Assembly (NCBI GenBank): GCA_007132635.1
Contig: SLOG01000019.1
Location: 1 to 34,919, forward strand
DNA length: 34,919 nt
Direction: 5' to 3'
From: Limnochordia bacterium
Lineage (GTDB): Bacteria; Bacillota; Limnochordia; Darwinibacteriales; SLO01
The position numbers were made by a program, and so were the translations under genes. Under the pieces are notes generated by a model. It had not been told where the DNA came from, did no database searches, and worked only from the letters and a program-made list of their open reading frames with translations. Shown one piece after another: positions 1 through 34,919 of the stretch (position 1 is the first letter of the stretch; every line of letters begins with the position of its first letter).

Positions 1-207
1 GGCCCCTTCCTTTAGATATGAGGATATAACCTCCACTCAGCAAAGGGAGCGCTCTATACGCTGAGCTCATTGGACGCTTGTTAGACTGCTCCCTCGTCAA
101 TGGGGGGCTGGTCTTGTTGGCAAGCATAGATCCGACTGTACGATTTTAGCCTAATGTATTCTGGTCACAGGGACATCGCTCCGATGTCACACAAGATACA
201 TTTCGCG

Positions 208-238
208 GAAGAAACCCCTTTGGACAAGGGGTTTCTTC
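208..238. other. Perfect 13-bp stem-loop (GAAGAAACCCCTT-tggac-AAGGGGTTTCTTC) in the non-coding left edge
   Basis: Read directly from the sequence. There is no U/T tract immediately 3' on either strand, so it is not a canonical intrinsic terminator. A T7 run lies about 20 nt downstream on the + strand. Confidence 0.45.
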
Positions 239-312
239 GCCTATCAGAAAGGAACGGTTTTTTTCGGTGTATCCTGTGTATCCGCTAATCGACTTCGGCG
301 AGTTCTTGTGGT

Positions 313-1566
313 ATGCTGACGATGAATATGGAGGCAGTTTCCACCACCCACAGTTCGGAAGAAGGTCGCGCCGTGAAGCCACCCGTTCTGCCCCGCGCCA
401 TGATTCCTATCGCTTGCTTTTATGCACTGATCTTCATGAACAACGGGGCATTCAACTCGTATGTCAGTCTCTACTATGCCAGCATCGACTTAACAAACGC
501 AGAGATCGGTCTCTTGACCTCAGTCAGTGCTCTCGTAGCCCTCTTCGCGCAGCCTCTGTGGGGTACCATCAGTGACAGGGCCGCTAGTAAGAATCGTGTT
601 CTCACCCTGCTCGTGATCTGCTCAGCCATCAGCATCTGGTTGACTCCCTTGGCCGGCTCAACACTCTGGCTGCTCTTGATTTTCACGTCCATCTACTACC
701 TGTTCCATTGCGCTGTTAACCCCCTCAGCGATGCCGTCACTCTGGAGATTGCCTCCCGGGAAGGCTTCAGTTTCTCCATTATCCGCACCGTAGGGTCTCT
801 CGGTTTCGCCCTCACGGCTGCTGTCGCAGGACGAGTTATTGAATCCAATATCATGAACATCTTCGTTGCTGTCTCGGTGTTGATGTTCAGCGCGTTCCTG
901 CTTTCGTTCCGTATCCCTGCCGTGGAAGGATACCAAGACCGCCGTCATCCTGTTCGTTTTTGGGAGCTCTTCAGCAGTCCGCAGCTGTGTGTCATCTATA
1001 CATATACATTCCTACTTAGCTGTTCTTTGGGATTTTTCTTTTCGTTCCACTCCATCTATAGTTTGGAGCAAGGTGTGTCGACGACGATTCTGGGAACGGC
1101 TATTATGGTCGGGTCGTTCAGCCAGTTTCCGTTCATGGTCTTTTTTGACCGTATTAACAAGAGGTTCCGGATCGTTGATCTCTTAACCGTGTCTGGGCTT
1201 ATCCTTACCCTCCGCTGGTTTCTGTACTCCACCATTCTTTCACCAGAAACCATCATTCCCATGTGGCTCCTGCACGGAGGCACGTACATTGTCATCTACC
1301 TATGCCTTGCAGACTATGTCCATCGCCACGTTCGCCCAGAACTGCAGGCCAGCGGCCAGATGATGAATGCTGTCATCATCATGGGCATTAGTCGTGCTGC
1401 AGGTAGTGCCCTAGGCGGGGCGGCCGCCCACAGCTTCGGACTGCAAACAGCATTTCTCATGGCTGCCGTGTTGTGCTTCGCTGCAGTTGCGCTTTTTACC
1501 ACCATTGTACGTGGCACCAACCTGTTTCGTCTGCCCGCCTCTAACGAAGTCCGTGGAAAGACATGA
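313..1566 (+). CDS. MFS transporter, MFS_1_like / HcaT-LacY-like subfamily
   Basis: 417-aa ORF that is hydrophobic throughout, with about 12 predicted TM segments. The N-terminal pattern 'FYALIFMNNGAFNSYVSLYYAS...LWGTISDR' is typical of MFS_1_like symporters. The start codon is uncertain: no good SD precedes 313, and a GTG near 376 preceded by GAAGG is an alternative. Confidence 0.8.
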   Translation: MLTMNMEAVSTTHSSEEGRAVKPPVLPRAMIPIACFYALIFMNNGAFNSYVSLYYASIDLTNAEIGLLTSVSALVALFAQPLWGTISDRAASKNRVLTLLVICSAISIWLTPLAGSTLWLLLIFTSIYYLFHCAVNPLSDAVTLEIASREGFSFSIIRTVGSLGFALTAAVAGRVIESNIMNIFVAVSVLMFSAFLLSFRIPAVEGYQDRRHPVRFWELFSSPQLCVIYTYTFLLSCSLGFFFSFHSIYSLEQGVSTTILGTAIMVGSFSQFPFMVFFDRINKRFRIVDLLTVSGLILTLRWFLYSTILSPETIIPMWLLHGGTYIVIYLCLADYVHRHVRPELQASGQMMNAVIIMGISRAAGSALGGAAAHSFGLQTAFLMAAVLCFAAVALFTTIVRGTNLFRLPASNEVRGKT

Positions 1567-2296
1567 GTTCAATATTCTCTTCCTCCAGAGCAGCCTTCAC
1601 ATCTGCATTCAGCAGCACAGAAAGCTCATCTTCCCTCCGATGCCAAAAATCATCGACGAATTGGTGCTCGGGACTAACGTATCCCGGGTGTGTGACTATC
1701 TCGGTCACCCCGTCGGGAAGGCTTCGCAGCTTCGCTATCAGGGAGTCGACCGTCATAGGACCTTCTGGGAAGTGTTCGGTGTAGTCCGGCATACGTACAG
1801 GTGAACTAGCTAACCAATCATCCAATCCGGGGAGATATCCTGGACGCGGACGCCGGATGGGCAGACTGTGTTCAACAGCCAACTTAACAACCAGCTGCAA
1901 AATGTCCAGCCGTGTCGTACCCATATGTAAATCGAGGTGTGACACCGAGAAGCCGAGATGATACGCCTCCGCAATTTGGGCGCGCAGTTCGTTCTCCACG
2001 TGGCTGATGGAAGACCTCTCGGAAAGTCTCGGGTCAAACCGAAACCAACCATTCTCTGTCACTAAACTAGGCACCTCCGAAACCGGCAGCAAGGGACGGA
2101 AGCAGGTAAGGTTCAAATGCACCCCAACTCCCAGCTCCGGACGAGCTTGACTCAGTGAAGCTGCCAAAAAGCGGCTCGGCATGTTCGTCATAACGCAGGT
2201 GCTCGAAATGACACCAAACCTATGGCCAAAGGCTATCCCCGTAGTCACTCCCTGTGTGACGCCAAAATCGTCTCCATTGATGATCAACTGTTTCAA
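1541..2296 (-). CDS. YdjC/ChbG-family carbohydrate deacetylase-like protein
   Basis: Family-typical N-terminus 'KQLIINGDDFGVTQGVTTGI...VISSTCVMTNMP'. The ORF is open up to 2569, but that extension would overlap the divergent gene at 2408. A TTG at 2296 (or 2299), 5-8 nt after AAAGGGG, gives 'MKQLIINGDDFG' and a family-typical length of about 250 aa. Confidence 0.75.
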   Translation of the reverse strand: MKQLIINGDDFGVTQGVTTGIAFGHRFGVISSTCVMTNMPSRFLAASLSQARPELGVGVHLNLTCFRPLLPVSEVPSLVTENGWFRFDPRLSERSSISHVENELRAQIAEAYHLGFSVSHLDLHMGTTRLDILQLVVKLAVEHSLPIRRPRPGYLPGLDDWLASSPVRMPDYTEHFPEGPMTVDSLIAKLRSLPDGVTEIVTHPGYVSPEHQFVDDFWHRREDELSVLLNADVKAALEEENIELMSFHGLR

Positions 2297-2407
2297 CAAC
2301 AACACCCCTTTCGAAGAAGACTCGCAGGATATTTCACCGATGGTGACAAACAATCCTTTTAACGGGTTCATCGAAATCCCAAACCGAGTGCCGAAAGGAG
2401 TATACCT

Positions 2408-3487
2408 ATGCAGGCTATGTCCAAGCGAGAACGTGTAGAGGCAGCCATTCAGTTTCAAGAAACAGACCGTGTACCTGTGTACGATATCTTGATCAACGAC
2501 GCCGTCATTGAGTACTTCACAGGTACCTTCCCACCCTACGGAGAGGAAGGAGCCAAGCTGCAGTGCCAAGCCATCGGCCGCATGTTAGATATGACGCGAG
2601 GTGCAGGGGCTTCACCTAGAGAGGAAGGTGAACGCAAAGACGAAGATGGTTTCGTTCACTACCACTACCGCTGGACATCAGGAGGCATTCGCCACCGCCC
2701 CTTTACGGACCTGGCAGGTGCCATGGAATGGCTGAAGAAAGCCAACAGCCGACTCGAGAAGCAGAACAAGTCATTCGACGCCAGGCAGACGGCGGACACA
2801 TTTAAAGAGCGGTTCTCCAAGCTCACCGAATACATCGGGGATGACACGGTCATTCTCCACGGCCAAAGCGGCACCGGCCTCGACCAAGTCCGCTACCTAC
2901 TAGGCCTCGAGTTCTTTTCGTATATCTCAGTCGATGCTCCTCAGCTGCTCTCGGAATATCTCGACTTGGCTACCGACCTGGAAGTCAAGACGATCCACGC
3001 CATCGCTGACCGGCGCCTATCACCCTGCACGCTTACTTATGGTGATATTGCCATCAAGGGCGGCCTGATGCACTCGCCCGCGTGGCTGAAAGCCGAATTT
3101 CTCCCCAGACTCCAGCGTCTCAATGATGCTTGGCACGACCACGACATCCTCTGTCTGTTTCACTCCGATGGGGACTTGATGCCCATCATGCCCGAACTGA
3201 TCGCTACAGGCATCGACGGACTCAACCCGATTGAAACCACGGCTGGCATGGATATCGCTGAAGTGAAGCGTTTGTACGGCGGGCAAGTGTTTCTCACAGG
3301 AGGCATCGACATCAGCACGCTCATGTCGTTCGGAACTCCCGATGAAGTGCGTCAGGAATGCGAACAAGCCATTGCCGCGGCCGGACCCGGCTACTTCATC
3401 GGATCAACGACCGAACTCGACAATGGCTCAAAGCTGGAAAACGTATTGACCATGCTGGAAGTCGCATGGAACAAAAAGCTGAGGTGA
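2408..3487 (+). CDS. Uroporphyrinogen-decarboxylase (URO-D) fold family protein, paralog 1; not a canonical HemE
   Basis: 359 aa. SD GAAAGGAG lies 7 nt before the ATG. URO-D-like features include 'ETDRVPVYD' near the N-terminus, 'FHSDGDLMPIMPELIATGIDGLNPIE' and 'GGIDISTL'. It lacks the HemE 'MRQAGR' motif. Confidence 0.8.
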   Translation: MQAMSKRERVEAAIQFQETDRVPVYDILINDAVIEYFTGTFPPYGEEGAKLQCQAIGRMLDMTRGAGASPREEGERKDEDGFVHYHYRWTSGGIRHRPFTDLAGAMEWLKKANSRLEKQNKSFDARQTADTFKERFSKLTEYIGDDTVILHGQSGTGLDQVRYLLGLEFFSYISVDAPQLLSEYLDLATDLEVKTIHAIADRRLSPCTLTYGDIAIKGGLMHSPAWLKAEFLPRLQRLNDAWHDHDILCLFHSDGDLMPIMPELIATGIDGLNPIETTAGMDIAEVKRLYGGQVFLTGGIDISTLMSFGTPDEVRQECEQAIAAAGPGYFIGSTTELDNGSKLENVLTMLEVAWNKKLR

Positions 3488-3491
3488 CACT

Positions 3492-4589
3492 GTGAACGAA
3501 AGGGAACGATTTCGCGAGACGATGACATTCGGCACACCCGACCGCGTTCCGTATTGGGAATGTGCGTTTTGGCAGGAGACCCTTGAGCGGTGGAAGCGAG
3601 AAGGCCTACCCGAGAACGTTGATCATGCAGAAGCCTCTCTGTGTGACTTCTTCGGCTTCGATCGGAGCTTCGGCGTCTATTTTAGACAAACAATTCCCAT
3701 AAATATAGACCTGGAACCGCCATTCCGGCGTGAACTCCTGTCGGAAGAAGACGGAATCATCACTGAACGCGGCGGCGATGGCGTCATATCTCGCTGGTCG
3801 CCGACCGGTCACTCCACAAGGCAGTTTGTCCGCTTCCCAGTCGAGACCCGGGCTGACTTCCACGAACTGAAACCTCGCCTGCAGCCCGACTCACCTGGCC
3901 GATTCCCGTTAGGCTGGCTGGAGAGCGCCAAGACCCGCCAGTCAGACGGAGCTCCCGTATGCCTGCGAGTCGGGGGGTATTTCGGCTTTGCCCGGAGCCT
4001 CATGGGACTGGAGAACCTGTCGCTCGCGTTTTTCGATCAACCAACGCTGATAGAGGAGATCTTTGCCTATCGGACAGAATACTTGACTCAGCTGCTAGAG
4101 ACAGTGCTGCAGCAGGTGCAGCCTGACTTCGCCGAATTCTGGGAAGACATGGCGTACAAGACGGCGCCGCTTGTTTCCCCGAGCTTGTATCGTCGTCTAG
4201 CCCTCAAACACTACCGCTCAATCACCGACCTCCTAACCAAGTACGGTGTCAATATTATCCTGTTGGACTCGGACGGGCGCATCGACGACCTAATCCCCAT
4301 CTGGATTGATGGCGGCGTGACCTGCGTGTGGCCCTTGGAAGTCGCTGCGGGCATGGACACCCTAAAACTGCGACAGGCTTACGGTAGAAATCTAGGACTC
4401 ATCGGCGGCATTGATAAACGGGTGCTGGCTGCGGACCAAAAGACTATTCGTGATGAAGTTCTACGCGTAATTCCACCTTTGGTGGAGACGGGAGGCTTCA
4501 TACCGACCTGTGACCACGCTGTACCGCCCGACGTACCGTTTTCCAACTACATGTACTATCTGCAGCTCATTCGCGAAATCTGCTGCTGA
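3492..4589 (+). CDS. URO-D fold family protein, paralog 2
   Basis: 365 aa with a GTG start 5 nt after GAGGTG, which overlaps the stop of the preceding gene. Contains 'TPDRVPYWE', 'LLDSDGRIDDLIPIWIDGGVTCVWPLE' and 'IGGIDKRVL'. The architecture parallels paralog 1. Confidence 0.8.
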   Translation: MNERERFRETMTFGTPDRVPYWECAFWQETLERWKREGLPENVDHAEASLCDFFGFDRSFGVYFRQTIPINIDLEPPFRRELLSEEDGIITERGGDGVISRWSPTGHSTRQFVRFPVETRADFHELKPRLQPDSPGRFPLGWLESAKTRQSDGAPVCLRVGGYFGFARSLMGLENLSLAFFDQPTLIEEIFAYRTEYLTQLLETVLQQVQPDFAEFWEDMAYKTAPLVSPSLYRRLALKHYRSITDLLTKYGVNIILLDSDGRIDDLIPIWIDGGVTCVWPLEVAAGMDTLKLRQAYGRNLGLIGGIDKRVLAADQKTIRDEVLRVIPPLVETGGFIPTCDHAVPPDVPFSNYMYYLQLIREICC

Positions 4590-5466
4590 TGGCCGGAGGG
4601 GCTAAGGAACCATCATTCAAGCGGTTCAACCCGGTTCGATAGGGGCTGTAGCTGAGAGCTTCCCAGAAATCTGCAGTAAACTCCGCCTTCCCCGGCAGCA
4701 GCGGCGGCCAAGCGAGTTCTAGAAGCGCCCATGCCTTAGAAGCATGGCCGCTGTAAATCAATTCCAGCAGATAGGCCCAAAAGGGGGCAACCCACTCAAG
4801 GCTTGGATTCTCGAGCAATGCAGCTTGGATCGCGAGACCTTGCTCCAGCAGATCAGCAGCGTCGGGAGGTGGCCGACGCATCAAATGGTCGGCCACGGCA
4901 TAGGCGGTTCCGTCGTAGCACAGCACCACGGCCGGAGCCGGGGACGAGGCGAAGTCTGTCCTCCAATAGGCGAAGGTCCAATCATGGGTCAGAAACTCCA
5001 TAGCGCCGTTCCCCGTGATGTCGGCGAAGTGCGATCCATCGTCGTGACCCCCGCCCAAGGGCCCCAGCGGCCGCAGCTCGGAACCCAGCTCAAATAGGTG
5101 AAAATAGATGCAGCAGTGTGCTCCGCCTGTCCACTCTCGCACCACAAGGTCAGGGACCCCGTTATTCGTGATGTCCTCACCGATGGTCAACGTCGGTACC
5201 TGCTCTTCAGGCAGATACAGATCCTCAGGTGATTGGCCGATCCAAAACCGCCAGCCGCTCTGTCTATGCACCAATGATCCGCTTTGGTATATTTCGAGAT
5301 ACGACTCGGAAAACTCATCCACTTGATAGATGCGTATGTCGTAATCACCATATTGGACGCGAGTCTCTATGCCATCGGCAGTCTCTGCTGCCCCGCAAAA
5401 CGCAGAAACGAGTACGACCAGCAAGCCAGCGAAAGCGCGTACTATACGAGAATGCCGCACCTTCAT
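4567..5466 (-). CDS. Secreted hypothetical protein with FG-GAP/VCBS-like calcium-loop motifs
   Basis: The preferred start is M15 of the ORF (ATG at 5466, AGGGGGG upstream). It gives a signal-peptide-like N-terminus 'MKVRHSRIVRAFAGLLVVLVSAFCGAAE'. Contains 'DITNNGVPDLVV' and 'DITGNGAMEF' motifs and 'GGAHCC'. The 3' end overlaps the convergent URO-D gene by 23 nt. Confidence 0.65.
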   Translation of the reverse strand: MKVRHSRIVRAFAGLLVVLVSAFCGAAETADGIETRVQYGDYDIRIYQVDEFSESYLEIYQSGSLVHRQSGWRFWIGQSPEDLYLPEEQVPTLTIGEDITNNGVPDLVVREWTGGAHCCIYFHLFELGSELRPLGPLGGGHDDGSHFADITGNGAMEFLTHDWTFAYWRTDFASSPAPAVVLCYDGTAYAVADHLMRRPPPDAADLLEQGLAIQAALLENPSLEWVAPFWAYLLELIYSGHASKAWALLELAWPPLLPGKAEFTADFWEALSYSPYRTGLNRLNDGSLAPPAISSRFRE

Positions 5467-5474
5467 CAACCCCC

Positions 5475-6305
5475 CTATACCTTCTCGGCCGCACAACGAT
5501 GCCACCAATCCATGGACGGCAGATTGATGTCAAAATACCGCACCAGGGCCGCATGGTATGCTGCGGGGGTCTTTGGCTTGAATACTTCAACAGAATCCCC
5601 CGCAAATACGCGGAACTCGTTACCGGACACAGTCACGCGGCCTTCTTTGGTCCGCAAGGCAGCCATCGCCCCCTTAGTAAAGAGCGAGTCCGGAGAGCTC
5701 TCACACCAGTAGTTGGTGGTAGTGAAATCCTTGCCAAGCTGTGGTTCGTCCGTAAAGGAGTACAGCTGACGCCAAGACTCATGGACAAATTCGTACAGTA
5801 TCCAGCCAAAAAACGGCTCCTGCTCCAGTTTGTATGTTTCACTGCCCTGTGTTTGCGGAGTATGCGGAAGCATCTCGATGGGTCGGCGCGGAACGATACC
5901 ACCCACACCTACATCGCATAGGTAGAACCGGCCGTCTACTTCAACCCGGAGCACATGGTGACGTCGTTTGGGAGGTGGATTCGGCTCATCTCGCCAAAAC
6001 CGGGCCATGAGGCTGGTAACCGGATATCCCAGCTCCTCAAGCAGCCAGCGAAACAGAGCATTTAACTCAAAACAGTAGCCGCCGCGCCCATTCTCGACGA
6101 TCTTTCGGTAGAGATCATCGATCTCCAGCGAAAGCGGCACCCCCAGGAGGATATCGAAATTCTCATAGGGGACAGCGTGCAGATGGCTTTCCTGGATCTC
6201 TGCCAGCATCTCCGCCGAGCCGTCAAGACGACCCGAAAACTGTATTCGGTGGAGATACGCCTGCACCCGAAGAGAGGGCTCAATTGTTTGGGACCGAACA
6301 GCCAT
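5475..6305 (-). CDS. Arylamine N-acetyltransferase (NAT family)
   Basis: Contains 'HLHAVPYENFDILLG' and the catalytic-Cys context 'GRGGYCFELNALF'. Start trimmed to the ATG at 6305, which is preceded by GGGAGGAGGA. The longer ORF to 6371 would overlap tatA3. Confidence 0.85.
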   Translation of the reverse strand: MAVRSQTIEPSLRVQAYLHRIQFSGRLDGSAEMLAEIQESHLHAVPYENFDILLGVPLSLEIDDLYRKIVENGRGGYCFELNALFRWLLEELGYPVTSLMARFWRDEPNPPPKRRHHVLRVEVDGRFYLCDVGVGGIVPRRPIEMLPHTPQTQGSETYKLEQEPFFGWILYEFVHESWRQLYSFTDEPQLGKDFTTTNYWCESSPDSLFTKGAMAALRTKEGRVTVSGNEFRVFAGDSVEVFKPKTPAAYHAALVRYFDINLPSMDWWHRCAAEKV

Positions 6306-6321
6306 CGTCTTCCTCCTCCCG

Positions 6322-6528
6322 TTAGGGCTTGTCTTCAGGCGGTTGAGTCTTAGGCTTCTCGTCCAATGCATCGTCCATCGTATCCTGCATTTCCTTCATC
6401 GACTTCTTGAACTCCCGCAAACCTTGCCCAAGAGAGCGCCCCAGCTCGGGCAGCTTAGCAGGGCCAAACACGATCAACGCAACACCAAGGATCAGAATCA
6501 GCTCCGCAGGGCCAATACGTCCGAACAT
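6322..6528 (-). CDS. tatA: Twin-arginine translocase subunit TatA/E (paralog 3)
   Basis: '[42 protein letters not shown]' is the canonical TatA TM segment plus amphipathic helix. AGGAGGAG lies upstream. A GTG at 6531 is an alternative start. Confidence 0.85.
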
Positions 6529-6603
6529 CACCTGTCATCTCCTCCTAATAGCTGTGATCGCATTCCATACAGCCAGTTCTACAGCAAAGCAATAAGCTTA
6601 CTC

Positions 6604-6723
6604 GAAGGCATTTGATTTTCTCGATTTTGACGAAAGCCAGTTTACGCCATTTACCTAAAATGCTAGGTCAACGGCGTGGCGCGATGCCCTCGTCCGTAGA
6701 AAACGGAGAAAATCAACGCCTTC
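6604..6723. repeat. Copy 1 of a ~120-nt imperfect-palindromic intergenic element, between tatC and tatA3
   Basis: Outer arms GAAGGCaTTTGATTTTCTC / GAGAAAATCAAcGCCTTC, inner GACGA / TCGTC, and a central hairpin ACGCCATTTACC-loop-GGTCAACGGCGT. By hand count, 72 of 89 ungapped positions match copy 3. Confidence 0.85.
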
Positions 6724-6768
6724 CTAGCCAAGAGAATCCATCTGGGTGCGCTGTCTCGGAGTCAACTG

Positions 6769-7494
6769 CTATTCTTTTTTGGCTTTGCGCCGTCCGATGA
6801 CAATCGCCACGAGCACACTCAACTCAAAGAGAAGAACCATGGGTCCAGCAAGCAGAACCTGGGAGATCAAATCCGGCGGTGACAATACGGCTGCCACGAC
6901 TATGATGGCCAGGTAGATATATTTGCGGTTTCGCTTTAGTCCAGCTGCTGTCAGCAGATTTAGCTGTGTAAGCAGGACCACCACAATAGGCATCTCGAAG
7001 ACAATACCAAAAGACAGTAAAATGGATGTGATGAAACCTACATAACTCGCCACAGAGAACATTGGTTCGACACCAGAGAACGCAATACCGGTAAAAAACT
7101 CAATCGTCAAGGGTAGGATAACAGCATAGGCAAAGACCACGCCGACAGCAAAGAAAAAGACCCCTGCAACCAACGAGATGCCCATGTATAACTTCTCGCG
7201 CCGATGAAGCCCCGGCTTCAGAAACAGCCAGACCTGACCAAGAGTGATGGGAAGCGTAAGCATGATACCGGCTATGATTGATAGTTTGACATACACAAGA
7301 AAGAGTTCTGGCGGAGACAGATAGACAAACCGGAGCCCCTCAGCCGGGCGCATGACGAGCTCCGTAATCTGGCTCACAAATTGATAGCTGAGGATCGTCC
7401 CCGCAAGGATGCTGGCCACCAAGATGATGAGCCGTCGCCGCAGCTCCGCCAGGTGTTCAATGAAGGTGAGCGGCTGCTCCTCACTTTCCCTCAC
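6769..7494 (-). CDS. tatC: Twin-arginine translocase subunit TatC
   Basis: 241 aa with a GTG start. 'LTFIEHLAELRRRLI' is the canonical TatC N-terminus, followed by six hydrophobic segments. Confidence 0.9.
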   Translation of the reverse strand: MRESEEQPLTFIEHLAELRRRLIILVASILAGTILSYQFVSQITELVMRPAEGLRFVYLSPPELFLVYVKLSIIAGIMLTLPITLGQVWLFLKPGLHRREKLYMGISLVAGVFFFAVGVVFAYAVILPLTIEFFTGIAFSGVEPMFSVASYVGFITSILLSFGIVFEMPIVVVLLTQLNLLTAAGLKRNRKYIYLAIIVVAAVLSPPDLISQVLLAGPMVLLFELSVLVAIVIGRRKAKKE

Positions 7495-7507
7495 AAATCA
7501 CCAACCC

Positions 7508-7687
7508 CTATTCCGACTTCTGCTCTGTTTCGCTCTCATCTTCCGGTGCGCCAGATGAGTGCTCGCGGAACTCGCGGATTGCCTTCCCTAAAGACTGACC
7601 GATAGCCGGCACTTTTGATGGGCCAAAGATTACCAGCACAATGATGAGAATAAGGATTAACTCCATGGGACCGAGTCGTCCAAACAT
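7508..7687 (-). CDS. tatA: Twin-arginine translocase subunit TatA/E (paralog 2); 59 aa, below the ORF-track cutoff
   Basis: Hand translation of the minus strand from the ATG at 7687 gives MFGRLGPMELILILIIVLVIFGPSKVPAIGQSLGKAIREFREHSSGAPEDESETEQKSE, ending at the stop (TAG on the minus strand) at 7508-7510. GGGAGG lies upstream. The stop is 13 nt before the tatC start. Confidence 0.8.
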   Translation of the reverse strand: MFGRLGPMELILILIIVLVIFGPSKVPAIGQSLGKAIREFREHSSGAPEDESETEQKSE

Positions 7688-7739
7688 AAGTCTGCCTCCC
7701 TCAAGGTCATTCTGACAAAACCACCGCGGACAGGCGACC

Positions 7740-7925
7740 TCATTTTTTGCTGCGGAAAACGTTTGTGATATCCAGCGACTCTTTCAGTTCGTTGGTGGTC
7801 TTCCGGTACTCCGTGATTCCGCGGCCCAACGTCTTCGCCGCCTGGGGAAGATTCTTAGGGCCGATGATGACAACCAGCACCACCGCGATCAAAAGCATCT
7901 CCAAAAGCCCAATTCTTCCAAACAT
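7740..7925 (-). CDS. tatA: Twin-arginine translocase subunit TatA/E (paralog 1)
   Basis: 'MFGRIGLLEMLLIAVVLVVIIGPKNLPQAAKTLGRGITEYRK' has TatA architecture. Confidence 0.85.
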   Translation of the reverse strand: MFGRIGLLEMLLIAVVLVVIIGPKNLPQAAKTLGRGITEYRKTTNELKESLDITNVFRSKK

Positions 7926-8074
7926 ACGTCACCATCCTCAGAGTCAAGCTCCACCGGACCGGAATAATCTCGTAGGCCAACTGCACGAACACTCTATCCA
8001 GATCGCCAAAAGCCTTATGACTGTTCACTTCGTCAAGTGTTTCAAAGATCCTTCTTGACCTCAAGTTACCTCTG

Positions 8075-8195
8075 GAAGGCTTTTGATCTTGCCGATTTTG
8101 CCGAGTGCCGGTTCAGCTCGTTGACCTTAAATGCCACGTAAACGAGGTGCTGTGATGCCCTCGTCGGTGGAAAAACGGAGAGAATCAACGTCTTC
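8075..8195. repeat. Copy 2 of the ~120-nt imperfect-palindromic element, in the divergent region upstream of tatA1
   Basis: By hand count, 79 of 89 ungapped positions match copy 3. The right arm 'TCGGTGGAAAAACGGAGAGAATCAACGTCTTC' parallels copy 1. The stems carry more mismatches than in copies 1 and 3. Confidence 0.85.
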
Positions 8196-8244
8196 CTTGA
8201 TAAGTGAGCGAAACAAAAAAGCCGTACTCATTGCCGGCATTTTT

Positions 8245-8253
8245 TGGTAGAAT
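8245..8253 (+). promoter_or_regulatory. Candidate extended -10 promoter (TGgTAGAAT) for the membrane-protein gene
   Basis: TGgTAGAAT lies about 40 nt upstream of the ATG at 8292, with no clear -35. The same 'TTTGGTAGAAT' string occurs upstream of hup. Confidence 0.4.
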
Positions 8254-8291
8254 GGTGATAGGAATTCAATTTTGAGAGGAGCGGTACCAAA

Positions 8292-8789
8292 ATGTTTGAT
8301 TCTAATGCTAGTATGATCATGCTGTTCGTTACGATTATCATCGTCGTGCTGACAACAGCTGTCTTGGTACTTCGCTGGTTTATCCACCAAGAACGCATGG
8401 CGCTCATCAAGCATGGGCATGGGCGGCGACTCGAACCCGACGGCGCGGGTTCTTCTGCTTCGAAGACAACACTGGCATGGGGCGTAGGAATTGTTCTCCT
8501 TGGGCTTGCCTTGGTACTGGGTCTGATAACCATAGGCATTGGTCCTTGGCTGTTGTTTGGGCTGATTCCACTCGGTGCTGGGATTGCTCTGATCGCAGCT
8601 CACATGATAACGTCTGGCACTAAGCGACAGGAGGCGGAACCAGCTGCGGAAGACACAGGAGCCTTCGACTCGAAGGTCTCACCCGCCAAGTCTACTCCCG
8701 AAGAGGTCGAGGACAGCATTCCTCCAACAGAAAGTGAGGATATTGAACAGGACGAGTCGAAAAAAGACGAACCGTTTGGGAGATCTTGA
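8292..8789 (+). CDS. Small integral membrane protein with an acidic C-terminal tail (possibly DUF6249-like)
   Basis: GAGAGGAG SD upstream. N-terminal TM segment followed by 'HQERMALIKHG', then two more hydrophobic segments and an E/D-rich tail. The family assignment is from memory only. Confidence 0.55.
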   Translation: MFDSNASMIMLFVTIIIVVLTTAVLVLRWFIHQERMALIKHGHGRRLEPDGAGSSASKTTLAWGVGIVLLGLALVLGLITIGIGPWLLFGLIPLGAGIALIAAHMITSGTKRQEAEPAAEDTGAFDSKVSPAKSTPEEVEDSIPPTESEDIEQDESKKDEPFGRS

Positions 8790-8810
8790 GCTGCCCTGTC
8801 TCTTCGCATG

Positions 8811-9968
8811 TCATCTTTTGATGGCTTCATAGATCCTCTGTACTGCGCTGCGAAAGACTGAAGAGCGTAACTCGACAGCATCATGGGGGCAGAGTTCATG
8901 GCAGCAGTAGCACTGCACACAGCTGCTCGCATCCACCACATGCTGGCCGTCAATGAAACGAATCGCCTCTACGGGGCAGGCGCGGCGACAGATGCCGCAG
9001 TTGATGCAGCTCGCGGAGTCAATTTTGGGGTAGGCACTGAGCAGCGAGATTCCGGTCTTAGCAGCAAAACCCGGCAGCGGCAGGCCTCTTCTGCGGAAGC
9101 GGAAGTCACTGACAGTCAAGGCTGCTGCCGGTCCTTCTACCTCAAGGGCACTTTCGTCAGACTCGCCCAAGCCTCGCGCTTTGGCCTTAACGAACACCGC
9201 CAAATCACCGGTTGGTATGCCTACTAACCGACACGCTGCGGCATCGACAGCCACTCCGTCGCTTCCAGCAATTAAAGCACCCACATGGCGCGGCGTGCCG
9301 GCGGCCGGGCCATCACCTTCCATGGCAGTAATCCCGTCCATTATGCTCAACCCCGGCGCGGCTAAGGAAAAGATGTCCAAAATATAGTCGCTAAACTGCT
9401 CGAGCCCCGGCGCCTCTTTGTGGTACCACATTTTCCGATTGCCCGGCACACAGCCATACATATTCTTGACGGCCCCCGTGAACACCGTTAGCGAGTGTGT
9501 TTTTAGCTTCGGCATATTTATTACGAGATCTGCCTCGAGCACGGGCTTGGCCAGAACAATAGCACCAAAGGAGTCTCCCCTCGGATTGGGCAGCGACACC
9601 ACTTCCGAACGGTCAAAATTAATGACTTCCACACCCAACTCTTGAGCGACATCAGCGATGCCGCTCACAGCAAATGACTCTGCGGTACGCTCACCGCCAG
9701 GGAATACCCCGCCGGAACTGTCGCCAACCTGAACCCGCGCTCCTACCTCCATTAAGCATTTTGCTACAGCCCAAACCACCACAGGGTGTGTCGTCACCGC
9801 TCTGTTCGGCTCTTTGGGCCCGAGCAGGTTCACTTTTATGAGGACTGTGGAATTGGAGTTAGCCCATGAGGTTATGCCGCCCAACCGTTCAAACAGATGT
9901 CTCACGCGCGCCTCTACTACCTCCCGCCGATAGTCGGGACAGTGTTCCACAACAACGCGGCTAGACAT
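8811..9968 (-). CDS. DUF362 domain protein fused to a C-terminal 2x[4Fe-4S] ferredoxin domain
   Basis: Start trimmed to the ATG at 9968 (GAGGAGG 6 nt upstream), which overlaps the stop of the upstream gene by 8 nt. The DUF362-like core includes 'VLIKVNLL' and 'MPKLKTHSLT'. The C-terminus carries 'CINCGICRRACP' and 'CVQCYCCHELCP'. Confidence 0.8.
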   Translation of the reverse strand: MSSRVVVEHCPDYRREVVEARVRHLFERLGGITSWANSNSTVLIKVNLLGPKEPNRAVTTHPVVVWAVAKCLMEVGARVQVGDSSGGVFPGGERTAESFAVSGIADVAQELGVEVINFDRSEVVSLPNPRGDSFGAIVLAKPVLEADLVINMPKLKTHSLTVFTGAVKNMYGCVPGNRKMWYHKEAPGLEQFSDYILDIFSLAAPGLSIMDGITAMEGDGPAAGTPRHVGALIAGSDGVAVDAAACRLVGIPTGDLAVFVKAKARGLGESDESALEVEGPAAALTVSDFRFRRRGLPLPGFAAKTGISLLSAYPKIDSASCINCGICRRACPVEAIRFIDGQHVVDASSCVQCYCCHELCPHDAVELRSSVFRSAVQRIYEAIKR

Positions 9969-10350
9969 CGTTGGCCTCCTCTGCCAGAACCTTCGCGACA
10001 TCGATGGCCTCAGCAGCCACAACGACGGCTGCGGTACCCCCGTGGAAATTGGGGTTACTCGTCAGTGTAAAATCTAGGCCTTTTTGCTGCGCTTGTTTGA
10101 TAAACGGCATCGTCTGCGAGGACGCCTTGCTGTGAATCACCAGCTCATCAGCCCTATCATCACGGATGGCCTCCTCCATAGCGTTTTTTCCGACCGAACT
10201 GCGAAGCTGCTCAAACGTCACCGCCTGCAATACTCTCTCTCGGAAAAAGCCCAAAAACCTGCGCTTCTCCTCGCGGCGCAGCTGCGGGCTGCCCTGCATG
10301 CCGGCCGAAACTGTTCGCTCAAGCTCAGCCTTCTTTTGGTTGTTTGCCAA
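9961..10350 (-). CDS. YueI/DUF1694 family protein
   Basis: 'EEKRRFLGFFRERVLQAVTFEQL' and the C-terminal 'DFTLTSNPNFHGGTAAVVVAAEAID' resemble my memory of B. subtilis YueI. The TTG at 10350 is the first possible start after an in-frame TGA. Confidence 0.65.
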   Translation of the reverse strand: MANNQKKAELERTVSAGMQGSPQLRREEKRRFLGFFRERVLQAVTFEQLRSSVGKNAMEEAIRDDRADELVIHSKASSQTMPFIKQAQQKGLDFTLTSNPNFHGGTAAVVVAAEAIDVAKVLAEEANDV

Positions 10351-10356
10351 TACGAC

Positions 10357-10390
10357 TCACTGCTGCAAGAACAGCAGTGATCACCTCCTT
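10357..10390 (-). promoter_or_regulatory. Strong SD (AAGGAGGTGA) separated from the yueI-like TTG start by a perfect 9-bp hairpin
   Basis: The minus strand reads AAGGAGGTGA-TCACTGCTG-ttcttg-CAGCAGTGA-gtcgta-TTG. The linear SD-to-start distance is 30 nt, but only about 6 nt if the hairpin forms. Confidence 0.4.
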
Positions 10391-10433
10391 AGCTTTGAAA
10401 CCAATTTTCCGGAAAGTTCCGGAGGGCTATTGG

Positions 10434-10826
10434 TTATTGAGGAATCTCTATCTCGCCCTGCCAGCCAAGCATGCCATCAACTAGATTATCCACGCGTGTG
10501 AATCCCATCTCCTGCAGAATGCCCTGCGCCACCCGACTCCGGTTTCCGCTGCGGCACACAGTCACAATCCAGGTATCCCGATCCAACTCGGCGATCATCG
10601 GATCATCGGCAAGCTGACCTCCCGGGATTGGGTGAGCATTAGGAATGATCCCGAGCGCATGCTCATGCGGCTCCCGGACATCAATGACAACCACAGCTTC
10701 ACCGTATTCCAAAAGTTCTTGGAGTTCCTCTGCAGACATGTCGCCAGCCTCAGAAAACGGAAACGGAAGAAACAGACTCCCTGCCAATAGAGTAACCATC
10801 GCAGCAAAAATGACCTTTATCTTCAT
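10434..10826 (-). CDS. Exported single-domain rhodanese (sulfurtransferase)
   Basis: Start at the ATG at 10826 (AAGGGAGG 7 nt upstream). Signal-peptide-like 'MKIKVIFAAMVTLLAGSLFLPFPFSEA'. Rhodanese active-site loop 'CRSGNRS'. Confidence 0.85.
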   Translation of the reverse strand: MKIKVIFAAMVTLLAGSLFLPFPFSEAGDMSAEELQELLEYGEAVVVIDVREPHEHALGIIPNAHPIPGGQLADDPMIAELDRDTWIVTVCRSGNRSRVAQGILQEMGFTRVDNLVDGMLGWQGEIEIPQ

Positions 10827-10890
10827 CGCGTCTACCTCCCTTATTGTTCTTGCTCCTAAAGGAAATCCACAATTTCCCTCTCGTCTGATC

Positions 10891-10957
10891 AAAAAAAGGC
10901 CTATCCGGGAGCGCGTGTTTCACAAACATTGCGGACACTCACCCATCGTTAGGCCTA
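10891..10957 (-). terminator. Possible long-hairpin intrinsic terminator downstream of tRNA-Leu and repeat copy 3
   Basis: On the minus strand, AGGCCTA ... TAGGCCT (7 bp) closes an imperfect long stem (GGGTGAGTGT / ACACGCGCTCCC). A T7 run follows directly (plus-strand A7 at 10891-10897). Confidence 0.4.
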
Positions 10958-11046
10958 GAAGGCAGTTGATTTTCTCGGTTTTGACGAGTGCCGGTTCACC
11001 TCGTTTACCTTAAATGCCAGGTAAACGAGGTGCTGTGATGCCCTCG
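10958..11046. repeat. Copy 3 (right arm missing) of the imperfect-palindromic element, 19 nt from the 3' end of tRNA-Leu
   Basis: The left arm and the central hairpin CACCTCGTTTACC-TTAAATGCCA-GGTAAACGAGGTG (13 bp, perfect) are intact. Similarity to copies 1 and 2 stops after 'GATGCCCTCG'. Confidence 0.85.
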
Positions 11047-11065
11047 GGAGACTGCCAATTTCCAT

Positions 11066-11153
11066 TGGTGCCGGGAGCGGGACTTGAACCCGCACGAGCG
11101 AAGTGCCCAACGGATTTTAAGTCCGCAGCGTCTGCCGATTCCGCCACCCCGGC
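11066..11153 (-). tRNA. tRNA-Leu (anticodon UAA), type II with a long variable arm and encoded CCA
   Basis: The reverse complement reads GCCGGGGTGGCGGAATCGGCAGACGCTGCGGACTTAAAATCCGTTGGGCACTTCGCTCGTGCGGGTTCAAGTCCCGCTCCCGGCACCA. It has a 7-bp acceptor stem, anticodon loop CUUAAAA and T-arm GCGGG-TTCAAGT-CCCGC. Confidence 0.9.
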
Positions 11154-11168
11154 ATTCTAACAAAACCA

Positions 11169-11197
11169 ATTATAGTACAGATCAATGCACTAGTCAA
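11169..11197 (-). promoter_or_regulatory. Near-consensus sigma-A promoter for tRNA-Leu (TTGACT-17-TATAAT)
   Basis: On the minus strand, TTGACT (11192-11197, overlapping the ppx stop codon), a 17-nt spacer, then TATAAT (11169-11174). The -10 lies about 15 nt upstream of the mature tRNA 5' end. Confidence 0.65.
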
Positions 11198-12119
11198 CGA
11201 CTGCCGACTGCAGAATCAGGCCTTGCAGCAGATCACTATCCACCACCATCACAGACCCCGCACGGAAGTGCTCCATAAGCCCAAGGAGAATGCTCAGGCC
11301 GGCTACAATAACATCTTCCCGACCCGGCACTAAACCAATAACTTTGGAGCGGTCTGCTAAGGTCATTCTGCGCAGACGTTCACGCATGTCAGCGATTGTT
11401 TCCTTCGTGTGTATGGTTCGGGTTACTGATAGGGCATCATAAGCAGCCAACCCCAACGCTACAGCCGCCATGGTCGTGGCCGTTCCGCCCACGGCCACCA
11501 AGACAGCGGCTCCAGCCTCCTCATAGGACGGAAGTTCATCTGCCAGTTGGGTGCGCACACTCAATTGCAGCCTCGCCACTTCGTCGTCAGGCACAGGATG
11601 GCTAGTGATCCACTTCTCGGTCATACGAACGGAGCCTAACTGCAAGCTGTAAGCCGCGAGTACCGTCCCGTCCGAAATGCCAACGACGACCTCTGAGCTG
11701 CCGCCGCCGATATCAGTGACAATAATTTTGGTGCTGCCGCCTAGCGAAGACCCAGCAGCGTCAACAGCACCCAGAAAGGACAGCTGCGCCTCTTCGTCGC
11801 CGCCCAAGATGCGAACCTCCCAACCCACGCGCCGACGAATCTGATCCGCAAACTCATCCCGGTTGGCACTGTCCCGCACTGCACTTGTAGCGGTTAACTG
11901 CACAGTTGACACGGGCAGCGAACTAACAATCTCGCGGTACTCTTCCAAGGCCTGGAGCGTACGTTCCATGGCCGCTTCTGCCAGGCATCCCTGCCTATCT
12001 ACGTCCTGTCCCAAACGCGTTATGCGAAGTTCATGCCGCACCGGGATGAGTTGTTTCTCCTGCAGATTCGCCACCAGAAGTCGAACGGAATTCGTCCCGA
12101 TATCCATGACAGCATGCAC
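11190..12119 (-). CDS. ppx: Exopolyphosphatase / guanosine pentaphosphate phosphohydrolase (Ppx/GppA family)
   Basis: Contains 'MDIGTNSVRLLVA', 'ATSAVRDSANRDEF' and 'DIGGGSSEVV'. The ORF is open to 12149. A GTG at 12119 lies 7 nt after GGGAG and just past the DUF501 stop, so it is the preferred start. Confidence 0.85.
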   Translation of the reverse strand: MHAVMDIGTNSVRLLVANLQEKQLIPVRHELRITRLGQDVDRQGCLAEAAMERTLQALEEYREIVSSLPVSTVQLTATSAVRDSANRDEFADQIRRRVGWEVRILGGDEEAQLSFLGAVDAAGSSLGGSTKIIVTDIGGGSSEVVVGISDGTVLAAYSLQLGSVRMTEKWITSHPVPDDEVARLQLSVRTQLADELPSYEEAGAAVLVAVGGTATTMAAVALGLAAYDALSVTRTIHTKETIADMRERLRRMTLADRSKVIGLVPGREDVIVAGLSILLGLMEHFRAGSVMVVDSDLLQGLILQSAVVD

Positions 12120-12123
12120 AGAC

Positions 12124-12693
12124 TCACTCCCTCTCACGGCCGCAGTCACCCGAAGAACAGCATGTGATATTGTTCAGCATATCCAACACCTTGGCGCCAA
12201 TAACATTGTATCCTCGGCCGAGATGATCGGCCACATGGCAGTGCAGGCATTTGACACCATCGCGATTGCGGATGCCTCCCACGCCGCTGCTGGTTAACAC
12301 TTTATGGCGGTTCGGGTATTTCTCATGAAACGACCGCAGAACATCGTCCGGCACCAAGCCCGCCCTCATGGCAGCATACGTTTCGTGTTCCGTTTCTAGT
12401 TGATGCAGAAAGGACTCGTCCTCCCCTGTCATGGCTTGAAATCGCCCAATCCATCCCTCGCTTTCTAGAGAAGCCACACGGCGGCGCAGATACGGACAGG
12501 TCAGCCAAAACAGAGTCGGAAACACCTTCACGTCTTCCATTTGTGTGCTCATAGGCCGATTAGCTATAACCTGAGGAAACCCGTACGAACAGCGAACCGC
12601 TATCCCAATGACTCCACGCGGCTTCCGATCCAGCTGCTTGACAATAATCTGGTGGTCACCCGCTGAAACCGGTTCCCACTTATCGTTATTCAA
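12124..12693 (-). CDS. DUF501 domain protein
   Basis: 'FPTLFWLTCPYLRRRVASLESEGWI' is typical of DUF501. The adjacency of DUF501 to ppx is a conserved pairing in my recollection. TTG start. Confidence 0.75.
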   Translation of the reverse strand: MNNDKWEPVSAGDHQIIVKQLDRKPRGVIGIAVRCSYGFPQVIANRPMSTQMEDVKVFPTLFWLTCPYLRRRVASLESEGWIGRFQAMTGEDESFLHQLETEHETYAAMRAGLVPDDVLRSFHEKYPNRHKVLTSSGVGGIRNRDGVKCLHCHVADHLGRGYNVIGAKVLDMLNNITCCSSGDCGRERE

Positions 12694-12741
12694 CTAGTTT
12701 GTGCTCCCTTCAACAGAAATCATTGTATCCCTGTACCAAAG

Positions 12742-12763
12742 AAAAACATCCCCGAAGGGATGT
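12742..12763 (-). terminator. Intrinsic terminator after the S1-domain gene
   Basis: The minus strand reads ACATCCC-TTCG-GGGATGT followed by TTTTTCTTTGG, 29 nt after the stop codon. Confidence 0.7.
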
Positions 12764-12791
12764 AAGCCTCTGCATTGAAAGGCAAAGTATA

Positions 12792-13187
12792 CTACTTAGC
12801 GCCCCTGCCTCCTCGCTTCGAATCTTGATTTCTCTTCAGACTCTGCTGACGCTCTTCGCTGTCCTTCAGAAAGCGAGACAATCGGTCTTCGAAGCCAATA
12901 CCGCTGTTGGGTTTCCTTCTATTGCGAGAGAATTTGTTTGCCGTACTCTGGGGTTTTGGGTTCACCTGCTTTATGGAAAGTCCAATCTTGCCCTCGGAAA
13001 CATTAATGACCTTGACTTTGACTGTTTCGTCTTGTTTTAGGTACTCGTTGATATCCTTCACATAGGCATCAGCCACTTCGGAGATGTGAACAAGACCAGT
13101 CTTACCATCGGACAGCTCCACAAAAGCGCCAAAATTGGTGATCCCAGTAACCTTTCCCTCGACAATACTGCCGACATCGATTGCCAT
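12792..13187 (-). CDS. yabR: S1 RNA-binding domain protein (YabR / general stress protein 13-like)
   Basis: 'GSIVEGKVTGITNFGAFVELSDGKTGLVHISEVADAYVKDI' is a canonical S1 domain. GAGGAGGA SD. Located directly after divIC, as in B. subtilis. Confidence 0.85.
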   Translation of the reverse strand: MAIDVGSIVEGKVTGITNFGAFVELSDGKTGLVHISEVADAYVKDINEYLKQDETVKVKVINVSEGKIGLSIKQVNPKPQSTANKFSRNRRKPNSGIGFEDRLSRFLKDSEERQQSLKRNQDSKRGGRGAK

Positions 13188-13244
13188 ACGTTAATAAATT
13201 CCTCCTCGTAGGTTTTGCCGTTTGCAGGGCACGCGGCTACCTGT

Positions 13245-13273
13245 ATTATACATTATCGGAATATTAGTGTCAA
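13245..13273 (-). promoter_or_regulatory. Consensus sigma-A promoter (TTGACA-17-TATAAT) upstream of the S1-domain gene
   Basis: The minus strand reads TTGACActaatattccgataatgTATAAT, about 55 nt upstream of the ATG at 13187. Confidence 0.7.
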
Positions 13274-13291
13274 CGCGCCCGCGCCACATTT

Positions 13292-13618
13292 TCAGTCGTC
13301 GGGGATCGGCTGAGACAGAATATACAGCTCCTCACCCGGTTTCACTAAGCCTAGCTCCTCCCGAGCCATTCGTTCGATATACTCAGCCGACTGGAGACGC
13401 TCCAGTTCACTGCGGATCTTTTCGTTGCGGATTTCAACAGCCCGAATGCGGCTCTCCACTTCTGCCAGTTCCTGCTTGAGCTGATAGCTCCGCACAAACC
13501 CTTGTCCGAAGGTCCAGACCAGCCAAACAGCAAGCCCGATCAGAAGCAGGGTACCCCAGCGAATACGGCGCCTCGGTGGTCTCGCCTTCACATCATAGAG
13601 TCGTCCCTTCCCTGCCAT
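13292..13618 (-). CDS. divIC: Septum formation initiator (FtsB/DivIC family)
   Basis: Start trimmed to the ATG at 13618 (GAGGTGG upstream). Basic N-terminus, one TM segment ('WGTLLLIGLAVWLVW'), a coiled coil and the family-typical C-terminus 'YIERMAREELGLVKPGEELY'. Confidence 0.75.
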   Translation of the reverse strand: MAGKGRLYDVKARPPRRRIRWGTLLLIGLAVWLVWTFGQGFVRSYQLKQELAEVESRIRAVEIRNEKIRSELERLQSAEYIERMAREELGLVKPGEELYILSQPIPDD

Positions 13619-13740
13619 CCAACCACCTCTTGTGATTTCTCTTCGCTGCAGGGCCTCAGGATCCTGCTTGAGTATAGAAACACCTCGAAATGCCGATTTT
13701 TTCGGGAAAATCCGTTGAACAGGAAGGACAAAGCAAGATT

Positions 13741-13749
13741 TGGTAGAAT
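13741..13749 (+). promoter_or_regulatory. Candidate extended -10 promoter (TGgTAGAAT) for hup
   Basis: TGgTAGAAT lies about 38 nt upstream of the hup ATG, with no good -35. Confidence 0.4.
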
Positions 13750-13786
13750 ACACTGTACGTATCTTTGTATCGAAGGAGGTTAAAGA

Positions 13787-14065
13787 ATGAATAAGAGTGA
13801 GCTGATTGGTGCTGTTGCTGAAAAGACAGGTGCGACCAAGAAAGTAGCTGGCGACGCTGTTGAAGCTGTCTTCTCCGCCATTGAAGAGACCTTAGCCAAA
13901 GGCGAAAAGGTCACCCTTGTCGGTTTTGGCACCTTCGAAGTCCGAGACAGAGCTGCTCGAGAAGGCGTTAACCCCTCAACAAAAGAGAAAATCACGATTC
14001 CAGCCACAAAAGTCCCCGCTTTTAAACCTGGAAAGTCCTTAAAAGATGTAGTGGCCTCGAAGTAA
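13787..14065 (+). CDS. hup: Nucleoid-associated DNA-binding protein HU
   Basis: '[15 protein letters not shown]...[46 protein letters not shown]' is full-length HU. AAGGAGG SD. Confidence 0.92.
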
Positions 14066-14070
14066 CCCAC

Positions 14071-14097
14071 AGCCTGCTTATGCAGGCTCTTTCTCTG
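14071..14097 (+). terminator. Probable intrinsic terminator after hup
   Basis: AGCCTGC-TTAT-GCAGGCT followed by CTTTCTCTG. The U-tract is weak, so read-through into mazG is plausible. Confidence 0.45.
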
Positions 14098-14134
14098 CCC
14101 AAAAACGTCCCGGTGATCCCGTGAGGAGGTTCTC

Positions 14135-14923
14135 ATGTCTGACCAACACCAGCTTGACAGGCTTCTGAGCATTATGGAAACACTGCGTTCACCCCAAGGA
14201 TGTCCTTGGGATCGAGAACAGACCCACGCGAGCATGATTAACGACCTAATTGAGGAATGCTATGAAGTCGTGGAGGCTATCCAGGACGGAGACCCAAAAC
14301 TCATGCGGGATGAACTAGGCGACCTGCTCCTCCAGGTTGTTTTCCACGCCCAGATTGCCGCTGAAAACGCTGAATTCGATTTCAACGACGTTCTGGAAGC
14401 GATTGGGGACAAACTCATCCGCCGGCATCCCCATGTCTTCGCCGACGAGCAGGTGGATTCCGTGAAGGACGTTCTGGCCAATTGGGAAATGATCAAGGAA
14501 ACCGAGTCAACTCATCAAACCCGCACATCTCTTTTGGATGGAATTCCCAAGAGTCTCCCCGCGATGCTACGAGCTGACAAGACCCAGCGCCGCGCCGCCA
14601 AAATCGGTTTCGATTGGAGCTGCGCTTCGGCGACGATCGCGAAGATCCATGAAGAAACGCTCGAACTGCAAAATGCCATCGAACAAGAAGATAATGACCG
14701 GTGTGAAGCTGAACTGGGGGACCTGCTTTTCTCCTTGGTGAACACGGCTCGCCACCTTGGCATCAACCCAGAAACGGCTCTGCACCGGACAACGGATACG
14801 TTCGCAGCTCGCTTTCGAATCATGGAAGGTCGCGCAGCCAAGGAAGGCCGCGTGCTGGAAGACATGTCGCTAAGCGAACTCGATTCCTGGTGGGACGCGG
14901 CAAAACGAGAACTCGAACGCTAA
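14135..14923 (+). CDS. mazG: Nucleoside triphosphate pyrophosphohydrolase MazG (tandem MazG domains)
   Basis: Contains 'CPWDREQTHASM...LIEECYEVVEAI...ELGDLLLQVVFHAQIA' and a second 'EAELGDLLFSLVNTARHLGINPE' domain. Confidence 0.88.
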   Translation: MSDQHQLDRLLSIMETLRSPQGCPWDREQTHASMINDLIEECYEVVEAIQDGDPKLMRDELGDLLLQVVFHAQIAAENAEFDFNDVLEAIGDKLIRRHPHVFADEQVDSVKDVLANWEMIKETESTHQTRTSLLDGIPKSLPAMLRADKTQRRAAKIGFDWSCASATIAKIHEETLELQNAIEQEDNDRCEAELGDLLFSLVNTARHLGINPETALHRTTDTFAARFRIMEGRAAKEGRVLEDMSLSELDSWWDAAKRELER

Positions 14924-14928
14924 CTGCT

Positions 14929-17900
14929 TCAGGTTGACTGCATTGCCTTCAGTACGTCAAACAAGAGCTCCAGAGCTTTTCCATTGTCCAAATCCCGCAC
15001 TTTAATGCGTAGACTCGGAATTCTGCCGGGCTGGTAACCCACACGTCCGCGGAACTTCTGTACAATAGCAGCGTACACATCGCGCTCAATAGCAATGCCG
15101 GCCAACAGCTTAATGGAAAAAAGACCTTTTTCGCTGGAAATAGAGGCTATACCTAGGTGCTTGGCCAGCACCTTGATCCTCGCTATCTGTAAGAGATGCT
15201 GTACTGGAGCAGGCGGGTCTCCAAAACGATCGAGTACCTCGGTTTCCAATTCGTCAGCCGCATCCAACGTGTGTACAGCCATGATCTTCTTGTACAATTC
15301 CACTTTTTGTGCCCCGTCAGTCACATACTCATCACTGATGTAAGCATCCGTATTGAGATCGAGCATCGGATCAGGAGGCTGCTGAACCACCGTTCCTTTG
15401 AGTTCCCGAATCGACTCATCCAGCAGCCGGCAGTACAGCTCAAATCCCACGGACGTGATAAATCCGTGCTGCTCCGGGCCGAGAATGTTGCCTGCACCAC
15501 GGATTTCCAGATCGCGCATAGCAATTTTTATGCCCGACCCAAGATCCGTGAGCTCCTTGATGGCCTGGAGTCGTTTCTCGCCATCTTCCGATAGGGTCTT
15601 GTCTCGACGATACGTGAAGTAGGCATATGCCACTCGATTCGTACGACCAACGCGACCCCGCAGCTGATAGAGTTGAGCCAAGCCAAGATGGTCAGCATCA
15701 TAGATGATCAGCGTGTTGACATTGGAGATATCCATTCCAGTTTCAATGATAGTCGTGCAGAGCAGAATGTCGTATTCACCGTTATAGAAGTCCAGCATCA
15801 CCTGCTCTAAGTATGCCTCGTCCATCTGCCCATGCGCGATGGCAATGCGAGCCTCCGGGACGAGCTGCTGCAGCTGGCTGTACACTCGTTCGATACCCCG
15901 TATTCGATTGTACACGCAATAGACCTGCCCTTGACGCGATAGTTCGCGGGTTATTGCCTGACTAACGACTTGGTCATCATACTCCATAACATACGTGCGG
16001 ATAGGAAAACGGTCTTCCGGCGGCGTCTCAATGAGACTCATGTCTCGGACGCCGACCATAGCCATGTGCAGCGTTCTGGGAATGGGCGTCGCCGATAGAG
16101 TCAGAACGTCAACATTCTTGGCGATTTCTTTCAAGCGCTCTTTTTGTACAACACCAAAGCGCTGCTCCTCATCGACAACCACCAATCCGAGATCGTGAAA
16201 TTTGATGTCCTTGGACAACATTCGGTGAGTGCCAATCACCACATCAATGGTTCCTTGCCTCAGGCCTTCCAGTACTCGTTTCTGCTCTCTAGTGCTCTGA
16301 AAGCGGCTCATCACACCGATGCGGATAGGAAATTGCTCAAACCGGTCAACGAAGGTACGATGGTGCTGCTGCGCCAGAATTGTTGTCGGAACAAGAACAA
16401 CCGCTTGTTTGCCGTCATTCACCGCTTTAAATGCCGCTCGCACCGCCACCTCGGTCTTGCCGTATCCGACATCACCGCAGAGAAGCCGGTCCATTGGCCT
16501 GGGACGTTCCATATCACCTTTTACTTCATCGATGGCTCTCTGCTGATCGGGGGTCTCCTCATAGGGAAACGCCTCCTCAAATTCCTGCTGCCACGGCGTA
16601 TCCTCGGGAAAACCATAACCCTTCATGGCTTCTCGTTCTGCATACAGCTTGAGAAGCCCCTCCGCCAGCTCCTGTACGGACTCTTTCACCCGTTTTTTGA
16701 CGCGGCTCCATTCCCCGCCACCCAGCTTCGAAAGCCGGGGCGATCCGTCCTGAAGACCGATATAACGCTGAAGCAGATGAATCTGGTCTGTCGGTACATA
16801 CAGCTTATCTTGTCCTGCATATTGGACCACTAAGTAATCCTTGTGGATCCCCGCGACTTCAAGCGTCTCTACGCCCAAATACTGGCCGATTCCATGGTTG
16901 ACGTGCACCACATAATCGCGCTGTTTCAGCTCAGACTCAGCTACTCTAAGGTTTTCCTCAATTCGCACCCGGGACCTTGGCTTGCGCTTGCCATAGATTT
17001 CGAGCTCTGTACACACAGCCAGCTTAAACGCCGGGAACACAAAGCCCGTATCAATCCCGCCCGCGGTGACGACTATGTTACCGGCCTTAAGCTGGTCCGT
17101 AACATCCTCGACGAAATTCGCAGGGATATCGTTTTCGCGCAGATGATCGACTAGCGCTCTACCCCGCTCTCGAGTGGCCGTCACCAACAGTACTCGATAG
17201 TGATCCTTTCTCCACCCGATCAGACGTTTGCTTAAATCATTCAAGCTTCCATGAAAATGTTCGACAGCCTGCAGACCAACGGTTAACGACTGCAGCTGGT
17301 CCAAGCCAGTCACTCGCTTGTCAAGGGACGAAAGTGTCAGCAGCTGCTTTCCGCGAATGTGCTCCGTTAACTCGCTAAAGTCAAAAAAGACTTTCTGGAG
17401 ACTGCTGAGAACCTTGCCTCGCTCGAGAGAGGCCGCCGTTGTTTCGCTGATGTCCTGCAAGTTTGCCTTGGCGCTGTCCTTGGCTCGGGCTGGCTCATCG
17501 AAAACAACTAGAGTCGATTCAGGGAGCGACTGAAGCAGACTTCGCCGTCCTGTGAGATAAGGGTAGTACTGCTTCACACCCGGGAAGTACAGCCTTTCCT
17601 GCAGTAGCTCAAGATGCCGCGACACTCGCGCCAAAAGGGCGTCGGCCTCCTGGGCGCGGTCCATACCCTCTAACCGCTCCGCCTGCCGAACAGCATCGTT
17701 CCACAGCTTATCCGTTATGGCCTCGTAGCTCAAACCGTTAAGCAACAGCTCACGCGCCGGAAATATTGTTACCGAAGACAGATTTTCCGTAGATCGCTGA
17801 TCGTCGGGAGCAAATGTGCGAATGGAATCCACTTCATCGTCAAAAAGCTCGATCCTTATCGGATCGGAGTTAGTGAAGGGGAACACATCAATGATACCTC

Positions 17901-18429
17901 CGCGTACGCTGAACTCACCAAACCCCTCGACTTTCGGCGTCCGTTCGTAGCCGATAAAGGCAAGCTGCTCACTTAATCGCTGCACGTCCACGGTCGAGTT
18001 GTGATCAAGATGGATAGAACTGTCATACCAACCCTGCAAATCCGGTACAGCTTCCTGCAGCGCCTGTACGGACGTAAAAACAAAGCTGTCCTTCTCGCTC
18101 AGAGCCGAAAAGGCCTCCAAACGACTCTTCCGCAGATCCCAGCTCTCCTCTGCTTCTTCGTGAGGCAGCAGCTCATGGGGTGAAAACACGGCAGTCGACA
18201 GCTTGGGTAACAGCGTGTTGAAATCCAAAGCCAGCCGCTCAGCCTGCTGATGCGTGTGGGAAATCACCAACGTTACTCGGGCAGACTGGTTAAGGGACGC
18301 TAATATGAGACTTTTCTGGGTTCCGGTTAGACCAGTCAGCGCTAGGTTTGCTCCGGAACGCAGCCTTTCATCGACATTTTGTATCTCTCTTGACTGTTTT
18401 ACTAGCTCTACTAGTCCATGTAATGCCAA
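14929..18429 (-). CDS. mfd: Transcription-repair coupling factor Mfd
   Basis: 1166 aa. UvrB-homology N-terminus, CarD-like domain ('DYVVHVNHGIGQY'), SF2 helicase motifs ('GDVGYGKTEVA', 'DEEQRFG') and a TRG region. Confidence 0.95.
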   Translation of the reverse strand: MALHGLVELVKQSREIQNVDERLRSGANLALTGLTGTQKSLILASLNQSARVTLVISHTHQQAERLALDFNTLLPKLSTAVFSPHELLPHEEAEESWDLRKSRLEAFSALSEKDSFVFTSVQALQEAVPDLQGWYDSSIHLDHNSTVDVQRLSEQLAFIGYERTPKVEGFGEFSVRGGIIDVFPFTNSDPIRIELFDDEVDSIRTFAPDDQRSTENLSSVTIFPARELLLNGLSYEAITDKLWNDAVRQAERLEGMDRAQEADALLARVSRHLELLQERLYFPGVKQYYPYLTGRRSLLQSLPESTLVVFDEPARAKDSAKANLQDISETTAASLERGKVLSSLQKVFFDFSELTEHIRGKQLLTLSSLDKRVTGLDQLQSLTVGLQAVEHFHGSLNDLSKRLIGWRKDHYRVLLVTATRERGRALVDHLRENDIPANFVEDVTDQLKAGNIVVTAGGIDTGFVFPAFKLAVCTELEIYGKRKPRSRVRIEENLRVAESELKQRDYVVHVNHGIGQYLGVETLEVAGIHKDYLVVQYAGQDKLYVPTDQIHLLQRYIGLQDGSPRLSKLGGGEWSRVKKRVKESVQELAEGLLKLYAEREAMKGYGFPEDTPWQQEFEEAFPYEETPDQQRAIDEVKGDMERPRPMDRLLCGDVGYGKTEVAVRAAFKAVNDGKQAVVLVPTTILAQQHHRTFVDRFEQFPIRIGVMSRFQSTREQKRVLEGLRQGTIDVVIGTHRMLSKDIKFHDLGLVVVDEEQRFGVVQKERLKEIAKNVDVLTLSATPIPRTLHMAMVGVRDMSLIETPPEDRFPIRTYVMEYDDQVVSQAITRELSRQGQVYCVYNRIRGIERVYSQLQQLVPEARIAIAHGQMDEAYLEQVMLDFYNGEYDILLCTTIIETGMDISNVNTLIIYDADHLGLAQLYQLRGRVGRTNRVAYAYFTYRRDKTLSEDGEKRLQAIKELTDLGSGIKIAMRDLEIRGAGNILGPEQHGFITSVGFELYCRLLDESIRELKGTVVQQPPDPMLDLNTDAYISDEYVTDGAQKVELYKKIMAVHTLDAADELETEVLDRFGDPPAPVQHLLQIARIKVLAKHLGIASISSEKGLFSIKLLAGIAIERDVYAAIVQKFRGRVGYQPGRIPSLRIKVRDLDNGKALELLFDVLKAMQST

Positions 18430-18471
18430 CGCGGCTTCCCCTCCCAGCCCGCGCCGAAAAGGGCCTGTCCA

Positions 18472-19059
18472 TCAAGCCCCCGACGAGGGTTGTTCATTTA
18501 CGCGGTTAAATTCGCTCATAGTCGCTGCCAATCCTGTTGCTAACCAAGATTCTACAGCCTCCGCACTTACAGAAACTGCCTGGCACAGTGACACCCGCGA
18601 CTCGGCATCCAAAGCTGCCAAGACAAAATCGGCCGCCGGTACGTGCGGCGGACTTGAACCAATTCCGATGCGAAGCCGAGGAAACGCAGAACTGCCAACA
18701 CAGCGGATAATGTCCGCTAAGCCATTATGTCCACCAGAGCTGCCTCGCCCGCGCAGCCGTATTCTCCCCGGCTCAAGAGCCAGATCATCAACCACAACGA
18801 GAAAGTCATCCAGTTCAACCTTATAGTAACCCAACACAGCCCTAACCGCTTCCCCACTACGATTCATGAACGTCTGCGGTTTGACTAACACGGCCTTGGT
18901 ACCGCGGATCAAGCCGACACCCAACTTTGCTCGGTGTCGGCACTGCGTGGTCGGGATAGACCACCTTCGGCTCAGCGCGTCAATCACCCAGAATCCCGCG
19001 TTATGCCGGGTGTTCTGGTACTGAACGCCGGGATTTCCCAGCCCAACAACTACTTTCAC
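18472..19059 (-). CDS. pth: Peptidyl-tRNA hydrolase
   Basis: 'VVGLGNPGVQYQNTRHNAGF' and 'GGHNGLADI' are canonical Pth motifs. Confidence 0.95.
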   Translation of the reverse strand: MKVVVGLGNPGVQYQNTRHNAGFWVIDALSRRWSIPTTQCRHRAKLGVGLIRGTKAVLVKPQTFMNRSGEAVRAVLGYYKVELDDFLVVVDDLALEPGRIRLRGRGSSGGHNGLADIIRCVGSSAFPRLRIGIGSSPPHVPAADFVLAALDAESRVSLCQAVSVSAEAVESWLATGLAATMSEFNRVNEQPSSGA

Positions 19060-19139
19060 TCGATAAACTCCTTAATGAAGCAACAACAAGAACGCACAGC
19101 AGCACTGTGCATTCTTGTCAGCACTCCTATGCGGCCTCA

Positions 19140-19790
19140 CTACTCTTCGTCATCATCGGAAGCTTCTTCGTCATCGGCGCCTTCTGCATCCATATCTTCT
19201 TCGCCTTCCAGAAGCTCGTCTTCCTCTTCCTCGGGCTCTTCTTCGATCGTTGGCAGCGTAATGGATACAATCAGTTCATCCGGATCCTCGATGATTCGCA
19301 CACCCTCCAGAGCCGGGAGCTGTTCAACATAGATACTGTCACCGATACCCAATTCGGAGATATCAACTTCATAGACCTCCGGAATGGCCATAGGAAGACA
19401 AGCTACGGTGAGCTCACGCATGACTTGGTTGATGACCCCTTCATCATCAGCACGCTCATCCTCACCCACAAGGGTGATGCTTACCGTAGTCTCAATCTCG
19501 CGATCCATGGAGACCTCATAGAAGTCTACATGAAGCACATTCTGCTTCACTGGATGCCGTTGGACTTCCTTCACCAGTACCGGCCGTTTCTGCCCCTCAA
19601 CCTCCAAGTCGATAAGGCTTGACGTAGACTGAATCGCCTTATCCAATGCCAAACTGTTGACCTGCAGAGTAACAGGTGGCCTCTCTGGACTGTAAATGAC
19701 CGCAGGAATGTGTCCTGCTCGCCGCAGTCGAGTGGCGGCCGAACTCCCGACCTCGCCCCGCAAATCGGCTGCTAGTTTATAGCTTGCCAT
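19140..19790 (-). CDS. ctc: 50S ribosomal protein L25 / general stress protein Ctc, with a long acidic C-terminal tail
   Basis: 'RLRRAGHIPAVIYS' near the N-terminus, with both the L25 N-terminal and Ctc C-terminal domains. AGGGAGGAG SD. The last ~40 residues are almost entirely E/D. Confidence 0.9.
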   Translation of the reverse strand: MASYKLAADLRGEVGSSAATRLRRAGHIPAVIYSPERPPVTLQVNSLALDKAIQSTSSLIDLEVEGQKRPVLVKEVQRHPVKQNVLHVDFYEVSMDREIETTVSITLVGEDERADDEGVINQVMRELTVACLPMAIPEVYEVDISELGIGDSIYVEQLPALEGVRIIEDPDELIVSITLPTIEEEPEEEEDELLEGEEDMDAEGADDEEASDDDEE

Positions 19791-19824
19791 ACATCATACT
19801 CCTCCCTTAGACGATCGCTGATAC

Positions 19825-19854
19825 ATTATACCACTGTTGGTAAATCAGAGTCAA
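19825..19854 (-). promoter_or_regulatory. Sigma-A-type promoter upstream of ctc (TTGACT-18-TATAAT, with TG at the extended -10 position)
   Basis: The minus strand reads TTGACTctgatttaccaacagtggTATAAT, about 30 nt upstream of the ctc ATG. Confidence 0.55.
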
Positions 19855-19871
19855 ACCGCTTCTTAGTGGGA

Positions 19872-21185
19872 TCACTTACCGTGTTTCTCTACCCATTGTT
19901 TCTTGTTCACTTGGCGTGCCCTGCCCAATGCTAAGGCTGCTGCCGGCACATCATCAGTCAGTGTCGATCCAGCTCCCACGTAAGCTCGCCGGCCCAAACG
20001 TATCGGGGCCACCAAACTCGTATTGCTTCCGACAAAGACATCGTCTTCGATTACTGTGCGGTGCTTTGTCTGCCCATCATAATTGCAGGTAATAGTCCCG
20101 CACCCGATATTAACGCCCGAACCGATATCCGCATCGCCGATATAACTGTGATGAGGGATCTTTGTGTTTACACCCACAACAGAATTCTTTAGTTCAACAA
20201 AGTCACCGATACGGCAGTCTGATCCCACACGCGTACCTGGGCGGAGATAGGCAAAGGGGCCGATGCTGCACCGGTTTCCAACACAGGCTCCCTCCAAAAC
20301 AGCATGCGGACCAATACTACAGTCCGTACCGATTTCCGTGCCTGCGTAAATGCAGGTCCCTGGCTGAATCACTGTATCCATGCCGATACGGCAGTCCGCC
20401 TCAATGTAAACGGACGACGGATCGACTATAGTGACACCCTCCCGCATCCAGTGTTCGGCAGTTCGGCGCTGCATAACCGCTTCTGCGTCCGCCAGCTGCA
20501 CGCGATCGTTGATTCCCGCCGCCTCCGACGCATCACTCAACAGAAATGGCAAAACGGGATAGCCATCAGCCACCATCAGCGGCAGCACATCAGGGAGGTA
20601 GTATTCGCCCTGGGCATTATCGGGTGTGACAGCGGTTAAGTAACGAAACAGCAGCTCGCTGTCAAAACAGTATGTGCCGGTGTTGATCTCGCGAATGGCG
20701 AGTTCGGCCTCGGACGCATCCTTGTGTTCGATAATTCGCTGGACCTTTGCTCCTTGGCGCATGATCCGCCCATAACCGGTTGGGTCCGTTACCTCGGCAG
20801 TGATAACGACAGCGACAGCCTGCTGGTCACGATGGAAATCCAGCACTTTCCGGAAAGTCTCGGGACGAAACAGAGGTGTGTCTCCGTACGTAACCAAAAC
20901 AGGACCGGAAAAACCCTCTAGGTGGGAACGGCATTGATCCACGGCATGACCAGTACCCAACTGCTGACTCTGCGTGACGCACTCGGAAGCGTTTACCACC
21001 TGGCGAACGCTTTCCCCTTGGTGGCCGACAACTACGTAGACACGACCAAGACCCGCTCCGCGCACACTGTTTACTACGTGTGCAACCATGGGCTGGCCGG
21101 CGATAGGATGCAGCACCTTCGCTGTCTTTGATTTCATTCGAGTCCCTTGACCTGCCGCCAATACGATGGCAGCCTCGTTCTCCAT
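19872..21185 (-). CDS. glmU: Bifunctional UDP-N-acetylglucosamine pyrophosphorylase / GlcN-1-P acetyltransferase GlmU
   Basis: 'AAIVLAAGQGTRMKS' is followed by C-terminal left-handed beta-helix hexapeptide repeats. Start trimmed to the ATG at 21185 (GGGGGA upstream). The ORF is open to 21203. Confidence 0.95.
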   Translation of the reverse strand: MENEAAIVLAAGQGTRMKSKTAKVLHPIAGQPMVAHVVNSVRGAGLGRVYVVVGHQGESVRQVVNASECVTQSQQLGTGHAVDQCRSHLEGFSGPVLVTYGDTPLFRPETFRKVLDFHRDQQAVAVVITAEVTDPTGYGRIMRQGAKVQRIIEHKDASEAELAIREINTGTYCFDSELLFRYLTAVTPDNAQGEYYLPDVLPLMVADGYPVLPFLLSDASEAAGINDRVQLADAEAVMQRRTAEHWMREGVTIVDPSSVYIEADCRIGMDTVIQPGTCIYAGTEIGTDCSIGPHAVLEGACVGNRCSIGPFAYLRPGTRVGSDCRIGDFVELKNSVVGVNTKIPHHSYIGDADIGSGVNIGCGTITCNYDGQTKHRTVIEDDVFVGSNTSLVAPIRLGRRAYVGAGSTLTDDVPAAALALGRARQVNKKQWVEKHGK

Positions 21186-21204
21186 TTGTGTCCCCCATTT
21201 CATC

Positions 21205-21756
21205 TCAGCGTCGACCTTTATCTGAAGGGAATTCTCTATTCAGCCACTGCTCGAAAAGCTCGTGCTCAGCATCCGCCTCTGATTGAGCTTCTTTGCGGTT
21301 CTTTTTCCGCTCTTGCTCCAGGCGCGCTTTTTCCTTCTCCGTCTCTTCGCGTTGCACAACTCTCTGGCGAATGCGCTGCATTTCATCCTCGTCGAGAGTC
21401 TGGGTCAGTGCCGTCGTCTGCACAGGTTGATTCAGCGTCTGCTCGCGTCTCCAAAGGGCCTGTACTTTCCGTCCGAAATCCCGCAGTATGCCGCGGTTTT
21501 TTACTTCGCTTCCAGTAATGCGCAGAACCGTGAAGCCTTGCGTTCGCAGATATGCATCTTTGCGTCGGTCTCGGGAAACACTGTCTCGCGTGAGATGCAC
21601 ATAGCCATCGACTTCGATGACAATGTGCCTTCCGACCAAAACATCAATTTCGTAGCGATCAATTCTGGCGCGGTGCCTGAAAGGAACTCCGCGGCGCTTG
21701 AGTTCTGCTATCACCTTTCTTTCGCTGCTCAGGCCGTTGTCGTGTTCTCGCTCCAT
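21205..21756 (-). CDS. DUF559 / Vsr-like (PD-(D/E)xK fold) endonuclease-domain protein with a charged coiled-coil tail
   Basis: 'RRGVPFRHRARIDRYEIDVLVGRHIVIEVDGYVHL...DRRKDAYLRTQGFTVLRI' has the DUF559 pattern. The C-terminal ~80 aa are E/K/R/Q-rich. Start at the ATG at 21756 (GAGGTG upstream). The ORF is open to 21792, which would overlap the upstream terminator's U-tract. Confidence 0.7.
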   Translation of the reverse strand: MEREHDNGLSSERKVIAELKRRGVPFRHRARIDRYEIDVLVGRHIVIEVDGYVHLTRDSVSRDRRKDAYLRTQGFTVLRITGSEVKNRGILRDFGRKVQALWRREQTLNQPVQTTALTQTLDEDEMQRIRQRVVQREETEKEKARLEQERKKNRKEAQSEADAEHELFEQWLNREFPSDKGRR

Positions 21757-21790
21757 GAGGCACCTCATTTGCGGCAGCGGCAGTTTCCAC

Positions 21791-21814
21791 AAAAAAACTC
21801 GTCACAGGGACGAG
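21791..21814 (-). terminator. Intrinsic terminator (CTCGTC-cctgt-GACGAG + T7) immediately upstream of the DUF559 gene
   Basis: The minus strand has a 6-bp stem followed by TTTTTTT. It lies about 90 nt after the stop of the NTP-transferase gene and about 35 nt before the DUF559 start. Confidence 0.5.
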
Positions 21815-21906
21815 AATTCATTCTAAGAAGATACAACTAGCAGTCACCAATCTATTAGAGGAGTCTATGCTAGCCTCAACAAGTATAGCAAATAAAACCC
21901 GCGAGA

Positions 21907-22683
21907 TCAACGTTTTAGAGCCGAGGTTACCAACTCCAGATCGCTCGGTTTGTCCACATCAATACCAATCTCTGGATACGGTGTTATGACAGCCACTCCT
22001 TTTATCGAAAATATATCGCGAACACGTTCCTCGATTTCGTGAATAGCGAGTCGACGCAGGAGGAACTTCAGGATGAAGGAAAAACCCAGCAAGCGACTCA
22101 GCTGCCATGGTTTCTTACGCATGGCAAACACTCGCTCAAGCATGGGCTGGCATTCCAGTACTACGCGCGGAAGAGCCAGAAAAAGATTCCCGCCTGTAAA
22201 CGTACCTTCCCGCAGGCGAAAGTATGTCCTAGCAGTACCCGGATAATTTACATCATTTACCTCTTTCGACACGATCGGGTAGAACAAGTCGCCCGGTAAC
22301 TCACTGCACCTGTTAATAAAGTCTTCCACGGCTTCCGATGTGACTAAGGGTATGTCACTCGTCACTAAGAGCGCCATCCGTTCTGAGTCAAGCTCTTCTA
22401 GTCCTCGCTTGACGTTATCCGTTATGGAATTGGTTGACGGCACCAGCACTGCGCCTGTACCCTGCAGCGCCGCCCGCAGTTCGTCAGGCCCGACAACTAC
22501 TATACGGCCGACCTTAGCTGCCCCATTAAGAGCCTCGACAACATATTGAACCATCGGACGACCATGGATAGGAATGAGTGCCTCATTCGTGCAGTCGCTG
22601 ATCCCGCGCAGTTTTCCCGTGTTTGCTGCTCCAGCCAATACGACAGCGTCTACTATCATACAAACCGCCAACTCCTCACTCAA
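21907..22683 (-). CDS. MobA-like NTP-transferase family protein (nucleotidyltransferase)
   Basis: N-terminal 'DAVVLAGAANTGKL...ALIPIHGRPMVQYVVEAL' is a nucleotide-binding G-loop pattern. The start overlaps the ispE stop by 8 nt. Confidence 0.7.
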   Translation of the reverse strand: MSEELAVCMIVDAVVLAGAANTGKLRGISDCTNEALIPIHGRPMVQYVVEALNGAAKVGRIVVVGPDELRAALQGTGAVLVPSTNSITDNVKRGLEELDSERMALLVTSDIPLVTSEAVEDFINRCSELPGDLFYPIVSKEVNDVNYPGTARTYFRLREGTFTGGNLFLALPRVVLECQPMLERVFAMRKKPWQLSRLLGFSFILKFLLRRLAIHEIEERVRDIFSIKGVAVITPYPEIGIDVDKPSDLELVTSALKR

Positions 22684-23539
22684 CCTCCGAAATGCCTCGT
22701 TCTGAAAACGCGGTCATGAAACAATCGACTTCCTGCGAATACTTGGACAGAAACGCCAACGCGTCTTTTTCAGCGCGGAAAAGCCCGAATACTGACGGGC
22801 CGCTGCCCGACATCTGGGCAATACACGCTCCTGTTTCTGCCAAACGCCGCTTCCACACATTGACACTGGGTATGACAGAAGCTGTATAGCTTTCCATTAT
22901 GTTTCCAAGACAGCACAGACTCCCCTTCTGCCTCGCGGCAGCTAGGAACCGCCCGGTATACCTATCGCCAAACCAAGCTCTATCAAGATTTTCGTACACT
23001 GTTTTTGTGGCCACAGATTCCGGTGGTTTGACGATTACCACCTTCCAATCCCCTTGATAAGGCAGCGGCGTGAGCTGCTCCCCAATTCCTTCAGCCAGGA
23101 TGGTTCCGCCCTGCATACAGAAAGGTACATCCGCCCCGACAGAGAGGGCCACAGCTCGCAGTTCGGCCTCGAGAAGCCGCCCCGGATAGAGCAACTGAAG
23201 AGCATAGAGTACAGCTGCCGCGTCGGCACTCCCACCCGCCAATCCCGCAGCAGCAGGAATCTGTTTCTCAACCACGATGTCGACCCCGACTGAGATACCC
23301 GCTGCAGCCCCGAAGGCTGCAGCCGCTTTCCAAGCAAGGTTTTCCTCCGGGGGGCCTAAGGAAGGAGTGCAGTGTACCCGCACACCCTCGATCGATCGTC
23401 GGCCGATGCACACCTGGTCTGCCAAACCAACAGACTGCATTATGCTGCGGATCGCATGGTATCCGTCAGGCCGTCGATAGAGTACATCGAGGGTTAGGTT
23501 GATCTTTCCATGCGCATGCAGTAGAATCTCACGCATCAT
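22676..23539 (-). CDS. ispE: 4-diphosphocytidyl-2-C-methyl-D-erythritol kinase
   Basis: 'HAHGKINLTLDVLYRRPDGYH' and GHMP motifs 'IPAAAGLAGGSADAAA' and 'MSGSGPSVFG'. Start trimmed to the ATG at 23539 (GAGGTGA upstream). Confidence 0.9.
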   Translation of the reverse strand: MMREILLHAHGKINLTLDVLYRRPDGYHAIRSIMQSVGLADQVCIGRRSIEGVRVHCTPSLGPPEENLAWKAAAAFGAAAGISVGVDIVVEKQIPAAAGLAGGSADAAAVLYALQLLYPGRLLEAELRAVALSVGADVPFCMQGGTILAEGIGEQLTPLPYQGDWKVVIVKPPESVATKTVYENLDRAWFGDRYTGRFLAAARQKGSLCCLGNIMESYTASVIPSVNVWKRRLAETGACIAQMSGSGPSVFGLFRAEKDALAFLSKYSQEVDCFMTAFSERGISEVE

Positions 23540-23653
23540 GCATGTCACCTCGCAGCAGTAAGCCCCTCTTTCCACTTAGATGTTCCGCATCCAACGGCAA
23601 ACTCCTTCTGCTCAAGCACTAGAAGGCCTCCGACAAAATTTCCTATACCACGA

Positions 23654-23680
23654 CGAAAAAGGTGCCGCCGAAGCGGCACC
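23654..23680 (-). terminator. Intrinsic terminator after veg
   Basis: The minus strand reads GGTGCCGC-TTCG-GCGGCACC followed by TTTTTCG, about 40 nt after the veg stop. Confidence 0.75.
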
Positions 23681-23717
23681 TCACTCTCAGTAGGAAAAGT
23701 ATGAAACCATTTGTCTC

Positions 23718-23984
23718 TCAAATGTTATCCAATCCAATCCGATTGTCGTCCACCGTCAGCTCCACAGTTTCCGTAAGAATATCCGAATAGGTGTAAGATA
23801 GGCGTCGAACTGAGTTTGACGCATCAAGTTTGATAACAAATACCTTCGGATACGTCTCCTCCAAAACACCTTCGGCCTCTACTATCTTTTTGCGACCGCG
23901 ATTAGCTCGGAGTTTTATGCGCTTACCGATGCAAGCATCCAGATCAGATTTGATCTGATCCAGCACATTTGCCTTAACCGCCAT
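23718..23984 (-). CDS. veg: Veg protein (biofilm-associated small DNA-binding protein)
   Basis: 'LRANRGRKKIVEAEGVLEETYPKVFVIKLD...LSYTYSDILTETVELT' closely resembles B. subtilis Veg as I remember it. Confidence 0.9.
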   Translation of the reverse strand: MAVKANVLDQIKSDLDACIGKRIKLRANRGRKKIVEAEGVLEETYPKVFVIKLDASNSVRRLSYTYSDILTETVELTVDDNRIGLDNI

Positions 23985-24018
23985 CGAGGTTCACCATCCT
24001 TATCCCCATGATAGCCCA

Positions 24019-24087
24019 AGTATACTACAGGGAAGGATTCTTGTCAAGCAAACATATATTTTAACAGCAACACCCGGTTCCTGTCAA
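24019..24087 (-). promoter_or_regulatory. Tandem sigma-A promoters upstream of veg
   Basis: The proximal promoter is TTGACA-17-TATACT (-35 at 24042-24047, -10 at 24019-24024). The distal promoter is TTGACA-18-TAAAAT (-35 at 24082-24087, -10 at 24058-24063). B. subtilis veg is known for a very strong promoter. Confidence 0.65.
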
Positions 24088-24147
24088 GGCACCTTTCGCA
24101 TTTTTTTTGCATAGGGAAAGAAAAATGTCCGCCTGATGGGCGCGACG

Positions 24148-24627
24148 TCATTTTGTGAACTTGTCCGCCACACTGGAAGCACCATAGGAATCCGGTTTGA
24201 TCCTTGCATCAAAGCCTGAACCGACAACCATGCCCACCACTTCTTTGATCATGTCCTTCGTTGCCCCATTGTTTCCGACGTCTAGGTGAATCTCGATATT
24301 GAAGTCATGTTTGCTTTCTACCAATAGATCGGTAATCTGCGAGGCCAGCATCAGACTCCGCGATGTCTCATAGAAAATGCGCTGTCGCAGACTGCGGGTC
24401 ATAGGTTCGATCTCTCGCAGATAGAAAAAGCGCCCTCCCTTGCCCTTTCTGTGCACGATGAGCGCGGTAACGAAGCAGATTTCTCCCCGGTTTTCTTTTA
24501 ACTGCGAGTCCGTGCCGACGATAAGCGAATAATCGTCATCAGGATTCCGGGAAGCAAACTGCAGAATATCGGCAAAGACATCCTCCAACGACAAGGGGCC
24601 GCGCGTTGGACTGACGAATTTCATCAT
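24148..24627 (-). CDS. YkuK/DUF458 family (RNase H-like fold) protein
   Basis: 'IVGTDSQ...ICFVTALIVHRKGKGGRFFY' and 'IEIHLDVGNNGATKDMI' fit the family pattern as I remember it. GAAGGTGAG SD. Confidence 0.7.
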   Translation of the reverse strand: MMKFVSPTRGPLSLEDVFADILQFASRNPDDDYSLIVGTDSQLKENRGEICFVTALIVHRKGKGGRFFYLREIEPMTRSLRQRIFYETSRSLMLASQITDLLVESKHDFNIEIHLDVGNNGATKDMIKEVVGMVVGSGFDARIKPDSYGASSVADKFTK

Positions 24628-24687
24628 CTCACCTTCTCTTTCGGTTCACCAAACGCCGCGAGATGCCCCTGCCTTCAGGTATGGGGT

Positions 24688-25563
24688 CTAGGACGGCTTC
24701 TGGATCAGTAGCTTTTCAGTCAGGTCGCTAAAGTCCTGTAGCGAAAGCGTCTCCCCTCGTGCTCTGGAATCAAAGGGACTCTCGGCCAACACACTGTCCA
24801 GCGCGGTATCTGAGATTCCCCAAGAACGGGCCAAAGGTTTGAGGCAGTTACGCAAGGTTTTGCGCCGCTGACCAAAGGCAGCGCGAATCACGAAAAACAT
24901 GGGTTCTCGCGGAGCAGAAACCGGCGGCTCTACTGTATCCAAACGGATGACCGTCGAGTCGACATCGGGGGATGGTACAAACGCTCGGCGCGAAACCTGC
25001 ATGACCGTAGTAATGTCTGCATGGTACCTAACGGCCAGGGATAGAATTCCGTAATCTTTGGACCCCGGCTCAGCGGCAATTCGCTGCGCAACTTCTTTCT
25101 GTACCATGACCACTAGCTGCCGAAACCGAACATCGCCTTCGAGGGCTCGCATAATAAGGGGTGTCGTTAGGTAATAAGGGAGATTGCCTGCAAACGTGAC
25201 AGTTTCGCCGCGCCAACCCGCTGCAAGCAGCAGGGCACGCCAATCCAATTCCAAAGCATCACCCGATACCACAGTGATATTGTCTTGGCGCAGTATATCC
25301 TGTAAAATCTCCACCAAGTCATAGTCTACCTCGATTGTGACAACATGACAACTCTTTTTTGCCAATTCTACAGTCAACGTGCCCAGTCCTGTCCCGATTT
25401 CCAGAACATACTCGATATTTTTTAAATCGGCACTCTCTGCAATCCTATTCAGGATATTTCGGTCGCCCAGGAAGTTCTGGCCAAACCGTTTCTTAAACCG
25501 AAATTGATAGTCTCTAATCACCTGCTGCACACTGCTCGGGAGAGCAGCCATGTTTCTGCTCAC
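24688..25563 (-). CDS. rsmA: 16S rRNA (adenine1518/1519-N6)-dimethyltransferase RsmA/KsgA
   Basis: Contains 'KKRFGQNFL', 'VLEIGTGLGTLT' (SAM motif) and 'GNLPYY'. GTG start 5 nt after a G7 run; the ATG at 25551 is an alternative. Confidence 0.9.
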   Translation of the reverse strand: MSRNMAALPSSVQQVIRDYQFRFKKRFGQNFLGDRNILNRIAESADLKNIEYVLEIGTGLGTLTVELAKKSCHVVTIEVDYDLVEILQDILRQDNITVVSGDALELDWRALLLAAGWRGETVTFAGNLPYYLTTPLIMRALEGDVRFRQLVVMVQKEVAQRIAAEPGSKDYGILSLAVRYHADITTVMQVSRRAFVPSPDVDSTVIRLDTVEPPVSAPREPMFFVIRAAFGQRRKTLRNCLKPLARSWGISDTALDSVLAESPFDSRARGETLSLQDFSDLTEKLLIQKPS

Positions 25564-25587
25564 TTGATCCCCCCCACGAACTGCTCA

Positions 25588-25800
25588 TCACAACGCATCC
25601 CAGGGAAAGCGATCGATTGCCCCGTGGGTAAGCCGCCGCAGTTTCTGATACAGCTCCTCCTCGGTATAGTCATCGATAGCCTCCAAGATTTCGAGTATTT
25701 GTTCAAAATCATCTTCTTGCAGCTGGCCGCTCGTCAGCAGCCTCTCACAAGTCTCGATAAAACGAAGCTTGACTCGTTCCGAATCTTCAAACGAAGCCAT
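25588..25800 (-). CDS. Small acidic hypothetical protein (70 aa), translationally coupled to the helicase gene
   Basis: Its ATG overlaps the helicase stop (TGATG). A GGAGAGG SD lies within the last helicase codons. The sequence is helical and acidic, and I recognise no family. Confidence 0.55.
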   Translation of the reverse strand: MASFEDSERVKLRFIETCERLLTSGQLQEDDFEQILEILEAIDDYTEEELYQKLRRLTHGAIDRFPWDAL

Positions 25801-27179
25801 CAGCGAACCTCTCCATTGTTGAATTCATCAATAAAGCGCGTGTATTCCTTCACAAAACGCAGTCTCACGGTACCCGTTGGCCCTTTCCGCTGTTTCGCGA
25901 AGATGATCTCGACCTGTCCTTCGGTACCATTCTGCACAGCTTCCTCAGGATGGTAATAGTCATCACGATATAAGAATACCACAGCGTCGGCAAATTCCTC
26001 AATGTTTCCTGAGTCCCGTAGGTCCGACATCATCGGACGTTTGTTTTCCCGGCTTTCCACACCGCGGTTTAGCTGTGACAAAAGCACAATAGGAACATCC
26101 AACTCGCCCGCCAAATCCCGCAGCTCACGCACCATCTCGCCCACCAAAAGCGACCAACTCCTCTGGCCCTGAACTGTTGGTTTGATAAGCTGCAGATAGT
26201 CGATGACTATCAAGCCCAAGTTCGGGCTAGCAGTCTTTACCTTGCGAGCCTTGGCGCGCATCTCAGCAACAGAAAGACCGCGTTTGTCGATGATCTGGAT
26301 GGGGAGTCGGTACAGTTCGTTAAACACTCGCTGCGCTTTGGAAAACTGCTCATCACTGAGCCGCGTCTGATACTCACTGGAGGTGATCTCAAAGGCTCCT
26401 TCTTCTTTGTAACGGAAGAGTTCGCTAAGCACGATTCTGTCACCAATCTGTTCGTCATCCATTTCTAGACTCATCACCAACACGGGAATGTGCCGCTTCG
26501 CCACATTGACCACCATGTTCATCGCCAATGCCGTCTTCCCCATACTGGGACGGGCAGCAAGAATGATCAGATCCTTCCGCTTCAGTCCTGTGGTCATTGC
26601 ATCAATAGACGGAAAACGGACAGACAGACCATACGCGTCAGATATTCCCTGCCTCCGTTCCACCAAGTTGATGTAGCACTTATTCAACACATCCAGCAGC
26701 GACTTGGTTTCATCTTCGCCTTGGAGAGTGTTTTGGGTCGCAGCGAAAATAAGCTCTTGAGCCTTGGCCTGAATGGAGCTTAGGTCCTGATCGCCTTCAT
26801 CGACGGCCAAGCTGCGGATCTCCTCAACTGCCCGCAGCAGGCGCCGGGACGCTTCTTTGTTCCGCAATGCAGCGATGGAGGGTTCTAATTCGCTGACAGC
26901 TGCAAAGGATTCCGTCAGACCGATCAGCATCTGAGCAGGAGACTCTATGGTGCTGCTGCGCCGCAGCCGATTATAGATCTGCGTATACGAGATGCGTCCC
27001 CCGGCATTGTATAGATCAACAATCGTCGAATACACATGGCGGTGCACAGAGTCATAAAAGTGCTCCGGTCTCAGCCTATCGATCACTTGATCAACTTTTT
27101 CCGGATATTTGATCAGAATCCCCAAGATCCTCTGCTCAGCACCGGAATCTCTAGGAACTAGGTTGGTGATGGAATTCAT
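25800..27179 (-). CDS. dnaB: Replicative DNA helicase, DnaB family (DnaC in B. subtilis nomenclature)
   Basis: 459 aa. Contains 'AEQRILGILI', Walker A 'ARPSMGKTALAMN', 'VIDYLQLI' and 'LSQLNRGVESR'. No intein. Confidence 0.9.
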   Translation of the reverse strand: MNSITNLVPRDSGAEQRILGILIKYPEKVDQVIDRLRPEHFYDSVHRHVYSTIVDLYNAGGRISYTQIYNRLRRSSTIESPAQMLIGLTESFAAVSELEPSIAALRNKEASRRLLRAVEEIRSLAVDEGDQDLSSIQAKAQELIFAATQNTLQGEDETKSLLDVLNKCYINLVERRQGISDAYGLSVRFPSIDAMTTGLKRKDLIILAARPSMGKTALAMNMVVNVAKRHIPVLVMSLEMDDEQIGDRIVLSELFRYKEEGAFEITSSEYQTRLSDEQFSKAQRVFNELYRLPIQIIDKRGLSVAEMRAKARKVKTASPNLGLIVIDYLQLIKPTVQGQRSWSLLVGEMVRELRDLAGELDVPIVLLSQLNRGVESRENKRPMMSDLRDSGNIEEFADAVVFLYRDDYYHPEEAVQNGTEGQVEIIFAKQRKGPTGTVRLRFVKEYTRFIDEFNNGEVR

Positions 27180-27843
27180 CGGGGAAAAACTCCTTCCACT
27201 TTCGCTCGGCTTCTGGATGCACCCCTTCCCGCCGCGTTTGCGGCAGCACCTTAGACAGATAGGGTTTGCTTGTCAGATCCGCATAACTCGTAACGCCTTC
27301 TTGAAGCCAGTTTCGCAGAATTCCTTCTAGGTATCCAATGTTCGGCCGATCAACCGAACTGCACATCTCCTCGATGGCAGCAGCCACAACCTCGTGAGAC
27401 ATGCCGCGCTCGTCAGTCCAAATATAGAGCCTCTGCATATCCTCCGCCGACGGAGCTGCCACTTTGTGAGTCCAGAAATTAACTAGCCACTCAAACCCGG
27501 CCTGTTCTTCATCCAGCATCAACGAATCGCCCGTGGGGATGGGCTCAGCTGCTTCTGCGGCAGATACGGCCAGCCGGATAGTATATCCCGAGTCGTTAAC
27601 CCAGCCGTGTTCTGCCAATTTGACAAAAGCCTGTTCCACCCGCTGCATGGAAATGCCCATCTGTTCTGCAGCCGTCCGGAGTGTCAACCGCTTTCTCTGC
27701 TGCGCGAAAAAGAGAAGGTTTATCCAAAGAAGCACCGCATCCACTCCCAAGCGGTGCTGCTGCGCGAAAAGCTCCACCGGCACCTGCACAGGGAGATCGT
27801 CCACACCCTGCATCTCGAGACCCCGCTCGGATTCCGACGCCAT
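27151..27843 (-). CDS. DnaD-domain replication initiation / helicase-loading accessory protein
   Basis: Winged-helix-like N-terminus. The C-terminal DnaD/DnaB_2 pattern is 'FWTHKVAAPSAEDMQRLYIWTDERGMSHEVVAAAIEEM...NIGYLEGILRNWLQEGV'. The 3' end overlaps the helicase start by 29 nt. Confidence 0.75.
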   Translation of the reverse strand: MASESERGLEMQGVDDLPVQVPVELFAQQHRLGVDAVLLWINLLFFAQQRKRLTLRTAAEQMGISMQRVEQAFVKLAEHGWVNDSGYTIRLAVSAAEAAEPIPTGDSLMLDEEQAGFEWLVNFWTHKVAAPSAEDMQRLYIWTDERGMSHEVVAAAIEEMCSSVDRPNIGYLEGILRNWLQEGVTSYADLTSKPYLSKVLPQTRREGVHPEAERKWKEFFPDEFHHQPSS

Positions 27844-27855
27844 GCCCCATCACCT

Positions 27856-29715
27856 CTATTCCACTAGTTCTTCCCACTGCTCATAGTACTCCGACAACTG
27901 TCTCTGCACTCGCTCATAGTCCCGCACCAACTCGCGGCTTTTTTCCGGGTCCTGATACACCTCCGTGTCCCCAAGCAGGACCTCCATCCTGTCTTTTTCT
28001 TGTTCGAGTGCCAAAATGTCTTCCTCTAAAGAATCCCGCATCTGTTCTTGCTTGGCTTGCGCGTTCGATGAAGCCCGCCGCACAACCGGCGTCTGGCGAT
28101 TTCTGCGTTTCTCCTTTTCATCTTGTTTCCTTTCCTGCTGAAGACTCCGGTACTCGCTGTACTTGCCGGAAAACACCTCCAGACAACCGTCATCCAGAAC
28201 CCACAGTTTACTCGCCAGAGCATCGATGAAGTAGCGGTCATGACTCACGAAAATCAAAGTGCCGCCAAACTCGCGCAGCGCGTCCTCCAAAGCTTCCCGC
28301 GCATAAATGTCCAGATGGTTCGTCGGTTCATCCAACAAAAGGAAGTTTGGCCGCTGAAGAAGGAGTTGGGCCAAAGCCAGACGGTTACTCTCCCCGCCGC
28401 TCAAAATGTTTGTCGGTTTGAAGACATCCTCCCCGCGAAACTGAAAACGAGCCAAGACAGACCGCAGCTGCCCTAACTCCATGCGGTGCGTCTCATAGAG
28501 CTCTTCCAGAACCGAGTGACTCTCCGTAAACCGTATTTCCTGAGAAAAATAACCCCGATGAACACCGACACCAAGCCGAATCCGCCCTTCATACGACAGC
28601 TGGTCGGCAAGAATTCTGAGCAGGGTCGTTTTCCCGCTGCCGTTAGGCCCCACTAAGGCAATGCGGTCGCCCCGCACAACCTCTGCGCTCACCTTCTTAA
28701 GAACCGGCTCATCAAAGGACTTCGACACCTCTGTGAGCTCAGCAACTCGATAGCCCGATTGGCGCCGCGGCCGAAACGAGAAGCCAATGGCCGGAGTATC
28801 TGACGGCGCATCAACGCGTTCAATTTTCTCAAGCCGTTTGGCCAAGCTTTTGGCCTGCCGGGCTCTCGTTCCGGCACCAAACTTTCGGATAAACCCCTCG
28901 ATCTTAGCTATTTCCTCCTGTTGCCGCTGCGCGTCCTCTTCCATCTGTGCATCGCGCTCACGTCGCTGTACAGCGTAGGACGAATAGTTTCCTCGGTACT
29001 GAAAGAACCGTCGATCCCGCAGTTCCCAAATCCGAAAAACTGCTTTATCCAGGAAAAACCGGTCGTGAGAGACCACGACGAAAGCCCGAGGATAACTCTG
29101 GAGATAGCTCTCCAACCATTCGATGGCATCCACATCCAGATGATTGGTGGGTTCGTCGAGAAGCAGTAAATCTGGTTCCTCCAATAACACCCTAGCCAAC
29201 TGCGCCCGAATCTTCTGGCCTCCGCTTAAAATGCGGACAGGCTTGTTCAATTCATCCTCGGCAAATCCCAATCCAAAACACGTATTCCGCAGTCGTGCTC
29301 GATAGTCATAGCCGCCCATCGTCTCAAACCGCTGCTGCAGAGCTGCATAGTTCTGCATAGCCTGGTCGAGGCGCTCTGCGTCAGCAATAACATCCTTGTC
29401 GCTGAGCTCGCGCTCGGCTCGTTGCAGCTGCTCTGCTGTTTTCAGCAGAGGTGTGAACGCTCGTTCAAGGTACTCCGCTAAGGTGCTCGTCTCGTCGAGC
29501 ACAACCTGTTCAAGGAACCCTATTTTTTGCGCCTTTGGCTGCTCTAGGACACCCTCGTCGTAGGACTCGCGCCCTGCCAGGATACGAAGCAGCGTAGTCT
29601 TGCCAATGCCGTTAGCGCCAACTAATCCAATGTGGTCTTTCTCGGCGATAGCTGCGGAGAGACCTTGAAACACCAGTTCATCCGCATAGTACTTCCCAAG
29701 CTCGCGAATCACCAA
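27856..29715 (-). CDS. ABC-F family ATPase (two ABC domains, no TM domain; ribosome-associated type)
   Basis: Two Walker A motifs ('GANGIGKTT', 'GPNGSGKTT'), two signature motifs ('LSGGQK', 'LSGGES'), an inter-domain linker and a C-terminal coiled coil. TTG or GTG start. Confidence 0.9.
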   Translation of the reverse strand: MVIRELGKYYADELVFQGLSAAIAEKDHIGLVGANGIGKTTLLRILAGRESYDEGVLEQPKAQKIGFLEQVVLDETSTLAEYLERAFTPLLKTAEQLQRAERELSDKDVIADAERLDQAMQNYAALQQRFETMGGYDYRARLRNTCFGLGFAEDELNKPVRILSGGQKIRAQLARVLLEEPDLLLLDEPTNHLDVDAIEWLESYLQSYPRAFVVVSHDRFFLDKAVFRIWELRDRRFFQYRGNYSSYAVQRRERDAQMEEDAQRQQEEIAKIEGFIRKFGAGTRARQAKSLAKRLEKIERVDAPSDTPAIGFSFRPRRQSGYRVAELTEVSKSFDEPVLKKVSAEVVRGDRIALVGPNGSGKTTLLRILADQLSYEGRIRLGVGVHRGYFSQEIRFTESHSVLEELYETHRMELGQLRSVLARFQFRGEDVFKPTNILSGGESNRLALAQLLLQRPNFLLLDEPTNHLDIYAREALEDALREFGGTLIFVSHDRYFIDALASKLWVLDDGCLEVFSGKYSEYRSLQQERKQDEKEKRRNRQTPVVRRASSNAQAKQEQMRDSLEEDILALEQEKDRMEVLLGDTEVYQDPEKSRELVRDYERVQRQLSEYYEQWEELVE

Positions 29716-29746
29716 AGGCTCCGCCTCCCATCACCCAAGTCTCTAA

Positions 29747-30823
29747 TCAAAGTTCTGTTCGGGACCGGCCTCGATCAGCATGCCGTTCTAAGGCTAGCTG
29801 CACTAGCGTGTCAACAAGATCCGCAAACGGCAAGCCTGATGCTTCCCAGAGCTTCGGATACATACTAATGGCCGTAAACCCAGGAATGGTGTTAATCTCG
29901 TTGATCAGCAACCGCTCATCGCTGTCCAAGAAAAAGTCGACCCGCGCCATGCCGGCACAGTCTACAGCCCGGAAAGCCCGCAGCGCATAGTCTTGCACGG
30001 CAATGCGCTGCTCTTCGTCAAGCGGAGCAGGTATCAGAAGCTGCGAGCGGCCAGTCTCGTACTTGGCCGCGTAGTCGTAGAATTCGCCGTCAGGGATGAT
30101 CTCGCCTGGAACTGATGCCCGCAGCTCATGGTTTCCCAATACGCTGCACTCGATTTCCCGAGGTCTGTCCACTGCTTCCTCAATGACTAACTTACGGTCG
30201 TAGTCAGCAGCGCTTGTCAGCGCGGCCGCCAATTCGTCACGATTGCGGGCTTTGGACACACCAACACTGGAACCCAAATTAGCTGGTTTGACGAAGCACG
30301 GATACGCCAGCGCTCCCTCGATCTCTTGAATCACACTCTCTGGATAAATCTCCCAGCGCCACCGCTCCACAGCCATCCATGCAGCCATCGGCAGTCCGGC
30401 ATGAGCAAACAAGACTCGCATAAACGCCTTGTCCATAGATACGGCCGAGCTTCCCACTCCCGCGCCAACATAGGGGATTCCTGCCAACTCCAAGAGTCCC
30501 TGCACCGTGCCATCTTCACCAAAGGTCCCGTGCAGGACAGGGAACGCCACATCGATACCTTGACGCGTTGTCGGGTCGGGGATGAGTTCCACCGAGCCCC
30601 CAACGGGAGCTCCATTGGACAGATATTCGGGGAGGCGTCCCGCCCGGGCCAATGCCAAGGCATCGCTTACCAAGACCCACTGCCCTAGACGAGTGATGCC
30701 AACCGGTATCACCTCGTAACGCTCCGGATCGAGTGCTGCCATGACCGACTCAGCGGACATGAGTGATACCTCATGCTCACCGGAGCGCCCGCCAAAAATC
30801 ACTGCAATACGAGTTTTTGCCAT
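29747..30823 (-). CDS. ddl: D-alanine--D-alanine ligase
   Basis: 'RIAVIFGGRSGEHEVSLMSA' and ATP-grasp motifs ('PCFVKPANLGSSVG', 'EINTIPGFT'). Start trimmed to the ATG at 30823. Confidence 0.92.
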   Translation of the reverse strand: MAKTRIAVIFGGRSGEHEVSLMSAESVMAALDPERYEVIPVGITRLGQWVLVSDALALARAGRLPEYLSNGAPVGGSVELIPDPTTRQGIDVAFPVLHGTFGEDGTVQGLLELAGIPYVGAGVGSSAVSMDKAFMRVLFAHAGLPMAAWMAVERWRWEIYPESVIQEIEGALAYPCFVKPANLGSSVGVSKARNRDELAAALTSAADYDRKLVIEEAVDRPREIECSVLGNHELRASVPGEIIPDGEFYDYAAKYETGRSQLLIPAPLDEEQRIAVQDYALRAFRAVDCAGMARVDFFLDSDERLLINEINTIPGFTAISMYPKLWEASGLPFADLVDTLVQLALERHADRGRSRTEL

Positions 30824-30944
30824 ACCAAACAATCTCCTCAAATCAAAAATTATCCCGGATTTCCAATACGCCGGGGTCCAGACAGCATTCACAAGAGGAA
30901 CGCCGCTGCGTCATGTAGAAAAAGCTAGGGGAAGGAGGATGCTT

Positions 30945-31967
30945 ATGTCCATTCTTGTTACCGGCGGTGCCGGTTATATTGGCAGTCATACCGTGCGAGC
31001 CTTGGAGAGCCGAGGGCAGGAGGTTGTCGTTTTGGACAGCCTTGAGAAGGGCCACCGACAAGCTGTCCCCAATTCACCCCTGGTGGAAGGAGACCTCGGT
31101 GATGCCTCGCTCTTGGACACTGTATTCCGTGATTTCTCCGTGAATGCAGTCGTCCATTTCGCCGCCCACAGCCTCGTGGGGGAATCCGTCAAACGACCCG
31201 ACATATATTTCAAGAACAACGTGGGGTGCCTCTTCACTCTGCTCGACACCATGCGAAACCACAGCGTAGATCGGCTAGTCTTCTCGTCCACGGCAGCGGT
31301 CTATGGCGAACCGAAAGAAATTCCCATACCCGAATGTCACCCCAAGACTCCAGAGAACCCATATGGAGAGTCTAAGCTTTTTGCGGAAACAATTCTGAGG
31401 CGCCACAGCGAGGCCTTCGGCCTGCGGTACATCGCTCTACGTTACTTCAACGCAGCAGGAGCTGATCCTGCCGGCGGCATTGGAGAAGATCACACGCCGG
31501 AGTCTCACCTTATCCCTTTAGTGCTGCAGACACTGTTAGGCCAGCGTCCTCATATTGAGATTTTCGGTACAGACTATCCGACACCGGATGGCACATGCAT
31601 TCGGGATTACGTCCATGTCAACGATCTCAGTGATGCCCACATTCTTAGTCTTGACGCCTTATCTGCAGGGGCGCCATCTACAGCCTACAACCTGGGCAAC
31701 GGTCGTGGGTTTTCCGTACGGGAAGTCATTCACGCCGCCGAAAAGGTCACGCAGCAGACTGTACCGGTTTTGTCGGGCCAGCGGCGACCGGGCGATCCTG
31801 CTATACTTGTAGCAAGTTCGGAAAAGATCCAGGAGGAACTGCGGTGGAAGCCCAAATTCCCTGATCTTGCCGCCATCATCGAGACCGCTTGGGACTGGCA
31901 TCGTTCGCACCCTAACGGCTTCCGATCGCAGGAAGCCAAACACGGAAAAGGAGGCCCAAGATCATGA
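30945..31967 (+). CDS. galE: UDP-glucose 4-epimerase
   Basis: Contains 'ILVTGGAGYIGSH', 'YGESK' (YxxxK) and 'DYPTPDGTCIRDYVHV'. The ATG at 30945 lies 6 nt after GGAAGGAGG. The upstream extension of the ORF (from 30741) is not credible. Confidence 0.92.
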   Translation: MSILVTGGAGYIGSHTVRALESRGQEVVVLDSLEKGHRQAVPNSPLVEGDLGDASLLDTVFRDFSVNAVVHFAAHSLVGESVKRPDIYFKNNVGCLFTLLDTMRNHSVDRLVFSSTAAVYGEPKEIPIPECHPKTPENPYGESKLFAETILRRHSEAFGLRYIALRYFNAAGADPAGGIGEDHTPESHLIPLVLQTLLGQRPHIEIFGTDYPTPDGTCIRDYVHVNDLSDAHILSLDALSAGAPSTAYNLGNGRGFSVREVIHAAEKVTQQTVPVLSGQRRPGDPAILVASSEKIQEELRWKPKFPDLAAIIETAWDWHRSHPNGFRSQEAKHGKGGPRS

Positions 31968-32032
31968 AGAAAACTGTCAAAAAAAAGGATGATGGGCGAT
32001 ACATCATCTTCTACACGTCTGAGAAAAACTAA
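31964..32032 (+). CDS. 22-codon upstream ORF (MKKTVKKKDDGRYIIFYTSEKN); possibly a detached N-terminal segment of GalT
   Basis: The ATG overlaps the galE stop (ATGA), and AAGGAGG lies 9 nt upstream. The ORF ends at a TAA just after an A5 run. Removing one A would fuse it in frame to galT. Confidence 0.35.
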   Translation: MKKTVKKKDDGRYIIFYTSEKN

Positions 32033-32054
32033 CGCCCCTGAAGGAGGAACCCCT

Positions 32055-33020
32055 ATGTCTGAGCGCCGCTGGAATCCTCAGCTGCAGCAGTGGGTGATCG
32101 TCGCAACCCATCGCCAAGACCGCACCTTTAAACCACCTACCGAGTTCTGTCCGTTGTGCCCGACCAAACCCGATGCCTTCCCCACGGAGATCCCTGCGGA
32201 CGACTACGAGATTGTGGTGTTCGAGAACAAATTCCCCTCGCTCCGCACGCCGGCACCAGCCATAGAAGTGCCTGGTACGGAGCTTTACCCTGTTGCACCG
32301 GCGGAAGGGGTTTGTGAAGTCGTCTGCTACTCCCCGCACCATAACCGCACCCTGGCTGACGAGCCAGTGGAACACGTGCGCAACCTCATTCAGGTTTGGA
32401 CCGACCGCTGGCAGGAGTTAGGTCAGCGTGACGACATAGACTACGTGTTCATTTTTGAGAACCGCGGTGAAGCTGTAGGCGTCACGCTGCATCATCCTCA
32501 CGGCCAAATCTACGGGTTCTCGTACATTCCTCCGGTTTTGGAAAAAGAACTGGCGGCAGCGAAAGATCACCAAACCAAGCACGAGAGGTGCCTTTACTGC
32601 GATATACTAGCCGAGGAAACAACGGGGGGCCGAGTTATTGCTCAAAACTCCGGCTTTACCGCCTTTGTTCCTTTCTTCGCTCGCTTTCCTTACGAGGTGC
32701 ATTTGTACGCGAACCGCCATGTAGGATCGTTAGCAGACCTTCATGAAAGTGAGCAGCTGCAGCTGGCTCAGGTGTTGAAACAAGTAATCACAGCCTACGA
32801 TGAACTCTTCGGATTTGTGCTCCCGTATATTATGGTACTGCACCAACGCCCTACTAACGGCGACTATCCAGAATACCATTTTCACTTCGAATTCTACCCT
32901 TTCCACCGAGCTGAAAACAAACTCAAGTATCTGGCCGGAGTAGAGTCGGGAGCCGGAACCTTCATCACCGATATGAGCCCTGAAGAACAAGCTCGACGCC
33001 TGCGAGGTGAACAACGATGA
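32055..33020 (+). CDS. galT: Galactose-1-phosphate uridylyltransferase (HIT-superfamily type)
   Basis: Contains 'RWNPQLQQWVIVATHRQDR', 'CPLCP' and the 'HHPHGQIY' active-site His-Pro-His. The ATG at 32055 lies 6 nt after GAAGGAGGAA. Confidence 0.9.
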   Translation: MSERRWNPQLQQWVIVATHRQDRTFKPPTEFCPLCPTKPDAFPTEIPADDYEIVVFENKFPSLRTPAPAIEVPGTELYPVAPAEGVCEVVCYSPHHNRTLADEPVEHVRNLIQVWTDRWQELGQRDDIDYVFIFENRGEAVGVTLHHPHGQIYGFSYIPPVLEKELAAAKDHQTKHERCLYCDILAEETTGGRVIAQNSGFTAFVPFFARFPYEVHLYANRHVGSLADLHESEQLQLAQVLKQVITAYDELFGFVLPYIMVLHQRPTNGDYPEYHFHFEFYPFHRAENKLKYLAGVESGAGTFITDMSPEEQARRLRGEQR

Positions 33021-34177
33021 ATGTGCAGACAATGATTGACGTGTTTAAGGATAAGTTCCCCCAGTCCGGCCCGCCTGTGGCAGCGGCTGCGCCTGGGCGC
33101 GTCAACTTGATCGGAGAGCATACCGATTATAACGATGGCTTCGTACTGCCAATGGCCATCAATGACCAGATTATCCTCATAGGCAGCCTCCGCAGCGACA
33201 GGCAGGTTCATCTCTATTCGATGGACTTTGAGGAAGCAAGTGTCTTTTCATTGGACGCGATCGAGGCCTCAGCCGATACACCGTGGAGCAATTATATACG
33301 CGGCATATGTGTCATGTATCAGAAGACAACCCGCCTCCAAGGGATGAATATTGTTCTCCAAGGCCGAGTCCCTCAGGGGGCTGGCTTATCGTCATCAGCC
33401 GCCCTAGAGGTAGCGGCAGCGCTTCTAGTCAAGACGCTGCATGGGATTCGAATTTCGTCGACTGCGTTGGTAAAACTAGCCCAATCAGCGGAAAACGAAT
33501 TTGTGGGTGTCCAGTGCGGCATCATGGACCAATTCGTCTCCATGTTGGGAAAACAAGACCATGTTCTCTTTCTAGACTGCCGCTCTTTAGACTACGAGCT
33601 TGTGCCGGCACCGTTTTCGGGCACTCGCGTCATCGTCGTCGACAGCGGGGTGAAACGCGGTCTCGTGGACTCCGAATACAATAAACGCAGAGCCCAATGC
33701 AGCGATGCTGTCGACCTCCTCCGGGACTCACTGCCGGACATTCAATCACTGCGCGACGTTGAACTCAAGCATCTCCCGCTTATCAACAGCCTGCCGAATG
33801 AACTAGCAAAACGAGCCCGGCACGTAGTGACAGAAAACGCTCGCGTACTCCAGGCTGTCAACCACCTTAGGAGAGAGGATATCACAAGCTTCGGAGAGCT
33901 CATGAACCAATCACACATCAGCCTCCGGGATGACTACGAAGTCAGCTGCCGCGAATTAGATCTGTTGGTAGATATGGCGTGGTCAATACCTGGTACATTG
34001 GGGTCGCGTATGACCGGCGCTGGCTTTGGCGGATGCACCGTCTCGCTTGTGGAGGAGTCCGCATCCGATGCTTTTACAACACAGATCAAGACCCATTACA
34101 AGGAAAACTGCGGCATTTCGCCACGAGTGTTTGTCTATCAGGCCAGTAAAGGTGCGCACATACTGCCGTTGGCATAG
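33017..34177 (+). CDS. galK: Galactokinase
   Basis: 'APGRVNLIGEHTDYNDGFVLPMAI' is the galactokinase signature. GHMP motifs are 'GAGLSSSAALEVA' and 'RMTGAGFGGC'. The ATG overlaps the galT stop (ATGA). Confidence 0.93.
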   Translation: MNVQTMIDVFKDKFPQSGPPVAAAAPGRVNLIGEHTDYNDGFVLPMAINDQIILIGSLRSDRQVHLYSMDFEEASVFSLDAIEASADTPWSNYIRGICVMYQKTTRLQGMNIVLQGRVPQGAGLSSSAALEVAAALLVKTLHGIRISSTALVKLAQSAENEFVGVQCGIMDQFVSMLGKQDHVLFLDCRSLDYELVPAPFSGTRVIVVDSGVKRGLVDSEYNKRRAQCSDAVDLLRDSLPDIQSLRDVELKHLPLINSLPNELAKRARHVVTENARVLQAVNHLRREDITSFGELMNQSHISLRDDYEVSCRELDLLVDMAWSIPGTLGSRMTGAGFGGCTVSLVEESASDAFTTQIKTHYKENCGISPRVFVYQASKGAHILPLA

Positions 34178-34178
34178 C

Positions 34179-34919
34179 CTATTCCATGCTGCTCAAGGCA
34201 CTGCGGACGGCTGCCTCCATAACCTCTGTGGGCGGGGACACGCCCCACCAGAACTCCCAGGACTTCGCGGCCTGCCAAACCAGCATGCCAATGCCATTTA
34301 GAACGGGACAGCCCAAAGAGGCTGCATCAACGAGGAGCTGCGTTTCTTGAGGATTGTAGATGATGTCGACCACCCGCAGATCAGGCCGAAGTAGATCTCG
34401 AGGAATCGGGCTTTCCCCCCGAGAGGCATGCATTCCTACGGTCGTTGTGTTTACGACAACATCGACCGCAGCCATCGCCCTGCTTAGCTCGTGAGGGTCT
34501 AGGCCCATGCCCCTGGCTTCGCTGTGAGCAAACTCATACGCTAGGTCTTTCGCCTTGCCTGCTGTGCGATTGGCAATTGTAATGTGCGCTCCGCACCGGC
34601 CGAGTTCAGCAGCAATGGCTCGAGCCGCTCCTCCTGCACCCAGAATCAAGAAACTGCAGTCAGCAATATCTGTAATGAGTTCCTGTTCCAAGGCGGCTCG
34701 AAAACCGGGGCCATCTGTACTATGCCCATACATGCGCCCGTTTTCAAACCGAATCGTATTCACCGAACCCACTGCCTGTGCCTCGGCCGTAAGATGATCC
34801 ATAAAAGGGATTACAGCCTGCTTATGCGGCACCGTAACATTCAGCCCAAAGAAACCTAAAGCCTTGGCTCCTGCCAAGGCTGTTTGAACTGCATCAGGTT
34901 GAACGAGCAGAGGTACGTA
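34179..34919 (-). CDS. aroE: Shikimate dehydrogenase, 5'-truncated by the window edge
   Basis: Contains 'GLNVTVPHKQAV', 'GSVNTI' and 'LILGAGGAARAIA'. The reading frame stays open to the last base of the window, and the ORF-track start at 34877 is an internal TTG. Confidence 0.85.
   Translation of the reverse strand, partial: YVPLLVQPDAVQTALAGAKALGFFGLNVTVPHKQAVIPFMDHLTAEAQAVGSVNTIRFENGRMYGHSTDGPGFRAALEQELITDIADCSFLILGAGGAARAIAAELGRCGAHITIANRTAGKAKDLAYEFAHSEARGMGLDPHELSRAMAAVDVVVNTTTVGMHASRGESPIPRDLLRPDLRVVDIIYNPQETQLLVDAASLGCPVLNGIGMLVWQAAKSWEFWWGVSPPTEVMEAAVRSALSSME

Follow-up and report, generated by a model that had tools for sequence, protein, structure and literature searches.

A probable lineage-restricted palindromic repeat of the MITE/REPIN/ERIC-like class around the tat genes of a Limnochordia bacterium

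The repeat considered in this study is best set beside four kinds of described bacterial sequence. MITEs are exemplified by Correia/NEMIS (Neisseria), RUP (S. pneumoniae), bcr1 (Bacillus cereus group) and MITEAba12. REPINs are REP doublets that form hairpins and are mobilised by RAYT/TnpA-REP; they are known chiefly from Proteobacteria and a few cyanobacteria, and are not known from Clostridia-like Firmicutes. ERIC/IRU sequences (~127 bp in the case of ERIC) are intergenic imperfect palindromes, often within transcribed regions, whose copy number varies between species. Finally, PATEs and the IS200-IS605-derived miniatures make no target-site duplication, take one orientation relative to replication, and carry a separate subterminal hairpin at each end. 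The copy number of a bacterial MITE can be as low as 1–22 (PMC10969869). In REPINs, compensatory changes are common and clusters arise by insertion beside existing copies, with no target-site duplication expected (PMC3116915).

The sequence examined, contig SLOG01000019.1 of the Limnochordia bacterium assembly GCA_007132635.1, is 34,919 nt long, and I will refer to the whole of it as the window. The features that matter here are as follows.

6322..7925, minus strand: tat cluster (Pfam PF02416, PF00902), with copy 1 of the repeat between tatC and tatA3
6322-6531, minus strand: tatA3
6604..6723: copy 1, full length, 120 nt, between tatC and tatA3
6769-7494, minus strand: tatC
7508-7687, minus strand: tatA2
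7740-7925, minus strand: tatA1
8075..8195: copy 2, full length (121 nt), between the divergently oriented tatA1 and DUF6249 genes
10434..10826, minus strand: rhodanese-domain gene (PF00581), with a hydrophobic N-terminus
10891..10956, minus strand: intrinsic terminator-like site (long hairpin and T-run), directly downstream of copy 3
10958..11046: copy 3, truncated in the window, 89 nt, with a perfect central hairpin
11066..11153, minus strand: tRNA-Leu(UAA), past whose 3' end copy 3 starts at 19 nt
11197-11169: promoter-like site of the tRNA-Leu context

A preliminary description of this DNA, made by eye, had reported the three copies, and repeat search, alignment and nhmmer all place them where it did, with nhmmer E-values of 1e-27 to 1e-39. 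A 26-nt pattern at the left end occurs three times, as against 0.02 occurrences expected by chance. All three copies lie on the same strand, in direct orientation (by repeat search and alignment), an agreement that has a chance of 1 in 4. They are intergenic, each lying, on the minus strand, 5' of tatA1, tatA3 or the rhodanese gene, again as described. The description's hand counts of identity over the first 89 nt were exact on recount (79/89 for copies 2 and 3, 72/89 for copies 1 and 3); copies 1 and 2 agree at 66/89, and pairwise divergence over this length is 11–26%. The core of the repeat is ~120 bp, possibly with ~10 bp of weaker similarity on either side, and no open frame is conserved across the copies. 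A small-protein gene was considered and rejected, no frame being open in all copies.

A variant on contig L021, described below, brings the known sequences to at least four. These form two subtypes, copy 1 and the L021 variant having in common the central-hairpin subtype CGCC/GGCG, and all known copies, the L021 variant included, lie within ~4.5 kb. Scans with nhmmer and a covariance model (R1) covered 101 kb, comprising the window plus related loci, and found no further or degenerate copies in the remaining ~31 kb of the window or in its short extensions (L033/L034).

The element resembles bacterial MITEs in its size (in their ~100–150 bp class, and under the ~500 bp that bounds MITEs), in its lack of coding capacity, in the terminal inverted repeats that fold the whole unit into one long hairpin, in its intergenic placement, including inside operons, in its presence or absence between close relatives, and in the existence of decayed and truncated copies. 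Unlike MITEs, it has no demonstrable target-site duplication at its flanks, no cognate IS with matching ends in the window or extensions, no known copies outside one 4.5-kb region of the ~36 kb of genome covered, and no similar sequence in any of the collections searched. Copy 1 is flanked by CTC/CTA and copy 2 by CTG/CTT, neither pair a clean duplication; the comparison covered these two, copy 3 being truncated in the window and at the contig end in the related contig L003. No transposase, RAYT, Y1-transposase, tnpA/tnpB or integrase was found in the window, and no transposase, RAYT or integrase in the extensions.

With REPINs, whose unit is ~70–110 nt, the element shares a symmetric hairpin-forming unit, compensatory changes, clustering and the lack of a target-site duplication. 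REPINs, however, reach tens to hundreds of copies per genome, as against three copies here in ~36 kb of genome, and neither the short conserved inverted REP 16-mers with a variable spacer nor a nearby RAYT could be recognised. Conservation is spread along the arms of the element, and no discrete REP cores can be defined from four sequences. ERIC is likewise an imperfect palindrome and intergenic, but comes from a different phylum; the element does not evidently resemble its core consensus, and ERIC copies are dispersed, many at orthologous sites across species. The likeness to PATEs and IS200-IS605 miniatures lies in the absence of target-site duplications, in the single orientation relative to replication (the plus-strand GC skew of -0.10 makes the minus strand the leading strand), and in a TTAC or TTAG found a few bases to the left of every copy. 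In contrast to those miniatures, the element is one end-to-end palindrome, its TTAC-like motif stands at no fixed distance, and tnpA/tnpB are lacking in the window.

The collections searched ranged from RNA families to proteins. Rfam 15 gave no family over the copies at gathering thresholds or even at E<=10, only tRNA-Leu passing in the window. The left-end pattern GAAGGCNNTTGATNTTNNCGNTTTTG had no match in IMG/VR and two in 185,579 GTDB species representatives; these are chance matches, with similarity confined to the pattern. A pattern of both ends matched 17 JGI metagenome contigs, all by chance and confined to <=29 nt around the pattern, and neither it nor a central pattern matched IMG/VR. 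PLSDB plasmids and INPHARED phages gave no match (blastn, distant mode). A search of 5.8 billion predicted proteins with peptides of the element (six-frame, three copies concatenated) returned nothing at E<=10, which argues against a very high copy number in the sampled assemblies.

The long imperfect palindrome that had been claimed is borne out by the folding of copies 1 and 3. Copy 1, the strongest folder of the window copies, reaches -46.5 kcal/mol on the plus strand and -54.3 kcal/mol on the minus strand (z = -5.2 and -8.2 against shuffles), and the truncated copy 3 gives z = -3.5 (plus) and -5.7 (minus). Copy 2 is structurally decayed: eight of its pairs are broken (neither Watson-Crick nor G-U), and with z = -1.6 on either strand its fold does no better than shuffled sequence. 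Strand preference is inconsistent, the minus strand folding better for copies 1 and 3 and the plus strand for copy 2, and the folding of the copies carries no strand-specific RNA signal. The folded element forms a hairpin of roughly 50 bp with terminal inverted arms of 17–19 bp (GAAGGCnnTTGATTTTCTC / GAGAAAATCAAnGCCTTC). Across the aligned copies the whole structure is 90.6% paired, and the outer helix, with 17 pairs and 94% of its cells paired, is the best-conserved paired part. Copy 3 does have a perfect central hairpin, which extends over 14 bp in the MFE structure.

The preliminary description also drew attention to a compensatory change in this hairpin. Two adjacent pairs are in fact swapped on both sides: in an alignment of four sequences (the three window copies and the L021 variant), columns 43/72 are split evenly between C-G and G-C, and columns 44/71 between U-A and C-G, with two sequences in each state. 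Since the alternative state is common to copy 1 and the L021 variant, however, this amounts to one event separating two subfamilies, and the count of covarying pairs (2/44) is not above that of shuffles, 384 of 500 of which equal it.

The nearest relative available is a sister species represented by ~25 kb in Logan contigs L024/L025, with a TatC 90% identical. Its gene order is identical (rhodanese-DUF1694-DUF362-DUF6249-tatA-tatA-tatC-tatA-NAT), but none of the three orthologous sites has the element, as judged by spacer comparison and by nhmmer and the covariance model over the ~25 kb; empty orthologous sites are what one looks for in relatives of a genome with a MITE. The tatC-tatA3 spacer is 20 nt in the sister as against 237 nt in the window, the DUF6249-tatA1 spacer holds no element, and tRNA-Leu is immediately followed by the terminator and the rhodanese gene. 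The sister's copy 2 site (L024 2964-2983) bears a weak resemblance that is not significant (E = 9.7). Because the intergenic DNA has diverged, the empty sites are not base-precise; where copy 1 lies, the window has ~215 nt extra relative to the sister, of which only ~120–140 nt are repeat. In more distant relatives (L026-L030, 65% by TatC), where the spacer is 32 nt, neither nhmmer nor the covariance model found a copy. A cis-regulatory leader would be kept at orthologous positions with covariation, and neither the 90% nor the 65% relatives display this. The element thus arrived at no fewer than three intergenic sites in this lineage after its divergence from the closest relative sampled.

Copy 3 requires separate comment. 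Its order relative to the rhodanese gene is as had been claimed, but the hairpin and T-run of a terminator-like site (10891-10956) separate the two. A simple consensus terminator scan omits this site, its loop being too long; it was recognised by reading the sequence directly and from the MFE fold, and it is conserved in the sister species. Consensus scans gave no promoter- or terminator-like sites inside the repeat copies. Copy 3 thus lies within the trailer of tRNA-Leu, in its transcription unit, with the terminator-like site between it and the rhodanese gene, and being upstream of that terminator, it is not a rhodanese leader.

Copy 3 is also where strains differ. ENA contig L003, 99.83% identical to the window over 10.2 kb, bears it at full length (120 nt), the contig stopping one base before the outer end of the element; at its far end L003 runs into unrelated GC-rich sequence. 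Contig L021 comes from the same sample; its tRNA-Leu has the same 19-nt spacer and the same junction, but the element there is a different variant. With a full-length copy 3 in one contig and a different variant beside tRNA-Leu in the other, the structure of the locus varies at the repeat between near-identical strains. An independent contig agrees with the window at 100% identity over copies 1 and 2 and over the first 89 nt of copy 3. Protein look-ups of TatA2, DUF6249 and TatC returned contig L003 alone, and those of the window's rhodanese and DUF1694 returned no record.

I take the element to be a lineage-restricted, non-coding, imperfect-palindromic intergenic repeat of the MITE/REPIN/ERIC-like class, most likely mobile or selfish, with a probability of roughly 0.6. 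This was one branch of the preliminary description, and it fits the absence from the sister species, the at least four variants, the polymorphism between strains, the decayed and truncated copies and the lack of an Rfam family. Against it stand the confinement of the copies to ~4.5 kb, the want of a clean target-site duplication or a precise empty site, the lack of a transposase in the window or extensions, and the want of any copy in the nucleotide collections scanned; and the single orientation of the copies is also what a functional element would show. The other branch held that the element is a lineage-specific cis-acting structured RNA (leader, processing or stability element) or, one might add, a palindromic operator, co-regulating Tat and rhodanese envelope genes. 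The copies do gather round one functional gene neighbourhood, oriented as the flanking minus-strand genes and 5' of tatA1, tatA3 and rhodanese, copies 1 and 3 fold strongly, and two adjacent pairs are altered on both sides. Yet the sister species keeps the genes and their order without the element at any site, one of the three copies is truncated in a tRNA trailer with a terminator before the rhodanese gene, another is decayed, folding favours no consistent strand, the covariation is a single event of a sort reported to be common in mobile hairpin repeats (REPINs), and Rfam offers no match. A role tied to export genes therefore finds no support, and I regard it as distinctly unlikely.

The same clustering could come from local repeats that are not mobile, left over from a single larger insertion or rearrangement and copied among neighbouring intergenic sites by recombination, gene conversion or template switching without transposition machinery. 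Every known copy is within 4.5 kb and in direct orientation, target-site duplications are absent, and the copy 1 site contains ~95 nt of extra DNA that is not repeat. Moreover, copy 3 of the window is the product expected of a crossover, within the 11-nt TGATGCCCTCG, between the full copy (L003) and the tRNA-adjacent variant (L021), and the junction at 11041-11051 resembles sequence already present in the sister (CCCTCGGGAGA vs CCCTGAGGAGA). Recombination alone nonetheless explains poorly how a 120-nt unit came to three intergenic sites with no flanking gene sequence duplicated; the 11–26% divergence and two subtypes suggest different source copies, and it is the terminal inverted arms that are best conserved among the paired parts. 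This makes purely local repeats a rather unlikely account. That the repeats are attC- or dif-like recombination sites, delimiting the modules tatA1-tatA2-tatC and DUF6249-DUF362-DUF1694-rhodanese for site-specific rearrangement, is very improbable: three direct repeats do bracket two gene blocks, they are imperfect palindromes of typical attC size, and strain differences fall at a repeat boundary, but the sister species has the blocks in this order with no repeats, the ends (GAAGGC...GCCTTC, read directly) lack the attC motifs GTTRRRY and RYYYAAC, and no integrase or recombinase is found in the window or extensions. An integron attC site was rejected specifically, as the GTTAGGC beside copy 3 belongs to the terminator stem and is present in the element-free sister; a tRNA-derived att site was also considered and rejected. 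Mis-assembly of the metagenome, producing the repeats or at least the truncated copy 3, might be suspected from the difference there between the window and both ENA contigs of the near-identical strain, and from the unrelated GC-rich sequence at the other end of L003. It is hardly credible in view of the exact recurrence of copies 1, 2 and the first 89 nt of copy 3 in an independent contig, the syntenic placement of tRNA-Leu beside the rhodanese gene in the sister, and the mere 11 nt common to the variants at the junction, too short for a mis-join in a k=141 graph.

The lineage-restricted repeat, then, is an ordinary kind of bacterial repeat, of a family so far undescribed, which decays (copy 2), gets truncated (copy 3) and accompanies structural differences between near-identical strains. 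Its spread would have been by transposition, or by some related kind of insertion, with the machinery provided in trans; the substrate recognised may be the terminal inverted arms of 17–19 bp or else the entire hairpin in single-stranded form. Palindromic symmetry and the double compensatory change could reflect the needs of mobilisation, or template-switch repair within the palindrome, rather than selection on an RNA, and the tight cluster might arise from local reinsertion beside existing copies or from a hot spot at tRNA-Leu. By analogy with REP, ERIC and Correia, the RNA hairpin might have side effects on processing or stability wherever a copy is transcribed, as for copy 1 within the tat operon and copy 3 within the trailer of tRNA-Leu. 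For annotation, the element is not to be read as a riboswitch-like regulator of Tat export; it marks spots where assemblies of this uncultured lineage break or strains differ.

A more specific version, that the element is a REPIN-like hairpin mobilised as a single strand, hopping locally and strand-specifically near a tRNA gene in a Clostridia-like lineage, with at least copy 1 co-opted as an RNA hairpin to uncouple the expression of tatA3 from tatA1-tatA2-tatC, seems to me improbable. It draws on the single orientation relative to the direction of replication and on the lack of target-site duplications. The operon around copy 1 is tightly coupled in the sister species (the 20-nt spacer). If the full genome showed such a strand-specific, locally hopping hairpin repeat, REPIN-like biology would extend to a new phylum, and the operon with and without a ~50-bp hairpin insert would be a natural experiment on effects on expression. 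As a minor observation, a CTNG motif is common to the junctions of the element, which is suggestive at most.

A repeat search of the window returns one direct three-member family (6594-6692, 8065-8163 and 10948-11046). Alignment and an nhmmer profile (E = 1e-27 to 1e-39 across copies) place the three copies of the palindromic element exactly where the preliminary description had put them.

Copies of the element in the window, all on the same strand (alignment and nhmmer profile)
6604-6723, copy 1, between tatC and tatA3
8075-8195, copy 2, between the DUF6249 gene and tatA1
10958-11046, copy 3 (truncated), beside tRNA-Leu

The identities counted earlier by hand are also exact: 79/89 between copies 2 and 3, 72/89 between copies 1 and 3. 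The ends of the element read GAAGGCnnTTGATTTTCTC, and there are at least four sequence variants, counting those in contigs from related strains. Past these ends, copies 1 and 2 retain a weak similarity, for about 12 nt on the right (8/12) and about 10 nt on the left. The left extension of copy 3 is terminator sequence that is present also in a sister species and hence predates the element, so similarity in the flanks may come from a preference for certain targets and not belong to the element.

The element had earlier been matched to no riboswitch, sRNA or named repeat family. Rfam 15 at gathering thresholds finds only tRNA in the window, and at E<=10 it finds nothing on any copy. Comparison by blastn to plasmids and phages gave no match. 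Scans of GTDB species representatives, JGI metagenome contigs and IMG/VR with degenerate patterns gave chance matches only, none extending past the pattern, and no spurious ORFs derived from the element appeared among 5.8 billion proteins. The family is therefore undescribed in the resources searched, and appears to be restricted to the lineage of the window.

The window comes from an uncultured Clostridia-like Firmicute, of which GCA_003558925.1 is a conspecific MAG. Its TatC has a single 100% match, the record of the window's own 34,919-bp contig in NCBI and ENA, and the identical protein is encoded also by L003, an ENA contig from a near-identical strain; there follow one relative at 90% (Logan assemblies) and then none above 65%. 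The nearest named taxa, Anaerosolibacter, Alkaliphilus, Tissierella and Proteinivorax, stand at about 50-56% identity. Raw reads are those of ERZ27301262/ERZ27301263 and SRR7083929 and, for the sister species, SRR32456884/SRR32456895.

The sister species, which is the relative at 90% (contigs L024/L025), has a gene order identical to that of the window and no element. Between its tatC stop and tatA3 start there are 20 nt, where the window has 237 nt; its DUF6249-tatA1 spacer can be aligned on either side of copy 2 but does not contain it; and about 36 nt beyond its tRNA-Leu comes the same terminator hairpin, then the rhodanese gene. The relatives at 65% also have a short tatC-tatA3 spacer (32 nt), and nhmmer and a covariance model found no copy over the loci of either. 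The element was therefore gained in the lineage of the window, for sites 1 and 3 at the least. The suggestion of a regulatory element tied to the tat and rhodanese genes fares poorly here: elsewhere these genes function without it, and no other point weighs as heavily against a regulatory role that is conserved.

The surroundings of copy 3 bear on the same question:

Features around copy 3
11197-11169, minus strand, promoter-like site (11/12 matches, consensus scan)
11153-11066, minus strand, tRNA-Leu(UAA), upstream of copy 3 with a 19-nt spacer between
10956-10891, minus strand, long hairpin with T-run, directly downstream of copy 3

Read on the minus strand, these features and copy 3 are followed by the rhodanese gene, DUF1694, DUF362/4Fe-4S, DUF6249 (plus strand), copy 2, tatA1, tatA2, tatC, copy 1, tatA3 and an arylamine N-acetyltransferase-like gene (families by Pfam assignment). 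Copy 3 thus lies within the trailer of tRNA-Leu, upstream of that unit's terminator, and does not serve the rhodanese gene as a leader. Housekeeping genes form a block over the remainder of the window (mfd, pth, L25, glmU, ispE, veg, ksgA, dnaB, ddl, gal genes). Since GC skew on the plus strand is -0.10 and the majority of genes are on the minus strand, the latter is probably the leading strand; all copies have one orientation relative to replication.

Predicted folding of the copies
Copy 1: plus strand -46.5 kcal/mol, z = -5.2; minus strand -54.3 kcal/mol, z = -8.2
Copy 2: plus strand z = -1.6; minus strand z = -1.6
Copy 3 (truncated): plus strand z = -3.5; minus strand z = -5.7

The full-length copies had been described as long imperfect palindromes. 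Copy 1 does fold as one, but copy 2, with 8 pairs that are neither Watson-Crick nor G-U, folds no better than shuffles. The central hairpin of copy 3 is perfect, as claimed. No strand is consistently preferred among the copies, which fits a palindrome at the level of DNA. In an alignment of the three copies with the variant from L021, a second ENA contig from the sample of L003, 90.6% of cells are paired. The double compensatory change is present (columns 43/72 and 44/71), but just 2 of the 44 pairs change on both sides, and of 500 shuffles of these four sequences 384 do as well by that count and 31 by the covariation score. The alternative state of the two adjacent pairs is common to copy 1 and the L021 variant, so the double swap is one event, defining two subtypes. 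Compensatory changes across hairpins are common in REPIN-type mobile repeats (PMC3116915) and therefore not diagnostic of regulatory RNA.

Identity to the window exceeds 99.5% in both L003 and L021. L003 matches it exactly over copy 1, copy 2 and the initial 89 nt of copy 3, then adds the 31 nt by which copy 3 of the window falls short of full length, and stops one base before the element's outer end. L021 has tRNA-Leu with spacer (19 nt) and junction as in the window, and continues into another variant of the element; of the 17 mismatches to the window in this 3.6-kb contig, most lie within the final 59 nt. The tRNA-proximal site thus differs among near-identical strains. Either one strain carries in tandem a full copy and a variant that is truncated, and a crossover within the 11-nt TGATGCCCTCG that they share gave the hybrid seen in the window, or there are two coexisting alleles; L003 and L021 together suggest the tandem. 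Some REPIN clusters arise via insertion into or beside existing copies (PMC3116915). The truncation junction (11041-11051, CCCTCGGGAGA) resembles the element-free sister at the same place (L024 ~50-60, CCCTGAGGAGA), so copy 3 may have been truncated by microhomology of the element's internal CCCTCG with the flank.

Given element-free relatives and strain polymorphism, I favor (probability roughly 0.6) a palindromic repeat of the MITE/REPIN/ERIC type, non-coding and specific to the lineage, that has spread locally and would have RNA effects, if any, only incidentally. Several observations tell against a straightforward MITE. There is no visible target-site duplication (flanks CTC/CTA and CTG/CTT), and all junctions read CTNG; the empty sites of the sister are not base-precise, site 1 having about 215 nt extra, only 120-140 nt of it repeat; no partner IS was found, the window holding no transposase, integrase or Y1 transposase; and known copies are confined to 4.5 kb, about 15 other intergenic gaps of the window lacking the element.

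Local duplication or recombination without transposition is a less probable origin, though the foremost of the alternatives. A dedicated cis-regulatory element is more doubtful still, with the same genes in the sister free of it at every site. I consider it very improbable that the copies are recombination sites, and equally so that assembly artefact accounts for copy 3, and there only for its form: a rhodanese gene beside tRNA-Leu is the syntenic arrangement, so the window contains no gross mis-join at this point.

Elsewhere, contigs diverge from the window. The final 121 nt of L003 (10272-10392) are GC-rich and unrelated to it, the break falling at ~806 of the window, within the MFS transporter gene (313-1566); it probably marks either a chimeric end of the contig or a junction in that gene that is peculiar to the strain. 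L034 (GCA_003558925.1, PWOC01000482.1) aligns only from position 140, its first 551 nt being different, so the left end of the window (1-139) is a further point of strain or assembly divergence. At the right end (34919), ENA contig k141_2742865 stops at the very base where the window does, which suggests a shared assembly origin or graph branch; NCBI contig PWOC01000385.1 runs about 400 nt further (shikimate dehydrogenase gene).

Three tatA paralogues surround one tatC in both the window (6322-7925) and L024 (3027-4414), the second TatA having 59 aa in the window and 75 aa in the sister species. The cluster's neighbors include the arylamine N-acetyltransferase-like gene, a 299-aa protein without Pfam family, two URO-D-family paralogues, YdjC and the MFS transporter. 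A hairpin with an A-run on one side and a T-run on the other (8209-8252, AAAAAAGCCGTACTCATTGCCGGCATTTTTT) adjoins an extended -10-like TGGTAGAAT that lies 5' of the DUF6249 gene and, unlike neighboring copy 2, is conserved in the sister species. Amid the housekeeping block, beside glmU, lies a DUF559/REase_MTES_1575 gene (Vsr-like endonuclease fold; 21205-21792, minus strand).
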